Origin: a virus | Taxonomy: Duplodnaviria > Caudoviricetes | Virus record (IMG/VR): IMGVR_UViG_3300027852_000043 | Span: 1-60,972 of that record | Direction: 5' to 3' (one strand) | DNA length: 60,972 bases | Shown here: in pieces, positions 1-60,972 of the stretch | How the letters are laid out: each line of letters begins with the position of its first letter | Position numbering within the stretch: position 1 is the first letter of the stretch | Position numbers and translations under genes: made by a program | The notes under the pieces: model-generated | Databases searched by the model: none | Seen by the model: only the letters and a program-made list of their open reading frames with translations | Told to the model about the DNA's origin: nothing

Positions 1-28
1 TGTTAATTCTTCTCTGGAAAACGGGACC
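1..28. repeat. Terminal overlap, copy 1 (circular contig junction)
   Basis: TGTTAATTCTTCTCTGGAAAACGGGACC matches 60945..60972 with one mismatch (position 9, C vs T). Confidence 0.9.
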
Positions 29-102
29 CATGTCCCGGTAGGTGTTTTGCGGTAACACAACACATCATCAATTATCGTTTCTTCGTAATGCATGGGGTTC
101 AT
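1..102 (-). CDS. N-terminal part of a hypothetical protein spanning the circular junction (continues into 60738..60944)
   Basis: AAGGGAGG RBS, then MNPMHYEETIIDDVLCYRKTPTGTWVPFSREELT, which reads in frame into DMYIKDQF of the 60738..60941 ORF. Confidence 0.8.
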   Translation of the reverse strand, partial: MNPMHYEETIIDDVLCYRKTPTGTWVPFSREELT

Positions 103-159
103 CCTCCCTTAATATTGCCACATATTTCTCATGGGCGTTATAACCGAGCCGTTTCCCCT

Positions 160-432
160 TCACCCTTCTTCTTTCACCGGATACCCCAAGCCCAACTGCT
201 CTTGCCCTATCACCCTCCCGGTGAATTTCTCTGTAATCGGTTTTGATGTCAATTTGATGGTAACTGCGGGGAACATCCCACCGTCCTTAAAGGGCGAAAA
301 CTCCACGCCCAGGCCGACGGTTAAGCCTTTCGCTGCCTGGCCGTACAATAATTCAATCTCCGTCTCATACGCCCGGAGTGCCACAGAGACAAGTTCGTTG
401 ATCTCTGTTATGGTGTCTTCATTTATTATCAT
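160..432 (-). CDS. Hypothetical protein
   Basis: ORF with GGAGGG RBS before ATG at 432. Confidence 0.6.
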   Translation of the reverse strand: MIINEDTITEINELVSVALRAYETEIELLYGQAAKGLTVGLGVEFSPFKDGGMFPAVTIKLTSKPITEKFTGRVIGQEQLGLGYPVKEEG

Positions 433-606
433 TGGTTTCCCTCCCTCAGTCTTTTGTTTGTTGTATCTCAATATAATTATTACACAATATCCAACCTCCA
501 AGATATACGGTCATATCTATATTCGAGATATCGCACCCATTGTCGCCGAGATGTTGGCAAGTTTCACAGGCATCCCAATGTGGTGCAGCTATACATCCTT
601 CCATGA

Positions 607-828
607 TTAATATTTACCTCCATTATGATGATCGTTATTATACTCCCTCAACTTCCTATTTGTGTTGATTAAATATTCTTTTGATTTTGAAGCCCAAAAA
701 TGGATTGACTCTATAATTATCAACCCTTCAGGATCATTTTTTGGAGTAAGCCAAAATATTAAGCTGAAAAGTAATCCGCAAGCAAGCAGCCTGAGTTCTC
801 TGAAAATATTTATCCTTTTCTCCTTCAT
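607..828 (-). CDS. Hypothetical membrane protein
   Basis: ORF in minus-strand operon with a hydrophobic segment LLACGLLFSLIFWL. Confidence 0.55.
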   Translation of the reverse strand: MKEKRINIFRELRLLACGLLFSLIFWLTPKNDPEGLIIIESIHFWASKSKEYLINTNRKLREYNNDHHNGGKY

Positions 829-831
829 GTT

Positions 832-1071
832 TCAGGGTATTCCCTTGATTTGCGATTTAGATTTTCGCCATTTTTCGTCTTCTGGTCTGAAATCCTTGCA
901 ACATCTCCGACAAAATATATACCCAGCGTACGTATGCTTTGACGGCTCAGGGACAGTGTGCCCCACATACTTGCAGACCCGGCCAAGAATTGAGCGCCGC
1001 CATATCCACCACCAATTTACGCGTTTCCATTTTAACCGTAAATTAATAGTTATAACTGGATACCGTAACAT
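832..1071 (-). CDS. Hypothetical protein (Cys/His-rich C-terminus)
   Basis: GGAGG RBS before ATG 1071; CKYVGH...CRRC. Confidence 0.55.
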   Translation of the reverse strand: MLRYPVITINLRLKWKRVNWWWIWRRSILGRVCKYVGHTVPEPSKHTYAGYIFCRRCCKDFRPEDEKWRKSKSQIKGIP

Positions 1072-1079
1072 ATTGCCTC

Positions 1080-1817
1080 CTATGAGGGGTACTCCCTCAC
1101 CATCAAATCCTCTGGAACCGATTCTTTGTTTGACATCTTCTTCATAAAAAAAGGAATGCCTGCCTGTTTGCATTGATCTCGAATACCTCGCGCCCAATCC
1201 GAGTCCATGTACCTTGCGCCTGGGCCTGTTTCCGCTCCAACAATTACCCAATCAATTTTATATTTATCAATGTGTATGGTTTTCCAAAGATATCGATCTA
1301 AGTTTACATATTCCAAGCAAGGTTCGATACTTACAAACCTTACCGCGGCAGGAATTTGCAAAAGAAGCGGGATTCGTTCATCTGCGGCTTTCTGGTTTTC
1401 ACAAGTTACGCCAACCCAGATGTTGGTCCATAGCTTAAAATTTTCGATGTTTCCTTCCAGGATTCGTTCTGGTCGTTTGGTGAGAAGTAAATATATATGA
1501 TGCGTAGCACCAAATATATCGCTGGTCATTGTTGCAAAAACATTGTCAACCCAGGCATTTTCTACCTTCCCATGGAATAAATCTCCCATTGAACAGACAA
1601 AAATCCTACGAGGTTTCCTCCATTTTGTGGGTTGGTCGAGACGATCTGGATGAAAAGTCACCTTAAACGGATCATCTTGAGGATAGCCATTCCGGCCTCT
1701 TAACCGGGTGGCCATCCGTTTTGCATAGCAATTGGCACACCCTTCTGAAATAGGCGTGCAGCCGGTTATCGGTGACCAAGAAGCGTCACACCATTCTATG
1801 TTTGTGTTGTCTCCCAT
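1080..1817 (-). CDS. DUF5131 / phage Gp37-Gp68 family radical-SAM-like protein
   Basis: IEWCD..WSPITGCTPISEGCANCYA (CX6CX2C), RRIFVCSMGDLFH, LLTKRPER, RFVSIEP, WVIVGAETG, PFFMK. Confidence 0.92.
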   Translation of the reverse strand: MGDNTNIEWCDASWSPITGCTPISEGCANCYAKRMATRLRGRNGYPQDDPFKVTFHPDRLDQPTKWRKPRRIFVCSMGDLFHGKVENAWVDNVFATMTSDIFGATHHIYLLLTKRPERILEGNIENFKLWTNIWVGVTCENQKAADERIPLLLQIPAAVRFVSIEPCLEYVNLDRYLWKTIHIDKYKIDWVIVGAETGPGARYMDSDWARGIRDQCKQAGIPFFMKKMSNKESVPEDLMVREYPS

Positions 1818-2029
1818 ACTCCTCCTTTACGTGCCTTTGGCCTTTCACCACGTTTGTATTTTTGGACTGTGAAAGTATGCCCACATTTGCAAGTAACTTC
1901 CACCGGGTTTCTCCCTTTAACGACATAGTGGTCAATTATGTTACACTGAGGGCATTTCCTTGCTAATCCGGTCAACCAAAAATTCGCAGGTAACGGATCT
2001 TCGTATAGCAATTCATGGGGTTCGTCCAT
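1796..2029 (-). CDS. Zinc-ribbon hypothetical protein
   Basis: CPQC...CKCG. Confidence 0.55.
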   Translation of the reverse strand: MDEPHELLYEDPLPANFWLTGLARKCPQCNIIDHYVVKGRNPVEVTCKCGHTFTVQKYKRGERPKARKGGVWETTQT

Positions 2030-2232
2030 TATAAATCCTCATTAATTTCACACTCTTTCTTTGTAACAAACTCTTCCAACAGGTTGCAAAAATAACTTTG
2101 GGGAAGACCCCGTTTAGATAGAGTCAGTTTTTTCACCTCAAAATAAGGACACCAATCGCTCTTCCCTCCATTATTACACCAATTACCCTTTGGTATTTGT
2201 TTTTCGAGAGCTGCTATTATAGTTTCCATCAA
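2029..2232 (-). CDS. Hypothetical Cys-rich protein
   Basis: Coupled ORF with overlapping stop/start. Confidence 0.55.
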   Translation of the reverse strand: MMETIIAALEKQIPKGNWCNNGGKSDWCPYFEVKKLTLSKRGLPQSYFCNLLEEFVTKKECEINEDL

Positions 2233-2474
2233 TATTCGGAAACCTTTTCTTCCGTCAGGCGGAAACCCTCACCACTCTTCCCGGCATCATACGCTTGTGC
2301 GAGAAGTTTTCCGATACCATAAACACCGTTAAAATTTCTCGAAAGGTTATTGTCTTCGGGTTCACCGTCATACACTGAAATTTTCGGCTTTCCGTCCACC
2401 TCAATGACTAACATTTGCCCATAATCTCTGGCTTCTGATGCTTTATCCGTTAATGTCAAAATTTTAATTTCCAT
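2229..2474 (-). CDS. Hypothetical phage protein
   Basis: AAGGAGG RBS; DGEPEDNNLSRNF. Confidence 0.7.
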   Translation of the reverse strand: MEIKILTLTDKASEARDYGQMLVIEVDGKPKISVYDGEPEDNNLSRNFNGVYGIGKLLAQAYDAGKSGEGFRLTEEKVSEY

Positions 2475-2586
2475 AATACCCTCCTTATGAATAATAACAA
2501 GCAGTTAACCGAACAAACCTTTACCCACCCTAACCCGCCTCCCCAAAGAAAAGAGGCGCACCTTTTTAACGATCAAACTTTTTCAT

Positions 2587-2668
2587 CGGGGACGGCGGGA
2601 GTTGAACCCGCAAAATAAAGAAGGGCCACAAACACCTTCCGCGGTAACCAATCCCCCGCTACATCCCC
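2587..2668 (-). tRNA. tRNA-like gene with a non-canonical anticodon loop (pseudo-tRNA, isotype undetermined)
   Basis: Acceptor GGGGATG/CGTCCCC, D-stem GCGG/CCGC, stem GAAGG/CCTTC with 10-nt loop TGTTTGTGGC, T-arm GCGGG-TTCAACT-CCCGC; no encoded CCA. Confidence 0.75.
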
Positions 2669-2717
2669 CATTTTCCGACTCACAGCTTCCCTCCTGTATT
2701 CAGGTTAATAAGCACTG

Positions 2718-2930
2718 TCACCCTACCCTTCGGCCTACTCTTTTACCTGGTCTCTTTGACGAGTCAGGCGGGCGTTCAGGTTCAGATTTTTTATTGACAC
2801 GTAAAAGCAGTTCTAAAACATGTTCAAGGCCCGCAATAAACGCGATTTCATATGCAAGACTTGGCCCATCCTTAAAGTGTTTTTTGTGCCAAGCAACTTC
2901 GCTTTTCACTAATTCTATTGATGCATTCAT
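2718..2930 (-). CDS. Hypothetical protein
   Basis: ORF in minus-strand operon. Confidence 0.5.
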   Translation of the reverse strand: MNASIELVKSEVAWHKKHFKDGPSLAYEIAFIAGLEHVLELLLRVNKKSEPERPPDSSKRPGKRVGRRVG

Positions 2931-2943
2931 ATTTCACAACCCA

Positions 2944-3096
2944 TCATATTTCTTCGCATTCTTCAATCCTTTGCCAATATTCATCAGCTATTTCACAATC
3001 TTGGCTGCAATATTCACTATCTTTATAGTTCCATCGCAGCCATTCTGGGTTATCATTTTCGTAATCTAACCGGCAATATTTACAACGCTTCCACAT
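2944..3096 (-). CDS. Small Cys-rich protein, probably leaderless
   Basis: MWKRCKYC...YCSQDC; ATG lies 7 nt after the -10 box of the leftward promoter. Confidence 0.55.
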   Translation of the reverse strand: MWKRCKYCRLDYENDNPEWLRWNYKDSEYCSQDCEIADEYWQRIEECEEI

Positions 3097-3103
3097 GGGA
3101 AAC

Positions 3104-3132
3104 AGCCTACCACGTCCCGATCCCCATGTCAA
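3104..3132 (-). promoter_or_regulatory. Sigma70-type leftward promoter
   Basis: TTGACA-17 bp-TAGGCT with TG extension. Confidence 0.65.
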
Positions 3133-3160
3133 GCCTTTTTTTGACGCATCAAGAAACCGT

Positions 3161-3189
3161 TTGACTTTCATCTTGCCCTGTGATACGAT
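3161..3189 (+). promoter_or_regulatory. Sigma70-type rightward promoter
   Basis: TTGACT-17 bp-TACGAT with TG extension; ATG of the HTH gene 7 nt downstream. Confidence 0.7.
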
Positions 3190-3196
3190 TTCTTCC

Positions 3197-3391
3197 ATGG
3201 ATAAATTACAGTTAGATACAGATAAGCTTCTCCAAATCCTCTCAGATATGGGCAAAAATCAATCATGGCTTGCTATCCAGGTCGGTATGTCCAAAAGTCT
3301 GGTCTCATACCACATCAGAAACAAGACGATTCGGGGCGCTGAGGTGTTCGCGCCGGTGTTTGGGGTCCGGGCTAAGGATCTGCTCAGGTAA
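3197..3391 (+). CDS. XRE/Cro-type helix-turn-helix regulator
   Basis: GKNQSWLAIQVGMSKSLVSYHI HTH; lone plus-strand gene behind a divergent promoter pair. Confidence 0.75.
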   Translation: MDKLQLDTDKLLQILSDMGKNQSWLAIQVGMSKSLVSYHIRNKTIRGAEVFAPVFGVRAKDLLR

Positions 3392-3526
3392 GCGATATTC
3401 CCCCATCACTTTCAGAACTGCCAAATCAAACTGAAACTTTATTGCCGCCTTGCTCCACTCCGGCTCGGCGTCAATCTGTTCCCGGAAGGCAATCCTTATT
3501 TTTTCAACCACTTCCTCTGTTGTCAT
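3305..3526 (-). CDS. Hypothetical protein
   Basis: ORF with AAAGGG RBS; tail overlaps the convergent HTH gene. Confidence 0.5.
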   Translation of the reverse strand: MTTEEVVEKIRIAFREQIDAEPEWSKAAIKFQFDLAVLKVMGEYRLPEQILSPDPKHRREHLSAPNRLVSDVV

Positions 3527-3548
3527 AATATGCCCTTTCTTTCGGTGG

Positions 3549-3734
3549 TCATGCTTCGTATATCATATCGTCTTTTAAAAAGCCCAGGCGATCACCAGTG
3601 CCAGTTTGATAAGTAAAATATGGTGTAACTATCCATTCATTCCTTGCCTCATCAATGATAATCCTATCGCCTGTATTATGGCCACAAACCTCCCTCAAAA
3701 CTTTTATGTTTTTACAGTGCCCCGGAAGAACCAT
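3549..3734 (-). CDS. Hypothetical protein
   Basis: GAGGAG RBS. Confidence 0.5.
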   Translation of the reverse strand: MVLPGHCKNIKVLREVCGHNTGDRIIIDEARNEWIVTPYFTYQTGTGDRLGFLKDDMIYEA

Positions 3735-3765
3735 TTTTTATCTCCTCTGTCTGTATAGCTCCACC

Positions 3766-4116
3766 TCAATCTGACACAAAATCAATCAGATATTTCCGCC
3801 GCATTCCCACTCGTAACCTCCTCAACGCGCCACCCTTTTTATACCCTTCGATTTGCCGGACCCTCTCACGGGTGATACCCAGGATCACACCTATTTCCTC
3901 AAGGGTAGAGCTTCCCCTGTCTTCAACGTCCGGGGTGCAGGTCTCAGGGAGGCTGAAAATCAGATTATAAATTTGGTCGTCTGTCAGCTTCGGACCTCTG
4001 CTCTCGTCATAGAGCGCCCAGACCATGTGACATCTAAATCTAATCCAGGGGCATGGCCTGGGGCCGTTTATACAATCCGCCCGCGTTTTCGGCGGGGTGA
4101 GCTCTATATTCTTCAT
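3766..4116 (-). CDS. Sigma-70 region-4 type HTH DNA-binding protein with Cys-rich N-terminus
   Basis: TLEEIGVILGITRERVRQIE; TRADCINGPRPCPW. Confidence 0.85.
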   Translation of the reverse strand: MKNIELTPPKTRADCINGPRPCPWIRFRCHMVWALYDESRGPKLTDDQIYNLIFSLPETCTPDVEDRGSSTLEEIGVILGITRERVRQIEGYKKGGALRRLRVGMRRKYLIDFVSD

Positions 4117-4133
4117 ATCATAGCCCTCCATGG

Positions 4134-4472
4134 TTATCCCTTTTTTTCGAAATAAAACACGATAGGGCTTTCTGTTATTTTTATTTGGCCGAATCGTAAC
4201 GCCCTATCGAATTGTGCGGTTGTTCGCAATCGGGAAACCTGCTTGCCTAATTCGTCACGCCAGACCTCCGGCCGCATACCGTGTTTATGGTTATTACATT
4301 TTGCACATGCAGGCATAAGATTATCGAATCTGTTCTTATCCAATTTTGGTTCGTGGTGGCTTAAACATTTAGGCCAATAATGATCTACCTGCATTTCCCG
4401 GAAATCAATTTTGCGCCCACAATAAGCGCAGTGACCTTCAAATTTATCATATAAGGCTTTCCGGTTTATCAT
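4134..4472 (-). CDS. HNH endonuclease
   Basis: CAYCG...VDH..P...NLMPACAKCNNHK. Confidence 0.9.
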   Translation of the reverse strand: MINRKALYDKFEGHCAYCGRKIDFREMQVDHYWPKCLSHHEPKLDKNRFDNLMPACAKCNNHKHGMRPEVWRDELGKQVSRLRTTAQFDRALRFGQIKITESPIVFYFEKKG

Positions 4473-4492
4473 TTTATGCTCCTTTCTCATGA
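4473..4492. repeat. 20-bp direct repeat containing a stop codon and RBS (second copy 5235..5254)
   Basis: TTTATGCTCCTTTCTCATGA at both positions. Confidence 0.75.
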
Positions 4493-4530
4493 CCGCCCAT
4501 ACCGGGCATATGTTCAGTGGGATTTTTTGT

Positions 4531-4687
4531 TATGCAGGGCAGGATTCGAACCTGCAAGCTGAGGCCCACCATGGATATATTACGGAGTTTTGCGCTCGAC
4601 TCAGCGGTATTCCCACCATGCATGTCTAACCCTTGGCCTCCGGGCAGTTATTGGGTTCCTTGCGTTTACCAGTTTCGCCACCTGCAT
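4531..4687 (-). ncRNA. tRNA-like RNA with a ~105-nt insert replacing the anticodon/variable arm
   Basis: Perfect acceptor ATGCAGG/CCTGCAT, D-arm GCGAAACTGGTAAACGC, T-arm GCAGG-TTCGAAT-CCTGC. Confidence 0.7.
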
Positions 4688-4844
4688 AGCAAGTAGTTAG
4701 TGGACTTCCGTGGATCTGTGAAGCCTCCCATATTTCTCTCGCAAGTATCTTTAGCATAAAAGGTCTATTGTGGACCCTTGTATGGTAAGTCTCATTACCA
4801 CCTATGCTACTCCACCATTCTTCGAACTTCACACCTTAACCCTC

Positions 4845-5069
4845 CTATTGAGACGTCCAGATCGAAGCATTACTAACCTTAATCCTGGGCGTTTGGGCCT
4901 GGGCGACTCGCGTCTCCAGGGCTGTGACCTGCTCCTGGACAGCGGTTATTGTCAGTTGGGTGTCTTCCCCTTGGCTGATCAGCAGACCAGCACAGACGGC
5001 TAACAGGCCTGCGAGGACGATTGATAAAAATTGACGCGTGGTCATTGTCATACCTGTTCGTTTTGGCAC
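4845..5069 (-). CDS. Small membrane/secreted protein
   Basis: N-terminal hydrophobic helix followed by a short coiled coil. Confidence 0.5.
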   Translation of the reverse strand: MPKRTGMTMTTRQFLSIVLAGLLAVCAGLLISQGEDTQLTITAVQEQVTALETRVAQAQTPRIKVSNASIWTSQ

Positions 5070-5233
5070 GTCTCGTCAAGATAGAGCCCTACTGTAGTGC
5101 AATTGAGCTTAGTTACACCTTCCGCACCACCATAGACAAAGGAAAAAGCCTGCTCTTTATTATGGGCGATGATTTCAAATTCAGATTCCTGATTATACTC
5201 TGCTAACTTAGCTATGACCTCACTTACTTTCAT
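5048..5233 (-). CDS. Hypothetical protein
   Basis: AAAGGAG RBS; MKVSEVIAKL start. Confidence 0.6.
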   Translation of the reverse strand: MKVSEVIAKLAEYNQESEFEIIAHNKEQAFSFVYGGAEGVTKLNCTTVGLYLDETCQNEQV

Positions 5234-5248
5234 CTTTATGCTCCTTTC

Positions 5249-5545
5249 TCATGAATCTTTTTCCGGGTAACACTCCCAACAATAAGGGCCTTCTTCATCT
5301 TTTGTGTAATTACTGTCTTCGCCTCTGCCGGCATTCCCGGTTAGTTCGCCACACTCGCAACAATACTCAAGAGTGCAACCATGGTAACGGGCGTTTACTT
5401 GGTCATGTTCGCTTTGGAATAAAGGTCTTACCCGCCCTAATTCTCTTTCTTCTTTTATTTCGTCTATCCAATCCATAGCCCAGCCCTCATAATGTGCCTC
5501 TCCCAGACACGTTCTCAGTCGTTCAACATGACTTTTGCTCGACAC
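5249..5545 (-). CDS. Hypothetical zinc-finger protein
   Basis: YCCECG...YCWEC. Confidence 0.6.
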   Translation of the reverse strand: MSSKSHVERLRTCLGEAHYEGWAMDWIDEIKEERELGRVRPLFQSEHDQVNARYHGCTLEYCCECGELTGNAGRGEDSNYTKDEEGPYCWECYPEKDS

Positions 5546-5699
5546 TGTCCCTGCAAATCCAGGCCGCCATCAACGCCGCCTGTGACTTGGCATGCCGGGG
5601 ACAGATACCGGCAGATATTATCCCAATGCCCTCAGCTAAACACCAGGGGCAGGGTTTCGAGTTTTGCTCTTCGTTCATGAATCATACTTCCTTTGAGAA

Positions 5700-5882
5700 T
5701 CAAGGGGAAACCACCCCGTATTTCAAGACAAATCCAATTGAAATCAAAGTGATTGCCCCGATAATTACTGCGGGCGCCTCTTTTGTTTTGTGGTTGTTTA
5801 AAACATCCACAGCTTTCATCATAATCCCAGCCCCTAAACAAAAAGATCCCATCATTAAAATCACCGTAGCATTTAAATCCAT
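5700..5882 (-). CDS. Small two-TM membrane protein
   Basis: GGAGGTGA RBS; two hydrophobic segments. Confidence 0.55.
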   Translation of the reverse strand: MDLNATVILMMGSFCLGAGIMMKAVDVLNNHKTKEAPAVIIGAITLISIGFVLKYGVVSP

Positions 5883-6034
5883 AGGTCACTCCTCCTTCAG
5901 CGCCCGGACTACCAGCGCCCGAACATAGGTTGCAGGTTTGTCCAAACCTTCCTTCTCCATCGCCCGCCTGAGTTTGATTTCAAGCCAGCCGGGGATCGTT
6001 ATCGTCATTTTTACGCTTGTCGTCCCTTTCATGC

Positions 6035-6313
6035 TTATCCCTCCCCTTCATCCCCGAACCCCAGATCCGGGCACTCTGTATTGTTTTCTGTTTGGAGCCT
6101 CGCCTGGACCCGGTCAACCACCAGCTGCCAGGTGGTATCCGTGATATGCTTGGCAATAGGGTCACCCAGCCAGATTTTACATTCGGTTACAACACGTCTC
6201 TTGGGTTTATTCTCACTTTTTTGGGGGAAATGAAACCGGATAAAACTTGGGACAAATACCATGTCCTCCGGTATAATCAACAGCAACCGTTCTTCAGCTT
6301 CTTTCATGTTCAT
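6035..6313 (-). CDS. Hypothetical protein
   Basis: AAGGAGG RBS. Confidence 0.6.
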   Translation of the reverse strand: MNMKEAEERLLLIIPEDMVFVPSFIRFHFPQKSENKPKRRVVTECKIWLGDPIAKHITDTTWQLVVDRVQARLQTENNTECPDLGFGDEGEG

Positions 6314-6340
6314 TTTAGTCCCTCCTTTGTGCTATCTATA

Positions 6341-6742
6341 TTATTTGCCGCCAATATATATGGCAGCAGACTTCAAATTATCAAAAACCTGACCGCCATT
6401 CCGGGTGACCATTTTCGCCACAGCACCAAGAGATTTCCATTGCCCTGTTGTAAATCGCATTTCACCATCATCCCGCAACAACACAAAGATGGTTTTTTCA
6501 GGTCTTTTGTTACTATCGTCAACGACTTCGGCTATCGAATAAACCCCTGTCATTTTTGGCGTAATAGTGTAAAGAACAAAATCGCAGGTCTCCCGCTCTT
6601 GAATTTCTTGCGCCATACAAGCTTCTGTCCAATCTGGGACAACTGGGTTGAAATATTCAATACCTTCACCAAATAAGTATATCATCATCCTGTTACGCCA
6701 GGTACTTTCGTTACAAGTGCCGCCGAGAAATACTCGTTTCAT
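6341..6742 (-). CDS. Nucleoside 2-deoxyribosyltransferase-like protein
   Basis: VFLGGTCNESTWR, YFNPVVPDW, CDFVLYTITPKMTGVYSIAE. Confidence 0.85.
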   Translation of the reverse strand: MKRVFLGGTCNESTWRNRMMIYLFGEGIEYFNPVVPDWTEACMAQEIQERETCDFVLYTITPKMTGVYSIAEVVDDSNKRPEKTIFVLLRDDGEMRFTTGQWKSLGAVAKMVTRNGGQVFDNLKSAAIYIGGK

Positions 6743-6762
6743 TTTAATCCCTCCTTTCGCGG

Positions 6763-6975
6763 TTATACGTCCATCATCCGAACAAGATAGCCCAGCCTGT
6801 GCCTGTATTTTTGCCCAACCAAGGCAGACCCCATCCATTTCAACATTTTCTTGTCATCATGCCTGCAATCCCCGCTCATCCAACCTCTAAGCTTGGACAA
6901 ATCGTCAGTTGTTTGGATGCCTTCTGTCATTCCCATCCCGCTTTTTGTAATTCCAAAATAATTAAAATTTTTCAT
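6763..6975 (-). CDS. Hypothetical protein
   Basis: AGGAG RBS. Confidence 0.55.
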   Translation of the reverse strand: MKNFNYFGITKSGMGMTEGIQTTDDLSKLRGWMSGDCRHDDKKMLKWMGSALVGQKYRHRLGYLVRMMDV

Positions 6976-6978
6976 CAG

Positions 6979-7272
6979 CTATGCTCCTGTTTTATATTCC
7001 GCCCCACAATCCGGGCAGACTACCCACCATTGACCATCTTTGTCCATGTATGCGTTACAATTCCTGAACTCGCCCGGCCCTGCGAAAATAAAACCGCATT
7101 TACATTCCACCTTGATTTCTCCTGTATTTCTTGGCTTGCCCTGCGGGTACGGACATTGCTTTCCTTTTATGAGATATGCTTGATGAACAGGTGCAACCCG
7201 CGTACCTATTGTCTTCAGGGTGTTTTTGGTGGTATTCGCACGTGTGATGTTCAACCACCGTTTCCCATTCAT
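6979..7272 (-). CDS. Zinc-ribbon protein (true start probably internal)
   Basis: ECKCG...CPDCG. Confidence 0.45.
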   Translation of the reverse strand: MNGKRWLNITRANTTKNTLKTIGTRVAPVHQAYLIKGKQCPYPQGKPRNTGEIKVECKCGFIFAGPGEFRNCNAYMDKDGQWWVVCPDCGAEYKTGA

Positions 7273-7287
7273 CTGGATAATATATTA

Positions 7288-7557
7288 TCAACATTTCGAC
7301 CTCCGAACGCAAGAATCTAACAACTGGTTATCAACCCCATTCTCTACAGTTTTCATAGCATTTTCCCGGGTTGGCTCCGTCCCTAAATAGAAGCCCGGCC
7401 CCGTCCAAATCGCAGAGCTACAACTGTATGCCCAATCTCCAGTGTCAAGCCGGTGAACCTTTGCGAAAATCTTAAATATCTTTTCGCCATCGTTTTCGCA
7501 TAAAGCCATACACCTGGTTGGACTATTTTTTATGTATTGCCAATTTATTGCGGCCAT
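7288..7557 (-). CDS. Hypothetical protein
   Basis: ORF in minus-strand operon. Confidence 0.55.
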   Translation of the reverse strand: MAAINWQYIKNSPTRCMALCENDGEKIFKIFAKVHRLDTGDWAYSCSSAIWTGPGFYLGTEPTRENAMKTVENGVDNQLLDSCVRRSKC

Positions 7558-7560
7558 ATT

Positions 7561-7597
7561 TTAACCTTTGCCGTCAGGGTCGAGCGGCTGGTTCGCA
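7561..7597 (-). mobile_element. Truncated attC site (left arm only)
   Basis: 30 bp (7564..7593) identical to 8303..8332 of the intact attC. Confidence 0.7.
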
Positions 7598-7827
7598 CCA
7601 CGTCCTGAGAATTTCTTACCGCGCGCAACGACTTGCCCAGACGGATCGACATAAACTTTGCCTGCCTTACATAGTTGGCCGTTGACAGTTATGGTTCTCG
7701 GGCCACTGACATGCACTCCATGGGCGGTCAAGAAGGCATCAATGGCAGTAGCTATTTCACATCCGGTCATAATAATATCTACTCCTGGTCCATATTTGGT
7801 TGTACCCTTGCCGTGTTTTATTTTCAT
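7561..7827 (-). CDS. Hypothetical phage protein reading into an attC half-site
   Basis: YGPGVDI..TG.EIATAIDAFL..H.V..SGPRTI.VNG; ends ANQPLDPDGKG, a translated attC left arm. Confidence 0.7.
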   Translation of the reverse strand: MKIKHGKGTTKYGPGVDIIMTGCEIATAIDAFLTAHGVHVSGPRTITVNGQLCKAGKVYVDPSGQVVARGKKFSGRGANQPLDPDGKG

Positions 7828-8024
7828 GACATACCCCCTTTTATTCCCCCTTTTTTGCGGTTTTTTGGTATAGCTTGTTCAAGTTTTTTAATGTCTTCTA
7901 TGAGACCAGCAAATGATAATCTTAGCAAGTCATCGTATTCAAGCCCTTGCAGACCAAGAGCTGACTTTGCGACTATCCCAGAGAGCAATGCAATTTCAAT
8001 CTGTTTTCTCGGCTCTATCTTCAT
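7824..8024 (-). CDS. Hypothetical protein
   Basis: AAGGAG RBS. Confidence 0.55.
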   Translation of the reverse strand: MKIEPRKQIEIALLSGIVAKSALGLQGLEYDDLLRLSFAGLIEDIKKLEQAIPKNRKKGGIKGGMS

Positions 8025-8036
8025 CTTTCATCTCCT

Positions 8037-8077
8037 TCGGCCCGGCTTTTTGAGTCCGCTGCACTGGCTGACTATGT
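8037..8077 (-). mobile_element. Degenerate/truncated attC site
   Basis: ACATAGT-CAGCC-AGTGCAGC-GGACTCAAAAAGCCGGGCC; closely resembles 13426..13483. Confidence 0.55.
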
Positions 8078-8260
8078 TTTTTGTTGTTTCAATGATATGA
8101 TTTCATATGGCCAGCATTCTTTTACATGGTTTTGAACATGAGCTGTAGCCGAAAGAAAGTCAGGATAATCTTTTACGGCAAAATGTAAATCGGAATCTGC
8201 ATAATCTTTATATTGGATCTCAGCAACCCATGCCAAGTCCGATAATTGTACGCCACGCAT
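8072..8260 (-). CDS. Cassette-borne hypothetical protein
   Basis: Lies between attC 8277..8336 and the remnant at 8037..8077; AAGGAG RBS. Confidence 0.6.
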   Translation of the reverse strand: MRGVQLSDLAWVAEIQYKDYADSDLHFAVKDYPDFLSATAHVQNHVKECWPYEIISLKQQKT

Positions 8261-8276
8261 TTTTTATCTCCTTAAA

Positions 8277-8336
8277 AGATAACGTTTAGCTAACCTGCGG
8301 CGACCTTTGCCGTCAGGGTCGAGCGGCTGGTTATAA
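8277..8336 (-). mobile_element. Intact integron-type attC site (60 bp)
   Basis: R'' TTATAAC, spacer CAGCC, L'' GCTCGACC, central stem, L' GGTTAGC, spacer TAAAC, R' GTTATCT. Confidence 0.85.
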
Positions 8337-8462
8337 ATCAACATCTTCCCTTTTGATATAAATAGGGATAATTCCCAATAAAAACCACCCATGATAAATA
8401 TACCTTTTTACTGGTCCGAATGTCCCATGCTTAATTTTCTTCCATGTTTTATAGGTAATCAT
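8331..8462 (-). CDS. 43-aa cassette ORF (not in the ORF track)
   Basis: GAGGT RBS; MITYKTWKKIKHGTFGPVKRYIYHGWFLLGIIPIYIKREDVDL; stop TAA lies inside attC R''. Confidence 0.65.
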   Translation of the reverse strand: MITYKTWKKIKHGTFGPVKRYIYHGWFLLGIIPIYIKREDVDL

Positions 8463-8521
8463 CTTGATACCTCAATGTTTTCATCAACCATGCTCCTCTT
8501 TTTTATATGGTTGGTTACACA

Positions 8522-8704
8522 TTAATCCCAAGCCCATCCAGCAGTTCTGCAATTTGGGCAATATAATGTTTCGTGATCAGCTTCACATAGTAACTCATGG
8601 CCCTCACCAACATGGCCACACCAATCACAGGTAAAAGATGGAAGTTCGCCTTCCCAGTCCGGGTTCTCTTCTTTAAGTGATATTGCGCTTTTGCCAGCAC
8701 TCAC
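8522..8704 (-). CDS. Zinc-ribbon protein
   Basis: AAGGAGG RBS with GTG start; CDWCG...CPNC. Confidence 0.6.
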   Translation of the reverse strand: MSAGKSAISLKEENPDWEGELPSFTCDWCGHVGEGHELLCEADHETLYCPNCRTAGWAWD

Positions 8705-8855
8705 AGCCTACCTCCTTTGGTTATGCGCCCCCAGGAACCGCCACACGGAACGTCCTGGGTAGTATTGATCCGGCAGTGTATATTTCCGGGCTTGGCTTTG
8801 TCCGTGCCGTCCAGATCCCGTGCATTCCCAAGTTCATGTGTCTGACGCATAACCG

Positions 8856-9116
8856 TTAAAGTTTTGCTGTTGCGATAACTGATTTACATTTTGTGCAAAT
8901 GGAACAACCAGACACAACCTCATTGTCAGCAGAAACCCAATCATGTTCACAATCAGCAGCACCTTCTTCGTCCGCTGTATTGCCGAGTTGGGCGTCACCT
9001 TCCCGAAGTGCGATATCATCAAGCAATTCTAACGCTGCGCTTATCGCAATTTTTCGTTGATCCGCTGAGTAACTTTGTGGATTCCCCAAAATTTCCATGA
9101 TGAATTTAGTGTTCAT
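8856..9116 (-). CDS. Hypothetical protein containing an internal decayed attC
   Basis: GGGGAG RBS; CEH...CTKC C-terminus follows the attC-like segment 8940..8993. Confidence 0.6.
   Translation of the reverse strand: MNTKFIMEILGNPQSYSADQRKIAISAALELLDDIALREGDAQLGNTADEEGAADCEHDWVSADNEVVSGCSICTKCKSVIATAKL
8940..8993 (-). mobile_element. Degenerate attC embedded in a CDS
   Basis: R'' GCCCAAC, L'' AATACAGC, L' GCTGATT; R' GTT core lost. Confidence 0.55.
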
Positions 9117-9137
9117 GTTTTCTCCCCTTAAAATGTC

Positions 9138-9365
9138 TCAATTATGCTCCTCATCGTGGCAGTCAATACATCTCATTTCTAAATTTTCCATAGTATCCTC
9201 GCCGCCTTGCGACTTGTGGGGGTCATGGTGAGCCGGAGTGCCGGGCTCTACCCACGCTCCACACTTTTGACATATCCCACCGTCCCTCACGTAAACCGCC
9301 TCATGCAGCTCTTCGAGGGCTTTCCCCTTTAATCTGTGGGGCTTGTGTTTCGGCACTGGGTTCAT
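9138..9365 (-). CDS. HNH endonuclease
   Basis: RDGGICQKCG...HH...SQGG...NLEMRCIDCHDEEH. Confidence 0.85.
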   Translation of the reverse strand: MNPVPKHKPHRLKGKALEELHEAVYVRDGGICQKCGAWVEPGTPAHHDPHKSQGGEDTMENLEMRCIDCHDEEHN

Positions 9366-9799
9366 TCCGGCGCCTCTGCCTTTTCAGGAGGCGGGATCTC
9401 CACAGAATGCTCCATCAACGCCCACCTGCATATCCGCTTGACGTAGCTATCTTCGGCACTGAAAAACTCAACCGTTGATAACTTTGTGGTTGACCCTCCT
9501 ACCGTCTTTCCCGGATCAATTTTGCTTTGAACCGGGTTGAACTCCCTCTTCAGGTCTTCGTGCATGTCGTCAGGGTTATCATGTCCGAAGTACTCTGCGA
9601 GAATCGGGATGACAACGCCAAAATAGTAGGCGTTCTGGTCGTTTGTCCTCTTTGTCTTGTGCCTGCGGATAGTGATATCAACATGCGCTCCATTAGGGAA
9701 AGTCGATACCCATCGAGACATCGATCTTTTAACGTGACCAAGGAGCTTCAACTTTTTGCCCACGATATCAGCTTCAAAGATGGGGATAGGTTGCTTCAT
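9362..9799 (-). CDS. NinB/YbcN-like recombination accessory protein
   Basis: RTNDQNAYYFGVV...MHEDLK...STTKLSTVEF; sits in the recombination operon. Confidence 0.65.
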   Translation of the reverse strand: MKQPIPIFEADIVGKKLKLLGHVKRSMSRWVSTFPNGAHVDITIRRHKTKRTNDQNAYYFGVVIPILAEYFGHDNPDDMHEDLKREFNPVQSKIDPGKTVGGSTTKLSTVEFFSAEDSYVKRICRWALMEHSVEIPPPEKAEAPE

Positions 9800-10014
9800 G
9801 CTGATTCCTTCCGGCATTGCTCTAAAAACTCGGCAGATATTTTCTTGTCTGCGATTTTAATCATTTTTAATTCATATACTATTTCGCATTTGGGGCAAAA
9901 TAACACCGTATCAAGTAACCCGTTACTGACTTCCTTGAGGTAATTATGGCACTTCCGGCAGGGCGTTTGGGTGATGTAAGGCTCTGCTGTTATATTTATT
10001 TTGCCGCACTTCAT
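9796..10014 (-). CDS. Zinc-ribbon protein
   Basis: CRKC...CPKC. Confidence 0.55.
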   Translation of the reverse strand: MKCGKINITAEPYITQTPCRKCHNYLKEVSNGLLDTVLFCPKCEIVYELKMIKIADKKISAEFLEQCRKESA

Positions 10015-10670
10015 GTTAACCTCTCCAACATCTCATCAAGTTCCCGTAAAAACTCCATGACTTCCGTTTCAATCAATCTTATCATATCCTCATCACGGTA
10101 CAAGCGGTTTACTTTTAAAGGCTTAATCCCTCGAAACTTTTTGGGGATAGTTACGCCTTCATTAGTGTCGTCAAATTCCGGGCAATAGACAATATAATCA
10201 ATCCAGGTCCTACCGGAAACGGACAGAAAATCTTGGCATTGGTAAATGTGGTATGTGTTTATCGTTTTTGTGTATAAAAATTCAAGGAATACTTTCCCCT
10301 TCATTTTCTTGATTTCAATGCCACCGTCTTCCCCGACCAGGCCGTCAGGCGAAACATGCACCCTGGGTAGAGCGGATTTTATCATGGCTATCTGCTCCAC
10401 ATCAACATCTCGCTCCCACTCATACAATGCCCGAGCCTTTGGTTCAAACTCGTGGCCGCTGTCCATGTCTTTGCTGTGGTATGTTTCGTCTCGCTTTCCT
10501 GTGATAATCTCTTTTGCTAATGTATACATCAGGTCTTTCCGCATTTTACTTGGCTTGCCACTCTTACCCTTCGCAAGCACGGCAGGGATGCTTGACCCTC
10601 CGATGGAGCCTAAGCGTAAATCAAACCACTCCTTGCTATTCTGTTCTATCCCTCGGATGATTTCAGGCAT
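10011..10670 (-). CDS. YqaJ / lambda-exonuclease family protein
   Basis: EQNSKEWFDLRLGSIGGS, G..FEPKAR..Y, SPDGLVGEDGGIEIK, YQCQ. Confidence 0.9.
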   Translation of the reverse strand: MPEIIRGIEQNSKEWFDLRLGSIGGSSIPAVLAKGKSGKPSKMRKDLMYTLAKEIITGKRDETYHSKDMDSGHEFEPKARALYEWERDVDVEQIAMIKSALPRVHVSPDGLVGEDGGIEIKKMKGKVFLEFLYTKTINTYHIYQCQDFLSVSGRTWIDYIVYCPEFDDTNEGVTIPKKFRGIKPLKVNRLYRDEDMIRLIETEVMEFLRELDEMLERLT

Positions 10671-10671
10671 T

Positions 10672-11436
10672 TTAGCGTTTCCCTTCCAGTACCTTGACTG
10701 CATTCTCGTATTGTTTCACCGGTAGTTCTGAGAGTGTTTCAATCCCGAACCGCTTTAGGAACTTGGGTCCGTCCGCGCCAACTTCTGTGCGGAGGGCGTC
10801 AAGGTTGGCGCTTTGTTCGTCTGTGATGTATTCAACCGGGTCCGAACCCCTTCCATCATCATCTTGCCCTTTGGCTGCGAGCCCGGTTAGAGATAGGAGC
10901 GTGTACCTTTGGAGGTAGGTTATTGTTGATCCTATGGCCTGTATTGCATTTTTGCTGCCGGAGGTATCGGCTTTTGCTGAGAGGCTGGTTGATTCCGAAT
11001 GACCCTGTTCATGGGTAATGACGCAGGTAACAATAACATCTCCGTTTTGCGCTGTTTTCCATGCTACAGAAAGGCCGTGTTGGCTCAACGCTGCTCCAAT
11101 AACTGATGTAACTGCTCCCAGGGTAGCATGGCTATATTCTGTAGTGCCACCTCCGGCCTGATAGCTAACGCTGGCATCTTTCAATATCTCCGGGGGGTTC
11201 TCCTTGAATGCCGCCATAGCCCTCGTGTACGCTTTCCGGGCTTCATTGGCCTCCCATCTCTCCTGAAGATCCATGAGTTTTTCCAGCTTCGCAAGATCAG
11301 CTCCCTGGTTTACGGCAACTGCCAACAGGTCGGCAGGTGTTGTTCCCGCCACAACCTCGCAGGGCTCAGGAACTACCACTCTTGTTTCTGGCGCCCTATC
11401 CTCAAAATGTCCAATCTTTTCGCCTATATTTTCCAT
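10672..11436 (-). CDS. ERF family single-strand annealing protein
   Basis: YSHATL, L..HGL, H..GHSE, GSKNAIQAIGSTITYLQRYTL, DDDG. Confidence 0.92.
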   Translation of the reverse strand: MENIGEKIGHFEDRAPETRVVVPEPCEVVAGTTPADLLAVAVNQGADLAKLEKLMDLQERWEANEARKAYTRAMAAFKENPPEILKDASVSYQAGGGTTEYSHATLGAVTSVIGAALSQHGLSVAWKTAQNGDVIVTCVITHEQGHSESTSLSAKADTSGSKNAIQAIGSTITYLQRYTLLSLTGLAAKGQDDDGRGSDPVEYITDEQSANLDALRTEVGADGPKFLKRFGIETLSELPVKQYENAVKVLEGKR

Positions 11437-12497
11437 TATAGTGCCTCCAGATCTGTAGTTGCTTTGTCGATTTGTCCCCAGACGACATCGGCAAAAATGT
11501 TGCATACAAACTGCACTTTTCTATCCTTGAGTTTAACAGGGCGTTCCGTCAAAAGCTTGTGGACCATCCCAAGAAATGCCAACACCTGTTCTTTCTCAGG
11601 TCGTAATGCCTCCTGTCGGGCCGCCTCCACTTTCGCTGCTTCCTCTTTCTCAACCCGTTCCTTTTCCTCACGCTCCACTTTGGCCGCTGCTTCTTTCTCA
11701 GCATCAATCTTGGCCTGTTTTTCAAAGGCCTCCTTCTCAATCCGCGCCTGCTCTTTGTGCTTTTCAGCTTCAATCGCTGCACGTTCGTCATCAATCTTCC
11801 GTTGAGCGGCTTCCTGATCTTCCTTGATCTTCCGGTTAGCTTCGTCAATCTTCCTTTGATCTTCGGCCAGGCGGTTCTTTTCGGCTTCCAGTACAGCCCT
11901 TTCCTTCGCAATCCTTTCCGATTCGGCTTTCCGGTCGGCCTCTTCTTTGGCGATCCGTTCAGCTTCAAGTCGCTTTTCCTCTGCTATCCGGGCCTGTTCT
12001 GCCTCGTAATCGGATTTGACCTTTGCAAAGAGACCGTGATATTCATCGGTTCCCATTGCAGCTATATCAAAATAAGGAAGGATAGTGTCGTATTTAGCGA
12101 GGTCTGCCATTCGGGCCTCGACCTTCTCCCTTTCCTTCCGCTCCTCCTCTTCCTTCCGCTTCGCTTCTTCCGCTTCCCATTCATCAAGCGGCTTTCTCAC
12201 TCCGGCCTTGAGGTCATCACAAAAATCCCGCGCTGCTTTCCTGACAGCATCGACCTTCCCGGATTTAGCCTTCCAGTCGGCAACCATTTCTTTACCAATG
12301 TTATCTAACAGCGTCTTCGACCGGGTTATTTTGTACGCAAAAGACACGACCTCCTTCCGGCTCTCTTCCGTTGAGACATCTGGTGTAAACGCTTTCACTT
12401 TAGTCTCGATCTCAATTAATATTTTCTTCATACCTCCCTCGGTATAAAGCGCAACAGGGTCAAGTTTCTCCGCAACGATCAAACTTTTTTCAGTCAT
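11436..12497 (-). CDS. Conserved phage coiled-coil protein of recombination operons
   Basis: PDVST..SRKEV.S.AYK..RSKT.LD..GK followed by a long E/K/A/R coiled coil. Confidence 0.8.
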   Translation of the reverse strand: MTEKSLIVAEKLDPVALYTEGGMKKILIEIETKVKAFTPDVSTEESRKEVVSFAYKITRSKTLLDNIGKEMVADWKAKSGKVDAVRKAARDFCDDLKAGVRKPLDEWEAEEAKRKEEEERKEREKVEARMADLAKYDTILPYFDIAAMGTDEYHGLFAKVKSDYEAEQARIAEEKRLEAERIAKEEADRKAESERIAKERAVLEAEKNRLAEDQRKIDEANRKIKEDQEAAQRKIDDERAAIEAEKHKEQARIEKEAFEKQAKIDAEKEAAAKVEREEKERVEKEEAAKVEAARQEALRPEKEQVLAFLGMVHKLLTERPVKLKDRKVQFVCNIFADVVWGQIDKATTDLEAL

Positions 12498-12616
12498 AAT
12501 TACCCTCCAAAAAATAGATCCATGATTACCCAAACAAGACAGACAACTAAAACTACCACCGACACCGGCCCCAACCAGATCCAATTATCATTAATTATCT
12601 GTAGTATGGTTTCCAT

Positions 12617-12859
12617 TCACACCTCAACTCCTTCCAGCATTGCCCCGTTGTATTTGTGTGTTACTTTACCGTCTATCCACACAGCAAACCACATCGCTTC
12701 CATCATTTGACCGCCTTCCATTACAACTGTAATTTTTTCTACACCTCCTTCCCCTACGGAAACACGCCCTTCATTCGGCCAAAATATACACCGAACCTCT
12801 TGGCCGTTTTTAAATTTTTGGTCTGTCTTACTGGGCCGCCACCGTGGGCAGTGCCGCAT
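12617..12859 (-). CDS. Hypothetical protein
   Basis: ORF downstream of the leftward promoter; start uncertain. Confidence 0.5.
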   Translation of the reverse strand: MRHCPRWRPSKTDQKFKNGQEVRCIFWPNEGRVSVGEGGVEKITVVMEGGQMMEAMWFAVWIDGKVTHKYNGAMLEGVEV

Positions 12860-12900
12860 TGGTTTGCGTGTGGGTTAGGGTTTGAAATCCATTTGTCTGC

Positions 12901-12929
12901 ATTATAAAAAACGAAAATCAATAAGTCAA
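12901..12929 (-). promoter_or_regulatory. Near-consensus sigma70 leftward (early) promoter
   Basis: TTGACT-17 bp-TATAAT. Confidence 0.85.
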
Positions 12930-12986
12930 GTCTTTTTTACAGGTACAGGTACTTTTTTCTGAATTATTTTTTCCTGTAAAAATCGC

Positions 12987-13015
12987 TTGACATAAAGAAT
13001 CTAAGATGTTATGGA
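12987..13015 (+). promoter_or_regulatory. Sigma70 rightward promoter
   Basis: TTGACA-17 bp-TATGGA; ATG at 13023. Confidence 0.5.
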
Positions 13016-13022
13016 TGTAACC

Positions 13023-13259
13023 ATGAAAAATATAGTAGAAAATTTGGTTAAAAATTACCTCAAAAAATACGAAATGAAACAGACCGAATTTGCCATGCGG
13101 GTGGGTATATCCAAACAATTGCTCAATTGGCACCTCAAGCACCCGGAAGCCAAATGGAATCCCCAGGTGGCGCTCGGTATAGAGACGGCCACAAACTGCG
13201 AGATCCTGGCTTATGATTTGGTATTTAGGGACCGCAGACACGAAAAGCCGCGCCGGTGA
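13023..13259 (+). CDS. Cro-like HTH regulator
   Basis: MKQTEFAMRVGISKQLLNWHL...ALGIETAT...DL; first gene of the rightward operon. Confidence 0.8.
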   Translation: MKNIVENLVKNYLKKYEMKQTEFAMRVGISKQLLNWHLKHPEAKWNPQVALGIETATNCEILAYDLVFRDRRHEKPRR

Positions 13260-13274
13260 TTAAGGACGTTATAT
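13238..13274 (+). mobile_element. attC right arm only
   Basis: GAAAAGCCGCGCC-GGTGATT-AAGGAC-GTTATAT. Confidence 0.55.
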
Positions 13275-13288
13275 TCCAGGAGGTAAAA

Positions 13289-13483
13289 ATGGGAAAATGC
13301 ACAAATTGCAAAGGAACAGGGAAACAGGTTTTTCATGGGCACTTTGAGTCTGTAATGGGAACCTGTAATTTCTGCAAAGGATCTGGGAAAAGAGAAGATC
13401 AGTTAAAGTGGCTTGACAAGCTGAAATATAATAAGCCAGCGCAGCGGACTCAAGAAGCCGAGCCGGTGATTAAAGTGTCATAA
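13289..13483 (+). CDS. Cassette-borne protein with a DnaJ-type Cys repeat
   Basis: CTNCKGTG...CNFCKGSG; AGGAGG RBS; C-terminus reads through attC. Confidence 0.7.
   Translation: MGKCTNCKGTGKQVFHGHFESVMGTCNFCKGSGKREDQLKWLDKLKYNKPAQRTQEAEPVIKVS
13426..13483 (+). mobile_element. Degenerate full-length attC (58 bp)
   Basis: R'' ATATAAT, L'' AGCGCAGC, GG(A)CTC/GAGCC stem, L' GGTGATT, R' GTCATAA; both cores carry one substitution. Confidence 0.65.
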
Positions 13484-13499
13484 GGAAAGGAGAATTACA

Positions 13500-13727
13500 A
13501 TGAAGCAACCGAGGGAGCCAGGCATATATCAATTTACGTGTACGAAAAAATTCAGCTTTCCGATATCTTTAGACGAATGGGTCGTCGGGGTCGTTTTTAA
13601 AGAGGACGGTAAGTGGCGCTATTACGGCGTTGCAGGTTGCGCAAAATATGCCCATGGGTTTTCGTGGCCGCTGGCACCATTCGTGGGGCATGGGGAATTT
13701 AAGAGGTTAACCAGCAAAACAACATGA
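13500..13727 (+). CDS. Cassette-borne hypothetical protein
   Basis: AAGGAG RBS; lies between two attC-like sites. Confidence 0.65.
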   Translation: MKQPREPGIYQFTCTKKFSFPISLDEWVVGVVFKEDGKWRYYGVAGCAKYAHGFSWPLAPFVGHGEFKRLTSKTT

Positions 13728-13764
13728 CCCAAAAAAGCCGGGCAGGTGAACTATATCGTTATAC
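13705..13764 (+). mobile_element. attC site (60 bp) with an eroded L'' box
   Basis: R'' GGTTAAC, TG(A)CCC/GGGCA stem, AAAAAAGCC loop, L' GGTGAAC, R' GTTATAC. Confidence 0.65.
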
Positions 13765-13776
13765 AGGGGAAATAAA

Positions 13777-14091
13777 TTGAGCATTATATCTGGAGTTAGG
13801 ACCCCAAATGAAATAATCAGGCTAGTCCTCGAAGATTATGAAATTGATCAAAGCATAGCGGATAAAATCGAGGATAGATTAAACAAGGGAATGGTTTCAG
13901 TATCTGACAATAAAGCAACTTTGGTGATCATCGCCAAAAAAAATAAACTTGAATGGGCGTATGTTGATCTTGAGAGTGTTATTAAGCAAACCTCCCCTGG
14001 CGGGGATAAGCTCTGCCTTTGCCCTGGTGGGGTTGGCATTTGCGGCTTTGGTGAGTCTGCTACGGGGATATGTAAACACCTCCTCCGGTGA
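13777..14091 (+). CDS. Hypothetical protein
   Basis: TTG start after AGGGGA; Cys-rich C-terminus. Confidence 0.55.
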   Translation: MSIISGVRTPNEIIRLVLEDYEIDQSIADKIEDRLNKGMVSVSDNKATLVIIAKKNKLEWAYVDLESVIKQTSPGGDKLCLCPGGVGICGFGESATGICKHLLR

Positions 14092-14170
14092 TGGCTGGAC
14101 GCAATCGCATGCAATGGAGCCTGTCGAGCAAACCATTGGTATGGAGGTTAATAAAATAATGGAGGGAAGC

Positions 14171-14425
14171 ATGGAGGTTATAACCGGAAGTCTTGATATT
14201 TCTGGAATAAAACGACTACAAATGCCAGAGACGGTCATATTAATAGAATGTCCTAAATGTGGAGATGTGTTGGATATTCCTCTGATAGATCAAATATATT
14301 ATCCTGCTAAAGGAGGGCATAACGTAGCGTTTTATTGTGAAAATTGTGATATTGAGGTCGCTCGAAAAATTGAGATTGTTTCGATAATCGTAACCCTGCA
14401 TATACATGACCCAACAATTGTATAA
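14171..14425 (+). CDS. Zinc-ribbon protein
   Basis: ECPKCG...YCENC. Confidence 0.6.
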   Translation: MEVITGSLDISGIKRLQMPETVILIECPKCGDVLDIPLIDQIYYPAKGGHNVAFYCENCDIEVARKIEIVSIIVTLHIHDPTIV

Positions 14426-14469
14426 TCAGTCATTATATTTTTTTCTTGGGGGGGGGGAGGTATGGACAG

Positions 14470-14679
14470 ATGATGGAAATGGAACAATTAAAAAAACGAA
14501 TCAATGACAGTGGGATAGAGGGAGTATTAACAGCGCACATCCTGGACGATTACTCACCGGCAGGACAAATGATGATGCATCAATTAGGCGAATCAGGCGA
14601 GTACGTCCAGCGTAAAACTCCGGCGCACAGTTTTGATGCAAAATGGAGGATATTCCAGAAAGGCGCTGAACCATATTAG
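14470..14679 (+). CDS. Hypothetical protein
   Basis: GGAGG RBS. Confidence 0.55.
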   Translation: MMEMEQLKKRINDSGIEGVLTAHILDDYSPAGQMMMHQLGESGEYVQRKTPAHSFDAKWRIFQKGAEPY

Positions 14680-14693
14680 CGGTATAGATAGTC

Positions 14694-15011
14694 GTGATGT
14701 TTGACGAAATCATAAAATCAAGAGTTGAGAAAATACAGAGGATATTAGGATTAAAAGCTTCTGAATACGCTTCCAAAACAGACCGCTTCCACAATTTTAA
14801 TGTTGCCGGTCGAATATCCGGGACAACACCCGAAAAAGCCCTATACGGGATGATGCTGAAACATGAGGTGTCAGTATTAGATTTGATTGAGATGGCAGAC
14901 ATTGAGCCTGAGAACCTATCTGCATCGTTGATTGATGAAAAGATAGGGGATTATATCAACTATTTAATATTGTTAGAGGGGATGCTTAAACAAAGATGTA
15001 ACCAAAAGTAG
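14694..15011 (+). CDS. All-helical nucleotide-modification-associated (DUF1599-like) protein
   Basis: K..EYA...DRFHNF...KH...EKIGD.INYLILL. Confidence 0.6.
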   Translation: MMFDEIIKSRVEKIQRILGLKASEYASKTDRFHNFNVAGRISGTTPEKALYGMMLKHEVSVLDLIEMADIEPENLSASLIDEKIGDYINYLILLEGMLKQRCNQK

Positions 15012-15017
15012 GAATAA

Positions 15018-15041
15018 CCCTTGACTTGCAAGCCGGGTTGT
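15018..15041 (+). repeat. 24-bp direct repeat containing a -35 box (second copy 15784..15807)
   Basis: CCCTTGACTTGCAAGCCGGGTTGT flanks the C5-MTase gene on both sides. Confidence 0.85.
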
Positions 15042-15053
15042 AGCTGAGGGTAT

Positions 15054-15809
15054 ATGAAACATTTAGATTTGTTTTCGGGGATCGGCGGTTTTGCTCTCGC
15101 GGCATCCTGGGTATGGGGCGTAGAACATGAAGTTGTGTCCTTCTGTGAGGTAGAACCGTTTGCCCAAAAAGTACTCAAAAAACATTGGCCGGAGGTTCCA
15201 GTCCATGATGATATTTCAACGTTTAATTGTGATAACCTGCAAAATATTGGCTTACTCACGGGTGGGTTTCCTTGCCAAGATATTTCCCTAAGCGGAAAAG
15301 GGGAAGGTTTGAATGGGAAAAGGTCAGGGTTATGGTTTGAAATGTTCAGGATTATCCGCACTATACGACCCCGTTTCGTTATCATTGAAAACAGTTCAGC
15401 GCTCCTTGTTCGAGGAGGGGGAAGAGTTATTGCAGATCTTGCCAGCATCAGGTTCGATGCACAATGGCAAGTTGTTACCGCAAAAGAAGTGGGCGCTCCG
15501 CATCTCCGTAAACGACTCTGTATTGTTGCCTACCCCAACAAAATCTATGGGGAAGCGGGGTTGGGGAATCTCTTTGAGCGGGCGGCGAAGGTATGCAGAA
15601 AAAGTGCAGAACGCCGCGCTCAGTTTTGGGTACAAACCCCCTGTCCGAATAATCGAATGGATGATGGGGTACCCGGAAAATTATACGAATTGGCAGTAGG
15701 GGCATATGGGAACGCAATAACCCCTCAAGCTTTTACACCCATCATGCAAGCGATTAAGGACTTGGAGGGACAACATCGCTTTTCCCTTGACTTGCAAGCC
15801 GGGTTGTGA
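15054..15809 (+). CDS. DNA cytosine-5 methyltransferase (alpha-type chain)
   Basis: Motif I DLFSGIGG, IV GGFPCQ, VI EN, VIII H.R.R, X GNA. Confidence 0.93.
   Translation: MKHLDLFSGIGGFALAASWVWGVEHEVVSFCEVEPFAQKVLKKHWPEVPVHDDISTFNCDNLQNIGLLTGGFPCQDISLSGKGEGLNGKRSGLWFEMFRIIRTIRPRFVIIENSSALLVRGGGRVIADLASIRFDAQWQVVTAKEVGAPHLRKRLCIVAYPNKIYGEAGLGNLFERAAKVCRKSAERRAQFWVQTPCPNNRMDDGVPGKLYELAVGAYGNAITPQAFTPIMQAIKDLEGQHRFSLDLQAGL
15313..15699 (+). CDS. Nested alternative-frame C5-MTase subunit carrying motif IX (start uncertain)
   Basis: LLPTPT...P...IEWMMGYP..YT, entirely inside the MTase gene in another frame. Confidence 0.65.
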   Translation: MGKGQGYGLKCSGLSALYDPVSLSLKTVQRSLFEEGEELLQILPASGSMHNGKLLPQKKWALRISVNDSVLLPTPTKSMGKRGWGISLSGRRRYAEKVQNAALSFGYKPPVRIIEWMMGYPENYTNWQ

Positions 15810-15854
15810 TTTGATGTCATTATGGACTATGCAGAGTTCTTAATCAAAAACTTT

Positions 15855-15939
15855 AAAAACACAAATAGCTCCAGGATAGCCAACCTTCCCAGGTTTGGCC
15901 GGTGCTGCATCACCACATCCTGGGGCTATTTGTGTTTTT
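15855..15939 (+). ncRNA. Structured leader / c4-antisense-like RNA upstream of the replication gene
   Basis: 23-bp stem AAAAACACAAATAGCTCCAGGAT/ATCCTGGGGCTATTTGTGTTTTT enclosing two small hairpins. Confidence 0.55.
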
Positions 15940-15950
15940 AAGTGTATATT

Positions 15951-16697
15951 ATGGGTGCTACAGGATACATTAAAGCCTGGAGAAAAGTCTTAGAATCTTC
16001 CACATACCATGCGCTTACTGCTTCTCAGCGAGACGTTTTTTGGGCGTGCCTGTTATTGGCAAACCGTAGTCCTACCGACTGGGAGTGGGAGGGCCAAGTT
16101 TTCAATTGCAATCCGGGTCAATTCATTACCTCATTGGATTCGCTTAAAAAAATATGTGCGAAAGATACGTCAACGCAAAATATCAGGACAGCACTAAAAA
16201 AATTAGAAAAGTGGCAATTTCTAACAAACGAATCAACAAAGACAGGAAGATTAATAACCATAGTCAATTGGGGTAGTTACCAGTACCTTGAAGAAGAGAC
16301 CAACAAAGCAAATGACAAAGAGCTAACAAAGAGCCAACAAAGAGCTAACAAAGAGCTAACACCTAACAAGAAGATTAAGAAGATTAAGAAGATTAAGAAG
16401 GCAGAAAAGAACCCCCGCGCGCGAGAGAACGTTTGGGTCAAGTTATCACCTCCAACCCTTGAAGAGGTCAAAGCCTATTTCAAAGAAAAGGGTTACTCTG
16501 AAGAAGTCGCCGAAAAAGCATTTGAATATTACGATGAAGGTGACTGGATAGATGGGCAAGGTAACAAGGTTTATCGTTGGAAGCAAAAGATGATCGCTGT
16601 CTGGTTTAAAGAAGAAAATAAAGCTACGGAAGAAACCCCAAAGTTCAAGTTTTTCCTCCAGGATGATGAGAAAGACGCAAACGGTAATTGGATTTAA
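15951..16697 (+). CDS. Phage replication initiator (wHTH, O-like)
   Basis: GYIKAWRK, LLLAN, PGQFITS..SL, IRTALKKLE, ITIVNW..YQ; C-terminal PPTLEEVKAY...YY..GDW. Confidence 0.85.
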   Translation: MGATGYIKAWRKVLESSTYHALTASQRDVFWACLLLANRSPTDWEWEGQVFNCNPGQFITSLDSLKKICAKDTSTQNIRTALKKLEKWQFLTNESTKTGRLITIVNWGSYQYLEEETNKANDKELTKSQQRANKELTPNKKIKKIKKIKKAEKNPRARENVWVKLSPPTLEEVKAYFKEKGYSEEVAEKAFEYYDEGDWIDGQGNKVYRWKQKMIAVWFKEENKATEETPKFKFFLQDDEKDANGNWI

Positions 16698-16714
16698 AAG
16701 TAGGAGGCCAACCC

Positions 16715-17140
16715 ATGGGAATAAGATTGGATGCGATCAGGGAAATGCTCAATTTGTTTTCGCAGGCAATTGCGAAAAAGAAAATCACACAGGAATTGGT
16801 CGGGGCATATGATCACGCTTTAGCCAGGTACACCCTGGAAGATATCAGGCAGGCCGGGTACAAGTGCCTGGATGATTGCCAGTATTTTCCAAAAGTCAAA
16901 GACGTGCTCAGTCAATTGCGGCTCGTGGATAGGGATAAGCAGATGGACGGACAGCGGGGTTTTGAGCTTGCCCACTCAACTAAATGCCAGCTATGTGGTG
17001 CAGGCCCAACCCAATGCGGGAGGGACAAACCTGGAGATCCATGGGAGTGTAGGCGATGTTACACGGGGATGACGAGTGAGCAGATCAATGCCAAGCTTGC
17101 GGAGATAACCGCAACATTGTCCGCAGGGATGGGCATGTGA
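16715..17140 (+). CDS. Putative helicase loader/inhibitor-like replication protein with C-terminal Zn finger
   Basis: Follows the initiator; Y..AL..Y....I..A...FPKV.D; CQLC...CRRC. Confidence 0.5.
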   Translation: MGIRLDAIREMLNLFSQAIAKKKITQELVGAYDHALARYTLEDIRQAGYKCLDDCQYFPKVKDVLSQLRLVDRDKQMDGQRGFELAHSTKCQLCGAGPTQCGRDKPGDPWECRRCYTGMTSEQINAKLAEITATLSAGMGM

Positions 17141-17301
17141 TAGGCCAAATAGGACGCAGGGTGAAGTTTTGTATATCAACGTATAGCATTTATAGCGTGC
17201 GGGTAAAAAATGCAGCCACGTGGCTGTTAGGTGGGTTTTAGGGGGAATGTGAAATGAAAGCGCCATGGAAAAGCATGGGCACACGTCAAATAGGGGGTAA
17301 A

Positions 17302-18279
17302 ATGAGGAAGGGTGCTTTATCTGCACCCTTCCCTTAAGTGTTTTATTTTGGTGGCAAATCGTCAGTAGCCGATGTCGTCTGGTCTGCCCTGGGACAGCCG
17401 AAACATTACCTTGAGCCCTTTTTCGGATCGGGAGCCGTGCTGTTAAATCGGCCTAATTATGATCCGCAGGTCCATATTGAGACGGTAAACGATAAAGACG
17501 GATTTATATCTAATGTGTGGAGATCAATACAATTTTCGCCAGAGAAAACAGCGAAGTGGTGCGATTGGCCGGTAAACCATGCTGATTTGTGTGCCCGGAG
17601 GAAAACTCTGCTGGCAAACGAAAGCAAACTATTAGAAAACCTAATAGCCGATGACGCCTGGCACGATCCCAAACTGGCGGGCTATTGGATTTGGGCGGCG
17701 TCGTGTTGGATCGGGTCCGGGTTGACACGGTCAAACGCCATACCGTACATAGGTAACTCAGGTATGGGAGTTAACAAGCTAAGTCTGGGTCAAATACCGA
17801 GCTTAACTGCCGCAGGTATGGGAGTTAACAAGCAAAGCGTTTCGCATCCCGGAGACATTTATCGGTGGTTCGTAGAGCTATCAGGTCGCCTTCGCCGGGT
17901 GAGGGTTGTATGTGGCGATTGGTCAAGAGTTTGCGGTGGTAACTGGCAAGATAAAATGGGCCAGGTTGGTATTTTTTTTGACCCCCCGTATGGTGTTGAG
18001 GACAGGAGTGGCGTATATCACAAAGAATCCCAGACAGTTGCTCAGGACGTGGAAGCGTGGTGCCTTGAGCGAGGAGAAAAAGAGACCTATAGGATTGTGC
18101 TTGCCGGGTATGATACTGAGCACCAGGCGTTGGGCGATGCAGGATGGGAGGTTTACAACTGGACCGCAGACGGCGGGTACAGTAACGTAGGTAAAGGAGA
18201 CAACCAAAACCGCAAACGGGAAACGTTATGGCTATCCCCTTATTGCCTGCACACAGAAAAGCAGATGGAGCTATTTTAA
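17302..18279 (+). CDS. D12-class DNA adenine methyltransferase; in-frame TAA at 17335 (ORF reopens at GTG 17338)
   Basis: APFP*VFYFGGKS, YLEPFFGSGAV, ETVND, FFDPPY, RETLWLSP. Confidence 0.85.
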
Positions 18280-18696
18280 ATGCAAGCGCCAAGGATGACG
18301 GAAGCCGAACTCCAAGATCACTTAAAACGAGCAGGCCGGGGATGGGTTGTTGACGAAGAGCAGCCTGCGCCGGATCTTCCAGTACCCCTGGACGTGGGTC
18401 ATCGGTACAGGTCACAATGGGAGCTGCAATACGCTGATTTCTTGGAGCAACAAAGGCATTTAAGGGAGATTGAGGCATGGTTATTTGAACCGTTCAATAT
18501 CCGGCTGGCAGGCAATACCTATTACACGCCTGATTTCCTTGTGGTTGCAAAGCGGGAATTCCAGATCCACGAGGTGAAAGGTAGGCGGCGGCAAAAAGGG
18601 CTGGTAAAATTCAAGGTGGCCAGGGAATTATTGCCGTGGTTTAGATGGATTATGGTTACGAAAATCAAGGGGATTTGGGAGGAGGTGGCGATATGA
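18280..18696 (+). CDS. PD-(D/E)XK endonuclease (DUF1064-like, putative resolvase)
   Basis: YRSQWE..YA, YTPDFLV, HEVKG. Confidence 0.8.
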   Translation: MQAPRMTEAELQDHLKRAGRGWVVDEEQPAPDLPVPLDVGHRYRSQWELQYADFLEQQRHLREIEAWLFEPFNIRLAGNTYYTPDFLVVAKREFQIHEVKGRRRQKGLVKFKVARELLPWFRWIMVTKIKGIWEEVAI

Positions 18697-18724
18697 AACG
18701 CCACCTCCTGTGACACAGACAAAG

Positions 18725-18931
18725 TTAATCCTCATAGATTTCACCAGGCTGTAATTTTGCTTGGTGATGTATGTTCATGATTCGGCCACGGTTGAGGCCT
18801 GCGATTCCTCCTGTCGGGATCGCTAAAACATCCTCTCCATGTATGGGGTTGTTGTGGCAATCCCGACCGTAATTCACAAGGGAGCACGTTTCGCAATACC
18901 CCTCGTTTTGAGTGCAATAATTGTTTTCCAT
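18725..18931 (-). CDS. Hypothetical Cys-rich protein
   Basis: YCTQN.G.C.TCSLVNYGRDCHNNP. Confidence 0.65.
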   Translation of the reverse strand: MENNYCTQNEGYCETCSLVNYGRDCHNNPIHGEDVLAIPTGGIAGLNRGRIMNIHHQAKLQPGEIYED

Positions 18932-18944
18932 TTTCCCTCTCCTT

Positions 18945-19214
18945 TTATTCGTTTAAGTTAACAATCTCCCTTTCCGTTCGCCCTTGTATTGTCTGCATTT
19001 CAATTACCCGCCCGGATACATCAGCAAGTGGCAAAACGGCCTGGTTTGTGCGGTCCCCGCGGTCCCAAAATCGCATCTCAACCCGCTCTCCGGCTATGGC
19101 TCGGCGCATGGCATCCTTGCAGGTCCGGCAGCAGCCGTGAAATATTTGTAGGGCGGATGGAGATCCTTTGAGATGATCCCCGCAGTAGGCGCAAATCTTT
19201 TTAGTTTTTTTCAT
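18945..19214 (-). CDS. Hypothetical zinc-finger protein
   Basis: CAYC...HGCCRTC. Confidence 0.55.
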   Translation of the reverse strand: MKKTKKICAYCGDHLKGSPSALQIFHGCCRTCKDAMRRAIAGERVEMRFWDRGDRTNQAVLPLADVSGRVIEMQTIQGRTEREIVNLNE

Positions 19215-19558
19215 GGGTTATCTCCCTCGCCTTGCTCGCTGGCCCATTTTTCCACCAAAGGCACATTGAAGCTCGCCATGCTACAGCAAGACGGGCTACC
19301 TGCTGAGGTTTGACGGGCAATGTGAGGTTCCACAGCGTGAAACCAAAAAGTCTTATCAATTCTCTCAAATTGAAAATGGCCGTTCGTGTGTGTCAACCGG
19401 CCATATACGGTGTCAAGATAATCCCCGCTATACGAAGATTCGAGCGACTGCATTGATTCGTTCTCAATGCCTAAAATATGAGCCAAGGAAAAAAGTTCAT
19501 CTTTATCCGCATTTCCCACATATTCCGTTAATCTTTTCCTTAATTCTTCGTAATTCAT
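19211..19558 (-). CDS. Hypothetical protein
   Basis: AAGGAGG RBS. Confidence 0.65.
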   Translation of the reverse strand: MNYEELRKRLTEYVGNADKDELFSLAHILGIENESMQSLESSYSGDYLDTVYGRLTHTNGHFQFERIDKTFWFHAVEPHIARQTSAGSPSCCSMASFNVPLVEKWASEQGEGDNP

Positions 19559-19585
19559 CTGCTTACCTCCTTGGATAATTTAAGG

Positions 19586-19804
19586 TTAATTTGATACCGG
19601 CCTTGGCCACTTAATGCTGTAATTCCCGGCGATGTGGTCAACAGACAAACTGGAACCATCGGTGAATTTGAAATAAGGCCGATTCCGAGTTCCTTTAATT
19701 TCAACTCCTTGCTCTTTTTCTGCGGCGGCTGCGATTCGATGATGTTGCACTTCCCCATGGTTTGCATTTGCTGGGTCACTTATGATTTTTTGTGCTGTTT
19801 GCAT
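19586..19804 (-). CDS. Hypothetical protein
   Basis: AAAGGA RBS. Confidence 0.45.
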   Translation of the reverse strand: MQTAQKIISDPANANHGEVQHHRIAAAAEKEQGVEIKGTRNRPYFKFTDGSSLSVDHIAGNYSIKWPRPVSN

Positions 19805-19848
19805 TTACAAATCCTTTCCCGCGCTAAGATGCACGGACCCTGTGGTGG

Positions 19849-20136
19849 TTAATCAGACATAGCAATATTGAGATATTGCCATACTTCGGCCGGGAGGCGT
19901 TTCCCAGGCCGCATGTCCGCGTCGTAATTTTGGACGGCCCAGGTAACCCCACTGATATCAATCCCTAAAGTATCGTCACCATAAATCACAACTTCCGCGT
20001 CAGGGTATTTAGCCGCCAGTGTCAACAGGTGTCGTGGACATTCCAGGTCGTGATCTGCTGAGTCGATACTGGTCATGGTCTGGTTGTAGTGGGTGTATTT
20101 CACCGTCCCTTGTTTTATAAGTTCTGTGATTTTCAT
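19849..20136 (-). CDS. Hypothetical protein
   Basis: GGGAGG RBS. Confidence 0.6.
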   Translation of the reverse strand: MKITELIKQGTVKYTHYNQTMTSIDSADHDLECPRHLLTLAAKYPDAEVVIYGDDTLGIDISGVTWAVQNYDADMRPGKRLPAEVWQYLNIAMSD

Positions 20137-20231
20137 TGCTATTCCTCCCTTTAAATGGTTAGCGTTTAATCCCTCACTCCTGCCCACACCATCGCTGCAG
20201 GCAGGGTCAAGGATTAAATCAGGTCTGTCAG

Positions 20232-20519
20232 TTAATACCAGTTATGTCTACTCAATTCCCGGCCTGTGACCTCCGTAATGTGGCCGATTCTTTTCTTTTT
20301 GTTTGGGACTCCATACGCCTTAATCAAGTATATCATCCCGGTTGTTTTATCGACCATGAATACCCCGGAATTACGTTCATCCAGGTTTATGTATTTTCGT
20401 TTTTCGATCACTTTTTTGTTGTATTGGGTGTCATAATTTATGTCGTTATACTCCCTCTCAAAGCGTGCCCTACCTGCCTCATGCCATGCCTTTGCTAATT
20501 CTTCACATTTTTTAAGCAT
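20232..20519 (-). CDS. Conserved early phage protein
   Basis: KYINLD...SGVFMVDK.TG.IY.IK.YG.PN; first gene after the sigma54 promoter. Confidence 0.7.
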   Translation of the reverse strand: MLKKCEELAKAWHEAGRARFEREYNDINYDTQYNKKVIEKRKYINLDERNSGVFMVDKTTGMIYLIKAYGVPNKKKRIGHITEVTGRELSRHNWY

Positions 20520-20568
20520 TTCCCCCCCCCATTTGAATTGTTAGTGTTTGTTCTTGCCTTCTAAACAA

Positions 20569-20585
20569 TGCATTTGCCATGCCAA
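20569..20585 (-). promoter_or_regulatory. Sigma54 (-24/-12) promoter
   Basis: TTGGCATGGCAAATGCA (GG-N10-GC). Confidence 0.65.
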
Positions 20586-20611
20586 GGTAGGCAATACAGG
20601 CAAAAAACGTA

Positions 20612-20624
20612 TAAGCTGTTGATA
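20612..20624 (-). promoter_or_regulatory. IHF site (second site 20719..20731)
   Basis: TATCAACAGCTTA and TATCAACGGTTTA both match WATCAANNNNTTR. Confidence 0.65.
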
Positions 20625-20811
20625 TCACTAACAATAAAAATGTCCTGCCAACATCATGATCTTAGTGGTTTTCGTCCAAATCCGTGATTTGCACGTGGTA
20701 AAATACTACACTATTGGGTAAACCGTTGATATCGCTTGCTATTTCAGCTTGTGTAAAAAACCCTAAAAGTGGTCATTTTCACGGGTTTTTGACTGTCACG
20801 GGAAATATGTC

Positions 20812-20840
20812 TTGACAACAGTGGGGGGATGTGGAAGAAT
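20812..20840 (+). promoter_or_regulatory. Sigma70-type promoter heading the packaging/virion operon
   Basis: TTGACA-17 bp-AAGAAT with TG extension. Confidence 0.55.
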
Positions 20841-21007
20841 GTCAGCCATGGATAAGATAATATCATATTTGTCCATGCGCTCCGCCTGGGATAGCATCCT
20901 GGGTCAGACCTGTAGCCCTATAATGGCTATGGGTTTCGTAGTTAATCCAACCCTGTCTATACGTTTGTAGGCATGGGTTTTTTTGTGCCCAAATTGAGGA
21001 GATTAAA

Positions 21008-21841
21008 TTGCAATGTTTTTACCATAGTGCGGATTTAGATGGCCATTGTTCAGGGGCGCTAATAAAAATGGTTCACCTGGATTGCAAAATGATCGGGATA
21101 GATTATGGTGATGTTTTCCCATGGGACACAATAAAACAGGACGAACCTGTTTTCATGGTTGATTTTAGTTTACAGCCGTTCGAGGATATGGAAAAACTGA
21201 ATAAAACCTCATGTTTGACGTGGATAGATCATCACAAATCAGCGATAGAGTCGGCTCACACAAGAGGGTTTTTGGCAAACGCGCAGGCTTTGGAGGTCGG
21301 TAAAGGGGCGTGCCAGTTGGTGTATGAGTTTTTGCATCCAAATAAGCCTATCCCTACATTTGTTAAGCTACTGGCAGAATATGATGTGTGGGATCACTCC
21401 GATCCACGGACACTCGCGTTCCAGTACGGTATGAGACAGCAAAAAGATACCTCCCCGGAAAACATTGAATTTTGGATGGGCCTGTTTGATACCGAAAGGG
21501 TAATGCGGATCACTGAGGACGGCGGGATTATCCTGGATTACCAAAATACGGAAAATGGAAAATACGCGTTTGCATGTGCTTTCGAGACGGAATTGGATGG
21601 GTTGAAATGTATCGCAATGAATAAAATGCTCACTAACTCTAAGGTCTTCGACTCAGTGTGGGACAAAGAGCAGTATCAAGCAATGCTATTGTTTGGTTTC
21701 CGCAAGGGGTCTTGGACGGTAAGCTTATATTCCGACCGGGAAGATGTTGACGTGTCTGCAATTGCAAAAGCAAGGGGAGGCGGAGGGCATAAAGGGGCCG
21801 CTGGGTTTCAATGTGATGAATTACCGTTTTCTTTAAAATAA
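21008..21841 (+). CDS. DHH/DHHA1 phosphoesterase
   Basis: YHSADLDG, VDFS, WIDHHKSA, GGGGHKGAAGF. Confidence 0.92.
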   Translation: MQCFYHSADLDGHCSGALIKMVHLDCKMIGIDYGDVFPWDTIKQDEPVFMVDFSLQPFEDMEKLNKTSCLTWIDHHKSAIESAHTRGFLANAQALEVGKGACQLVYEFLHPNKPIPTFVKLLAEYDVWDHSDPRTLAFQYGMRQQKDTSPENIEFWMGLFDTERVMRITEDGGIILDYQNTENGKYAFACAFETELDGLKCIAMNKMLTNSKVFDSVWDKEQYQAMLLFGFRKGSWTVSLYSDREDVDVSAIAKARGGGGHKGAAGFQCDELPFSLK

Positions 21842-21870
21842 TCACCGAAAATCCTGATAGGAGCGAGTAA

Positions 21871-22077
21871 GTGGGGTCAAGATCTCAAGATAGACGTGCG
21901 CGGAAATTAAGACGTAACCGGGCGAGGCTTACCGTCCCCCAACCATCTGTCCGGGATATATTAATCGACCGTCAAGAGATCGCTCAATACCTGGCGCAGT
22001 CACGTTTTAATCGTCTAATCGCAGCAGTCAAGAGACAGATCTATCGTAAACCCCACGGAGTGATGAGACAAAGGTAG
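21871..22077 (+). CDS. Small basic hypothetical protein
   Basis: AGGAG RBS with GTG start. Confidence 0.45.
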   Translation: MGSRSQDRRARKLRRNRARLTVPQPSVRDILIDRQEIAQYLAQSRFNRLIAAVKRQIYRKPHGVMRQR

Positions 22078-22477
22078 AAAATTTATGAGGTTTTCAAAAA
22101 AATATGGCTATGCTATTTACCTGGGGGTTGCGTCTGCGGTCGTTGGTATCGACATAACATCCTGGGAGTATTATATTTTAAATATTCCCACGATTCTGCT
22201 GGTGCTCTGGCGTGGCCGCAAGTAGGTTTATCAAATGAGGGCCGGCAATAACAGGGAGAGGCAAAGACAAGCCGTCGAGGATGTAATCATCAAGCGTATA
22301 GACAGGAGGCGGGGGGTTAAGCCAGCTCCAAGGCCACGGTCTCTGAAAGTGACAATTAGGGAGTTATGGCTATATAAGCAGGCGGTGTTGAGTAAGGCTT
22401 TATGACCACGGAGGGTTATATTCAAGGGGGCCCATAGGTTATAAATGCTGTGAAATGCGGGGATATAGGTAATAATC

Positions 22478-22687
22478 ATGTTGGTTTGTATGGTATGTGG
22501 GGTCGAGGTAGGAACCGACGTGCCTAAACACATTCACAGGTGCGAGGGGCATTATAGGTGTGATGTCTGCGGGGCCAAAGATAGTCTCGGATACCATGAG
22601 GGCAGGTTGGTGTGTAGTGAGTGCCGACAAGGGGTTCCGATATTAGCGCAGGTGAAAAAGGGAGGCAGAGTAGAAGTAAGTGGCTAA
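22478..22687 (+). CDS. Zinc-finger protein
   Basis: CMVC, CDVC, CSEC. Confidence 0.5.
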   Translation: MLVCMVCGVEVGTDVPKHIHRCEGHYRCDVCGAKDSLGYHEGRLVCSECRQGVPILAQVKKGGRVEVSG

Positions 22688-23147
22688 AAAAACTACACCA
22701 AAACCCCCGGTAGTGCGGCGGGCTAAAGCTGGACAACCGTCCAAAAAGGAATTAATAGACCTTGAATTACTAGAGGCGCTGTATTCATTTCGGCTAACAG
22801 ACGTAGAGGTTTGTAAAATTTTCAATATCTCGCCTGCGACCCTAACGAATTACAAAAAGGACGAAGAATTTTTCGCTATCATAAAAAAAGGGAAGCAAGT
22901 ATCTGATGACCGAGTCGAGAAATCATTATTTGAAAGGGCTGTAGGGTATGACCATCCGGAAGAGGACATCAGGGTCGTTAACGGTAAGATAGTCAAGACG
23001 GATATCATCAAACATTACCCGCCGGAAGTAGCTGCAATAATCTTCTGGCTAAAGAATCGAAAAAAGGATGAGTGGCGGGATAAGCAGGAGCATGGGCATA
23101 CGTTGGATCTTCCTCCAGGCCTAAAGGTAACATTTGAAAAGAAATGA
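22680..23147 (+). CDS. terS: Terminase small subunit
   Basis: HTH, VEKSLFERAVGY, PPEVAAIIFWLKNR...WRDK; directly upstream of TerL. Confidence 0.9.
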   Translation: MAKKTTPKPPVVRRAKAGQPSKKELIDLELLEALYSFRLTDVEVCKIFNISPATLTNYKKDEEFFAIIKKGKQVSDDRVEKSLFERAVGYDHPEEDIRVVNGKIVKTDIIKHYPPEVAAIIFWLKNRKKDEWRDKQEHGHTLDLPPGLKVTFEKK

Positions 23148-24354
23148 GATCGAAGTCAAGCTCCCACCTAAGTTCCAGGGGTTATTTAAACCTGCAAGGT
23201 ACAAGATTTATTACGGAGGCAGGGGCGGGGCGAAGAGCCACAGCATAGCCACCGCGTTGGTTGCGAGGTCGCATTCTGAGCCGTTACGGATATTATGTAC
23301 CCGTGAGTTCCAAAGTTCCATCGCTGACTCAGTTCATAGACTACTCGCGGATAAAATTAACACCATGGGCCTGTCTGATTGGTTTACGGTCACACGGACG
23401 GAGATCACGTCCAGGGCCGGGAGTCAGTTCATCTTCAAAGGCCTGCGGCATTCGATTCAGGAGATAAAATCTACGGAGGGAATTGACATCGTTTGGGTAG
23501 AAGAAGCCCAGGTTATCTCTGAGAGTTCGTGGGAGGTTCTAATCCCTACGATCCGGAAAGCCCAATCGGAAATCTGGATATCTTTCAACCCGGACGAGGC
23601 ATTTGATCCGACATATCAGCGGTTCGTAGCCCACACGCCCCCAGGAAGTACCCTGGAGAAAGTGGGATGGGAGGACAACCCCTGGTTTCCCGATGTTCTG
23701 GATACTGAACGGCGGTACATGCTGGAGGTTGATCCGGAGGCATATGATCATGTTTGGGGTGGTAATTGCCGGACAATCAGCGATGCAGTGATATTTCGGG
23801 GCCGGGTGAGCGTTGAGACGTTTGATGAGCCGCCGGCGGATACTCGGTTGTATTACGGTTTGGATTATGGATTTGCAGTTTCCCCGACGGCATTTGTGCG
23901 GAGTTGGATACACGATGATACCCTGTATATTGACCACGAGGCTTGGGGTATAGGTGTTGAGTTAGACGATACACCTGATTTACTGGATACGGTTCCAGGG
24001 GCCAGGTCATGGCCTATCAAGGCGGATTCGGCCAGGCCAGAGACCACAAGTCATTTAAGGCGAAGAGGTTTTGACGTTTCATCCGCCGAAAAATGGCCGG
24101 GGAGCGTGGAAGACGGACTTGCTTTTTTAAAGAGTTTCCGGAAAATCATCGTGCATGAGCGATGCCCTCACGTGGCGGAAGAGTTCAGACTGTATTCGTA
24201 CAAAACGGATAAACAAACAAATGAGATCCTACCGATAATCATAAAACGGTGGGATAATTTCCCGGATGCGCTTAGATATAGTATGGTCGGATTAATCAGG
24301 CGGTCAAACGTCCTGGATGATGTAATTTACGAGGATTTTCCTGCAAAAACATGA
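23134..24354 (+). CDS. terL: Terminase large subunit, PBSX family
   Basis: YYGGRGGAKS, REFQSSI, WVEEA, PTIRK, GLDYG, ADSARP, DALRY. Confidence 0.95.
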   Translation: MKRNEIEVKLPPKFQGLFKPARYKIYYGGRGGAKSHSIATALVARSHSEPLRILCTREFQSSIADSVHRLLADKINTMGLSDWFTVTRTEITSRAGSQFIFKGLRHSIQEIKSTEGIDIVWVEEAQVISESSWEVLIPTIRKAQSEIWISFNPDEAFDPTYQRFVAHTPPGSTLEKVGWEDNPWFPDVLDTERRYMLEVDPEAYDHVWGGNCRTISDAVIFRGRVSVETFDEPPADTRLYYGLDYGFAVSPTAFVRSWIHDDTLYIDHEAWGIGVELDDTPDLLDTVPGARSWPIKADSARPETTSHLRRRGFDVSSAEKWPGSVEDGLAFLKSFRKIIVHERCPHVAEEFRLYSYKTDKQTNEILPIIIKRWDNFPDALRYSMVGLIRRSNVLDDVIYEDFPAKT

Positions 24355-24419
24355 AAAATGAAAATGCAGTAAAAGCAATGACTTAGTTAACTTCGCTCAC
24401 AGGGTGGGTATCGCGCAAA

Positions 24420-24638
24420 ATGGCAATAGATACTAACGAAGAAATCGAAGCTGGCTTTTGGAAACGATGGATGTCTGTTGGGCAACTAAAAAAATGTATA
24501 GAAGGCCTAGATGACGCCGATGTCGTTTCCCCTAATAGAGTCGGCAATTTGACGGTTACGGATGATGTCGAGCAGCGAATGATTGGGTATGTTGATTTTT
24601 ACGGGGAGCAGTTCACGGCTGTAGAACTAACAAAATAG
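24420..24638 (+). CDS. Hypothetical protein
   Basis: ORF track. Confidence 0.5.
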   Translation: MAIDTNEEIEAGFWKRWMSVGQLKKCIEGLDDADVVSPNRVGNLTVTDDVEQRMIGYVDFYGEQFTAVELTK

Positions 24639-24705
24639 AGCTGGTTGGTTTTTGGTAGTATTTTGGGGAAAACAGAAATGTTGAGGTGTATTTTGGCGTA
24701 CAAAC

Positions 24706-25437
24706 ATGCATAACAAAAACTCAATTATAGAGGTCATAGAACATCCGTACTCGGAATTGTTGTACCAAGCGCGGTATGACGAGGCCGTGGTAACAGGCCA
24801 ACCGATGGTAGAGCGGCCCTTCTGGTTCCGAAACACCGAAACCGGGCAGCTCTTCCACGATTTATACAGTTGTCTTGGGTGGCCGACCGAGGTCACCGAC
24901 AAAGACGAGGGGATGCCAGGCTATACAGCGGTAGTCGGAGTCGTCAGGCCGGACGAATCGATGGAGCAGTACAACCCGATTAACGCAGATTTCCAATTAT
25001 TAGCAGAGGCCGAAGCCCGGGACGTGCAAGTCTTGATCGCCCACGCGCTTCAAATGCGGGAAAGATATGGGTTTGGGCTGGATTCAGAACTATTGAAATG
25101 CTGTTATGGCGACCCGGAAAGGTTTATCATGACATTGGCGCTTAGAAATGAACAGCTCGGAGAAAAGCAGGCGTTGACTATCACGCCTCCGATTGACCTA
25201 TATAGCCCGTCCGTGTTCGACAATTATTTACGGAGCCTGAAATCGTGTCTACTGAAAAACCAGCTCAGGTTTTATTTTGGGGGATGCAATATCTTAAAAG
25301 ATCACCTTCGAGAATTCAGGAAAAACAATCCGGCTGTCATGGCAATAGGCGGGTTAGTCCATAGCCTGCTCGTACAGTGCTCCTGGATGACCGAATTAGG
25401 CCAGGGGATCTTCAACCTTGAGGAAAATTATGGATAA
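24706..25437 (+). CDS. Hypothetical protein between TerL and portal
   Basis: 243-aa ORF; possibly an RNase-H-like fold. Confidence 0.7.
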   Translation: MHNKNSIIEVIEHPYSELLYQARYDEAVVTGQPMVERPFWFRNTETGQLFHDLYSCLGWPTEVTDKDEGMPGYTAVVGVVRPDESMEQYNPINADFQLLAEAEARDVQVLIAHALQMRERYGFGLDSELLKCCYGDPERFIMTLALRNEQLGEKQALTITPPIDLYSPSVFDNYLRSLKSCLLKNQLRFYFGGCNILKDHLREFRKNNPAVMAIGGLVHSLLVQCSWMTELGQGIFNLEENYG

Positions 25438-25702
25438 TTTGACACTCGTATTGGTAATAGCAGGCAGTATGTTTTTGTTTGCAGCCCTGATCATCATTTC
25501 AACGATTGTGGGCGGGTGGCTTGTGTTTAAGGGTAGTAAGAGCGCCCAGTCGTCCGAGCCCTTCCTGGGGAGGGATAGTAGCCCCGGGGCGTATTCAATC
25601 AATGTAGACGGGCAAGACTTTCCGGGTCAGGAAACAGACGAAAATGAAGAGCATATCCTAAAGAAGACAGAGACGTTCTTGAAATCATTAGGGGGGAGAT
25701 AA
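25430..25702 (+). CDS. Membrane protein
   Basis: Long N-terminal hydrophobic helix. Confidence 0.65.
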   Translation: MDNLTLVLVIAGSMFLFAALIIISTIVGGWLVFKGSKSAQSSEPFLGRDSSPGAYSINVDGQDFPGQETDENEEHILKKTETFLKSLGGR

Positions 25703-25704
25703 AG

Positions 25705-26016
25705 GTGTCTGATGTTAAGCGCACAGAGATTTGGGGGTGTAGCCGAAGGAATGCCAAGGAAATGACTCTGAGCTTTGATACGATAACTATAACCGCAGCC
25801 GAGGTGGGATTCCTGCAGGGCGGTAACAAACTCTTTTCAATGGAGATTACGCCTTCTTTTGAGACGGGAGGTATATTGGTCATAAAAGTTGCTGAAGGCA
25901 AGACAATACTAACGCTTGGCGATGTAGTAACGATTGTAGGAGGCGAAAATGATAGGTCTGGACGTCCAGTGCCCACAATGCCGACGGGTGATGCACACCA
26001 CTACCCCGCTGTATAA
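25705..26016 (+). CDS. Hypothetical protein
   Basis: GGGAG RBS with GTG start. Confidence 0.5.
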   Translation: MSDVKRTEIWGCSRRNAKEMTLSFDTITITAAEVGFLQGGNKLFSMEITPSFETGGILVIKVAEGKTILTLGDVVTIVGGENDRSGRPVPTMPTGDAHHYPAV

Positions 26017-26398
26017 TCCGGAAAAGACAGCCAAAGGCAACATGGTTGAACTGCTGCCCAAATGGAAAAAACGAGGATGGCGGACGTTCTACGGTGGAGG
26101 AGGCGGCACAACACCTGCGGCAGCTATGCAGTGCCCTCATTGCTCAGGGAGGTTGGCGCCGTCCGGGAAATTAAGGATTAAGCCTGCGCCTGTGCCGGAG
26201 CTAACACAGGCACAGAAGAATCAAGCGATTATTGATGAGAGTTTTAAGTTGGAGCCCGAACCGCAAGCCCAGGATGTCCAGCAGAAAATCCGGGCTCAAG
26301 ATACTATCTTCACATGCGAGTCTTGCGGTAGGCAGATAAGGGGCATTGTTGGGTTTAAATCGCACGAGAAAGCATGTAAGGTGGCTAATAATGGATGA
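25949..26398 (+). CDS. Zinc-finger protein
   Basis: CPQC, CPHC and C-terminal CESC...H...C. Confidence 0.7.
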   Translation: MIGLDVQCPQCRRVMHTTTPLYNPEKTAKGNMVELLPKWKKRGWRTFYGGGGGTTPAAAMQCPHCSGRLAPSGKLRIKPAPVPELTQAQKNQAIIDESFKLEPEPQAQDVQQKIRAQDTIFTCESCGRQIRGIVGFKSHEKACKVANNG

Positions 26399-28316
26399 AA
26401 AATGGTCCCTTGAAACCCTACCTCCGAAAGGTCACAAAGACGTGGCCCCATTTTGCCTTGGCCTGTTTGATATAGCAAAAGCAGAGAAGGAGCGGCTAAA
26501 GAAGAATGAGGACGGGATCGCAAATTACAGCCTGTACCGTGGAAAATCACCAGCAGGCCAGGTGTCGAGGATCAAAAACCCTGTGAACCTGTATTTTTCA
26601 AACGTAGAGAGAACCGTGGCAAACATCACAAGTCGGAATCCGACTGGCGAGGTTGTCGATTTGGATGGGGTAGATGACGATGCTGAAAAAGTTCTGTCGG
26701 CCTGGTTACTCAAGTGGTGGAAAGATACAGGGCAGAGGGAGAAGACAAAAAAGTCAGGCCGAACGATGGAAGTTTACGGCGTGACGGTCGAAAAGCCCGG
26801 CTGGGATAAAGAGAAGGCCCGGCCCCACATCCGAGTTGAAGATCCTTTTGCATGGTTCCCGGCACCAGGTAGGTGGGAAAACGCACCCTTGGAAATGCCG
26901 TTTATGTGTTTTGTGTATCTCGATTATATTGACAAGGTTGAGTCGGAATATAAAGTCAAGGACATTGCGGAAGAAGACGCTTACACTCTATTGGGGGCTA
27001 TCAGGGAAGAGTATCAATCTGATTTTTCTGCAGAAAGTTTTGGTAATTACGCTACGCCAATAACGGCGGGGTCTAAAGCGCAGGGCACAGAAAAGAAGAT
27101 CGAACGGTGTCTAAAAATTGAAGTCTGGATGAGGGACAAAAGGACTAAGATAGTTACAACCGAAGAGCCGATGCTTGACGAGGAAACCGGGGAGATAGTG
27201 GTTAATGAACAGGGCGCGCCCTTAGTATGCAAAACCACAGAAAAGGTCCCGGTTTACCCGGATGGAGTAAGGGTCGTAACCATTGTTGCAGCCAAAGAGG
27301 GCACGGGCCAACATGACGGATACATGGTCCTGGAAGATTGCGCCAACCCAAACATAAACCCACTGGTTTCCACAGAATTGACGTCCAAAACTCATCCATG
27401 GAAGCGGTTCCCAATGTATTATGCTAATTCTTATGACGATCTGGTAACGGTGTGGGGGTTTTCAGCAGGGGAACAGGTCGGGGATTTAATACAGTATATC
27501 AATAAAATCATAGTCAAATTAATAGCTTATGTTATTAATGTGGTAGTACCGCCTTTGATCGTCCAGAAACACTGCGGGATCAAGCAATCAGATATTGAGT
27601 CTTGCCTCGAGAAAGGGGGGAGGTTGTTGTTAATGCCGAACATCCCCAACGCCCGCATCGAATTCATGCAAATACCCAATCTGCCGGCCACTTTCTTCCA
27701 GGTATTAGATCTTCTTGTCAGGTTTTTTGACAGGGTTTATGCCATGGAGGAAGCAGATCGAGGACAGGCCCCGAAAGGTGTTATCGCGGCTGCGGCAATT
27801 ATGGCGCTCCAGGAGAGGAACCAGGCACTTATGCAGCCCAAAACTGCGTCAATAGAATTTTTGGCAGAAAGCAGGTCAAAGTGGGCGATTGGGCTAATTC
27901 AGAATTTTGGGAGTAAAATGGAGTCTGTCGAGGTAGGGGATGAGCCTCGGGAATTCATAGGCGCGAATTTCATTGGCAGGCAGTTTGGGTATATCGTTGA
28001 AACCGGAAGCACAATGCCGAGAACATCTCTACAATTACAAGAGATAGCCCCGACCCTGTTTGAGGGCGGTCTCGTTGATAGACGGGCAGCATTGGAAATG
28101 TTGGGGATTCCTGATTGGCAAAACATCGTAGAGAGGATGGGCGAGACGGAGCTTGATCAGGCGCTACAAGTTTTGATAGAATCCGGGTTGCCTGAAGAGG
28201 AAGCGACGAGGTTACACCAATACTTAATACAGCCAGGCCAGGGCGTCGGTGGCTCGAAGACGGAGGAAACTGAATCACAGAAAGCCTCGGGTCCGGGTGT
28301 GCCGAAGGCGGTTTAA
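26391..28316 (+). CDS. Portal protein
   Basis: About 640 aa after the terminase; NP.NLYFSNVERTVA; G..P.GV.AAAAIMALQE; podovirus-type portal layout. Confidence 0.85.
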   Translation: MDEKWSLETLPPKGHKDVAPFCLGLFDIAKAEKERLKKNEDGIANYSLYRGKSPAGQVSRIKNPVNLYFSNVERTVANITSRNPTGEVVDLDGVDDDAEKVLSAWLLKWWKDTGQREKTKKSGRTMEVYGVTVEKPGWDKEKARPHIRVEDPFAWFPAPGRWENAPLEMPFMCFVYLDYIDKVESEYKVKDIAEEDAYTLLGAIREEYQSDFSAESFGNYATPITAGSKAQGTEKKIERCLKIEVWMRDKRTKIVTTEEPMLDEETGEIVVNEQGAPLVCKTTEKVPVYPDGVRVVTIVAAKEGTGQHDGYMVLEDCANPNINPLVSTELTSKTHPWKRFPMYYANSYDDLVTVWGFSAGEQVGDLIQYINKIIVKLIAYVINVVVPPLIVQKHCGIKQSDIESCLEKGGRLLLMPNIPNARIEFMQIPNLPATFFQVLDLLVRFFDRVYAMEEADRGQAPKGVIAAAAIMALQERNQALMQPKTASIEFLAESRSKWAIGLIQNFGSKMESVEVGDEPREFIGANFIGRQFGYIVETGSTMPRTSLQLQEIAPTLFEGGLVDRRAALEMLGIPDWQNIVERMGETELDQALQVLIESGLPEEEATRLHQYLIQPGQGVGGSKTEETESQKASGPGVPKAV

Positions 28317-28325
28317 GGAGTTTAG

Positions 28326-28589
28326 ATGCCGGTATATGAGTTCCAATGTGAGTGTGGGAAGATATCTGAGGGAATATTCAAGGTAACTGATTCCCCTGAA
28401 AGCATTGAATGTCCTTGTGGTAACAGGGCGAAGAAAATCCTCTCTATCGGGGCAATAGAAACTGATACCAAAGTGAAATGGATGCCCTCGGCAAGCAATA
28501 TCCTTACAAGGGGTTATGAACGCCCGATAGAGACCAGAACGGAATACCGGGCGTATCTCAAGGAGAATAATTTAGAGCCGAAAGCATAA
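28326..28589 (+). CDS. FmdB-like zinc-ribbon protein
   Basis: MPVYEFQCECG...CPCG..AKKILS. Confidence 0.85.
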   Translation: MPVYEFQCECGKISEGIFKVTDSPESIECPCGNRAKKILSIGAIETDTKVKWMPSASNILTRGYERPIETRTEYRAYLKENNLEPKA

Positions 28590-28792
28590 TCAAATTGTAG
28601 GCAGAAAACCATAAGCCAGTGCAAAATGGATAAACGCACTAAGACTGCGCTGTTTTGCAATGGCTTTTTTATTGGAGTTGCGGGGCCTGAAAGGGATAAC
28701 CCCGTAACATGCTTTAAACACTTTAGATTTCCGGGATAACCAGGAGAGACCCTGCGGGGGCAATCTTGAATGGCCTTGAAAGGAGAAACGAG

Positions 28793-29545
28793 ATGGCAGA
28801 AGACAAGGGTGTGGAAGGGCAAGCGGCGGAAGGTACCGAGGATAAAAACTATCTTGGGAATTGGAAAACTGAAGAACAGGCGAAAGAAGGGCTGGGGCAT
28901 CTTGAAGCAAAGCTCGCTGAACAAGGTAACGAGGTGGGTTATTTGCGGAAGGAGGTCGAGGGGCTTAGAAATAGACCAGCCCCGCTTCCCCCTACTCCTG
29001 AGCCTGAAGTCCCTGATTATGCTGAGGAAATAAGCGCTATCCAAGGCAAGATAGTGGACCTCGACCCTGATGATGTGGGCTACCAGAAAACCCTGGCCGG
29101 CTTACTTAGCCAGTCGAATGCTCTTATCGCGGAGGCGTCCAAGGCAGCGACTTTGACCGAGGCTACAAGGGTGTTCAAAACAGAGCTTGATGAGAGGGAC
29201 ACCCAAGCTATCGAGTCAGCCTTCCACAAGAATAACCCTGATTTCAATACACCAGAAATACAGAGGCAAATTGAAGAGCGCATGAATCTCGACCCAACAG
29301 GTATGACCGACGCACTTGTGGCGTATCGGGAGTTGGAAAGAGATAATGCCACTAATAGGGCAACCCAGCTTGAAGAAGAGAACGCCGAGCTGAAAAGGTT
29401 GGCTACCGTCTCTGAAGGTGCAAACCAGACGGGCAAGGTGGAGGTGACAGGGGGAGCGAGCCCTCCTCTACCACCTGCACAGCCTAAGCTAACAGGCGAT
29501 GCCCTCCATGCTGCGATGTTGAAGGCAGCGCAGGAAGCGGCATGA
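28793..29545 (+). CDS. Capsid scaffolding protein
   Basis: Acidic coiled coil directly upstream of the capsid gene; QGNEVG.LRK. Confidence 0.75.
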   Translation: MAEDKGVEGQAAEGTEDKNYLGNWKTEEQAKEGLGHLEAKLAEQGNEVGYLRKEVEGLRNRPAPLPPTPEPEVPDYAEEISAIQGKIVDLDPDDVGYQKTLAGLLSQSNALIAEASKAATLTEATRVFKTELDERDTQAIESAFHKNNPDFNTPEIQRQIEERMNLDPTGMTDALVAYRELERDNATNRATQLEEENAELKRLATVSEGANQTGKVEVTGGASPPLPPAQPKLTGDALHAAMLKAAQEAA

Positions 29546-29568
29546 GCTGACAATAAGGAGGCAATAAA

Positions 29569-30546
29569 ATGTCCTTACTAAACCAGTTAAACGCAACCAC
29601 GACAGTGAAATGGTTGAATACAACCCCCGAAGACATCCTTAACACAGCATCCGCCCTCGTTTGGAAATTGATGGGGAATGCTGTTAAGCGGGGTAATTGG
29701 GCGGTACAGCCCAGTGAGACAGTTGATGGCGGGAAAATGGTAGAGGTTCCGATTGAGTATGCAAACAGTAACTCTGGCCAGTACGGAGCCGATACGGTTA
29801 TCAGCATTGATAAAGTGGACCTCTTCGATGCTGCTCGGTTCGGGTGGGCAGGTGTTCATGGTGCCAACACCCTGAACCTGGACGATCTCACCCAAAATAC
29901 CGGCGGAAACGTTATCGTCAGGTTGACAGACAAGTATATCGATTCCATCAAGAAGGCTGCCAGAGTACAAATGGCTGCTGATGTGATTGCAGCGTCAACA
30001 GGCGTTGATTATCATATCAACGGTCTGGGTGATCTGTTTAATACCAATACTGCCATAGCATATGGAAGCATTACCGAAGCAGAAATGGCAAATTGGAAGG
30101 CAAACGTGATTACCACAAATGCGGAGATCTGCTTTGAGGTAATGCAAAAGATCTTCCGGGAGCCGGACATGGGAGGTTTCGCTGGGGCTCTCCCGAATTT
30201 CTGTGTCACGACCCAGGCCCTTCTGGACGGGTATGAGAGGACCTTGCAGCCTCAACAGTGGTATTCCGATAAGGATATGGTGTCTGCCGGGTGGGCGAAT
30301 GTTTGGCATAAAGGTGCGCCGATTGTTGCGGATAAGGGGGTTGGATCGACATCGCTTTATGCGTTGAACCTCAATTTCCTGAGTTTGAGAGCGCATGAAA
30401 AGTACAATTTCACCACACCTGTCTGGGCACCTGTATCAGTGCAGAAGCCAGATACCATCACCGCGAACACCAGGTTCAGGGGTAATCTGTACTGCACGAA
30501 TCGGCGTATGCATGCTTTACACAGCAACCTGTCAGAACCGACGTAA
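29569..30546 (+). CDS. Major capsid protein
   Basis: 325 aa; GG..VEVPIEY, INGL, YE..LQPQ, LY.LN.NFL; position after scaffold. Confidence 0.85.
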   Translation: MSLLNQLNATTTVKWLNTTPEDILNTASALVWKLMGNAVKRGNWAVQPSETVDGGKMVEVPIEYANSNSGQYGADTVISIDKVDLFDAARFGWAGVHGANTLNLDDLTQNTGGNVIVRLTDKYIDSIKKAARVQMAADVIAASTGVDYHINGLGDLFNTNTAIAYGSITEAEMANWKANVITTNAEICFEVMQKIFREPDMGGFAGALPNFCVTTQALLDGYERTLQPQQWYSDKDMVSAGWANVWHKGAPIVADKGVGSTSLYALNLNFLSLRAHEKYNFTTPVWAPVSVQKPDTITANTRFRGNLYCTNRRMHALHSNLSEPT

Positions 30547-30611
30547 CAGGTGAAATAAACCTTCAACAAAAGCAGGGGGGGGCATAACCCCCTTGTTTTA
30601 GAGGTGATATT

Positions 30612-32123
30612 ATGGGGGAGAGAGTAAAAACGGTGGGCGGTAATAGGGCAAACCGCCCCGTATCAGAGTTTCAACAAAACATTGCCGGTACTGAGTATTA
30701 TGTTGGGCCAAATGCGTCACTGGTCGGTGATGATGACCGTACCGGGAAGTCGAAAAAAGCTTCGCTTGCGACATGGGCAGAAGCGATTGACCGTGCGGAT
30801 GCGGACAAGAACGATATTATTTACCTTTTACCGGGGCATGCGGAGACATTTGCCACAGCGGCCGCAGTCAATATAAACAAAGCTGGTATTCGGACTATCA
30901 ATCTGGGCGTTGGCGCGCTTGCGGCTACATTTACATTTAGCGCTGTGGATGCAACCGTCACCATGACGGCAGCTTCTTGCACCATTGAAGGTAAACCTAT
31001 ATTCAAGCCTTCTATTGATTCTGTCGTTTCACCTATCGTGGTGAGTGCCGCTGATTGCAAGCTTGACGTTGAGGTTCAGGATGCCAGCGCAACGGTCGAA
31101 TGTGTCAACGCAATCTTGACCACAGCAGCCGCAGACAGGCTCGATGTCAACCTAAAATACCGGGGGTTCATTGCCGGTAATGCCTGCGTCAATGCGATCA
31201 GGCTGGTTGGGGTAGACACTGCGAGAATCTACGTTGATTTTTACGGTGTGGCGTCAACTTCAATCGTTGAATTCCATACCACAGCTTGTCATGACATAGA
31301 CATCAAGGGCAAGTTCTACAACGATGGAACAAGCCTTACCAAGAATGTTGTGGATACGGCAACGGGGTCAACGTGGTCCGCCCAGGGTTGGGATGGGAAT
31401 TCAAACGCCAACTTTTCCGGCGGCGATAATTCCGCTCTGGCAAGTGATGATGGTTCAGCGATTGCGGCCCAAACGACAAAAATTGATGCAGCAACCTTAG
31501 CAGTTGCTCCTACCGCCAATTCGCTTGCGGCCTTTATTGCTTCGGGCGGAACCGCACTCGGGCAAGAGTTGCCTGACAGTCAGTCCTTAATCGATTTGAT
31601 TGGGGACTATACAGGGCCTCATGATGGCGCTGTCCAGGACGACAACATTAAGGCCTCGCTTGATCTTTTGCATACTCATGCGGACGCTACGCCACAATGT
31701 GTAGAGAAAAGCGATGGAGCCGTGCTTACTGGCCTTGATCCTCTTTTCACAATCACTGGTGGACCTGTCAGGTGCAAGATAGTTGGGCATGTCACAACTA
31801 TAATCGGTGGGGCAACGAACTTGAGGCTTCAGCATATCACGACAGACCCAGCGGCGACAGTCGATCTTAATGCTGGGGCAGTTGCGGCCGACAATGACGC
31901 GGTTGGTACGGTTTACCATAATCTTGGGGCAACCAGTGTTTTCACTCCGTCAGGCGGGCTTGGCTTTGTTTTGCTCGATCCTGTTACGGTCGAAGAGACT
32001 GAATTTGTTCTTGCTCCTGGGGTGGTGCAATGCCTTGGGTCTGCCGCGCAAACCGGAGTAATTAAGTGGTATATGACTTATGAGCCATGTTCTCCGAGTA
32101 GCGCAGTTGTGGCCGCAGCGTAA
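30612..32123 (+). CDS. Virion structural/decoration protein (beta-helix-like N-terminus)
   Basis: YYV...DD..G...SLAT..EAI...DIIYLLPGHAE; follows the capsid gene. Confidence 0.7.
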   Translation: MGERVKTVGGNRANRPVSEFQQNIAGTEYYVGPNASLVGDDDRTGKSKKASLATWAEAIDRADADKNDIIYLLPGHAETFATAAAVNINKAGIRTINLGVGALAATFTFSAVDATVTMTAASCTIEGKPIFKPSIDSVVSPIVVSAADCKLDVEVQDASATVECVNAILTTAAADRLDVNLKYRGFIAGNACVNAIRLVGVDTARIYVDFYGVASTSIVEFHTTACHDIDIKGKFYNDGTSLTKNVVDTATGSTWSAQGWDGNSNANFSGGDNSALASDDGSAIAAQTTKIDAATLAVAPTANSLAAFIASGGTALGQELPDSQSLIDLIGDYTGPHDGAVQDDNIKASLDLLHTHADATPQCVEKSDGAVLTGLDPLFTITGGPVRCKIVGHVTTIIGGATNLRLQHITTDPAATVDLNAGAVAADNDAVGTVYHNLGATSVFTPSGGLGFVLLDPVTVEETEFVLAPGVVQCLGSAAQTGVIKWYMTYEPCSPSSAVVAAA

Positions 32124-32153
32124 CCTTTTTAAACGAATAGGAGGTATTTTAAG

Positions 32154-32540
32154 ATGATTAGAATAGACTTAGTGATCCCGGTCGCTGCAACTACTGCCGA
32201 TGATTTTTTCTATCCGGTGTCAGCCGTAGGAAATGTCTCGGAGGTTATCGCTGTGTACGACCAGGAAACCGATTTGGATGAAACAATAACTGTCAGCAGG
32301 GGGACAACAGCCGTAAACCTATGCACTCCGCCTGCCGATGCAACGGCGGAAGGAACTTCGTTTACAGGTGTGCCTGATACCACCAATAAAGCGTTGCTCT
32401 TCGACCCTGCTTCTACCACTGTGGCCAACCGGGTGTTGAAAATATCAGTTCCCAACACCTTCGATACCGCAGGACATCTGGGTCTGAGTATCCTTTTTGA
32501 CGATACCGCTTATGTGGAACAGGCCGCACTTGAGGCGTGA
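32154..32540 (+). CDS. Small virion protein
   Basis: AGGAGG RBS; beta-rich. Confidence 0.65.
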   Translation: MIRIDLVIPVAATTADDFFYPVSAVGNVSEVIAVYDQETDLDETITVSRGTTAVNLCTPPADATAEGTSFTGVPDTTNKALLFDPASTTVANRVLKISVPNTFDTAGHLGLSILFDDTAYVEQAALEA

Positions 32541-32568
32541 TCCTCCCCTGTCGCATAGAAACTAACCA

Positions 32569-32604
32569 GCCTTAAGCGTCTGACAGGGGCGCTTAAGGCC
32601 TTCT
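32569..32604 (+). terminator. Stem-loop after the capsid cluster
   Basis: GCCTTAAGCG...CGCTTAAGGC followed by CTTCTT. Confidence 0.55.
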
Positions 32605-32617
32605 TGAGGGGTTACGA

Positions 32618-33556
32618 ATGCCCGATTTAGCCGAACTTATCGTAAGCGTAAAGGGTGTGATCCAGGACACCTCCTACTCTATTTCAGATATCATCACCAG
32701 GTTAAACGATGCTGTCGAAGCGGTAACCGCAGGCGTTTTTATGCCTAACAGGAGGGATGTTTCCCCTCCCCTTCCAGAGCTTTACCAATCTGATATAATA
32801 GCAACGACCGTCAATGCTTACGCTGATCTTCCCGCTACTTACCAGCGGGGTCTTTTTTATGTTTTGGACAGTAGCGGCGAAAAAGTAGGGATGCCAAGAG
32901 GTGGTAATTATTACGATTTTATGTTGTTCCTGAATAATTCAGATAAGAGAGATTTGACCGAAACGGGAGCTGTGCATACGGCCTGTGTGAAGGGCACGAT
33001 GCTTTATTATCAGGGGATACCATCGAGTAGCGCAGATTTAACGGTCATGTTTTATCGGAAACCTGTTGATATGGCAATTGACCAGGCAGTCTATAATTCG
33101 ACCACGATATCTTTTGCGGCTGCTACTGGTAATATTTCTGATTCAGGCAGTGGGTTAGCATCTTTCACTACCGATGGCGGTTTACTGGTATCTGGGTCAA
33201 CCTTGAACGACGGATATTATACAGTGTCGGCGGTTGACGTCGCTGGAGCATATATAACGGTCAATGAAGGGCTGACAAATGAAAGTGCAGGCAGTACGGT
33301 TTCGATCGTCCAATCTAACGACGAACCGGATGGCTTGCCTGTGCATCTGGCGAAAAAACTTGTTGCACATTATGTTTGCAAGGAAATTTTTGGGGAGGGA
33401 TTAGAAGACACTGAGACTGCCAGTGGAACCGCAGTCAAATATCATACTGGCAAATTCTATGAAGCCATGGAAAATATGGTTTTATTCATAGGTGAAGACG
33501 GGGAGCCACTTTATTATGGCGATTCAGGCTTTATAGATGGTGGAATTTGCGATTAA
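32618..33556 (+). CDS. Head-tail adaptor-like protein with an inserted beta domain
   Basis: L.ELI..V...IQD...I...LNDA; YRKPVDM...EPDGLP.HL. Confidence 0.65.
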   Translation: MPDLAELIVSVKGVIQDTSYSISDIITRLNDAVEAVTAGVFMPNRRDVSPPLPELYQSDIIATTVNAYADLPATYQRGLFYVLDSSGEKVGMPRGGNYYDFMLFLNNSDKRDLTETGAVHTACVKGTMLYYQGIPSSSADLTVMFYRKPVDMAIDQAVYNSTTISFAAATGNISDSGSGLASFTTDGGLLVSGSTLNDGYYTVSAVDVAGAYITVNEGLTNESAGSTVSIVQSNDEPDGLPVHLAKKLVAHYVCKEIFGEGLEDTETASGTAVKYHTGKFYEAMENMVLFIGEDGEPLYYGDSGFIDGGICD

Positions 33557-33583
33557 TGGATTCGGTGACCAAGGAGAGAAATT

Positions 33584-33853
33584 ATGGCTAAGAAAAAGGA
33601 TTTTCAAGGAACGGAAACCTACACGAGAACACCCACGAGGTCTTATATTCGGAACTCAGCTTCATGGCAGGAACGGCCTATGTCTGGTTCTGGGCCTATC
33701 ACCGAGAGAGTTGCAGTTGATCGGGGAGCGGCATCCCTCAGTAAGCCTGGGGCAAAAGCACGTAAAACCTTGACGCCAAGGAAAAAGAAAAAGAAACCGG
33801 GTGCCATGGTGGGTTACATTAAAAGGCGTAACGAAGCAGCTTCGTATGAATAA
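33584..33853 (+). CDS. Small basic protein
   Basis: AAGGAG RBS; K/R-rich. Confidence 0.55.
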   Translation: MAKKKDFQGTETYTRTPTRSYIRNSASWQERPMSGSGPITERVAVDRGAASLSKPGAKARKTLTPRKKKKKPGAMVGYIKRRNEAASYE

Positions 33854-34283
33854 GGACCCCAACCCGAATTTCATAGGGAAAGAAGAAGGTAAGGGGAGAA
33901 ATTGTATCTTTCCCGTTTACCGATTTAAAGAGCCTCCGACTCTCTCTGAGGTGGTAAAGGTGGCGGGATTGGGACATAACAAGCGCATCCGAGACGGCGG
34001 CTTTGTGGTAGGTCTTTCGTGTCATGAAGATCCTATCCCCAAGAAATATATTCCCGTGGTGAAGGACCCCTGGTTTATTGTTAAAAGTGGCTTGTTTGTG
34101 ATGACGAAAAAGGCACAGGAGCAAGTTATCGTGGTATCTGGGGGGATGTCAACTTTTGCTCCATGGCATAGGGGCTATGTGAAATATGACCCCTTAAGAA
34201 TCGTGGCCGATGACACTGCCTCCGCGATTGATATTGCGGAAGAATGTTTATTTTTCTCTCAATGCCTGCACCCTGGTAATTAA
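33846..34283 (+). CDS. Hypothetical protein
   Basis: Coupled ORF. Confidence 0.6.
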   Translation: MNKDPNPNFIGKEEGKGRNCIFPVYRFKEPPTLSEVVKVAGLGHNKRIRDGGFVVGLSCHEDPIPKKYIPVVKDPWFIVKSGLFVMTKKAQEQVIVVSGGMSTFAPWHRGYVKYDPLRIVADDTASAIDIAEECLFFSQCLHPGN

Positions 34284-34289
34284 AACGAC

Positions 34290-35198
34290 ATGCCAAACCC
34301 AATCACCATATTCACGGGATCAACAGGGATCAATACGAAGGTTGATCCTACCAGATTACGGTTCGACTCGAAAACTGGTATCTCGGATTTTGCCGCTGCT
34401 ATTAATGTCGATATTGATGATACCGGTAGGCCGAGCAGGCGCAAAGGGTCAACCCGCGTGCTTACCGGTAACTGGCACAGCTTGTTTGATTGTAGGGAAT
34501 ATGCCCTGGGCGTTACAGGTGATGCTCTTTCCGTTATAGAATATGATTTTAGCTCAACCCCGATACGGAACGTAACGCCTGCCCATAGAATGCGGTACTT
34601 GCAGGTTGAAGATAAGGTTTATTACGCCAATGGTACTGAAAAAGGCTACGTGCAAGACAGGGTAAGTCATCCCTGGGTAGCCGGAGCTTATGTTGGCCCA
34701 CCTACCACGAAAACCTTCAGCGATCCACCTGTCGGTACGATCTTAGAAATCTACAACAGCAGGGTATATATCGTTATACAATCAAGAGTTAAGTATTCAG
34801 CCAGAAATGCGCATTCCTGGTACAACCTGGCCTCTGATGGGTTTAGGTTTGCAAACGATGTGACGATGCTCAGGGCTATAAATGACGGCATCTATGTTGG
34901 CACCACAAAAGAAACTTTGTTCTTGTCAGGTGCCGGCGGGGCAGATTTAAGGCGGATCAGCGTTGCCGATTATGGGGTTATTGAGGGAACTGATGTCATT
35001 GTGCCGGGGTCTCGGGTAGCAGGAGGGAAAATCGCTTCGTCCCCCGTCGCCATGTGGACTTCAAGCGAGGGGATCTGTATGGGCGGTCCCGAAGGCCTTT
35101 TTATCAACCTGACAGAGAAAAAACTGTCGTTACCATCTGCAAGGTATGGGTCTGCTATTTACAAAGATGGTAAATATATTGTTTGCCTGGAGCCTTAA
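34290..35198 (+). CDS. Putative tail nozzle/tubular protein (N-terminal portion)
   Basis: F.G..GIN, NVDIDD.G...RRKG; beta-propeller-like composition. Confidence 0.6.
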   Translation: MPNPITIFTGSTGINTKVDPTRLRFDSKTGISDFAAAINVDIDDTGRPSRRKGSTRVLTGNWHSLFDCREYALGVTGDALSVIEYDFSSTPIRNVTPAHRMRYLQVEDKVYYANGTEKGYVQDRVSHPWVAGAYVGPPTTKTFSDPPVGTILEIYNSRVYIVIQSRVKYSARNAHSWYNLASDGFRFANDVTMLRAINDGIYVGTTKETLFLSGAGGADLRRISVADYGVIEGTDVIVPGSRVAGGKIASSPVAMWTSSEGICMGGPEGLFINLTEKKLSLPSARYGSAIYKDGKYIVCLEP

Positions 35199-36124
35199 TG
35201 AATATCGAGGCATGTGCAAAGATATTGAGCAAGTACAATCAGACGCAATTAAATGTTAAAAAAGCAGGGTTAGTTTTTCAATCATATTTAGGAGGTTTGA
35301 ATTTGGCTATAGAAGGGTTTAAGGAATTAGCTTCTGCTTCTTTGCAAGTTGCAGCAAGCAAAAATTTTGGGCTGACACCTGATAGAGATTTTTATACTCG
35401 CGTCATGGAAGAAGATACGCTTGGTAGGTTAAGACCAGCCTTCCAATCCGGAGATTATTATTTATGCCCTGATACACACAAGATAAAGACTGTTTTACCG
35501 GAGTCTGCCATGGTGGAATCTCCATGGGTTCATGTAAAACGAAACCCTGAGATCAACTGTCGAGTTTGGCATAAAATATGGTTTAATCTTCTGGGGATCT
35601 TGCCTTCACCATGTTTAAATTGTTGGAAAGTGGTCGTGGTGCCGGAATCCTTGCCTCAGTTGTTTGCATTGTTGGAAGTGCAAAAACTATTACAACGATA
35701 TTCAAAATGTGGTGTTGAGATTAGGGATTATGTTAACAGAAATTATGGTGGATATTTCTACAATAATTCTCTTGAGGAGGGGAGGGAAAGATGGGCAGAG
35801 GTCCGTCAGATGGTAGATGAATCTATCTCTCCAGATATCACTGTTATTTTGAAACGAGGATGCACGGAGTATGAACGGAAATTTGGCCGAAGCGATAATT
35901 GGGAGAATATCGTGACCCCAGAACAAAAGCGCTTTGAAAAAGACATGGCGCCTTATTTCAGCGAGTTTGGGAAAAGAAAGGGTCCACAATTCGAGGATAT
36001 CCAGTTGCATGTAAAGCGTACATGGGTTGACTTTGCGTACAGCAGGGGAGATCCGACTTATATCCATTATACAGGCGGGTGCGATCTTTACCCAAAACCT
36101 GTTGAATACCACGTTAACCCTTAA
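35198..36124 (+). CDS. Hypothetical Cys-motif protein
   Basis: CLNCWKVVV, SKCGVE.R, YGGYFY, LKRGCTEYE. Confidence 0.7.
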   Translation: MNIEACAKILSKYNQTQLNVKKAGLVFQSYLGGLNLAIEGFKELASASLQVAASKNFGLTPDRDFYTRVMEEDTLGRLRPAFQSGDYYLCPDTHKIKTVLPESAMVESPWVHVKRNPEINCRVWHKIWFNLLGILPSPCLNCWKVVVVPESLPQLFALLEVQKLLQRYSKCGVEIRDYVNRNYGGYFYNNSLEEGRERWAEVRQMVDESISPDITVILKRGCTEYERKFGRSDNWENIVTPEQKRFEKDMAPYFSEFGKRKGPQFEDIQLHVKRTWVDFAYSRGDPTYIHYTGGCDLYPKPVEYHVNP

Positions 36125-36139
36125 ACAAGGAGATTAGTT

Positions 36140-36859
36140 ATGGCCTTAAGACTCTCAACCGGACTTATAAATTCGATTTTAGGAAATGCTTCCTTAATGG
36201 GAACTGACCTCGCTTATGTCGACGGTGGGGCAAGTCCTGATACTATTACAGATGCAAGCTCTCGGTTTATTACTGCGGGGTTCAAGGTGGGTGATGCTTA
36301 CACGGTTGCCGGGTTTGCCAGCCCATCCAGTGATCTTACGTCTGCCATTACTCTTACTGGGGTTTTGGCTGGGACGCTTACATTCATTACCGGGACTGTG
36401 CCGTCCAGTAAAGCCTTTGAGGCGGCTTCTATTATTACGGGGGATAATGGGGGTAGTTGGAAGGAACTGTTTGATTATGGGGTGTGTGAGATTTACGATG
36501 GCACACAACCAGCAACCGCTGACCTTGCTCAAACAGGATCACTATTGTGTATCATAAGCAAAGACGGCGCCACGTTTACTCCTGGATCGACCACTAATGG
36601 TTTACGGTGGAGGCAGGTGATAAGCGGTGTGTTGAGCAAAAACGCTGACACCTGGAAGGGTACTGCCACTGCGGATGGGACTGCTGGTTGGGCAAGGTAT
36701 TACGATACTCAGATGACCAAAGGCGCAAGCACTAATGCTGTGCGGTTTGATATGGATATCAGTACAGCGAATACTCAGTTTATGCTGAGTAACGTTAATG
36801 TTGTGACCGGAGCGCCGATCACAGTAGATACCTGCATCTTTACGCAACCATCAGCTTAA
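36140..36859 (+). CDS. Virion structural protein
   Basis: MALRLSTGL, IYDGTQPATAD, GTAGWAR. Confidence 0.7.
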   Translation: MALRLSTGLINSILGNASLMGTDLAYVDGGASPDTITDASSRFITAGFKVGDAYTVAGFASPSSDLTSAITLTGVLAGTLTFITGTVPSSKAFEAASIITGDNGGSWKELFDYGVCEIYDGTQPATADLAQTGSLLCIISKDGATFTPGSTTNGLRWRQVISGVLSKNADTWKGTATADGTAGWARYYDTQMTKGASTNAVRFDMDISTANTQFMLSNVNVVTGAPITVDTCIFTQPSA

Positions 36860-36874
36860 AAGGTAGGGCTAATT

Positions 36875-37249
36875 ATGGCTAAGTATAGTAATCCTAACGC
36901 CCTGGACGCTTGCCTGAATTGGTACAAGACAAATGCTATTGAAATGGTTGTTTGTTCTTCGTATCCGACTACTTACGAGGAAGCCAGTGCGACTTACGCA
37001 TTAGCTGATATAGCTATCGACGCAGGGGATTTTGTCGGGCCGATTGACGGGGATATTGCAGGTGAAAGGGTTCTTGCCGTGAACAATCAGGATAATGTTC
37101 TGGTAGATGTCAGTGGGAGTTCTGCGTATATCGCATTGCTCACGACCAATTCTATCGCTTACGTGACTTCTTGTGGAGCGAAAACTCTCGTGGCAGGGAA
37201 ATATACTACAATTCCCTCATGGGACATAACTTCGGAGCAACCGACTTAA
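36875..37249 (+). CDS. Virion structural protein
   Basis: CS..PTTY.EA..TYALA; in the structural operon. Confidence 0.65.
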   Translation: MAKYSNPNALDACLNWYKTNAIEMVVCSSYPTTYEEASATYALADIAIDAGDFVGPIDGDIAGERVLAVNNQDNVLVDVSGSSAYIALLTTNSIAYVTSCGAKTLVAGKYTTIPSWDITSEQPT

Positions 37250-37250
37250 G

Positions 37251-38573
37251 ATGACAGTTACTTGGAATCCTGCTGATAAAGGGACAGATATATCCCTGTC
37301 TAACGGGGACAAGACCGCTACCAAGACTGCAACAGGTTGGGTTAATTGTAGTGTTAGGGCTACTGATTCACAGGGCGCTGGTAAATGTTATTTTGAAATT
37401 CAAGTTGACGTTGCTGCGAATGAGCAGGTAATTGGCATCGCGACATCTGCTGCTCCGGTAAGTAGTTATTTGGGGAGTGACGCCAATGGGTGGGGTTGGA
37501 ATAGCGCTGGTTATCTATTCCATAGTGGCAATCAAGGTGCATATGGGGGGGCATGGCTAACAGGTAATATTGGGGTAGCTTATGATGGGGTCTTAAAGAA
37601 ACTTTGGTTTAGAAAGGAAGGGGTATGGATAGGTGATCCTGTTGCAGGTACAGGGGAAGCCTTCAGTGGTATATCGGGGAATGTTTTCCCTATGGCATCC
37701 ATATTCGTATTAAACGATGTTCAAAGTTGCCTATTCAGTAGCGATCTCCTTGTTTATGATATTCCGTCTGGTTATGAGGCATGGGATTGGGAACCCCCAG
37801 ATTTAACAGCAGTAGTTACTCTAATTGCTCCATCACCTGTCGCAGCTTTCTATTGTGGTGCGACCATGTCCTTGACCGCACCAGCGCCTACTACTACCTT
37901 TCATTGTGGCGGGAATGTAGCCTTAACTGCTCCTCTCCCTATAATCGAGATTACCGACCCAGCTATTCCCTATGTAGATGATGCGGTTCAGGGGCAAAGA
38001 GCAGATCATGTAATTCTACAAGATTCAACTGTCCCCGAAGGTGATATCGAGCTGATAGCTCCTATGCCGTCAGCCACAACACATTGTGGAGCTACGGTAG
38101 GGCTAACAGCGCCAGCGCCAACGACTGCAATAGCGGCAACGTACTCTGATATAGGGCGCATTATCTTGACTCCGCCGATGCCGTCAGTAGTCGCTTATGG
38201 CGGGGGCCGGGTAATTCTTTCGCCCCCCATGCCAGCTACCGAGGCAGAGGCAACCGTTTCTAAATTCGCTGTGCTATCCATGATAGCGCCAATGGCTTCC
38301 GTGTCGATAGAAGCAACGGTTGGGATTTTGGCGGATATTCTTCTTGCGGCTCCTATGGCTGTTGTCGGGGCCACAGGATATGCCGGCGCTTTTGCTCAAA
38401 TTGGTCTCACTGCCCCCATAGCCACAATAGAAATTATAGGGTATGATGATTTGAGCGGGGATATATCTCTCGTTGCTCCCATGGGTTTACTTGAAATCGA
38501 AGGGTCTATGGGTAACCGATTCACTGATTACGTATTACGATATGATCCTGACCGGACAGGGTGTGAGGGCTAA
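37251..38573 (+). CDS. Tail-fibre-like protein: SPRY/B30.2 domain plus L-x-A-P-x-P repeats
   Basis: TWNPADK...LSNG, GKCYFE, IGVAYD...LWF.K.G.W, IPSGYEAW; about 12 spaced LTAP/LIAP repeats. Confidence 0.75.
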   Translation: MTVTWNPADKGTDISLSNGDKTATKTATGWVNCSVRATDSQGAGKCYFEIQVDVAANEQVIGIATSAAPVSSYLGSDANGWGWNSAGYLFHSGNQGAYGGAWLTGNIGVAYDGVLKKLWFRKEGVWIGDPVAGTGEAFSGISGNVFPMASIFVLNDVQSCLFSSDLLVYDIPSGYEAWDWEPPDLTAVVTLIAPSPVAAFYCGATMSLTAPAPTTTFHCGGNVALTAPLPIIEITDPAIPYVDDAVQGQRADHVILQDSTVPEGDIELIAPMPSATTHCGATVGLTAPAPTTAIAATYSDIGRIILTPPMPSVVAYGGGRVILSPPMPATEAEATVSKFAVLSMIAPMASVSIEATVGILADILLAAPMAVVGATGYAGAFAQIGLTAPIATIEIIGYDDLSGDISLVAPMGLLEIEGSMGNRFTDYVLRYDPDRTGCEG

Positions 38574-38575
38574 CC

Positions 38576-39085
38576 ATGGCTAATGACCGTTTAGGTGCCG
38601 TTGTTAATCTGAATAATGTAGCTGTAACCCAAAGGGAAGGGTTTAATTTTGCAAGCCTTTGTCATTTTGGTGGCACCTGTTTAGGCGCGAATGAGGACGG
38701 GGTTTTCACTCTGAACACTGCGGACACGGACCAATATATCAACGCAGGCAGCCCCGGCACGAACATTGATGCTTTCTTCGAGCTACCAACCAGTGATCTT
38801 GGGATTCCCAACCAAAAGAGAATCCGGCGCTGGTATGTCGGATACGAGACGAACGGGAACCTGTTATTTGAGGTTGCTTTTGATGATGGGAGAACTGAAA
38901 GCTATACGCTAACACCCATTAAGGCAAGCGATAAGCAACATGGAAGCAGATTGCCAGGAACAAGGACGCAAAGGGGCCGTTACATAAAGCATAAAGTATC
39001 GAATATCAACGGGTGTGACTTCGCTGTCGATTCGATTGATATGGCGCTGGTTGTTTTGGGAAAGAGGCCCCCAGGGGCACGATAA
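38576..39085 (+). CDS. Virion structural protein (possibly nozzle C-terminal portion)
   Basis: DLG....KRIR..YVG; RGRY. Confidence 0.6.
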   Translation: MANDRLGAVVNLNNVAVTQREGFNFASLCHFGGTCLGANEDGVFTLNTADTDQYINAGSPGTNIDAFFELPTSDLGIPNQKRIRRWYVGYETNGNLLFEVAFDDGRTESYTLTPIKASDKQHGSRLPGTRTQRGRYIKHKVSNINGCDFAVDSIDMALVVLGKRPPGAR

Positions 39086-40719
39086 TGATATTCCCTCCAA
39101 GTTTTAAATATAACGGGCCGGTGGATGAACAAGCACATTGGTTAAGATTTGGGTCCGTACAGCTTGATGTCCTTCATAGGGATATGAATTTTAACCAATT
39201 AGGCCAATTAAGCCGCCGGTTGGTTGACCAGGCTACGGGAAGAGAGGTCAGGCTTTGGAGTTTCAGGACGCCAATAGGGGCGTTCCAGGATGTTTGTGAG
39301 ATATTTATCCCACAACCTGTGACATCTGTTCTGATTGAGTCTGTTGAAGTTGAAAAAGAAGAAAGAAAAGTCCTGTATACAATAATCGCTGTAGGAGAAT
39401 ATGCAGGGCGTTGGGACCGCGCAAGAGTCAGGAAATATTTCTATCCTTATCATGGCCGACATTTTGGACCTAATCTATATCTATTATGGGATGCACATAA
39501 CGAAAAGCTTTTATGGGGACCTGGAGATGCAGAAGAGATAAAAGAATGTGGGATCGAAATTATAGGCGCGGGAGCAAAATCTTTTTCTGTTAAACCTCTT
39601 GGGGCTGTTGATGAAGAAGGATACGAAGATCTTTTTGATTGGCAACCTGGTGTCCCTATGAGGGCTGGACGTTTATTTAAGGCAGCAATTTGTTTCGGTG
39701 AAGGTGTTGGAGGTGGAAGGGTATGGGGCTTTAATGTTAATGAGGGTACTGAGCCCATAAGGACAATCTCTGACGATACTTTTACCGATTCTGTTACAAC
39801 ATATATATATGGATCTCCTCAGTTTCCTGATTATTGGACTTCTTACCAAATAGCGATTCATACTGAGGAAAGTACCGTCGTTGCGTTAAGTTTGAGAGGT
39901 GTTGAAGGAGAGGAGTTGACGGCACACCAATGGTCTATTGATGATCAGATTCTAACCGGGAACAGATATGGACTGGTAGGTATGATCAGCCAGGATTTTG
40001 AATCTGGGTTGGAAACTGAAGCTGGCAATATGTTTACAGGGAGATCACTTGAAATCAAATCTCCTGTTGGATGGAGAAGTGCTTTTAGGGGTAACGAAAC
40101 TGAAGAATCATCAGGTAGTTATTACAGTGGCAGTGGGCCATATGCCAGTTCAAAATCATGGTCGTACGGCAGGCTCAATTCTGGAGTAATAACACCTATA
40201 GCTTCGCTTCCCGGCGGAGTGGAATTAGGGTGGACTGAGGGTTGGGGGTGGGAAGGTCAGTATAAGGCCTACTATTCTACTGCCAGAACTGATGTGTTTC
40301 AAGGATCGTCAACAATAGGCGGTGTTTGGGCTACAGATGAAGAGGAAGTCGAGGGGCAAGAGGGTAAAAACGATATTATTTTACAGTATTATTTCTACAA
40401 TTATTCAACTATCGCCTACCCCCCAGTTGAAGGTGTAGGGGAATCCGAATATCTTCAGCAGCTTCTTTGGGACGGGGTTCCAAGCAACAAAACAAGACAT
40501 ACGCATCTTATAGCAGGAACTCATAGAGCTGTTGACGCAGAAGAGGAGGGGCCTTTTAATGCCGCTGTAGTGCATGAAGGATTAACTGATGCGCTTACAG
40601 GTCTTGTTGATGAGTATTATGAACGTATTGATCCTATGAATGAACAAGGAATTAATAATCAAATAGATATCGAGATAAGGTTTTTCTATTCTGATAATGA
40701 ATTAGAGATCCCGGATTGA
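39085..40719 (+). CDS. Hypothetical virion protein
   Basis: 544-aa coupled ORF. Confidence 0.7.
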   Translation: MIFPPSFKYNGPVDEQAHWLRFGSVQLDVLHRDMNFNQLGQLSRRLVDQATGREVRLWSFRTPIGAFQDVCEIFIPQPVTSVLIESVEVEKEERKVLYTIIAVGEYAGRWDRARVRKYFYPYHGRHFGPNLYLLWDAHNEKLLWGPGDAEEIKECGIEIIGAGAKSFSVKPLGAVDEEGYEDLFDWQPGVPMRAGRLFKAAICFGEGVGGGRVWGFNVNEGTEPIRTISDDTFTDSVTTYIYGSPQFPDYWTSYQIAIHTEESTVVALSLRGVEGEELTAHQWSIDDQILTGNRYGLVGMISQDFESGLETEAGNMFTGRSLEIKSPVGWRSAFRGNETEESSGSYYSGSGPYASSKSWSYGRLNSGVITPIASLPGGVELGWTEGWGWEGQYKAYYSTARTDVFQGSSTIGGVWATDEEEVEGQEGKNDIILQYYFYNYSTIAYPPVEGVGESEYLQQLLWDGVPSNKTRHTHLIAGTHRAVDAEEEGPFNAAVVHEGLTDALTGLVDEYYERIDPMNEQGINNQIDIEIRFFYSDNELEIPD

Positions 40720-40732
40720 TGGAGGATATGTC

Positions 40733-42127
40733 ATGAATATTGTCAACGTGCCCAATGTAACTCAGACCCTTTTTCCAAGAGAAGGGGATATTTCATCTTC
40801 CGCAGTACAGCTTGCGAATGATCAGTTTATCGCCTCAAATGAAAGAGCAGCCGAAGCCCTGGAGAATGCTAACACATATTTGAGTGAGTTGTGGGCTGTC
40901 CTTACTGGCGTACAAGCCAACATGCCGGAAACAAACATTACTTATGATTACCAAAAGATAAACTTAACCACACCACTGGAAACGTTACGTCCTGAGCCAC
41001 CTACAGATGAGCAACTCACACCTGCAGATATAACTTCCCCTAAATTACTCCAAGCATTAACACAGATATCGGTTCCTGATATCATAGACATGCCAGCTGA
41101 TAATGTTGGTGAGCTTGAATCCCAGGTGCTGGATTATGTTGAAGTGCCATACGCGTCTGATATCGCTGATGCTCTTAAGACATTGTTACTTGATTATATT
41201 GCTAATGGTGGCACAGGACTTGGTGCTGATGTAGAGGCTGCTCTTTTTGCCAGGGCCAGAGCCAGGACTGAACTATCTAACGAAAGGATCTATGAGGAAG
41301 CCGAAGAGTATTTCTCTTCAAGGGGTTGGGATATTCCACCTGATACACTTGGTGGTCGATTAACTGAAGCTTTACAAGAAATAACACGGGCCGACGAGCA
41401 AGTAAATTATGAGATTACAATTGAGCAAGCAAGGTTGGCTCAAAACAACACGCAATTTGCTCTAACAACAAGCCTTGGTCTTGAAGGCCAGGATAAAGAG
41501 CAAGCGAATCAGATAGCGGACAGGGCTCTTGAGAAAGCGAAAGCAGCCGTTGACGTGATTCTTAACACGTACAACGCCAAGATGGTTGGTTTTCTCAATA
41601 GGATTGAGGCGGTGAAAGCCAGTGCTATGGCTGCTGAAGCAACTGTCAACGCTCAGGCGGCTATGAATACTTCGATTGTGGAAGTATACAAAGCTGATAT
41701 TGAAAAATACAGCCAGGACGTGATTAAGGAACTTGGAATCGTTGAGCTAATCGGCAAGGTCTATGGGTTTAAAGTTCAGGGGTATGAGGCTGATTCTAAG
41801 GCAGCGGCGGTTTTGTTGGATGCTGAGATAAAAGAATATCAGGGCAGGATTGAGCAGGCAAATAACCAGACCCAGTTATCTATCAAGGAGGCTGAGTTAA
41901 TTCTTCAGACATACTTGAGTAGCCTGAGCATAGACACAGAAGGTCTTAAAACTCTAGCTCTTATCACTTCGCAAATCGCAGCAAGCGCGTTAAGTGGTGT
42001 CAGCGCAAGTGCAAGTCTTGGGTCAAGTGTGAGTAATAGTAAATCGGAGAGTATTGGGGCTACTACCGCTATTTCCGCTGGACAAACTGGAACTGAAAGA
42101 CACAATTATGAGTACACAGGAACGTAA
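40733..42127 (+). CDS. Helical coiled-coil virion (ejection-like) protein
   Basis: Ala/Glu/Gln-rich heptads; SSRGWDIPP. Confidence 0.7.
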   Translation: MNIVNVPNVTQTLFPREGDISSSAVQLANDQFIASNERAAEALENANTYLSELWAVLTGVQANMPETNITYDYQKINLTTPLETLRPEPPTDEQLTPADITSPKLLQALTQISVPDIIDMPADNVGELESQVLDYVEVPYASDIADALKTLLLDYIANGGTGLGADVEAALFARARARTELSNERIYEEAEEYFSSRGWDIPPDTLGGRLTEALQEITRADEQVNYEITIEQARLAQNNTQFALTTSLGLEGQDKEQANQIADRALEKAKAAVDVILNTYNAKMVGFLNRIEAVKASAMAAEATVNAQAAMNTSIVEVYKADIEKYSQDVIKELGIVELIGKVYGFKVQGYEADSKAAAVLLDAEIKEYQGRIEQANNQTQLSIKEAELILQTYLSSLSIDTEGLKTLALITSQIAASALSGVSASASLGSSVSNSKSESIGATTAISAGQTGTERHNYEYTGT

Positions 42128-42139
42128 GGAGTAATTATC

Positions 42140-42955
42140 ATGGTAAGTTTTGGAGTGAGAAATATTACAGGACAAACCAGGAGGGGTGGCCGATCCATAT
42201 ACAACAGGCGTACAGGCGGAGAACCGGCCTCGAAGATTAGAGCTGAACGTATGGCTCACGAGAAAGATCTGGCCGCGATGGATATCAAGGGGAAGGAAAG
42301 AGTCGTTGGCATGGAAATCGGTGGCAGAGGGCGAGTCGCGGATACGGAGACTGCCGGTGCGATGGCACGGAAGCGGCTGGGGGTTGCCGTGCAAAAGCAA
42401 ATTGCGGATACGGAAGTCGCAGGAAAGAGGCATGTAGCCGGTATAAAGGGTGCGGTTGACATGGCACGGCAAAACCTCATGGCAGGCGTTATGAATCGTG
42501 AGACGGAGCTAAGGTTTGGCCCAAAGGGTATAGAGCGGACCAGAATCGAGAAGGGCCTTACCCCCGGTGCTGCGACAGCCAAAACCCTCGCTTTTAAGGA
42601 AGGGGAATTTGCTAGGGAAAGAGAAGGTACGAGGATAGCAAAACAGCTTGATGCATGGGAAAACCCGTTCAAAAAGAAACGGCAATTGGACAGTGGGGAG
42701 GAAGTGTGGGAAACCCCGGCAGAAATTAAGCAGATACGGATGGACGCGGAGGCATTGCCACAGGGAGAGCAGGAAGCTTATTACAAGAAGGCCACAAAAA
42801 AGTATAAGAAAGATAAAGAAGGTTTAACAGGGAAAAGCATGGAAGAATTGCTCGCACTAAGGACAGGCTTCACAGCATCAGGTGTAAAAAAAGGTCTTTC
42901 GTGGGGCCATTACGCGAATCCGGTAAGCGGCATGCTAACAGATTATACAAGGTAA
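42140..42955 (+). CDS. Putative internal virion protein
   Basis: Basic, helical; position in the operon. Confidence 0.6.
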   Translation: MVSFGVRNITGQTRRGGRSIYNRRTGGEPASKIRAERMAHEKDLAAMDIKGKERVVGMEIGGRGRVADTETAGAMARKRLGVAVQKQIADTEVAGKRHVAGIKGAVDMARQNLMAGVMNRETELRFGPKGIERTRIEKGLTPGAATAKTLAFKEGEFAREREGTRIAKQLDAWENPFKKKRQLDSGEEVWETPAEIKQIRMDAEALPQGEQEAYYKKATKKYKKDKEGLTGKSMEELLALRTGFTASGVKKGLSWGHYANPVSGMLTDYTR

Positions 42956-42960
42956 CTTGA

Positions 42961-45900
42961 ATGCCATACACCTTAGCTGACATAGACGCAGAAATTAAAA
43001 GGCGGGAAAACGAATCGCTTCTTGGTAGGAGCGAACCCCTTGTGGCCCGTGGCCTGGAGATGGAAGAAGCAGACGCCCAAGAACCCACTGAGGCTTATTC
43101 CATCAAAGATATAGGTGCCGGGGCCGCCAGGAGGGAAGAGGGCGTAGCGCCTGCGGAAACGCCTCCCCAGGACGAACTCGGGGCGGATAAACCAGCTTCT
43201 GGAGGGTATTTGCTCGAAGATATTGAAAGGGAAATAGCCAGAAGAGAAGGCAGGACATATCAACCTGCACCATCATCAGGGGGCGGTTTCGCTGCTGATA
43301 TTCATGGTGGCCTTGTTGATCTTGGCGAGATGTATGGCCGATGGATCAGGGCAATGCCTGGTGGTGAAGCTGCGGGCGGTTACGGGGACGGCGAAATTGG
43401 CGCTGGCGGGGAGATTATACGAAAAGCTGAAGAATACAAGGAACGCAAAGGGCTTGATAAGGAAAGAACTGGTCTTTCAAGGTGGACACATGAGGGCGTG
43501 AGGGCTGTTACCACTTCGTTAGCAGCAGGGTTACCTACGGCTGCTGCTGGATTTTTCTTGGGTGGCCCTGTGGGGGCCGTGGTCGGGTTCGGCCTTGGCG
43601 CGGGTACAACCTTCGGTATTGCGGAGTTCGATTCCAGCCTTGAAGAAGCCAAGCAAGCTGGCATTCCCCTTGATAAAGCAATAGAGCCAGCTATTCGGAA
43701 CGGGGTCTATGAAGGTGGTTTTGAGCTGGCAGGGGATCTCTTGAGCCTATATACCCTTGGCGCCACGAAGTTAGTAAGCCCCATTGCGAAAGAAGCTTTG
43801 CAGGGGGGAATTAAAGCCTTATTTAAGACAGGGTGGAAGCAGGCGTTAAAGCGAGGGGCTGGGGCTACTGCTATTGAGACAGGTACGGAATTACTAACTG
43901 CCGGCTTCCAAACAGAAGAGAGAAGGGCGCTTGGTTTAACGCAGCAAACTTTCATGGACGGCGTATCAGAGGCTTTTGGCCCTGCTTTCGTAGCTTCCTT
44001 GATTTTTGTTGGGATAAGCGGTGGTGCGATTAAGCTTAACCGTAAGAAGGCTATCAACACGCTCGAAGATGGGAACGCTGACCCTAAGCAAAGACGGGCG
44101 GTTGCGAAGGCCGTCTACGATACGCTTAAGGAAGTTGACCCTGTTATGGCTGCGTCCTGGCAGAAGAACTCACTTAAAGCGATAGCGAATAAAGAAAGCA
44201 TCCCGACCTCTGATATCACCCCCACCGATGAAAAACTGGAAAATTCCATAGAGCAACGAAATGCGGATGTCGAGGGTGAAGTTAAGGCCCGGTTCAAGGA
44301 GATTCTTGATAGCGGACTGAAAACAGGTGTTGACCCAGAAGGGAAGCCCTTCACAAAAGAATCAGCGGTGTCCATGATCCGGCTCGGGCATAAACAAGGG
44401 GTAATAGATACCGCCGAACTGGAAACCCTCAAAACACAATGGCCGGATCTTACAAACGAGATAACCGTAATCCTCTTAGGTAACAAGATTAGCGATACGG
44501 TTACTCCGAGAGTCGAAAAAACACCGGAGCAGATACAATCGGAGGTTATCCGTAGCATAGAAGACAAACTTCTTGATGACGAAAGCTTGCAGGCAGAAAG
44601 TATAGACAGTAGGCTTGAAGACGAGACATCGCAAGCTGGTTATGCTGAGACTGAAGTAAAACCGCAGGAATCTACGCCCGTCACCATCCCTGAATTTGAG
44701 AACACAGATCAAGCCCTTGAATTTGGCAAAACTGCAACCCCCGAACAAATCACGGAGCTTAAACGCTTTCGGGAGGAAAGCTTGAAAAAAAGCAGGGAGT
44801 TGGGGTCTAAAGGCAAAACACAGGAAGCATTAGACGAAGCTGTACGAGGGCAGCTTTTCAGGGAAGCGGTAGAAGCGAGCGAGACGGGCGAGGCGCAAGG
44901 GACTGAGGATATACTGAAAGGCATAGAAGCCCCACAGCCAGAACAACCACCTGCCTTGCAAGCAGCAGAAAAACGAGGCGTTAAAGATGATGCTTTATCC
45001 GACAAGGCAACGCAGGCTGGAGGGCCAGCACCTGAAACGGGAAAGCAGGAAGAGCCAAAAATCTTCAAGGGTAAAAATGTTGATGTCGTTGTATCCCCGT
45101 CGCCAAAGAAACCCGGTAAATGGCAAGTCTCCATGATAGACAAAAAGGGCGTCCCGAATGGTGACACGCAACACGACACCTACGAGGAAGCCGTTGAGGC
45201 CGGAAAATATGAGGCTGGAATTGTTACGCCAGAAGAAGAAAGGGCATACCAGGAATTAATTGGAACAAAAGTCGAGCCACAAGCCCCACCAGAGGTTACA
45301 CCGGAACTTAGGGCAACGGAAGCCCCTGCGCCAACAGAAGAGGAGTCCATCAAGGAAATAATCGAGTCTCCCAAAGCAACGCAGGCGGAGGTGAAAGCAG
45401 AGAAAAGGAAGTTGAAAGGCCAGATAATCGATGGAATCCAAACAGGAGTGTATACGGGAGCGGTAAGGTTCGGGACAGTCGATGAAATTAAGACCTCATT
45501 GAAGACAGGCAAATTGCCCGTGAGCGAAGAATACGGGGAAGCCCATGCACAGCCTATCACGGGGAAGGATGATGATGCCTTCGCTGCTTATGGGGCGTAT
45601 AACAAACACAACATGGCTATGGTCATCCCTGAAAAGTATATTGTGGAAAAAGTCGATGCCCATACAAAAGAAGTTACCATTGACCCGGAAGTCCCTCTAA
45701 ACGAAATAACCTACTTGATTGATGGGCACGAAAAAGCTTATACTTTTGATGAGCTGCAAGACGCTGTTGGTGAGGAAAAAGCTCCTACTGAAAAAATTGA
45801 GAAAGAACCTGTTGCGAAGGCCAAACCAGAGATTACGGCCAAGGTCGAGGTTGCGCCCAAGAAGCCCGTCCAAATAGAGCAGGAAAAGCCTGTAGTGGCC

Positions 45901-46104
45901 CCCAAGCCTCAGCCGATACCCCAAGCTACCCGTGCAAGCATAGACGTCACCAGCTTACCCACAGAGACGGTTACGGTGAAAAGCAAGGCCATAAGGGAAT
46001 CGACAGGTGAAGTCGTTATAATTGAAGACACGGCCAAAGATGTACTCGAAGATAATAGCAAGTCCATGGAAAGTTACCTTAGCATATTGGAGTGTCTAAA
46101 ATGA
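42961..46104 (+). CDS. Large internal virion/ejection protein
   Basis: 1047 aa; Gly/Ala hydrophobic stretch GFFLGGPVGAVVGFGLGAG; ends ILECLK. Confidence 0.75.
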   Translation: MPYTLADIDAEIKRRENESLLGRSEPLVARGLEMEEADAQEPTEAYSIKDIGAGAARREEGVAPAETPPQDELGADKPASGGYLLEDIEREIARREGRTYQPAPSSGGGFAADIHGGLVDLGEMYGRWIRAMPGGEAAGGYGDGEIGAGGEIIRKAEEYKERKGLDKERTGLSRWTHEGVRAVTTSLAAGLPTAAAGFFLGGPVGAVVGFGLGAGTTFGIAEFDSSLEEAKQAGIPLDKAIEPAIRNGVYEGGFELAGDLLSLYTLGATKLVSPIAKEALQGGIKALFKTGWKQALKRGAGATAIETGTELLTAGFQTEERRALGLTQQTFMDGVSEAFGPAFVASLIFVGISGGAIKLNRKKAINTLEDGNADPKQRRAVAKAVYDTLKEVDPVMAASWQKNSLKAIANKESIPTSDITPTDEKLENSIEQRNADVEGEVKARFKEILDSGLKTGVDPEGKPFTKESAVSMIRLGHKQGVIDTAELETLKTQWPDLTNEITVILLGNKISDTVTPRVEKTPEQIQSEVIRSIEDKLLDDESLQAESIDSRLEDETSQAGYAETEVKPQESTPVTIPEFENTDQALEFGKTATPEQITELKRFREESLKKSRELGSKGKTQEALDEAVRGQLFREAVEASETGEAQGTEDILKGIEAPQPEQPPALQAAEKRGVKDDALSDKATQAGGPAPETGKQEEPKIFKGKNVDVVVSPSPKKPGKWQVSMIDKKGVPNGDTQHDTYEEAVEAGKYEAGIVTPEEERAYQELIGTKVEPQAPPEVTPELRATEAPAPTEEESIKEIIESPKATQAEVKAEKRKLKGQIIDGIQTGVYTGAVRFGTVDEIKTSLKTGKLPVSEEYGEAHAQPITGKDDDAFAAYGAYNKHNMAMVIPEKYIVEKVDAHTKEVTIDPEVPLNEITYLIDGHEKAYTFDELQDAVGEEKAPTEKIEKEPVAKAKPEITAKVEVAPKKPVQIEQEKPVVAPKPQPIPQATRASIDVTSLPTETVTVKSKAIRESTGEVVIIEDTAKDVLEDNSKSMESYLSILECLK

Positions 46105-46457
46105 GCACCAGGGTACTATCCGAGAAGAAAGTGGCTAAGTTACGGCGTGTAGGAAAAATAAAAGATGCATCCGGCAAAAATCTACTTCCAACCAAACCGA
46201 AATCAGGGAAATCGGCACTATCTCCCGATGAAAAATTAGCCAAAGCTAACGAGAATCTTGCAAGAACTGTTTTACATGCTACCGAGACTTACGCTGCGGG
46301 CGTGAAAGTCTTAATGCAGGCCATCGGGTCGATTAATGCAAGGCCACCTGATGTTGTGGTACCAGAAGTAGTAATCCCTGAACCAGCCAAGGAATGGGAG
46401 TTTGTGATTAAAGAGGGGTATGGTGAAAAAATTATCACAGCTAAAAGGGTCAGGTAA
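46101..46457 (+). CDS. Hypothetical protein
   Basis: Coupled ORF. Confidence 0.6.
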   Translation: MSTRVLSEKKVAKLRRVGKIKDASGKNLLPTKPKSGKSALSPDEKLAKANENLARTVLHATETYAAGVKVLMQAIGSINARPPDVVVPEVVIPEPAKEWEFVIKEGYGEKIITAKRVR

Positions 46458-46489
46458 TTGCACTATACAACCAAAGATAAGGATATTAA

Positions 46490-56970: not shown

Positions 56971-57342
56971 ATGCCAGGGAATGAAAGAGAGCTTAGGGTA
57001 ACAACGGTAATGGACGCAGAGGAAATAGCTGCCAGCGGAGATGCGGTGTCGACCTCGATAGACCAGACAGGCAAGAAGGGCAACTATTCTTTGCAGATAT
57101 TAGTGGAGGGAGATGGTACATGCAAGATAGAACAGGAAATCAGTAATGACAACGTAAGTTACGGCGAGCCGGAGGGGGCGGCCGATCTCTTCACCGGACT
57201 GACAAAGACGAGTGGGCCGGGGTCTGATGGTAAGGTTTTCAAGCAAGTCACGATAGACTTCGCAAATCGTGTCAGGTTAAAAGTTACTGAAACGGGTACA
57301 ACTGACAGCGTAACGGTGACGCTTAAACTGGCCATACAGTGA
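56971..57342 (+). CDS. Small beta-rich virion protein
   Basis: AGGAG RBS; jelly-roll-like composition. Confidence 0.6.
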   Translation: MPGNERELRVTTVMDAEEIAASGDAVSTSIDQTGKKGNYSLQILVEGDGTCKIEQEISNDNVSYGEPEGAADLFTGLTKTSGPGSDGKVFKQVTIDFANRVRLKVTETGTTDSVTVTLKLAIQ

Positions 57343-57368
57343 GGGTGGGCTGCTGAAGCCTGAAGGGG

Positions 57369-58331
57369 ATGTATAGCTATATGACCGGAAAATCCATAGA
57401 TGAACTCTTGATGGAACGGCGAACGATTGAGGACCTCATCAAGCAGAATTTCGAGCGCAAGCTGGCTATGCTATTTATTGACGTCTGGGGATACACCCAG
57501 TATGTCGAGACCAGAACAGCCGTCAATGGCCGGGCGATGCTCAAAGAGTTTTTCGATATCGTCAGCCCGATTATTGAAAAATACGCGGGTGTGCTGGTCA
57601 AGAAGATCGGCGATGAAGCTATGGTCGCGTTCACTTCGCCCGTATCAGCGGCACGGGCCTCCATCGCAATGCAGCAGGGGCTCGCTGAATATAACAGGCA
57701 GGTTACAAAGCAGAACCGGATACACGCAAAGATCGGGGTTGATTATGGCGAGGTCTTGGTTGAGGACAAAGACATACATGGAGACACAGTAAATGTGGCT
57801 TCTCGTGTGACGAGTCTGGCAGGCAAGGACCAGATATTGTTCACCGGGTTTGCATGGGTACCTACCCGAGACGTCGAAGGGGTTGTTTTCCGGGATTACG
57901 GGGTCGTTACACTGAAGGGCAAAGCGGAGCCTGTCAACCTCTACGAGCTGGTCTGGCGCGATGATAGAAGTCTACCCAGGGTAGGGCCACAAAAAGAAAC
58001 AGCGCCGCCAATACCTGCGGCTATTATCGAAAATGGCCAATTCGATTCCTTGACCAGGTACCTGGATTTGATCTATGATACACAGCGTCAACATGCTGCG
58101 ACTATCGGGAAGTTGTTTGACAAACTGGATGCGCAAGGGAAGGCTATCGCAAAATGTGAACCACGGCTCGATGCCTTGGAAAAGCTCACTTCCGAAGAGC
58201 TTAAACCTGCGGTAGAGGCCCACACAAAAAGTCTTTCCCGGATAACGGGGGCGCCTCTTTTTGTTAGTTTCCTTTTGGGTCTTGGCGCGTTATTGGCTAT
58301 GTTTTTAGCATGGTTTGGATTTAAGAATTAA
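57369..58331 (+). CDS. Class III adenylate/guanylate cyclase fused to a coiled coil and C-terminal TM helix
   Basis: AMLFIDVWGYT, VKKIGDEAM, KIGVDYG.V, DIHGDTVNVASR, LKGK; C-terminal LFVSFLLGLGALLAMFLAWF. Confidence 0.9.
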   Translation: MYSYMTGKSIDELLMERRTIEDLIKQNFERKLAMLFIDVWGYTQYVETRTAVNGRAMLKEFFDIVSPIIEKYAGVLVKKIGDEAMVAFTSPVSAARASIAMQQGLAEYNRQVTKQNRIHAKIGVDYGEVLVEDKDIHGDTVNVASRVTSLAGKDQILFTGFAWVPTRDVEGVVFRDYGVVTLKGKAEPVNLYELVWRDDRSLPRVGPQKETAPPIPAAIIENGQFDSLTRYLDLIYDTQRQHAATIGKLFDKLDAQGKAIAKCEPRLDALEKLTSEELKPAVEAHTKSLSRITGAPLFVSFLLGLGALLAMFLAWFGFKN

Positions 58332-58343
58332 GGAGGTGGTATC

Positions 58344-58562
58344 ATGGGGTTTTTAAAGTATTTGTCGTACATCGGAAAAGGAGCCAAGGTGATTAGTATT
58401 TTGGCCTTGGAGATTTCCAAAATTCTTGCCGATGGGAAAGTCACAGTTGGTGAGGCTATGGATTCATTTGAAAAAGCAGCAGGCGGGGCAGGCATGCCAC
58501 TTAAAATTGAAGTCCCTTATGAGATCAGGGAAATGTCAATGAGAGTGAAAGAGGTGAAATGA
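58344..58562 (+). CDS. Small protein (possible holin-like)
   Basis: AAGGAGG RBS; LADGKVT..E; end of the late operon. Confidence 0.55.
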   Translation: MGFLKYLSYIGKGAKVISILALEISKILADGKVTVGEAMDSFEKAAGGAGMPLKIEVPYEIREMSMRVKEVK

Positions 58563-58565
58563 GAT

Positions 58566-58754
58566 ATGGGAAAACATTTAATAATTATGCTTGAGTATGA
58601 TATGGGTGATTATTCTGACATGGAAGGCGATGGGCAAGAAATACCAACCGACCCAAACGATGTTGGGCTAAATGAATCATTTTATCAAGGTGAAGCCTCA
58701 AGACATGATATGCGTATTGTTGGGGTGAGAACTGAAGACAGGGAAGCCGTATGA
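58566..58754 (+). CDS. Hypothetical protein
   Basis: GAGGTG RBS. Confidence 0.5.
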   Translation: MGKHLIIMLEYDMGDYSDMEGDGQEIPTDPNDVGLNESFYQGEASRHDMRIVGVRTEDREAV

Positions 58755-58848
58755 CCTTAAACCCAATATCCGCGACCATAGACCCAGGGGCATTAACTGT
58801 CCTTCATGCGAAGGCCAACCTTGTTTCCCATTACAAGTTCTTCGGTTA

Positions 58849-59100
58849 TTACCAGTTGGGGTTTTTCTCATGTGCGTATTTATGAGCTGCATCTTTAGTA
58901 TCGAATACTTTATCGATAAAGTCAGACACGGGGGAAATTGAAGATAGAAACTTTTGTTTGTCAAAGTTTTCACCATCCCAATATGCAGCATCTGGAAAAT
59001 GGCCCTCCTCTGGTTCCCAACATATCAACACCGCATACCACCCTCTTTGTTTTGGCCTTGGGTCGTTGATATCATACACGCTAATGAATTCTGTATCCAT
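58849..59100 (-). CDS. Hypothetical protein
   Basis: GGGAG RBS; P...GWY.V. Confidence 0.6.
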   Translation of the reverse strand: MDTEFISVYDINDPRPKQRGWYAVLICWEPEEGHFPDAAYWDGENFDKQKFLSSISPVSDFIDKVFDTKDAAHKYAHEKNPNW

Positions 59101-59157
59101 TACTCCCTATTTTACTGAATTCCATATATTTGCTTCCAACCATACCGGTCTCCTTTT
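59101..59157. repeat. 57-bp perfect direct repeat (second copy 59975..60031)
   Basis: Contains the RBS and first 14 codons of the 59784..60017 gene. Confidence 0.9.
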
Positions 59158-59207
59158 CTGTTACTGTTTGCTCAACATTCGATCGGCGATAACCCTGGGG
59201 AGCACCA

Positions 59208-59259
59208 CCATAACACTCATTGCCACTGTTCATTAGGCAATGAAATCAACTGGTTAGCG
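59208..59259 (-). mobile_element. Degenerate attC directly abutting the upstream attC
   Basis: R'' CGCTAAC-CAGTT; 8-bp stem TCATTGCC/GGCAATGA; right arm irregular. Confidence 0.4.
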
Positions 59260-59319
59260 GTATAACGTTAAGCTGACTTACCACGGCTTCTTGTGGGTAA
59301 GTCCAGCGGCTGGTTAGGA
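59260..59319 (-). mobile_element. Intact attC site (60 bp)
   Basis: R'' TCCTAAC, CAGCC, L'' GCTGGACT, TACC(C)AC/GTGGTA, L' AGTCAGC, TTAAC, R' GTTATAC. Confidence 0.85.
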
Positions 59320-59459
59320 GTAATACCGTGTGTTACGTGTGCCGCGGGCCAATGTCCGCAGTCTTCACATACTCGTTTACCCTTCAACGCTGGTTTACGT
59401 TTTCCATCTTGAATTATTGGTTTAAAAATAATTTTTCCCCCGCACTTTTCACATTTCAT
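59268..59459 (-). CDS. Cassette-borne zinc-ribbon protein
   Basis: CEKCG...CEDCG; reads into attC (PNQPLDL). Confidence 0.6.
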   Translation of the reverse strand: MKCEKCGGKIIFKPIIQDGKRKPALKGKRVCEDCGHWPAAHVTHGITPNQPLDLPTRSRGKSA

Positions 59460-59469
59460 TACTTTAATC

Positions 59470-59525
59470 TCTTAACGCTAAGATCAGCCGCCGGGTCTTC
59501 GGTCGGCTGCATTTGTTGGTTATAA
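59470..59525 (-). mobile_element. Intact attC site (56 bp)
   Basis: R'' TTATAAC, CAACA, L'' AATGCAGC, CG(A)CC/GGCG, L' GCTGATC, TTAGC, R' GTTAAGA. Confidence 0.85.
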
Positions 59526-59726
59526 GATTTCTAATATCACCGCATCACCAACATACGAATGACCGGTATCCCGGTAAAACCACCATTTGTCAAAACCCTC
59601 AACCGCAACAGATACATCGTCCGCGTCTATGATTTCATATTCGTAGAATCCAGATGGCAACATCACATTGCCAGATTTGTTGTGGACCTTGACCCTGTCA
59701 CCTTTTTTTAAAGTTCCGAGTTCCAT
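59520..59726 (-). CDS. Cassette-borne small beta-barrel-like protein
   Basis: AAGGAG RBS right after R'; LKKGDRVKV; stop TAA inside R''. Confidence 0.7.
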   Translation of the reverse strand: MELGTLKKGDRVKVHNKSGNVMLPSGFYEYEIIDADDVSVAVEGFDKWWFYRDTGHSYVGDAVILEIL

Positions 59727-59739
59727 TTAGAATTGCTCC

Positions 59740-59797
59740 TTATAACAGGTTGATCACCAGTGCGGCCCTTGGCATCTGGTGGATTAACTGGTTGTGC
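59740..59797 (-). mobile_element. Intact attC site (58 bp)
   Basis: R'' GCACAAC, CAGTT, L'' AATCCACC, AG(A)TGC/GCACT, L' GGTGATC, AACCT, R' GTTATAA. Confidence 0.85.
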
Positions 59798-60017
59798 GCC
59801 TCTGAGCCATTAGTTCGAAAATCATTTTTTTGATATCATCCATGCAATCGGTGTTAAATACGCAATTGGCGGAAGGGAAAAAACAGTATTGTCGCCATGC
59901 CCCATACCATTTAATTGTACCTAAAATAAATCCCGATGACTTAGAAAGAATGTCCCAAATATCTGTTTTCCCCGTACTCCCTATTTTACTGAATTCCATA
60001 TATTTGCTTCCAACCAT
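59784..60017 (-). CDS. Conserved phage protein ending in attC
   Basis: KT..W.I......LG.IKWYGAWRQYCFFP....VFN..CM.DI. Confidence 0.75.
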   Translation of the reverse strand: MVGSKYMEFSKIGSTGKTDIWDILSKSSGFILGTIKWYGAWRQYCFFPSANCVFNTDCMDDIKKMIFELMAQRRTTS

Positions 60018-60029
60018 ACCGGTCTCCTT

Positions 60030-60230
60030 TTATGGCCGTGGTTGCTTAAAAACCCACCAATCTTGAATAAATGGCTCTTGGCCTACCCAATGTTTTTGGG
60101 TATACCCAACGAATTCCCACCCCTGCTTATCCATTAAATTGAGCCAGGATTCCATGTCTCTATTATCCATCACAGGTGACTTTGCGTTTTGTGGTAAGTC
60201 CGGTTGCGTACATTTGTATTTATATCTCAT
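60030..60230 (-). CDS. Hypothetical protein (DUF4177-like)
   Basis: Y.YK...LN.M.KQGWEFV...VFK.P. Confidence 0.6.
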   Translation of the reverse strand: MRYKYKCTQPDLPQNAKSPVMDNRDMESWLNLMDKQGWEFVGYTQKHWVGQEPFIQDWWVFKQPRP

Positions 60231-60294
60231 AACTGCTCTCACCCCTCGCATATCCCAACAAAGATACTCCTGTACTTTAGCTCCAAAGCCATTA

Positions 60295-60708
60295 TTATAC
60301 AATTCTTCGTAATATCTGCCCAATCGGATTTTCTGAAACCTCAAACAAAGGCTCTCCGGTAAGCCATATTTGGCACTGGATATGGTTAAGTTGTTCGTCC
60401 CATGCCATGTGCATGATCTCAGTGCCAAACTCTTCAGATAGCCTCTTGACAAACACAGATGCGGTTTCAAAATTCCAATAATTAAAAACCCCTGCAAATA
60501 CAACATATGACCCTTTGTGTGCAATTAATTCTTGAGACATACATCGAGACGGATCACCGTCCTCTCCGCCTAAATCAGGGTCGTCGTCAGTTCCCCGCAT
60601 TTCCAGCGTAATCTTTTTAATGCGTTCTTTCATGTCTTTTGTGTCAGTGGAACCGGAGAAAACTCCTCCCGTCCTTATGCCGATCATGTGAGAAATATAA
60701 TACCCCAT
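60295..60708 (-). CDS. Hypothetical protein
   Basis: GGGAGG RBS. Confidence 0.7.
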   Translation of the reverse strand: MGYYISHMIGIRTGGVFSGSTDTKDMKERIKKITLEMRGTDDDPDLGGEDGDPSRCMSQELIAHKGSYVVFAGVFNYWNFETASVFVKRLSEEFGTEIMHMAWDEQLNHIQCQIWLTGEPLFEVSENPIGQILRRIV

Positions 60709-60737
60709 AATTACCTCCCGTTGCGTAACAAGTAATC

Positions 60738-60944
60738 CTATTCCCCCTCGCATATCCCAATAAAAATACTTCTGTGCTTCACCTCCAACGCCTCCAGCGT
60801 CTTTGCCAGCTCATCCAGTTCTTTCAGGTCGGCCTTTGCGTCGTCCGTTTTCGGGTCACACTCTGCGATCCCCTCCAGTAGCAGTATGGGGATATCGGAC
60901 AGATGCGACCAGGCAAGGGAGAACTGGTCTTTGATGTACATATC
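60738..60944 (-). CDS. C-terminal part of the junction-spanning hypothetical protein
   Basis: In frame with 1..102 once the terminal overlap is merged. Confidence 0.75.
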   Translation of the reverse strand, partial: DMYIKDQFSLAWSHLSDIPILLLEGIAECDPKTDDAKADLKELDELAKTLEALEVKHRSIFIGICEGE

Positions 60945-60972
60945 TGTTAATTTTTCTCTGGAAAACGGGACC
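60945..60972. repeat. Terminal overlap, copy 2
   Basis: 27/28 identical to 1..28. Confidence 0.9.

What the first reader, a model, noticed from the sequence alone, without database searches (positions are those of the whole stretch)
7561..8993. Second cassette cluster showing a gradient of attC decay
One intact attC (8277-8336) ends an unannotated 43-aa ORF whose TAA lies in R''. A left-arm-only copy (7561-7597) shares 30 identical bp with it. A truncated site follows the next gene (8037-8077), and a core-less attC lies inside a CDS (8940-8993). TAAC-CA stubs also occur at gene ends (near 8513 and 7325). All are oriented with transcription. Inference: cassettes were captured and then fixed by deleting attC arms, turning mobile cassettes into ordinary phage genes. 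Many tiny early ORFs of such phages may be domesticated cassettes.
Basis: partly seen in the sequence, partly recalled or inferred. Interest (0 to 1): 0.75.

Follow-up and report, generated by a model that had tools for sequence, protein, structure and literature searches.

The report
Integron-type cassette sites in a phage
An uncultured marine phage keeps some of its tiny early genes next to the folded recombination sites that bacterial integrons use, one site whole and others broken, which is a known but rare arrangement and hints at how phages pick up and then fix accessory genes.

Summary
The core observation holds. Window 8277-8336 (minus strand) is an integron-type attC site. A covariance model built only from attC sites of control records (class 1 cassettes in a P1 isolate; phages TJE1, H101/PH101 and M16-3, named by Qi et al. 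2023) scores it 46.0 bits, E 7e-8. It finds three more at 59.2-59.8 kb. The converse model, built only from the phage elements, finds the attC sites 3' of aadA, cmlA and dfr cassettes.

The 30-bp 'left-arm' copy (7564-7593) is exact. The 'truncated' site (8038-8079) is a real repeat, but no model matches it.

Not supported:
- the 'core-less attC' at 8940-8993;
- the TAAC stubs, which are not above chance.

Against an active system:
- no integrase of any tyrosine type in this record, rated complete;
- the sites fold about half as stably as the two control attC sites tested;
- a co-occurring variant lacks the whole block 7550-9137, with a junction that is not at an attC.

Best reading: an integrase-less cassette cluster with decayed relics, in the early operons of a marine phage. 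The same site family occurs in about 20 other uncultured viral contigs.

Phage attC clusters are published, and this scan has noted them before on other DNA. This is a new member of a known kind.

The parts
8277..8336 (-). Intact integron-type attC site (A2). Layout: R'' 8336-8330, 5-nt spacer, L'' with one unpaired base, variable tip, L', 5-nt spacer, R' 8283-8277. The predicted crossover lies between 8283 and 8282.
   Evidence: R3 (control-attC model) 46.0 bits, E 7e-8. R2 72 bits (this site was in R2's training set). Structure. Bottom-strand DNA fold -11.1 kcal/mol, z -1.94.
7564..7593 (-). A1: exact 30-nt copy of the 5' arm of A2 (AAC of R'' through the tip). The 3' arm is missing. It is read as the C-terminal tail NQPLDPDGKG plus the stop of the 88-aa ORF.
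   Evidence: D10 (100% over 30 nt). Homologues of the 88-aa protein in 8 viral contigs share the core up to about residue 75-80 and then have unrelated tails.
8038..8079 (-). B1: truncated relic of a second site subtype. It keeps the 5' flank and a small hairpin with an A-rich loop ending in GCC. Its 3' arm is replaced by the ribosome-binding site of the 66-aa ORF.
   Evidence: 86% over 42 nt with 13424-13465 (I1). Alignments. No model match at E<=10.
8331..8462 (-). 43-aa ORF that ends inside R'' of A2 (candidate cassette gene).
   Evidence: No Pfam or PHROG family.
8072..8260 (-). 62-aa ORF between A2 and B1 (candidate cassette gene with its own ribosome-binding site 8-10 nt after R').
7824..8024 (-). 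66-aa ORF downstream of B1.
7561..7827 (-). 88-aa ORF. It has a conserved core and an appended tail encoded by A1.
   Evidence: The L004 homologue has a weak inverted attC-like hit at its 3' end (16.4 bits).
7550..9137 (-). Six-gene block that holds A1, B1 and A2. It is absent from a co-occurring variant, in which the HNH gene's stop overlaps the start of the 89-aa gene's homologue.
   Evidence: joint 7549->9138, skips 1588, 4 letters between, one contig at depth 15.8, 84 letters on the shorter side.
59740..59797 (-). attC site 3' of the 77-aa ORF 59784-60017.
   Evidence: R3 23.8 bits, E 0.0065. R2 27.4 bits, E 2e-4, and not in R2's training set.
59470..59525 (-). attC site 3' of the 68-aa ORF 59520-59726, with the stop inside R''.
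   Evidence: R3 40.4 bits, E 1.3e-6.
59260..59319 (-). attC site that overlaps the 3' end of the 63-aa ORF 59268-59459. Its flanks are near-identical to those of A2, and its tip hairpin carries the same loop as B2.
   Evidence: R3 24.3 bits, E 0.005. Alignments.
13705..13764 (+). B4: decayed full-length site. R'' and R' cores and the 55-nt TAAC-to-GTTAT length are kept, but the L box no longer pairs.
   Evidence: Only R1 and R2 match it, and it was in their training sets. R3 does not match at E<=10. Folds have z +0.1 to +0.9.
13424..13483 (+). B2: decayed site with changed core triplets (AAT for AAC, GTC for GTT).
   Evidence: R2 17.1 bits, E 0.11. R3 13.7 bits, E 1.2. Sequence read.
13234..13274 (+). 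B3: right arm only, with R' kept, at the 3' end of the cro-like gene.
   Evidence: D11 (83% with 13444-13473)..

Best explanation
The region is a piece of an integron-type gene-cassette system that lacks its integrase. It sits in the leftward early operon of a 61-kb uncultured marine phage.

The site at 8277-8336 is an attC-type imperfect palindrome. Its layout is a terminal AAC/GTT inverted core, 5-nt unpaired spacers, and an inner stem with unpaired bases on the 5' arm only.

In integrons such a site folds as single-stranded DNA. An integron integrase cuts it in the GTT core, so the gene in front of it can be excised and re-inserted as a promoterless cassette. Here that gene would be transcribed from the phage early promoter.

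The phage has no such enzyme, so any recombination would need a host integrase (inferred).

The neighbouring copies (7564-7593, 8038-8079, and 13234-13483 in the opposite operon) have lost one arm or a core triplet. They can no longer be substrates, so the genes beside them are fixed (inferred).

Shown: family membership by structure, by models and by covariation; the partial copies; the absence of an integrase. Inferred: how the cassettes arrived, that decay followed capture, and that any site is still active.
For: 1. Converse test. Model R2 was built from 4 window and 6 G001 elements only. In MH445380 it finds five sites lying directly 3' of the annotated aadA, cmlA, aadA, a small ORF and dfr cassette genes, E 8.9e-7 to 0.0038.
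2. R2 also finds three sites after orf1-3 of phage TJE1, three in phage H101/PH101 and two in M16-3. Qi et al. 2023 report attC clusters in these phages, and IntI1 recombined 5 of 6 tested phage sites (PMC9892861, sections read).
3. Reciprocal test. R3 was built from those 13 control sites only. It finds 4 window sites at E 7e-8 to 0.0065, all on the sense strand.
4. Negative control. In 14 unrelated loci the best E is 0.8.
5. Covariation over 10 phage copies: 92.2% of cells paired against 75.9% shuffled; 9 of 17 pairs have changes on both sides; score 0.441 against 0.147, reached by 0 of 500 shuffles.
6. All 24 viral-contig and window hits have a 5-nt 5' spacer and a 5-6-nt 3' spacer.
7. The 30 of 30 identity of A1 to the 5' arm of A2.
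8. A related phage, L060, has two hits in the same early slot with other genes around them.
Against: 1. No integron integrase (TIGR02249) and no tyrosine recombinase (PF00589, E<=0.1) in a record that CheckV rates 100% complete.
2. With DNA parameters the window sites fold at -9.5 to -11.4 kcal/mol (z -1.4 to -3.5). The aadA and TJE1 attC sites fold at -18.3 to -20.7 (z -3.9 to -8.6), so the window sites may be poor substrates.
3. In A2 one L-box pair is G-T on the top strand, which is a C-A mismatch on the bottom strand. Across 24 viral-contig and window sites, top-strand wobbles outnumber bottom-strand ones 10 to 4; in the 13 control sites the count is 3 to 7. The numbers are small and no test was run.
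4. The variant that lacks 7550-9137 has a junction that is not at a GTT core.
5. R3's training sites were picked and aligned by R2, so the two tests are not fully independent.
6. Model E-values are rough because of the short calibration.
7. IntegronFinder and HattCI were not available.
Confidence: 0.75

Rival explanations
1. Passive capture. The sites are dead fragments of a host chromosomal integron array, picked up by illegitimate or homologous recombination. No integrase ever used them in the phage. The partial copies are ordinary mosaic junctions.
For: No integrase in the phage. Weak folding. The only polymorphism seen is a block exchange with diverged flanks of 84 and 166 nt, typical of homologous exchange. 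The phage encodes RecT-like and YqaJ-like recombination genes (ORFs 10672-11505 and 10011-10703; the names come from reading the sequences, with no family search). Qi et al. also raise illegitimate recombination as a route.
Against: The sites sit in three separate places, in both divergent operons, and are always in sense orientation. The same site family is found in about 20 otherwise unrelated viral contigs of 37-64% GC. That is hard to obtain from single chunk captures.
Confidence: 0.2
2. A gene-end element at the RNA or DNA level with another job, such as a weak terminator, a transcript-stabilising hairpin or a protein-binding hairpin, which only resembles attC.
For: The RNA folds show the same architecture, with z down to -4.14. 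Top-strand wobble pairs outnumber bottom-strand ones. The small B hairpin has a conserved A-rich loop and stems that change on both sides. Qi et al. mention that attC sites may act as weak terminators.
Against: A model trained only on control attC sites finds the elements at E 7e-8, and the converse also holds. No terminator-like site lies on the sense strand at any element, and terminator counts are not above shuffles. The conserved AAC/GTT cores and 5-nt spacers have no known RNA role.
Confidence: 0.1
3. A phage-specific cassette system that uses the same kind of folded site but another recombinase, not the host integron integrase.
For: 0 of 18 further viral records with this site family has an integron integrase above the family cut-off. 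3 of 18 have some tyrosine recombinase, and one lies about 4 kb from a row of five to six sites in G003. Earlier notes of this scan describe Xer-like recombinases beside such arrays (not tested here).
Against: Neither the window (rated complete) nor G001 (rated 52% complete) has any PF00589 match. No recombinase co-occurs consistently.
Confidence: 0.08
4. Chance: unrelated hairpins and short motifs.
For: The first folds were no better than shuffles. The stubs are at chance level.
Against: A 30 of 30 repeat, model E-values, covariation, and the same element in other contigs.
Confidence: 0.02

Closest known systems
Clusters of attC sites lacking an integron integrase (CALIN) in phage genomes. 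Qi, Rajabal, Ghaly, Tetu and Gillings 2023, Front Microbiol, PMC9892861. Read here: abstract, introduction, sections 2.1 and 3.4, Table 2 and figure legends. Supplements not seen.
   Same: attC-type sites 3' of small co-oriented ORFs in a phage with no integrase. My phage-derived model finds sites in three of their named phages (TJE1, H101/PH101, M16-3), and the model built from those sites finds the window's sites.
   Different: This is an uncultured marine phage. Its sites are scattered in three small clusters in both early operons, mixed with one-armed and point-mutated relics. They fold about half as stably as the TJE1 site. No recombination assay exists for them.
Class 1 integron attC sites (aadA, cmlA and dfr cassettes in MH445380)
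   Same: The same layout holds position by position: AAC/GTT cores, 5-nt and 5-6-nt spacers, and unpaired bases on the 5' arm only (alignments).
   Different: There is no intI, attI or Pc next to them. The R' boxes mostly read GTTAT rather than the published GTTRRRY. The cassettes are only about 210-270 bp long.
Cassette insertion outside integrons at attG sites. bioRxiv 10.1101/2022.09.11.507474, seen only as a search listing and the start of the abstract.
   Same: It would explain lone attC sites inside ordinary operons without an attI.
   Different: Not tested here. No insertion-site motif was examined.
Promoter/stem-loop cassettes of T4-type phages (PeSL) and module-boundary 'linker' sequences of lambdoid phages. 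Recalled; no paper was fetched.
   Same: Short repeats at the borders of small early genes that could mediate shuffling.
   Different: As I recall them, those act by homologous recombination and lack the AAC/GTT cores, the spacers and the one-sided unpaired bases.

Membership tests
Integron attC site | Inverted core triplets AAC (in R'') and GTT (in R') at the two ends. The published R' consensus is G|TTRRRY. The R'' consensus RYYYAAC is recalled. | tested here: met
   A2 has TTATAAC ... GTTATCT. The three sites at 59.2-59.8 kb and B4 all keep AAC and GTT. The full 7-mers match the consensus only partly, because R' is mostly GTTAT. B2 has AAT and GTC, so it does not meet the feature.
Integron attC site | Fixed spacing: about 5 unpaired nt between R'' and L'', and 5-6 nt between L' and R'. 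| tested here: met
   24 of 24 aligned viral-contig and window hits have a 5-nt 5' spacer and a 5-6-nt 3' spacer (the alignment is fitted to the model). The control attC sites align in the same columns.
Integron attC site | An L box that pairs, with extra unpaired base(s) on the L'' arm only; these set the polarity. | tested here: met
   The consensus structure has bulges only on the 5' arm. 9 of 17 pairs change on both sides and 92.2% of cells are paired. B4 fails this feature.
Integron attC site | Recognised by a structure-plus-sequence model trained on accepted attC sites. | tested here: met
   R3, built from 13 control sites, gives 46.0, 40.4, 24.3 and 23.8 bits in the window. The best E in 14 unrelated loci is 0.8. 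The curated IntegronFinder and HattCI models were not available.
Integron attC site | Stable folded bottom strand. | tested here: inconclusive
   The A2 bottom strand folds at -11.1 kcal/mol, z -1.94. The two control sites fold at -18.3 to -20.7, z -3.9 to -8.6.
Integron attC site | Cut and recombined by an integron integrase at G|TT. | not testable with these tools
   This needs an attC x attI assay. The one polymorphism seen, 7549->9138, is not at a GTT core.
Complete integron | An intI gene with attI and Pc next to the array. | tested here: not met
   No TIGR02249 and no PF00589 match in the 60,972-bp record, which is rated 100% complete.
CALIN (cluster of attC sites without an integrase). 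The IntegronFinder rule of two or more sites within 4 kb is recalled. Qi et al. required at least two sites, each within 3 kb of another. | Two or more attC sites close together and no integrase. | tested here: met
   Met at 59260-59797, with three R3 hits in 540 bp. In the finding's own span only one site passes, plus relics.
Intrinsic terminator | A G+C-rich hairpin followed by a T run on the sense strand. | tested here: not met
   No terminator-like site lies on the sense strand at any element, and the counts are not above shuffles.

The most novel reading that the evidence does not exclude
Environmental phages may use host integron integrases as a general exchange platform for their small early accessory genes. 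One attC family is shared by this phage and about 20 otherwise unrelated uncultured viral contigs (37-64% GC), none with an integron integrase. Cassettes would move between phages and bacterial integrons during infection. Loss of one attC arm would then lock useful cassettes into the phage as ordinary genes. On this view, part of the 'ORFan' early-gene pool of phages descends from integron cassettes. A bolder corollary: a phage without its own integrase could enter a host integron as one giant cassette.
Probability: 0.2. Interest if true: 0.75.

Novelty: new member of a known kind. Interest (0 to 1): 0.45.

Why it matters
Phage-borne attC clusters were reported in 17 of 10,705 sequenced phages (PMC9892861). 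Here the same kind of site turns up in an uncultured marine phage, and by simple pattern searches in about 20 more viral contigs. Such sites may therefore be commoner in environmental phages than isolate genomes suggest.

The series of whole, one-armed and point-mutated sites beside tiny early genes gives a concrete set of sequences for asking whether phage accessory genes start as integron cassettes and are later fixed.

The sites are weakly folding and no integrase is present, so activity is open. Without an assay this remains an annotation-level result.

Tried and rejected
1. First-pass rejection of attC, later reversed. DNA folds of the five claimed sites were no better than shuffles (z -0.49 to -1.70 for the intact site). 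I then read the 30-bp repeat as a recombination scar. I dropped this after finding full-length copies with identical flanks, one of them in an unrelated contig.
2. nut-site-like (boxA/boxB) reading of the small A-rich-loop hairpin behind the cro-like gene. This was a recalled resemblance only, and the model results superseded it.
3. Near-identical DNA elsewhere. The 22-mer core of the 30-bp repeat gave 0 hits in viral contigs. It gave 1 metagenome and 2 genome contigs, all chance matches in high-GC coding DNA with no flank similarity. The B-hairpin 19-mer gave 0 hits.
4. blastn of the 69-nt site found no match in GenBank phages or PLSDB plasmids. Megablast of 6500-10500 found none in phages.
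5. Families for the small ORFs: none in Pfam or PHROGs apart from the HNH gene and weak cro-like and Zn-ribbon hints. The 68-aa cassette ORF has only 3 metagenomic relatives.
6. Host or integron of origin: not found.
7. Expression: no RNA holder was listed for the stretch.
8. Strand of folding from wobble pairs: too few cases.
9. The supplements of PMC9892861 (exact attC coordinates) could not be seen. That my hits equal their sites therefore rests on position relative to annotated genes and on their counts for TJE1 (3 sites, 4 ORFs).
Full report
WHAT THE WINDOW IS. The window is a whole IMG/VR virus record of 60,972 bp, rated 100% complete by CheckV. Genes from about 12.6 kb leftwards, continuing across the record's ends into 58.8-60.9 kb, lie on the minus strand. 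Genes from 13.0 kb rightwards lie on the plus strand. The finding lies in the leftward early operon among small ORFs with no family. These sit downstream of RecT-like, exonuclease and HNH genes.

FIRST PASS, AND WHY I REVERSED IT. All genes here are on the minus strand. The '30 identical bp' turned out to be a perfect direct repeat, 7564-7593 and 8303-8332 (D10). In the first copy it encodes the last ten residues of the 88-aa ORF. Eight homologues of that protein in other viral contigs share the core and then have unrelated tails.

Single-strand DNA folds of the claimed sites were no better than shuffles. No integron integrase or other tyrosine recombinase is present. At that point I read the repeats as recombination scars.

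A descriptor scan for the small hairpin then turned up a further copy at 59.3 kb. Reading it showed the same 5' and 3' flanks as the 8277-8336 element and the same length, with a different central hairpin. A gapped pattern made from the flanks found an element about 85% identical to 8277-8336 (by eye from the alignment) in an unrelated contig of 37% GC, L017/G001.

THE FAMILY. Three full-length window copies (8272-8340 minus, 59255-59323 minus, 13701-13769 plus) each measure 55 nt from TAAC to GTTAT (hand count). A fourth (59465-59529 minus) measures 51 nt. Six more copies lie in G001. All share one architecture:
- an outer stem of 4-7 bp formed by the AAC and GTT ends;
- five unpaired bases on the 5' side and five or six on the 3' side;
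- an inner stem with unpaired bases on the 5' arm only;
- a variable tip.

Over the ten copies, 92.2% of pair cells are standard pairs, against 75.9% after shuffling. Nine of 17 pairs show changes on both sides. The covariation score is 0.441 against 0.147, reached by 0 of 500 shuffles, and sliding the partners by one to three columns destroys the signal. The alignment is fitted to the model, which favours the structure somewhat.

MEMBERSHIP TEST WITH CONTROLS. A literature search found Qi et al. 2023 (PMC9892861). They report 17 integrase-less attC clusters among 10,705 phage genomes, and IntI1 recombined five of six tested phage sites. I fetched five records they name.

Model R2 was built only from the ten phage elements. 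It matched 4 of the 5 records:
- In MH445380, five matches (E 8.9e-7 to 0.0038) lie directly 3' of the annotated aadA, cmlA, aadA, a small ORF and dfr genes, on the right strand and beside an annotated integron integrase.
- In TJE1, three matches follow orf1, orf2 and orf3. [quoted passage not shown]
- H101/PH101 gave three matches and M16-3 two.
- P12002L gave none.

I then built R3 from those 13 control sites alone and scanned the window without filters. Four sites passed E<0.01: 8272-8340 (46.0 bits, E 7e-8), 59465-59529 (40.4 bits, 1.3e-6), 59255-59323 (24.3 bits, 0.005) and 59735-59801 (23.8 bits, 0.0065). All are on the sense strand of their operon.

In 14 unrelated loci the best E was 0.8, while the G001 loci gave five hits at E<=0.014.

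Two caveats apply. R2 picked and aligned R3's training sites. The calibration is short, so E-values are rough.

THE OTHER CLAIMED REMNANTS.
- A1 (7564-7593) is an exact copy of the 5' arm and lacks everything from the tip onwards.
- B1 (8038-8079) is 86% identical over 42 nt to B2 at 13424-13465. It stops where the next gene's ribosome-binding site begins. Neither model matches it.
- B2 is borderline (E 0.11 and 1.2) and has both core triplets changed.
- B3 keeps only the right arm.
- B4 keeps the ends and the length but not the L-box pairing, and R3 does not see it.
- B2 and B3 are read in different frames and B1 is intergenic. The similarity is therefore at the nucleotide level, not the protein level.
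- Nothing supports 8940-8993.
- The stubs are at chance level.

WHAT SPEAKS AGAINST AN ACTIVE SYSTEM.
- Under identical DNA parameters, the aadA and TJE1 sites fold at -18.3 to -20.7 kcal/mol (z -3.9 to -8.6). The window's best sites fold at -9.5 to -11.4 (z -1.4 to -3.5).
- Top-strand wobble pairs outnumber bottom-strand ones in the viral-contig and window sites (10 to 4). In the control sites the count is 3 to 7. The numbers are too small to test.
- In the likely source run, one contig at equal depth joins 7549 to 9138 with four letters between. Read on the minus strand, the HNH stop then overlaps the start of the 89-aa gene's homologue, which begins MEINW rather than MAAINW. This is a clean absence of the whole six-gene block. 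Its diverged flanks suggest homologous exchange rather than a cut at a GTT core.
- Two other joints end near relics: 6055->7324 at the stub, and 12879->13237 at the start of B3. These come from single contigs laid at 85% likeness and are only suggestive.

COMPARATIVE EVIDENCE.
- Two further patterns found 19 more stretches in 18 further IMG/VR contigs (plus a second stretch of G001) spanning 37-64% GC.
- R3 finds 24 sites at E<=0.05 in 14 of those 19 loci. One locus holds a row of five sites, six by R2.
- 0 of 18 records has an integron integrase above the family cut-off.
- Most of these contigs share nothing with the window by tblastx. L060 and L059 are the exception. They come from a relative with the same early-operon order, and it carries two sites in the slot that corresponds to the window's 4.5-9.6 kb, with other genes around them.
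- Of the eight loci with homologues of the 88-aa gene, one (L004) has a weak attC-like hit exactly at the gene end, but in inverted orientation. It scores 16.4 bits, with E 0.8 in the wide search and 0.0012 in a 251-nt search.

HOW IT MOST LIKELY WORKS. The whole sites are integron-type cassette recombination sites. A host integron integrase would have to act on them, since the phage has none. Cassette genes are promoterless, carry their own ribosome-binding sites, and are read from the phage early promoters. That would explain why every site points with transcription in both operons. Copies that lost R' or a core triplet cannot be cut, so their genes stay.

Shown here: membership by structure and model, the relics, and the lack of an integrase. 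Inferred: the route of entry, the order of events and present activity.

KNOWN OR NEW. Phage attC clusters without an integrase are published (PMC9892861). Earlier notes of this scan describe many on other DNA; I did not test those. This is a new member of that kind. What it adds is the mix of whole and one-armed sites beside early genes, a site subtype shared across many uncultured viral contigs, and a co-occurring strain without the block. My searches of the paper library found no report of attC sites in uncultured viral contigs or of one-armed relics in phages. These were three keyword searches, not a full review.

Noticed in passing
window 59101-59175 and 59975-60049: A 75-nt direct repeat (91%). 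It duplicates the ribosome-binding site and the first 14 codons of the 77-aa cassette ORF, downstream of the last attC of the 59-kb cluster. This looks like a partial cassette duplication.
   Followed up: partly
It is not attC-like. Qi et al. note methyltransferases in phage cassettes.
   Followed up: no
window 1-28 and 60945-60972: The two ends of the record repeat each other (28 nt, one mismatch). This suggests a circular or terminally redundant genome, although IMG/VR lists it as linear.
   Followed up: no
window 5000-13300: In the likely source run, eight joints and many loose ends show co-occurring variants that differ by whole genes across the early region. Examples are 6055->7324, 9365->12495 and 12879->13237.
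   Followed up: partly
window 13715 (loose end in run X1): Where a variant contig leaves the window sequence just before the stop of ORF 13500-13727, its next 30 letters match the B1 hairpin region at 25 of 30 positions. Two stem pairs are changed on both sides (compared by eye).
   Followed up: partly
L046 4023-6113 (IMGVR_UViG_3300033145_001841): A row of five (R3) to six (R2) co-oriented attC hits within 2.1 kb of a 64-kb viral contig. A generic tyrosine recombinase lies about 4 kb away.
   Followed up: partly
L004 6227-6288: A weak attC-like hairpin at the 3' end of a homologue of the 88-aa gene, inverted relative to the gene.
   Followed up: yes
window 16315-16369: Four tandem 11-nt units (ACAAAGAGCTA-like) inside or next to ORF 15942-16697. 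They resemble iterons (D2).
   Followed up: no
window 12184-12205 (minus): One more small hairpin with the A-rich loop ending in GCC, 5 of 6 pairs, inside the long leftward ORF 11436-12584. Neither attC model matches it.
   Followed up: no

Follow-up and report, generated by a model that had tools for sequence, protein, structure and literature searches.

The window analysed here, that is, the whole stretch of 60,972 nt, is the entire record of an uncultivated marine phage whose genome was rated 100% complete by CheckV. Annotation with PHROGs resolved three gene blocks. The leftward block consists of small genes, including those for an Erf-like annealing protein, a RecE-like exonuclease, NinB (a NinB/Orf mediator), and HNH endonucleases; the rightward early block, which starts at ~13.0 kb, carries two DNA methyltransferases, a DnaD-like loader, and a resolvase, and is followed by a long structural block. 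Blastn of the genome against a phage collection returned zero matches, and protein-anchored scans of viral contigs recovered distant or single-gene relatives only, with no close relative of the phage among them.

Repeats and small genes behind the early promoter

A candidate rightward early promoter (12987..13015, + strand) was recognized by eye as TTGACA-17 nt-TATGGA with a TG upstream; the promoter scan omits it because of the final A of the second hexamer. In that scan, the leftward promoter diverging from it (12929-12901, - strand; TTGACT-17-TATAAT) scored 11/12. Seven nucleotides past the rightward candidate lies the ATG (13023) of the first ORF, a small cro-like gene of 78 aa (13023..13259, +) with Pfam matches that remain below cut-off (HTH_26 and YdaS, E ~0.004-0.008). 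No terminator-like site was found by scan on the + strand from 12,988 to 15,000.

Beginning within the end of this ORF, a 31-nt unit occurs in three direct copies (13243-13273, 13453-13483, and 13733-13763) spaced by 210 and 280 nt. Its 15-nt core, AAGCCGNGCCGGTGA, is matched with 0, 0, and 1 mismatch at the three copies, and all other matches in the genome have 3 mismatches. One small ORF ends within or ahead of each copy, and the next start is 44-47 nt on; because the repeat is read in different frames at the first and second copies, its conservation is at the nucleotide level. The original prediction, made from the sequence letters, had described three co-oriented attC-like sites here with two ORFs between them, and its boundaries proved exact (13426-13483 and 13705-13764, with the first site ending at 13274). 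It had also assigned the same loop to a minus-strand site at 8 kb, and indeed the copy at ~8.05 kb is 86% alike to 13424-13465 over 42 nt.

The first site, c1, is an attC right arm (13235..13274, +) composed of the loop GAAAAGCC, a 3' stem, a spacer, and the R' box GTTATAT (13268-13274). It has no R'' box or left arm; the last codons of the cro-like ORF enter it, and where that ORF ends, two A.C mismatches break the 5' stem. Mini-cassette A, 209 nt from G|TT to G|TT (13269..13477, +), carries an ORF of 64 aa (13289-13483) with two CxxCxGxG motifs and a Pfam DnaJ_CXXCXGXG match below cut-off (E 7.8e-4). The second site, c2 (13426..13483, +), is a full-length member of the attC family with R'' ATATAAT and R' GTCATAA, in which both conserved triplets are altered, to AAT and GTC from AAC and GTT. 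Mini-cassette B (13478..13758, +; 281 nt) holds an ORF of 75 aa (13500-13727), for which the Pfam search returned no family. The third site, c3 (13705..13764, +), runs from GGTTAAC to GTTATAC and keeps AAC, GTT, the upper stem CCC/GGG, the bulged A, and the loop AAAAAAGCC; its lower stems have decayed and no longer pair. At the stop codon of a later ORF (14150-14425) sits a possible left stub of a further site, GTATAAT-CAGTC (14420..14431, +), which gave no model match and is too short to be scored or to be significant alone. The ORFs of cassettes A and B are each preceded by a ribosome-binding site of their own. The cassette genes are tiny and of unknown function.

Repeats that stand at a fixed 44-47 nt before three successive starts, carry a purine-rich loop, and lie just behind a cro-like gene might be taken for a phage regulatory motif (a promoter, operator, or nut-like site) that resembles attC by chance. 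A sigma-70 promoter is ruled out, as the repeats have no sigma-70-like hexamer pair at any of the sites. A hairpin promoter for a virion RNA polymerase is ruled out as well, because the giant virion proteins of this phage (1002 aa and 1440 aa) are polyvalent proteins with RadC-like JAB and LPD38 domains, not RNA polymerase.

The repeat family and its link to integron integrases

Recombination of attC sites by IntI acts on the folded bottom strand. Cassettes have a single ORF and end, on the 3' side, in an attC site, and the sites of an array are co-oriented; where at least two attC sites occur close together with no integron integrase nearby, the cluster is called a CALIN. In the description given in PMC5371416, attC sites carry AAC/GTT triplets at the cleavage point, with just three conserved bases, form an imperfect hairpin in which some bases are extrahelical, a central spacer stays unpaired, and the terminal structure varies, and are 57-141 nt long. 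In the window, successive sites enclose a single ORF on the same strand.

Public contigs were searched with the pattern GCAGCGGACNNAARAAGCCNNGCCG, the core motif of c2 and of c4 (the minus-strand copy at 8 kb), with compensating stem change allowed. Matches came from 3 viral, 16 genome, and 57 metagenome contigs, and 9 of the 16 genome contigs were titled as Desulfobacterales, Desulfobacteraceae, Desulfosarcinaceae, Desulfovermiculus, Thermodesulfobacteriota, or Deltaproteobacteria MAGs. Three of the matches (L101, L115, and L128) have no flanking boxes and look like chance, and a longer motif, AAGCCGNGCCGGTGATTAA, gave 3 viral matches in coding context, again without flanking boxes, that we also read as chance. 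We aligned 63 of the 64 distinct non-window copies, leaving out the one from L150, the phage relative's copy.

Among the 63 aligned copies, the end boxes read AAC in 61 and GTT in 57. From the outside in, the family unit consists of these boxes, unpaired spacers of 3 nt on both sides, and three successive stems of 6 bp (the lower stem), 6 bp, and 3 bp, the first two separated by a bulged G and the last two by a bulged A; an 8-nt loop, AAAAAGCC, closes the hairpin. The whole unit measures 58-60 nt; c2 measures 58 nt, c3 60 nt, and a site at 59 kb (c5) 56 nt by hand. In other copies, the terminal loop is replaced by 38 or 85 nt. The family stem shows 94% pairing, with both sides changed in 8 of the 15 pairs, and its covariation score was reached by none of 500 shuffles; the search pattern had fixed the middle of the unit, with the lower stem and the R boxes outside it. 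One contig from a marine metagenome run carries, at its end matching 13715, a copy in which both inner stem pairs are changed compensatingly. The contig joints 12879>13237 and 13265>15778, the sides of which are only 29 nt at 85% likeness, were not taken as evidence.

The 63 non-window copies, with no window sequence, yielded a covariance model, R2; a second model, R1, was seeded from the window and viral-contig copies. R2 found at least two sites in 24 of the 71 loci searched (L112/L164 and L108/L167 being duplicates among them), and in all 24 every site lay on one strand. In Rfam, nothing in the window passed the gathering thresholds, and six canonical-copy loci were without a match even at E <= 1.

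The integron integrase profile TIGR02249 was matched above its curated cut-off in 5 of 15 motif-bearing MAGs versus 0 of 14 control genomes, and the DNA around nine TIGR02249-positive genes was scanned with R2. At L184, eight R2 sites lie on the strand opposite intI, the first of them ~0.8 kb from it, and in L185, L186, and L187 the sites are likewise located upstream of intI and on the strand opposite it. One weak R2 site was found at L183, and none at E <= 1 at L171, L188, L189, and L190.

The boundaries between the sites of these and other arrays carry a signature of their own. For 21 of the 33 consecutive pairs, R'' is complementary at 4/4 variable bases to the R' box of the site before it; for R'' and its own R' box this was the case in 1 of 33, and for random pairing in 3.6%. 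The pairs were drawn from 21 arrays, with L164, L108, L150, and the distant third sites of L152 and L103 left out. Complementarity between R''(n) and R'(n-1) implies crossover at G|TT between cassettes, and this signature, together with the arrays beside integron integrases and the AAC/GTT hairpin, identifies the repeat family as attC. The notion of a regulatory motif that is like attC by chance is contradicted by a family that occurs in co-oriented arrays beside integron integrases and bears the crossover signature, and we consider it very improbable. Its more specific version, a phage regulatory hairpin, nut/boxB-like element, or RNase III site, which the purine-rich loop and the intercistronic position had suggested, was dropped because the family is found in integron arrays.

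Preserved and eroded sites across the phage genome

With filters off, R2 detected seven sites at E <= 0.1 in the window, in three clusters. In a control of 850,912 nt from 86 unrelated viral loci, scanned with default filters, the best R2 score was 14.9 bits, which leaves two of the seven, c3 and c9 (~16 bits), borderline by score alone. The best-preserved site of the genome is c5 (59465..59529, -; 39.1 bits, E 1.4e-9), with folds of -11.5 and -11.4 kcal/mol (z -4.1 and -3.6). It shares the 59-kb cluster with c8 (59735..59801, -; 29.9 bits, E 1.5e-6), whose bottom strand forms a full hairpin, and with c7 (59255..59323, -; 25.3 bits, E 4.7e-5), whose lower stem is of wholly different sequence with the pairing retained. 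In the 8-kb cluster, c9 (8272..8340, -; 15.8 bits, E 0.061) has a bottom-strand hairpin closed by the R boxes (-11.1 kcal/mol, z -1.9); c4 (8021..8077, -; 23.1 bits, E 2.6e-4) is without the 3' spacer and R' box and has a ribosome-binding site directly after the stem; and a left half-site (7564..7593, -) is identical in 30/30 nt to the left half of c9. Both AAC and GTT are present in c5, c7, c8, and c9, and the bottom strands of c5, c8, c9, and one canonical copy form hairpins closed by the AAC/GTT boxes. Another candidate, c6 (8997-8930), scored 12.7 bits against R2 inside conserved coding sequence and was left uncounted.

The three sites at 13 kb fared unequally in the covariance-model scan: c2 scored 28.1 bits (E 5.8e-6; match span 13422-13488, +), c3 was borderline at 15.9 bits (E 0.058; span 13710-13769, +), and c1 gave a local match only (13235-13255, 10.5 bits). 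Because the search pattern was derived from c2 and c4, the R2 scores of these two are not independent evidence; the pattern misses c5, c7, c8, and c9. For c3, further marks beyond its score are the near-exact core with 1 mismatch, AAC and GTT at a 60-nt span, and the match to R1 (16.6 bits). When the 20-bit floor given in PMC9892861 is applied to R2, which is a model other than theirs, the 59-kb cluster qualifies (39.1, 29.9, and 25.3), and the 13-kb cluster has one site above the floor, c2 (28.1).

The original prediction had held that site orientation flips with the direction of the genes. All 7 R2 matches at E <= 0.1 do point with the local genes, with one cluster in the rightward and two in the leftward block, a count that amounts to only three independent clusters, for which full co-orientation would arise by chance about 1 time in 8. 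The cassettes measure 209 and 281 nt at 13 kb and 270 and 210 nt at 59 kb, and all of them are shorter than all 33 site-to-site distances of the other arrays (minimum 535 nt).

The crossover signature is found within the phage as well. Three of the five window junctions reach 4/4, one 3/4, and one 1/4, counts that are to be read against A+T-rich R boxes, which raise chance complementarity. By hand, R'' of c2 (ATATAAT) pairs with R' of c1 (GTTATAT) at 4/4 variable bases, and at 3/4 with its own R' box too; the stub at 14420 pairs at 4/4 variable bases with the R' box of c3, and R'' of c5 (TTATAAC) at 4/4 with the R' box of c8. R'' of c7 matches the R' box of c5 at 3/4 and its own at 1/4, and the junction of c3 with c2 stands at 1/4. 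Two of the three cassette-boundary matches named in the original prediction accordingly hold at 4/4, namely, GTTATAT with ATATAAT and GTTATAC with the stub GTATAAT.

Folded as single-stranded DNA, c1, c2, c3, and the 8-kb copy do no better than shuffles on either strand (z of the flagged sites, -1.55 to +1.63). The best of the set is the top strand of c2, at -8.1 kcal/mol (z -1.55); the bottom strand reaches -4.9 kcal/mol (z -0.20). It had been laid down beforehand that a failure of these sites to form attC-like bottom-strand hairpins would speak against the attC reading, and none of c1 to c3 folds significantly. On this point the reading fails for the flagged sites; as to family and origin it stands, on the integrase-side arrays and the G|TT signature. 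Judged by their sequence, c1, c2, and c3 are the most worn sites of the window and are probably eroded, recombining poorly or no longer. The cluster at 59.2-59.8 kb is better preserved and may have remained capable of recombination.

What has been kept in the worn sites raises another possibility, that the hairpin cores now act in the early RNA (in stability, processing, weak termination, or translation tuning) and were hence retained after the recombination boxes were lost. The upper stem, bulged A, and loop AARAAGCC persist in c1 to c4 even where R boxes are missing, the copies are all co-oriented with transcription, the next start codon follows each copy by 28-47 nt, and attC sites are thought to contain weak terminators (PMC9892861). 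We regard such an RNA role as improbable, given that no Rfam family matches, that the loop is also conserved in integron arrays, where plain ancestry suffices to account for it, and that cassettes intrinsically have their site co-oriented with the ORF.

Origin of the cassettes and comparison with known systems

Neither annotation nor profile searches gave any match to a tyrosine recombinase, IntI, or Phage_integrase in the whole CheckV-complete genome. No attI or Pc promoter is recognizable in the phage, and a complete integron, with intI, attI, and Pc beside an array, is not present in the window; the association with IntI holds for the family arrays (L184 to L187), not for the phage itself. 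The three repeats are probably diverged members of a genuine attC family, and the interval from 13.24 to 13.76 kb a small, eroding CALIN that bounds two mini-cassettes.

One of these cassettes has a counterpart elsewhere. Gene B (window 13486-13715) recurs at 83% nucleotide identity in the viral contig L092 (the same as L150), which has nothing else in common with this genome at E <= 1e-5. There it is flanked by two R2-detected sites, with neighbors on both sides unlike those in the window, and the site upstream of gene B has an 85-nt insert in its loop. That insert is among the observations that would also fit a different history, in which the repeats are attC by descent and were moved within phages by homologous or illegitimate recombination, with the 30-60 nt repeats serving as linker homologies and no integron integrase involved. 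The phage encodes proteins that could do this, namely, the Erf-like annealing protein, the RecE-like exonuclease, and the NinB/Orf mediator, and exact direct repeats of 20-57 nt, not of the attC kind, stand on either side of other gene blocks. Moreover, c1, c4, and the half-site at 7564-7593 have their breakpoints inside the hairpin, away from G|TT, so those particular events were not integrase crossovers. Set against this history is the R''(n)-R'(n-1) complementarity kept at three of the five window junctions, which only a G|TT crossover makes; the crossovers could, however, predate entry into the phage, in which case recombination of this kind could account for later events. We consider it a less likely, if serious, account of how the cassettes came to lie where they do.

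Returning to the CALIN reading, we infer the acting integrase, the host, present activity, and expression as follows. The phage would replicate in a host with a chromosomal integron, the integrase of which would recombine the folded single-stranded attC sites and insert circular cassettes at G|TT beside a site that the phage carried beforehand. Marine Desulfobacterota are the putative host, to judge by the attC type. Mini-cassettes with one small ORF each would thereby have come to sit immediately downstream of the gene that opens the rightward early operon, where, being promoterless, they could be transcribed as part of the early message, with ribosome-binding sites of their own for translation. 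Transcription through cassettes A and B from the early promoter is plausible, and the proposal that this promoter substitutes for Pc is consistent with the terminator-free + strand and with the ribosome-binding sites of the ORFs. Later drift would have cost c1 its left arm, c2 its AAC and GTT, and c3 its lower stem, and genes A and B are now probably fixed in place.

A broader scenario can be offered tentatively, as a possibility that we hold to be rather doubtful. Marine phages of integron-bearing hosts might keep pools of mini-cassettes in their early operons and trade them with the host and with unrelated phages by way of the host integrase; phage promoters would act as Pc, and only insertions aligned with a promoter would survive. 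This genome would then be a snapshot of the process, with the 59-kb cluster fairly fresh and those at 8 and 13 kb decaying.

Clusters of attC sites in phages are rare and of a kind already described: Qi et al. (2023) reported 3 complete integrons, one In0 element, and 17 CALINs from 10,705 phage genomes (PMC9892861). The CALINs include those of virulent marine phages, and 5 of 6 phage attC sites tested recombined with IntI1 (PMC9892861). As they are described there, these phage CALINs resemble the present clusters in their co-oriented attC sites, small cassettes, lack of an integrase, and cassette ORFs that are mostly of unknown function (PMC9892861). Compared with that description, the virus in the present case is marine, uncultivated, and 61 kb in size, and has its sites in three separate clusters with cassettes of 209-281 nt; several of its sites are half-sites or are without AAC/GTT, its attC type is one found here mostly in Desulfobacterota MAGs, and one of its cassettes is common to an otherwise unrelated viral contig. 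What the genome adds, then, is three clusters without an integrase, very small cassettes, a series of sites from preserved to eroded, a G|TT crossover signature within a phage genome, an attC type linked here to Desulfobacterota arrays, and a cassette common to unrelated viruses. It supports the view of phages as vehicles of integron cassettes between bacteria. The attC type, found mostly in Desulfobacterota MAGs, serves as a host clue, and the range of sites from well kept to eroded offers natural material on the features that the integrase needs.

Other known systems share parts of this picture. In the PeSL cassettes of T4-type phages, hairpin repeats likewise flank small early ORFs in plastic regions with gain and loss of ORFs; PeSLs are, by description, promoter-terminator motifs shuffled within T4-type phages, whereas the present sites belong to an integron family with the G|TT signature (PMC2839356, PMC4122927). 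Integrase-mediated insertion outside att sites, as set out in a preprint (bioRxiv 10.1101/2022.09.11.507474), is a possible route by which a first cassette might enter a genome without attI. No such secondary-site junction was identified here, and the first site, c1, is a true attC right arm. The sedentary chromosomal integrons represented by L184 to L187 differ from the phage in array size, with 8 or more sites versus 2-3 more degenerate ones, and in that the phage is without IntI, attI, and Pc, such that operon promoters would have to drive expression. With them it shares the architecture of the attC family, single-ORF co-oriented cassettes, and the complementarity of R''(n) with R'(n-1).

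Repeats at the attC clusters of the window

The attC cluster at 59 kb lies entirely between the two copies of a 75-nt direct repeat (59101-59175 and 59975-60049; 57 nt exact, 91% identity overall). Each copy includes a ribosome-binding site with the opening codons of an ORF; in the downstream copy, these lead into nothing longer than a short ORF. At the 8-kb cluster, an exact 30-nt repeat on the minus strand (7564-7593 and 8303-8332) corresponds to the left half of the attC-family site c9 (8272-8340), copied as a half-site. This repeat encodes a C-terminal peptide common to two ORFs, NQPLDPDGKG, and c7 (59255-59323), a site of the 59-kb cluster, encodes a similar NQPLD tail; thus, cassette ORFs of the window often end inside an attC site.

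Related small genes and a shared hairpin in other contigs

Other contigs of X1, the marine metagenome run that contains the phage, matched short pieces only of this part of the window (13294-13395, 13605-13715, and 14582-14654, at 85 to 95% likeness) and continued into unlike sequence beyond them; other genomes in the sample thus carry and circulate related small genes. The depth of one piece matching ORF A, the 64-amino-acid ORF between sites c1 and c2 (13289-13483, plus strand), was several times that of the phage. Among public-contig loci matching the attC core motif, four on unrelated contigs (L106, L134, L136, and L161) carried the same GC-rich perfect hairpin, followed by TCGCGGTGCTGAC, just past the R' box of the attC site. 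This hairpin may mark the end of the array in conserved form, or it may be a further conserved element.

Early message, methyltransferase gene, and loader gene

Within 13010-13025, a -10-like hexamer is followed after 7 nt by the ATG of the cro-like ORF (13023-13259, plus strand), so the first early message, if read from this candidate promoter, may be leaderless. Farther downstream, an exact 24-nt direct repeat (15018-15041 and 15784-15807) flanks the C-5 cytosine methyltransferase gene (15054-15809). These repeats were not attC-like when scored with R2, the covariance model of the attC family (10.3 bits, on the other strand); their bracketing position suggests that the gene arrived by insertion or arose by duplication, in either case as one unit of 766 nt. 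Directly before the DnaD-like loader gene, a 25-nt inverted repeat (15853-15877 and 15917-15941; 96% complementary, arms 39 nt apart) is a candidate origin or operator, and five tandem 11-nt units resembling ACAAAGAGCTA within the gene (16315-16369) are possibly iteron-like.

Genome ends and an apparently split giant protein

The two ends of the record repeat each other at 27 of 28 nt (1-28 versus 60945-60972), which is consistent with a genome that is circular or has terminal redundancy. A giant polyvalent protein with RadC-like JAB and LPD38 domains (49023-56910) appears to be split into ORFs of 1,002 and 1,440 amino acids by a homing-endonuclease-like ORF (52025-52588).

Follow-up and report, generated by a model that had tools for sequence, protein, structure and literature searches.

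The window, meaning the whole 60,972-nt stretch of DNA analysed here, is a phage sequence from a marine metagenome (IMG/VR record IMGVR_UViG_3300027852_000043). It carries a gene for a class III nucleotide cyclase, 457 nt downstream of the LPD38 part of a polyvalent gene. In the + strand structural block only two genes follow the cyclase, and converging genes lie beyond them. The genes at the locus are these:

49023..56913, + strand: gene for a large polyvalent (ejection-type) protein, split into two ORFs of 1002 aa and 1440 aa
52025..52591: GIY-YIG-like ORF of 188 aa that splits the polyvalent gene, matching phrog_314 (homing endonuclease) at 7e-12
56971..57342, + strand: 123-aa ORF lying after the polyvalent gene and before the cyclase, with an AGGAG ribosome-binding site
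57381..58331, + strand: cyclase gene, probable extent, 316 aa plus stop
58344..58562, + strand: 72-aa ORF with its own strong Shine-Dalgarno sequence, probably in the same cassette as the cyclase
58566..58754, + strand: 62-aa acidic ORF, the final gene of the + strand block and perhaps a further member of the cassette

The 1002-aa part of the polyvalent protein has a RadC/JAB domain (Pfam RadC, 2.4e-15) and the 1440-aa part has LPD38 (2.3e-41). In relatives this protein is a single ORF of 2354-2478 aa. The longest ORF for the cyclase in the ORF list runs from 57369 to 58331 on the + strand (320 aa). A Shine-Dalgarno-like GAAGGGG run at 57362-57368 abuts the ATG at 57369 and lies 12 nt ahead of the ATG at 57381. 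The latter is the likely start; it agrees with the database gene call P0001 (316 aa) and with the equivalent Met that starts the relative P0002. The preliminary description carried the gene on to 58562, but that is the end of the separate 72-aa ORF and the cyclase stops at 58331.

Spacing is tight and ribosome-binding sites are good across the cyclase and its neighbours. The ATG of the 72-aa ORF is 12 nt past the cyclase stop with GGAGGTG 5 nt ahead of it, and the ATG of the 62-aa ORF is 3 nt past the preceding stop with GAGGTGA 8 nt ahead. Neither small ORF has a Pfam, PHROG or PADLOC match, and no family match was found for the 123-aa ORF in Pfam or PHROG. The 72-aa ORF has no homologues in the viral contigs or the protein collection; its Atlas feature matches are to small viral hypothetical proteins at a borderline score of 0.90. 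Complex prediction for its product with the cyclase dimer scored 0.00, which gives no answer either way. A sigma-70-like site (9/12 match) was considered as the cyclase's own promoter at 57302-57329, but it is not evidence for one since 8 such sites were found against 4.3 +/- 2.0 expected.

The catalytic domain and its membrane anchor

The following features were mapped within the cyclase gene, with residues numbered from the ATG at 57381:

57396..57449, + strand: N-terminal helix before the catalytic domain, residues 6-23, model pLDDT above 84
57453..57953, + strand: class III cyclase catalytic domain, residues 25-191, from PF00211, PDB matches and the model
57480-82, 57600-02 and 57612-14, + strand: catalytic codons D34, K74 and D78
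57771-73, 57792-94 and 57804-06, + strand: catalytic codons D131, N138 and R142
57954..58037, + strand: Pro-rich linker, residues 192-219, predicted disordered, pLDDT 43-54 and no secondary structure
58038..58247, + strand: two predicted helices, residues 220-256 and 260-289, low confidence at pLDDT 45-69
58257..58313, + strand: C-terminal transmembrane helix, residues 293-311, from hydropathy and the model; a tail anchor

The assignment of the catalytic domain is secure. The Pfam PF00211 match (E 4.5e-18) reaches 65.9 bits, where the cut-off is 21.9. The top PDB sequence match is 3mr7 (E 1.4e-19), one of 28 distinct PDB sequences at E <= 0.01. The AlphaFold2 model has a pLDDT of 96-99 over this domain, and only class III cyclases are among its best Foldseek matches, with a probability of 1.00. 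They include CyaB, Ma1120, 3mr7 and Rv1900c, with E values near 1e-13 and TM by target reaching 0.94.

The preliminary description held that the class III catalytic set is intact, and this is borne out by the PDB matches and by an alignment of 32 sequences. The motifs it quoted are present and align to catalytic positions: FID holds D34, VKKIGD holds K74 and D78, DIHG holds D131, and VNVASR holds N138 and R142. D34, D78 and R142 are invariant in the alignment, and the other three, K74, D131 and N138, are each kept in at least 90% of it. The metal-binding Asp pair D34/D78 is thus found in 32 of 32 sequences and is aligned in the PDB matches too. N138 and R142 have the canonical N-x-x-x-R spacing, and we take them to be the transition-state Asn and Arg. 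K74 lines up with the Lys, and D131 with the Asp, of 3mr7 and Ma1120. The K/D positions are flagged as specificity residues by the titles of Ma1120 entries for a 'KDA to EGY' mutant. The K74/D131 pair would specify ATP, a specificity read from these two residues alone. The N-terminal helix is also kept across the cyclase clade, with the consensus IExLLRxRxxLDxxLxxxF in the same alignment.

The rest of the protein is less easily described. It had been called a coiled coil of about 110 aa, which needs amending: some 25 aa of disordered, Pro-rich linker come first, and the two helices that follow are predicted at low confidence. These helices are conserved in P0002 and may form a coiled coil; their low-confidence model was built from two sequences. 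The C-terminal transmembrane helix that had been proposed is well founded, with a Kyte-Doolittle mean of 2.32 over 19 residues and a model helix at 293-311. Only 5 residues remain between it and the C-terminus, and it is nearly identical in P0002. There is no transmembrane helix before the catalytic domain. The cyclase should face the cytoplasm by the positive-inside rule, because K/R residues lie on the N-terminal side of the transmembrane helix. The domain match, the K/D pair and the model together support the earlier claim that the phage encodes a class III cyclase anchored in the membrane, with an active site of the adenylate type.

A second copy, selection and the host

The cyclase gene is found on a second contig from another record (L009) at 80.5% nucleotide identity; P0002 is the protein of this copy and is 85% identical. 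The dN/dS between the copies is 0.088 for the cyclase, 0.074 for the linker and helices (residues 196-288) and 0.059 for the transmembrane region (residues 289-316), with dS about 1. By this codon comparison, every part of the gene is shown to be kept by purifying selection. Homology between the contigs begins at 57389, just within the cyclase gene, and extends through the ribosome-binding site and first 9 codons of the 72-aa ORF to the end of the L009 contig. The genes upstream of the cyclase differ: the 106-aa ORF that precedes it in L009 is not homologous to the 123-aa ORF, and no polyvalent gene was seen on that contig. We argue that the cyclase and the 72-aa ORF are a small mobile cassette, moved between phages like moron-type cargo, because the 72-aa ribosome-binding site and first codons accompany the cyclase in L009 despite the different upstream genes. 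By the same comparison the 123-aa ORF is outside the conserved cassette.

The cassette is absent from the related phages compared. The polyvalent protein led to 7 relatives in IMG/VR; all of them lack the cyclase gene, and the 6 kb downstream are present in 5 of the 7. A related 62-kb contig also lacks it. Scanning viral contigs for exact peptides of the cyclase gave no match, and neither did a megablast of 40000-60972 against 50,697 phage records. The codon-usage distance of the cyclase (0.85) is inside the range of the phage's other genes (0.58-1.19). The GC3 of the catalytic domain is 0.62, about 2 SD above the phage genes (0.46 +/- 0.07), which is a hint of foreign origin.

An archaeal host may be considered for this phage because its head genes resemble those of Methanosarcina virus MetMV (37-55% identical). 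In the available text of PMC7164591 the host of MetMV is predicted in silico only. Among 301 genomes of the order to which a Desulfobacter MAG belongs, 3 have a match to the major capsid protein (68%, 53% and 26% identity), and the one at 53% is a phage-like contig of 62 kb rather than an integrated prophage. A match to sigma-70 region 4 and a DnaD-like loader would favour a bacterial host.

What the cyclase may do

We argue that this is a selected phage cargo gene for a membrane-tethered adenylate cyclase that makes cAMP late in infection to steer host regulation, and we hold this to be reasonably probable. In this scenario the N-terminal catalytic domain would be tethered on the cytoplasmic side of the host membrane through the one C-terminal helix. 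It would be a homodimer as in other class III enzymes, where both subunits build each active site, and the N-terminal helix and C-terminal helices would hold the dimer together. The gene sits at the 3' end of the structural block and is probably co-transcribed with it late in infection. The enzyme would be on whenever it is made, since it has no sensor domain. It would turn ATP into cAMP in the infected cell, cAMP being the probable product from the active-site residues. The phage would most likely use this to turn the cAMP-responsive regulation of its host to its own advantage. It must be said that the purpose named in the preliminary description, to rewire host CRP signalling, is weakened because a late-made enzyme has little time for a change of gene expression in a lytic cycle.

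One can suppose instead that the enzyme is active and makes something other than cAMP (cGMP, cCMP, cUMP or another product) as a decoy or interfering signal against cyclic-nucleotide immunity. Pycsar cyclases have the same fold, and six PycC profiles of PADLOC, which gives no cut-offs, match the phage protein weakly, the best at 33.5 bits (E 6.6e-9). Cyclic-nucleotide signalling is a known phage-host battleground in the available portions of PMC9117128 and PMC12657218, which counts for this idea. However, the PycC matches cover residues 31-140 only, and the Pfam score is twice as high as the best of them. At the base-recognition positions the protein has the K/D pair of adenine-specific enzymes, and the nearest solved structures are adenylate cyclases. 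No Pycsar-type effector is adjacent, as had been noted earlier: the neighbours have no PADLOC, Pfam or PHROG match, and no cNMP-binding or Pycsar-type effector was found among the 90 window ORFs scanned. We consider a product other than cAMP unlikely.

A conflict module is another scenario, in which a cyclase from the cyclase-CHAT-TPR family serves in superinfection exclusion or defence against rival phages and the membrane helix or the small ORFs are the effector. The closest cellular relatives are N-terminal-cyclase proteins of about 43% identity; of the 22 scanned, 15 carry a CHAT domain, which is caspase-like, in most cases along with TPR repeats. An N-terminal cyclase with CHAT and TPR is an architecture typical of conflict systems. 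The mobile cassette also lies at the variable end of a late operon. Yet the phage protein itself has no CHAT match at E <= 1, the cassette has no CHAT, cNMP-binding or other effector domain, and its neighbours have no PADLOC match. One transmembrane helix and family-less ORFs of 72 and 62 aa are too little for an effector. Ancestry does not help this scenario either. A FastTree tree of 209 cyclase domains pairs the window protein with P0002 at 100, but on a long stem with a support of 18 at the next node, so the branch point of the phage pair is not fixed and no donor can be named. A conflict module is distinctly unlikely.

The cyclase could also have a role in the envelope at entry, packaged or deployed with the polyvalent ejection protein so that cAMP rises early in the next infection. 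The LPD38 gene just upstream speaks for this. Proteomics detected the phi24B homologue of the polyvalent protein in virions, and it was put forward as an ejection protein, according to the available part of bioRxiv 10.64898/2026.04.10.717836, and such a role was predicted in the portion of PMC5512222 at hand. In 2 of 2 other viral loci examined the cyclase adjoins tail-fibre or DNA-ejection genes. This is an argument from position, though, and the position is not kept: the L009 copy follows other genes with no polyvalent gene in sight. A tail-anchored membrane protein is also an unlikely passenger in a capsid, and we regard an entry role as quite improbable. There is a broader version, that phage class III cyclases are envelope-associated takeover enzymes tied to the tail and ejection apparatus, and that this one, delivered along with ejected proteins or placed where the phage enters, floods the cell with cAMP to exclude rivals or prime the host. 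We would call it unlikely as well. If it were true, a second messenger made by a virus would be a weapon rather than a metabolic helper.

The preliminary description placed the gene at a lysis-module position and suggested that it times lysis. The membrane protein would then partner a holin or resemble an antiholin, and its cyclase would serve as the regulatory head. The single C-terminal transmembrane helix and the place at the end of a late operon fit, and one relative (L006) has an endolysin at the end of the equivalent operon. The position claim finds no confirmation in this window, though, where PHROG and Pfam recognise no holin, endolysin or spanin and give no lysis match for the cyclase or its neighbours. 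None of the relatives has a gene with only the transmembrane part at this place. Searched alone among proteins of 66-210 aa, the C-terminal part (residues 201-320) has no homologue at E <= 0.01; it has no Pfam family either, and Atlas yields only generic long-helix look-alikes. An Atlas structural row with a cluster that is 17% Phage_holin_3_6 is below threshold. A part in lysis is very improbable, and on our reading the gene is probably neither part of a lysis system nor the cyclase of a Pycsar pair.

The somewhat high GC3 of the catalytic domain might suggest an assembly artefact or host DNA joined to the phage contig, the chimeric join that had been raised as a possible refutation, but this is scarcely credible and largely refuted already: phage genes flank the cyclase on both sides, an independent contig carries it under purifying selection, the best cellular match is only 42% identical, and Logan contigs of the one run listed with this region, a DNA run with no RNA run beside it (maybe the source run, so not independent), bridge the polyvalent gene, 123-aa ORF and cyclase as well as the cyclase, 72-aa and 62-aa ORFs and converging genes, without joints and at similar depth.

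Our preferred reading, a late adenylate cyclase carried as cargo, matters since bacterial regulation and anti-phage immunity both rely centrally on cyclic nucleotides. In the literature searched, no phage class III cyclase was found to have been studied functionally, and PMC9599517, as far as its available text goes, was the sole report of such genes. Being only 316 aa long, free of a sensor and complete in its catalytic residues, this cyclase lends itself to finding out whether, and why, phages produce cAMP in the cells they infect.

Comparison with known cyclases

The nearest cellular relatives are cyclase-CHAT-TPR proteins of Desulfobacterales, often with a CsgG-like part, at 41-43% identity over residues 5-224. 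Examples are P0014 (1056 aa) and the MAG loci of Desulfobacter (L011) and Desulfobacula (L012). They share with the phage protein a short N-terminal helix that runs straight into the class III domain, and the six catalytic residues. The phage protein lacks the CHAT, TPR and CsgG-like parts and has the linker, two helices and transmembrane helix instead.

The solved class III adenylate cyclases 3mr7 (Silicibacter pomeroyi), Ma1120 (M. avium), CyaB (P. aeruginosa) and Rv1900c have the same fold and catalytic residues, with sequence E values of 1.4e-19 to 1e-6 and an rmsd of 1.2-2 A over about 165 residues. They occur as soluble domains or together with N-terminal sensors or membrane modules, and none is tail-anchored. 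Pycsar PycC is in the same superfamily, but the phage cyclase gives only weak matches to its profiles, has no cNMP-binding partner effector and has a K/D pair of the adenine type.

Other phage cyclases offer the closest comparison. The preliminary description called phage nucleotide cyclases unusual, which is overstated. Genes for class III cyclases occur in at least 377 IMG/VR stretches, the majority of the CHASE2-sensor type, and there are PHROG families. Cultured phages have annotated ones too, in Pelagibacter phage HTVC008M ('adenylate/guanylyl cyclase') and Methylophilales phage Melnitz. A tblastn match to MT838110.1 is GC-rich and bacterial-looking and was not taken as a phage example. 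The available text of PMC9599517 (2022) reports adenylate cyclases in pelagiphage curli (T8SS) clusters, and we infer from the HTVC008M match that their architecture is of the CHASE2 type. No curli genes are found in the window.

The phage CHASE2-TM-cyclases (phrog_35576, HTVC008M, Melnitz and IMG/VR) are likewise membrane-bound class III enzymes encoded among structural, tail and ejection genes. They are about 580 aa long and 22-33% identical to this protein. Their order is an N-terminal transmembrane helix, an outward-facing CHASE2 sensor, more transmembrane helices and a C-terminal cyclase. This protein has no CHASE2 match in Pfam, and phrog_35576 matches its cyclase part alone (E 5.5e-5). 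Transmembrane helices precede the cyclase domain in 75 of the 80 viral loci examined, out of at least 377. A cyclase head with a C-terminal anchor is seen in none of these 80, nor in the solved structures. Membrane cyclases recur in uncultivated phage genomes, which makes them a class worth study and not a one-off curiosity. Judged by its sequence, this protein is a differently built variant of the phage class III cyclases already known.

Cyclase domain and membrane anchor

The best-supported reading is that the phage would make, late in infection, an active, unregulated and membrane-tethered adenylate cyclase that it carries as mobile cargo. The preliminary description gave the gene one span, 57369..58562. 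The cyclase ORF does lie within it, but the span takes in two ORFs:

57369-58331 (+), cyclase ORF, 320 aa
58344-58562 (+), separate 72-aa ORF

A Shine-Dalgarno-like GAAGGGG touches the first ATG and lies 12 nt upstream of the ATG at 57381. The 316-aa gene call in the database (P0001) starts at 57381 and the nearest relative (P0002) at the corresponding Met, so residues are numbered from there.

The ORF matches PF00211 over residues 31-187 (Pfam, 65.9 bits, E 4.5e-18; cut-off 21.9) and 28 distinct PDB sequences at E <= 0.01, the top ones being 3mr7 (1.4e-19), Ma1120 and CyaB. Across 1.84 billion representatives, exhaustive HMMER searching finds 42,898 proteins at E <= 0.001, of which 64 reach E <= 1e-30. 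In an alignment of 32 sequences D34, D78 and R142 never vary, and conservation is at least 90% at K74, D131 and N138. We take D34 and D78 to be the metal-binding aspartates, K74 and D131 the adenine-reading pair, and N138 and R142 the transition-state Asn and Arg. The AlphaFold2 model, with this 32-sequence alignment as input, has a mean pLDDT of 82 (96-99 across residues 11-190), and Foldseek matches it to CyaB, Ma1120, 3mr7, Rv1900c and Cya2 at E about 1e-13 (TM by target up to 0.94). Pfam, conservation, PDB alignment and model all bear out the class III motifs first quoted from the sequence. Less probably, the product is another nucleotide; in the PDB matches K74 and D131 align to Lys and Asp in both 3mr7 and Ma1120.

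A conserved helix (residues 6-23) precedes the domain in the alignment and the model. Directly after the domain the model has a Pro-rich, disordered stretch (about 192-219) and two helices of low confidence (220-256 and 260-289). A hydrophobic helix follows at 293-311 (hydropathy 2.32), with five residues remaining to the C-terminus. K and R flank it on the N-terminal side, so by the positive-inside rule the cyclase domain should face the cytoplasm. We infer that this is a tail-anchored enzyme. The C-terminal 120 residues, searched alone, have no homologues at E <= 0.01 among proteins of 66-210 aa and match no Pfam family; their structural look-alikes are generic helical proteins.

Selection, mobility and cellular relatives

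The sole close relative of the cyclase, P0002 (313 aa, 85-86% identical), is encoded on a 4,445-bp metagenome contig, L009. The nucleotide homology (80.5% over 985 nt) begins at 57389, just within the cyclase gene, and spans the stop and, for the 72-aa ORF, the GGAGGTG ribosome-binding site and nine initial codons, up to the contig end. An 805-aa ORF and a 106-aa MG2-like ORF precede the gene on L009; the window's 123-aa ORF is homologous to neither, and the polyvalent gene is not seen on this contig. The cyclase and the 72-aa ORF thus appear to behave as a unit whose surroundings differ between two phages. Nei-Gojobori dN/dS between the two cyclases is 0.088 overall (dS about 1), with 0.088 for the cyclase part, 0.074 for the linker and helices and 0.059 for the anchor. 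This implies that purifying selection acts on every part of the protein, C-terminal extension included.

We find no sign of a chimeric join. The only public run holding the region, labelled marine metagenome and possibly the source run, has contigs over 56400-57595, 57581-58241 and 58212-59130 (depths 15.3, 11.8 and 13.4) with zero differences and no joints. Unlike L009, these contigs do not provide a check independent of the original assembly. A 45-nt contig of that run inside the gene (57566-57610) has a depth of 25.6, about twice the 15.3 and 11.8 of its neighbours, which suggests a second variant of the cyclase gene within the same sample. Codon-usage distance of the gene is 0.85, within the 0.58-1.19 spanned by 22 other genes of this phage, and GC3 of its catalytic part is 0.62 against 0.46 +/- 0.07 for the phage's genes.

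Besides P0002, the best matches (41-43% identity) are long bacterial proteins opening with the same helix and cyclase. Among 22 that were scanned, 15 have CHAT, 8 a CsgG-like region and most TPR repeats. These multidomain relatives come mainly from Desulfobacterales and Calditrichia MAGs; in named genomes the best come from Thermodesulfobacteriota MAGs, with Desulfobacter (42%) and Desulfobacula (41%) foremost. A few short relatives (P0004, P0058) have a TM helix behind the cyclase. In a FastTree of 209 cyclase domains the window protein and P0002 pair with support 100, but their stem is long and the node below it lacks support, so the tree names no donor.

Another less probable reading is that the cassette is a phage-borne conflict module. 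As first described, there is no Pycsar-type effector near the cyclase. Since PycC profile matches are also weak and partial (33.5 bits), the cyclase is probably not part of a Pycsar system.

Genome context and host

The record (60,972 bp, 'linear', 100% complete per CheckV) has three blocks:

1 to about 12,860 (-), genes
13,011 to 58,754 (+), genes
after 58,754 to the window end (-), genes again

The plus block has genes for methylases, a DnaD-like loader, small and large terminase, portal and major head protein, as well as head-closure and tail-spike-like genes. A very large polyvalent gene (RadC/JAB and LPD38 domains) and four small genes of 123, 320, 72 and 62 aa follow. Directly before the terminase genes, 21008-21841 (+) encodes a 277-aa DHH/DHHA1-type phosphoesterase (phrog_4771, E 7e-39; Pfam DHHA1 below cut-off; no match in a PDB sequence search). 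This family includes cyclic-dinucleotide and nanoRNA phosphodiesterases. ARAGORN calls an 82-nt tRNA-Thr at 2587-2668 (-) (anticodon TGT at position 39), which is doubtful because neither a tRNA nor any further Rfam family reaches its gathering score across the window.

The polyvalent gene is a single ORF (2354-2478 aa) in seven related phages. In the window it is two ORFs, 49023-52031 (1002 aa) and 52591-56913 (1440 aa), with an overlapping 188-aa GIY-YIG-like homing-endonuclease ORF between them (52025-52591; phrog_314, E 7e-12); Rfam finds no intron in the window, split gene included. The C-terminus of the polyvalent protein is 31.7% identical to Stx, Vibrio and Ralstonia podophage counterparts (335 records). 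One can imagine the cyclase as an entry-associated enzyme beside this gene. Packaging and injection are predicted for large polyvalent proteins (PMC5512222). A preprint (bioRxiv 10.64898/2026.04.10.717836) reports the phi24B homologue gp47 (LPD5/LPD1/LPD38) in virions by proteomics and proposes it as an ejection protein.

A lysis role fares worst. The cyclase was first placed at a lysis-module position, but no holin, endolysin or spanin was recognised anywhere in the window (Pfam, 90 ORFs; PHROGs, 108 ORFs), and nothing links it to lysis. The seven IMG/VR relatives, found through the polyvalent C-terminus (31-72% identity), have no cyclase and no ORF like the 123-, 72- and 62-aa ORFs or the cyclase C-terminal part; five of them are informative, as two of the contigs extend no more than about 1.2 kb beyond the polyvalent gene. 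These relatives thus give no example of the C-terminal TM part standing alone at the locus, a check that the preliminary description had proposed. The cyclase is also missing from a related 62-kb contig in the bin of a Desulfobacterales MAG (60,000 of 62,336 bases examined). In the relatives the polyvalent gene is followed by small ORFs and tail-fibre-like proteins (beta-helix, Calx-beta, CBM), and in L006 also by a reverse transcriptase with an endolysin after it. Because the relatives carry differing genes here, the cyclase sits in a variable 3' end of the late operon, which holds cargo, plus lysis genes in one relative. In L006 (7866-11072) a tail protein (phrog_5302) and then the reverse transcriptase (phrog_1423, E 1e-105) lie directly after the polyvalent gene; the pair looks like a diversity-generating retroelement acting on the tail protein.

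In the head module (24706-33556), the portal, scaffold-like and major head proteins and their neighbours share 37-55% identity with Methanosarcina virus MetMV (MK170447.1), whose host is an in silico prediction only (PMC7164591). Contigs in the bins of two Desulfobacterales-order genomes match the major head protein at 68% and 53% identity. We favour a bacterial host because of these capsid matches, a sigma-70 region 4 match among the window ORFs (PHROG/Pfam scans), the DnaD-like loader and the polyvalent protein's bacterial relatives. The simplest idea of what the phage gains is that the cyclase would manipulate host cAMP-dependent regulation.

Comparison with other phage cyclases

The preliminary description was largely right in what it observed; its lysis framing is unsupported and its view that phage nucleotide cyclases are unusual was overstated. 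With the window cyclase, tblastn finds matches in 2 of 50,697 phage records. One was rejected as a phage example, as the record looks bacterial; the second encodes a soluble cyclase of 228 aa and belongs to a phage of 635 kb. A profile-guided IMG/VR scan finds at least 377 stretches encoding cyclase relatives (377 of the 600 listed). TM helices lie ahead of the domain in 75 of the best 80 loci; of 58 complete ORFs, 52 are of this kind and 565-600 aa long. One of the 80 is an N-terminal cyclase lacking any TM helix, and the window cyclase's build occurs in none of them. CHASE2-TM-cyclases of about 580 aa (six of seven loci scanned) recur in these viral contigs, e.g. L108:2789-4519 and L148:2810-4543. 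The two scanned against PHROGs both match phrog_35576 ('unknown function') at E 1e-114 or better, and in both loci examined the cyclases adjoin tail-fibre or DNA-ejection genes. Pelagibacter phage HTVC008M and Methylophilales phage Melnitz carry members of this family that are annotated as adenylate/guanylyl cyclase (9 records). In 2022 the curli-secretion clusters of pelagiphages were reported to contain an adenylate cyclase (PMC9599517). No functional work on a phage class III cyclase turned up in our literature searches.

Among the phage cyclases compared, the architecture and clade of the window cyclase are new. The phage CHASE2-TM-cyclases have their TM helices before the domain, whereas the anchor of the window protein is C-terminal. 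In 8 of the 22 cellular relatives scanned, a CsgG-like region and a cyclase occur in one protein, a parallel to pelagiphages, whose adenylate cyclases are reported to adjoin CsgG curli genes (PMC9599517).

What the first reader, a model, noticed from the sequence alone, without database searches (positions are those of the whole stretch)
59208..60017. Integron gene-cassette array carried by a phage that has no integron integrase
Seen in the sequence: three consecutive small minus-strand genes each end in a 56-60 bp imperfect palindrome with full attC grammar. The pattern is R'' (..AAC), 5-bp spacer, 8-nt L'', central stem with a second unpaired base, 7-nt L', 5-bp spacer, R' (GTT..), at 59740-59797, 59470-59525 and 59260-59319. 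The three sites differ in sequence but keep the pairing. The middle cassette starts with GTTATAA and its own attC starts with the exact complement TTATAAC, with the stop codon inside R''. The next pair (GTTAAGA/TCCTAAC) has one mismatch. Established knowledge: this R'/R'' complementarity marks an excisable cassette, and IntI recombines folded attC bottom strands. No tyrosine recombinase is visible in this apparently complete genome. Inference: the phage gains or shuffles accessory genes as cassettes using a host IntI in trans, so it is a phage-borne CALIN and may act as a vector between integrons. I consider this the best candidate for an undescribed system here.
Basis: partly seen in the sequence, partly recalled or inferred. 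Interest (0 to 1): 0.92.

Follow-up and report, generated by a model that had tools for sequence, protein, structure and literature searches.

The report
Integron attC cassette array in phage
Three small early genes of a marine phage are each followed by a folded DNA site of the kind that bacterial integrons use to swap gene cassettes; this is a real but already described kind of phage feature.

Summary
Three 56-60 bp imperfect palindromes lie at 59740-59797, 59470-59525 and 59260-59319, each at the end of a small minus-strand gene. They share the layout of the class 1 aadA2 attC: 7-nt core, 5-nt spacer, 3 bp, bulge, 6 bp, bulge, stem. A covariance model built only from bacterial attCs ranks exactly these sites, plus 8277-8336, as the window's top four hits. 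attC_C shares a 17-nt left arm with an attC beside an integron integrase in a bacterial MAG. The phage record (CheckV 100%) has no tyrosine or serine recombinase.

Close relatives carry similar arrays with different genes. In two relatives, homology to the middle cassette starts exactly at the G of GTTATAA. The 3' ends of homology do not fall at G|TT.

The site is therefore an attC cluster without integrase (CALIN). It is not undescribed: Qi et al. 2023 reported 17 phage CALINs and recombined virulent-phage attCs with IntI1. Host IntI acting in trans remains an inference, and the phage's own ERF/YqaJ recombination is a live rival for the shuffling. This is a new member of a known kind, with useful comparative evidence of cassette turnover.

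The parts
59784..60017 (-). ORF-A, 77 aa, the first gene of the array. Its stop (59786-59784) lies in the spacer/L'' of attC_A. There is no attC upstream of it.
   Evidence: No Pfam or PHROG family. 29 homologous viral loci were found; only L115 (6 R3 hits on the locus; flanking attC-like sites read by eye) has model-detected attCs, and L114 has only a stub of the left arm, read by eye.
59740..59797 (-). attC_A, 58 bp. The top strand is the minus strand and the folding bottom strand is the plus strand. R'' is GCACAAC and R' is GTTATAA.
   Evidence: R3 (bacterial attCs only) gives 14.4 bits, E 0.22, with exact ends, the 4th best hit in the window. R1 gives 54.1 bits, but this site was in R1's training set.
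59520..59726 (-). ORF-B, 68 aa, the middle cassette gene. Its stop lies inside R'' of attC_B.
   Evidence: Homologs at 97%, 85% and 49% lie in L084, L085 and L086 with different neighbours.
59470..59525 (-). attC_B, 56 bp. R'' is TTATAAC, the exact complement of the cassette's first bases GTTATAA. R' is GTTAAGA.
   Evidence: R3 gives 28.8 bits, E 6e-5. R2 (six class 1 attCs only) gives 19.5 bits, E 0.011.
59268..59459 (-). ORF-C, 63 aa, a CxxC..CxxC zinc-ribbon-like protein. Its last 17 codons are encoded by attC_C, and its stop lies in the 3' spacer.
   Evidence: The 60% homologs in L081/L082 sit in a tight operon without any palindrome.
59260..59319 (-). attC_C, 60 bp. R'' is TCCTAAC and R' is GTTATAC. 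Its left arm CTAACCAGCCGCTGGAC is identical to that of an attC in a complete bacterial integron (L108).
   Evidence: R3 gives 40.3 bits, E 1e-7. It is 78% identical to L085:5621-5675 and 85% identical to L115:4528-4587, sites that follow other genes.
59208..59259 (-). attC-like remnant directly abutting attC_C (CGCTAAC..hairpin..GTTATGG) with wrong spacer lengths.
   Evidence: Read by eye. Neither R1 nor R3 detects it at E<=10.
59101..59175 (.). Second copy of a direct repeat (first copy at 59975-60049; 57 bp perfect, covering the RBS plus the first 14 codons of ORF-A). The two copies bracket the whole 874-bp array.
   Evidence: family D1.
8277..8336 (-). A fourth attC of the same type in another part of the early region.
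   Evidence: R3 gives 29.4 bits, E 5e-5. It is 87.5% identical over 56 nt to a site in L102.
13705..13764 (+). Weak attC-like site behind a plus-strand gene. Its bottom strand is the minus strand, so its orientation is canonical.
   Evidence: R1 gives 19.5 bits, E 0.02. R3 does not find it at E<=10.

Best explanation
The three palindromes are genuine integron-type attC recombination sites. Together with their single small ORFs they form a cassette array without an integrase (a CALIN) inside the early-gene region of a marine phage.

The likely mechanism is as follows. When phage DNA is single-stranded during replication or recombination, the plus (bottom) strand of each site folds into the R-box / spacer / L-box hairpin with two flipped-out bases. 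An integron integrase supplied by an infected host then recombines attC x attC (excision, exchange) or attC with a second site (insertion). In this way cassettes enter, leave and change neighbours at G|TT.

Shown: the site architecture, the match to bacterial attC models, the same attC type beside a real IntI, the absence of any recombinase in this phage, different cassette content in relatives, and a 5' cassette junction exactly at the GTT core.

Inferred: that a host IntI does the cutting, that it still happens in this lineage, and in which direction cassettes flow.

The confidence of 0.7 is for the whole statement. I put the identity of the sites as attC / CALIN at about 0.85-0.9 and the action of a host IntI on them at about 0.5.
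For: 1. Architecture. The aadA2 attC (L090:3816-3875) reads GTCTAAC-AATTC-GTT[C]AAGCCG[A]CCGCG..CGCGG-CGGCTT-AAC-TCCGGC-GTTAGAT. That is the same 7+5+3+bulge+6+bulge layout as sites A and B. The bulges lie on the same arm, the 5' arm of the top strand, which is the 3' arm of the bottom strand.

2. Covariation: 7 of 9 stem pairs are compensatory and 0 of 500 shuffles reach the score.

3. Model R1, built from 6 phage sites, gave 21 hits at E<=10 in 186,666 bases.
- 6 were training sites and 6 were further sites of the lineage.
- 9 were sites in integron-bearing records (L090 x1, L089 x6, L088 x2). For the three I had delimited by eye (L090:3816-3875, L089:12788-12858, L089:13472-13531) the ends coincide, and the orientation is correct.
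- In 1,042,482 bases of 83 other phage loci, R1 hit only L003, a relative.

4. Model R3, built from 24 attCs of bacterial or class 1 arrays with no site of this phage lineage (though 9 of the 24 come from integrons carried on phage records, L088 x2 and L089 x6, plus one from a Salmonella genomic island held in the 'phages' collection, L090).
- It ranks the four window sites first.
- It finds 14 untrained Vibrio attCs in L087.
- It gives 1 hit in 1.01 Mb of other phage DNA.

5. Model R2, built from six class 1 attCs and fully independent of the phage, finds attC_B at E 0.011.

6. A pattern taken from the phage site type finds 14 loci in bacterial or archaeal genomes (about 2 expected by my own rough calculation).
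- 13 of the 14 hold R1 hits, and 9 of them hold two or more, co-oriented within each locus.
- 8 of the 14 genomes have TIGR02249 above its cut-off, against 0 of 14 controls. Leaving out the unpublished G047, the count is 7 of 13.
- L108 has IntI (496.7 bits, cut-off 265) about 250 bp from the first attC. Its second attC shares 17 nt with attC_C.

7. Relatives.
- G001, G002, G020 and G051 carry 4, 4, 1 and 8 hits. 33 of 36 terminase relatives have none.
- L084 has ORF-B (97% aa) between different genes.
- Homology of both L084 and L085 to the window starts at 59746, the G of GTTATAA.
- Contigs of a marine metagenome run have loose ends at 59746, 59483, 59262 and 59315/59317.

8. Published precedent. 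IntI1 recombines virulent-phage attCs (PMC9892861, section 3.4). IntI also inserts cassettes at non-att genomic sites (10.1101/2022.09.11.507474, passages).
Against: - The 3' ends of homology are not at G|TT. Against L084, homology stops at 59483, inside L' and 7 nt before the G at 59476. Against L085 it stops at 59520, inside R'', and L085 has a terminator-like hairpin instead of an attC.
- The hairpin loop of attC_B also differs at 6 of 6 positions between the window and L084, although the flanks are 97% identical.
- attC_A is only marginal under the bacterial model (E 0.22).
- R3 is not fully independent. R1 chose and aligned its 24 training sites, and 6 of them were found with a pattern derived from phage sites.
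- R2, the fully independent model, finds only B.
- The first flipped-out base on the bottom strand is G, C, C in the three sites, not always G as in class 1. The L108 attC also has C.
- The R'' sequences do not fit RYYYAAC beyond AAC.
- The excess of G.T pairs on the bottom strand over the top strand is 8 to 4 in 298 cells, which is not decisive.
- The host is unknown, so whether it has IntI is unknown.
- The phage encodes ERF and YqaJ. These could recombine the conserved arms without any IntI.
Confidence: 0.7

Rival explanations
1. The sites are attC by descent, but in this phage lineage they are now shuffled by the phage's own homologous recombination. ERF single-strand annealing protein plus YqaJ exonuclease would act on the short conserved arms (..ATAACC.., ..ACGTTAT..), with IntI playing no current part.
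For: - ERF (PF04404, 58.7 bits) and YqaJ (PF09588, 69.8 bits) are encoded at 10011-11505.
- The two 3' homology ends lie inside the arms, not at G|TT.
- A 57-bp perfect direct repeat brackets the whole array.
- A second repeat pair (60242-60290 and 60744-60792) coincides with a contig joint.
- The arm motifs are conserved across sites.
Against: The 5' junction of cassette B falls on the same base, the G of GTT, in 2 of 2 comparisons with three different upstream partners. However, a conserved ACGTTAT motif would give the same picture under microhomology, so this does not discriminate strongly. The rival also does not explain why the flipped-out bases and their spacing are kept.
Confidence: 0.2
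2. The palindromes are phage-intrinsic punctuation of the early operon: terminators, RNA-processing hairpins, or promoter/stem-loop cassettes like the PeSLs of T4-type phages (recalled, not read here). On this view they resemble attC only by convergence.
For: They sit between small early genes. Qi et al. note that attCs may act as weak terminators. Mosaic boundaries at intergenic stem-loops are known in phages (recalled).
Against: - No terminator-like site lies on the coding (minus) strand at any of the three sites, and no promoter-like site lies at them. Counts do not exceed shuffles.
- Rfam gives nothing.
- 17 identical bases are shared with an attC next to IntI.
- A model of bacterial attCs finds the sites with exact ends.
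- 33 of 36 related phages lack them.
Confidence: 0.05
3. Assembly artefact: a bacterial integron fragment was joined to a phage contig.
For: The record is a metagenome assembly. Repeated attCs break assemblies, and the run's contigs end at the attCs.
Against: - Arrays of the same type occur in several independent contigs of related phages: G001, G002, G051, L084 and L085.
- The window has sites in three separate parts of the early region.
- The cassette gene ORF-A belongs to a family found in 29 viral loci.
- The flanks on both sides are phage early genes.
Confidence: 0.03

Closest known systems
Phage-borne CALINs (Qi, Rajabal, Ghaly, Tetu, Gillings 2023, Front Microbiol 14:1091391; PMC9892861)
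   Same: Clusters of two or more attC sites with small unknown ORFs in phage genomes that lack an integron integrase, including virulent phages. The cassettes are co-oriented. The proposed role is a phage route for cassette transfer. 5 of 6 tested phage attCs recombined with attI1 under IntI1 (section 3.4).
   Different: This case is an uncultured marine phage with no close match in the phage collection. Its sites lie in three parts of the early region. Several relatives carry arrays with different genes, which gives natural junction data that I did not see in the sections I read. The paper's full list of 17 CALINs is in a supplementary table that I could not open, so I cannot exclude that a relative is listed there.
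Class 1 integron attC of aadA2/aadA1 (the classic 59-base element), read from L090:3816-3875 and L089:16733-16792
   Same: It is 60 bp long with the same order and spacing of R'', 5-nt spacer, 3 bp, flipped-out base, 6 bp, flipped-out A (T on the bottom strand), stem, 5-6-nt spacer and R'. The phage-trained model R1 finds these sites at 29.3 and 28.5 bits.
   Different: The class 1 sites lie next to intI1/attI1 and carry resistance genes. Their first flipped-out bottom-strand base is G, whereas in the phage it is G, C, C. The R'' and R' sequences differ beyond AAC/GTT.
Chromosomal integron in a Sulfurifustaceae MAG contig (L108)
   Same: Its second attC (1948->1889) begins CTAACCAGCCGCTGGAC and ends GTCAGC..GTTA, as attC_C does, and it likewise has C as the flipped-out bottom-strand base. 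The array runs away from a divergent IntI.
   Different: It has its own integrase, is GC-rich (0.75 against 0.50 for the site) and has different cassette genes.
PeSL mobile regulatory cassettes of T4-type phages (recalled from memory; no paper read)
   Same: Short repeated stem-loop elements flank small early genes, and gene content changes between relatives at those elements.
   Different: PeSLs are an early promoter plus a stem-loop and recombine by homology. Here no promoter-like or terminator-like signal lies at the sites, and the sites match bacterial attC models.

Membership tests
Integron attC site (59-base element) | Inverse core ..AAC at the 5' end and core GTT.. at the 3' end of the top strand, in the consensus RYYYAAC / GTTRRRY | tested here: inconclusive
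   AAC and GTT are present in 3 of 3 sites and invariant in the 11 aligned lineage sites. The degenerate positions do not fit the consensus: R'' is GCACAAC, TTATAAC, TCCTAAC and R' is GTTATAA, GTTAAGA, GTTATAC. The consensus itself is recalled and also quoted in PMC9892861.
Integron attC site (59-base element) | Imperfect palindrome folding into R box, unpaired spacer, L box and a variable stem-loop, with structure conserved and sequence free | tested here: met
   97.4% of 78 cells pair and 7 of 9 L/stem pairs are compensatory. The spacing is the same as in the aadA2 attC read.
Integron attC site (59-base element) | Flipped-out (extrahelical) bases on the '' arm of the bottom strand, which set strand choice | tested here: met
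   There are two bulges on the 3' arm of the plus (bottom) strand in A and C and one or two in B. They sit after 3 bp and after 6 further bp, as in aadA2. The identity of the first is G, C, C. The second is T in A and B and G in C.
Integron attC site (59-base element) | Recognised by a covariance model of known attC sites | tested here: met
   R3 (24 bacterial attCs) gives C 40.3 bits, B 28.8 bits and A 14.4 bits (E 0.22), the top hits of the window. R2 (6 class 1 attCs) finds B only, at E 0.011. R3's training set was picked with a phage-derived model. The IntegronFinder and HattCI models themselves were not available.
Integron attC site (59-base element) | Recombined as a folded bottom strand by an integron integrase, with crossover at G|TT | not testable with these tools
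   Indirect only. The 5' junction of cassette B is at the G of GTT in 2 of 2 comparisons, and the 3' junctions are at G|TT in 0 of 2.
CALIN (cluster of attC sites lacking an integron integrase) | Two or more attC sites close together, with no integron integrase nearby or in the replicon | tested here: met
   Three sites lie within 540 bp. There is no PF00589 match in the whole 60,972-bp record, which CheckV rates 100% complete. The definition is as used in PMC9892861, section 2.1.
CALIN (cluster of attC sites lacking an integron integrase) | Cassette-like units: mostly one short ORF per unit, co-oriented, with the attC at its 3' end | tested here: met
   ORF-A, ORF-B and ORF-C (77, 68 and 63 aa) all lie on the minus strand, and each stop lies inside or at its attC.
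Complete integron | intI gene, attI site and cassette promoter next to the array | tested here: not met
   The window has no tyrosine recombinase. The relative G051 has only a Xer-like one (TIGR02249 41.9 bits against a cut-off of 265).
Intrinsic terminator / promoter-stem-loop punctuation | GC-rich hairpin followed by a T run on the coding strand, or sigma-70-like hexamers at the element | tested here: not met
   None lies on the minus strand at the three sites. 3 terminator-like and 4 promoter-like matches occur in 58700-60972, against 2.4 and 4.7 in shuffles.

The most novel reading that the evidence does not exclude
In this marine phage lineage, attC sites may be the general currency of early-gene exchange. 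Ordinary phage genes would become integron cassettes and stop being cassettes again: the ORF-A family is seen with attCs on both sides in L115, on one side in the window, as a stub in L114, and with none in 26 other loci. Phages infecting IntI-bearing hosts would then be both a birthplace and a long-range carrier of integron cassettes. That would explain why nearly the same attC sequence (85-95% over 55-60 nt) turns up in MAGs of unrelated phyla.
Probability: 0.25. Interest if true: 0.75.

Novelty: new member of a known kind. Interest (0 to 1): 0.5.

Why it matters
Phage-borne attC clusters have been known since 2023, so their mere existence is not new. This case adds a set of related uncultured phage contigs in which the same cassette sits between different neighbours, with one junction exactly at the recombination core. 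It also adds an attC type shared with a real bacterial integron and with genomes of many phyla.

That makes three questions testable.
- Whether integron integrases act on infecting phage DNA in nature.
- Whether phages carry cassettes between distant hosts.
- Where cassettes come from.

The cassettes encode unknown small early proteins, the class of genes in which anti-defence functions are usually sought.

Tried and rejected
- Rfam, at gathering and E-value thresholds, gave nothing relevant.
- Megablast of 58000-60972 against 50,697 phage records gave no match. By terminase protein, the nearest cultured phages are below 60% identical.
- The bare pattern TAAC..GGTTA gave 17 hits against 9.3 expected, too weak to use.
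- My own strict descriptor found only site B among 7 hits, because R''/R' of neighbouring cassettes need not pair. I dropped it.
- Ranking AAC..GTT intervals by folding energy did not single out the sites.
- Flanking proteins (60295-60753 and 58849-59100) and the ORF-B alignment found no relative in viral contigs.
- ORF-C homologs in L081/L082 have no palindrome, so the gene is not always a cassette.
- RNAalifold on the MAFFT alignment found no structure, because spacer lengths put rows out of register. I gave the structure by hand on a 6-row subset instead.
- R2 (class 1 only) is too narrow. It finds 1 site in the Shewanella cassette array and none of the Vibrio attCs.
- R1 misses all 15 Vibrio-type attCs.
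- Pfam and PHROGs gave nothing for the cassette proteins.
- Bottom-strand against top-strand G.T counts were 8 against 4, which is inconclusive.
- Read laying had only contigs of one run, probably the source sample. The joint 59259->60241 has a side of 26 letters (under 30), so I do not use it.
- The orientation of the G002 (L003) sites relative to genes could not be settled, because ORFs overlap on both strands.
- L113, and perhaps L102, may be phage contigs binned into MAGs. I therefore rest the bacterial link on L108.
- I did not use structure prediction, complex prediction, the protein atlas or the representative search, because the question was about DNA sites.
Full report
**What the window is**

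The window is a whole IMG/VR virus record of 60,972 bp that CheckV rates 100% complete. Its first and last 28 bases overlap with one mismatch, so it is circular or circularly permuted (D7). It encodes a large terminase, a portal protein and virion proteins. A block of mostly small minus-strand genes runs from about 58.8 kb across the ends to about 12.6 kb.

The block includes ERF and YqaJ recombination proteins, a sigma-factor-like protein and a DUF5131 protein. Plus-strand genes start near 13.0 kb. No tyrosine recombinase, serine recombinase or IS200-type transposase is found. No phage record matches 58000-60972 by megablast, and the terminase of the nearest cultured phages is under 60% identical. 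One marine metagenome run holds 95% of the sampled words of the region. It may be the source sample.

**The observation**

On the coding (minus) strand each has this order:
- a 7-nt element ending in AAC;
- a 5-nt spacer;
- 3 paired bases;
- one unpaired base;
- 6-7 paired bases;
- a second unpaired base;
- a short stem and loop;
- the complementary arm without the two extra bases;
- a 5-nt spacer;
- GTT plus four bases.

DNA folding of the plus strand places both bulges on its 3' arm. The stops of ORF-A, ORF-B and ORF-C lie in the spacer/L'' of attC_A, in R'' of attC_B and in the 3' spacer of attC_C. Cassette B begins GTTATAA and its own site begins TTATAAC. The next pair has one mismatch.

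**Comparison with real attC sites**

I fetched bona fide integrons named in Qi et al. 2023 or found with an integron integrase. I read the class 1 attCs of aadA2, gcuF and dfrA12, and several in a P1 phage-plasmid. The aadA2 site has the same order and spacing as phage sites A and B. That includes 6 bp between the two unpaired bases and an unpaired A on the top strand, which is T on the bottom strand.

Six phage-lineage sites aligned in register show 97.4% pairing, compensatory change in 7 of 9 L-box/stem pairs, and no shuffle reaching the covariation score.

**Covariance models**

R1 was built from those six phage sites. It gave 21 hits at E<=10 in 186,666 bases:
- the six training sites;
- six further sites in the window, L084 and L085;
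- nine sites in the class 1 and Shewanella integron records. For the three that I had delimited by eye beforehand the ends coincide, and the bottom strand is correctly oriented with respect to the cassettes.

R1 missed all 15 long Vibrio-type sites. In 1,042,482 bases of 83 other phage loci, it hit only L003, a relative.

R2 was built from six class 1 attCs and nothing else. It is narrow, finding only one site in the Shewanella cassette array, but it still finds attC_B at 19.5 bits, E 0.011, and its near-twin in L084.

R3 was built from 24 attCs of bacterial arrays, class 1 integrons and the Shewanella integron.
- It finds 14 sites of the Vibrio array, none of which was used in training. These are 13 of the 15 repeat copies plus one more.
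- It gives one hit at E<=10 in 1,013,390 bases of 81 other phage loci.
- In the window with filters off, it ranks attC_C, 8277-8336, attC_B and attC_A first, at 40.3, 29.4, 28.8 and 14.4 bits. Nothing else appears up to E 9.

R3 has a caveat. R1 selected and aligned its training sites, and six of them came from a pattern search designed on phage sites, so it is not a fully independent test. R2 is independent but supports only B.

**Link to bacterial integrons**

A pattern written from the commonest phage site type found 14 loci in genomes of many phyla. By my own estimate about two were expected by chance.
- R1 finds 36 hits in 13 of these 14 loci. Nine of the loci hold two or more, all on one strand within each locus, spaced like cassettes.
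- Eight of the 14 genomes have an integron integrase above NCBIfam's cut-off, against none of 14 control genomes. One of the eight, G047, is unpublished, and without it the count is 7 of 13.
- In L108, a contig of a Sulfurifustaceae MAG, the integrase (496.7 bits, cut-off 265) lies about 250 bp from the first attC.
- The second attC of L108 shares the 17 bases CTAACCAGCCGCTGGAC, and the right arm GTCAGC, with attC_C.

attC sequences of this type are 85-95% identical over 55-60 nt between the phage lineage and MAG contigs of unrelated taxa. Some of those contigs (L113, perhaps L102) may themselves be phage DNA. L113 carries a methyltransferase cassette and a 63% homolog of a cassette gene of L085.

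**Relatives and junctions**

Of 36 whole records related by terminase, only three hold R1 hits: G001 with four, G002 with four and G020 with one. G051, found through ORF-A, holds eight R3 hits on one strand over 10 kb. G001 shows a run of small plus-strand genes, each followed by a site of 58-134 nt.

ORF-B occurs in three further contigs.
- In L084 (97% aa) the genes on both sides differ from the window's, and six palindromes lie in 1.8 kb.
- In L085 (85%) the upstream partner is a 131-nt site, and the gene ends in a terminator-like hairpin.
- Homology of both to the window begins at 59746, the G of GTTATAA, with three unrelated upstream sequences. That is the position expected for an IntI crossover.
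- The other ends do not fit. Homology stops at 59483 (inside L', 7 nt before the G at 59476) for L084 and at 59520 (inside R'') for L085.
- The loop of attC_B is also wholly different in L084.

Contigs of the marine run end or diverge at 59746, 59483, 59262 and 59315/59317. This agrees with several arrangements in one population, but they are contigs, not reads.

ORF-A belongs to a family with 29 viral loci.
- In L115 it is flanked on both sides by long attC-like sites. I read these by eye, and R3 did not detect them.
- In the window it has a site only downstream.
- In L114 it has only a stub of the left arm.
- The other 26 loci have no model hit.

**What it most likely is and does**

The sites are attC sites, and the unit is a CALIN in a phage without an integrase. 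The best mechanistic reading is that integrases of infected hosts act on folded bottom strands of replicating phage DNA. Cassettes would then be excised, exchanged and inserted. Published work shows that IntI1 accepts virulent-phage attCs and that IntI can insert cassettes at ordinary genomic sites.

What is shown here is site identity, context, absence of a phage recombinase, and turnover between relatives. The enzyme is inferred.

The main rival for the turnover is the phage's own ERF/YqaJ system acting on the conserved arms. Three observations favour it: the two off-core 3' junctions, the 57-bp direct repeat that brackets the whole array (D1), and a second repeat pair nearby (D2). The two mechanisms may well act together.

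Terminator or promoter punctuation is not supported. An assembly artefact is unlikely, given independent contigs with the same kind of array.

**Novelty**

Two full-text searches both lead to Qi et al. 2023. That paper screened 10,705 phage genomes, found 3 complete integrons, one In0 and 17 CALINs, and showed IntI1 recombination for 5 of 6 attCs from three virulent phages (I read sections 2.1, 3 part 1 and 3.4).

I did not see in those sections a lineage-level comparison of cassette content with mapped junctions, or the link to one widely shared environmental attC type. The paper's supplementary tables were not available to me and may bear on this.

I rate this a new member of a known kind, of moderate interest.

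Noticed in passing
window 59101-59175 and 59975-60049: A direct repeat, 57 bp perfect, covering the RBS plus the first 14 codons of ORF-A, brackets the whole three-cassette block (874 bp apart). The downstream copy is a truncated ORF start whose end supplies the RBS of the next gene (58849-59100). It suggests insertion or loss of the block by homologous recombination.
   Followed up: partly
window 60242-60290 and 60744-60792: A 49-nt repeat at 86% identity lies at two gene junctions 502 bp apart. A contig of the marine run joins 60286 to 60814, skipping 527 bases, with 25 other letters between.
   Followed up: no
window 57369-58331 (+): A 320-aa protein has an adenylate/guanylate cyclase catalytic domain (PF00211, 65.9 bits) directly upstream of the early block.
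   Followed up: no
window 15858-15936: A near-perfect 79-nt hairpin with a 20-bp outer stem (AACACAAATAGCTCCAGGAT..), by far the most stable AAC..GTT interval in the window (-43.5 kcal/mol with RNA parameters).
   Followed up: no
window 10011-11505 (-): A YqaJ-like exonuclease and an ERF single-strand annealing protein lie side by side. This is a phage recombination module that could itself shuffle the attC-flanked genes.
   Followed up: partly
G051 (record of L115), 41567-42082; locus L143:993-1964 (-): A relative with eight attC hits encodes a 323-aa Xer-like tyrosine recombinase about 7 kb from the array. It scores 109 bits on XerA and 41.9 bits on the integron integrase model (cut-off 265), so it is not an IntI by that test. 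Its role is open.
   Followed up: partly
L085:5672-5839: A 168-bp unit without an ORF lies between two attC-like sites. Its first 19 bases (GTTAGCAACTCAAAGGCAT) are the exact reverse complement of its last 19, far longer than an R box.
   Followed up: no
L085:4600-4770: A tandem array of a 15-nt unit (about 11 copies, cgcctctaaggtctg-like) lies inside a minus-strand gene next to the cassette region.
   Followed up: no
L027:1335-1388 (G013:29572-29625): This is the only hit of the bacterial attC model (32.5 bits) among 81 other phage loci. It may be another phage-borne attC in an unrelated phage.
   Followed up: no
window 59268-59319 and protein P0006: The last 17 codons of ORF-C are encoded by attC_C. 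The homolog P0006 (65% identical) keeps the attC-encoded peptide SRGKSA and reads on, so the site is translated in both.
   Followed up: no
window 7561-7597 and 8303-8332: A 30-nt perfect repeat equals the right half of the 8277-8336 attC. The copy at 7564-7593 has no left arm, so it is a half-site.
   Followed up: partly
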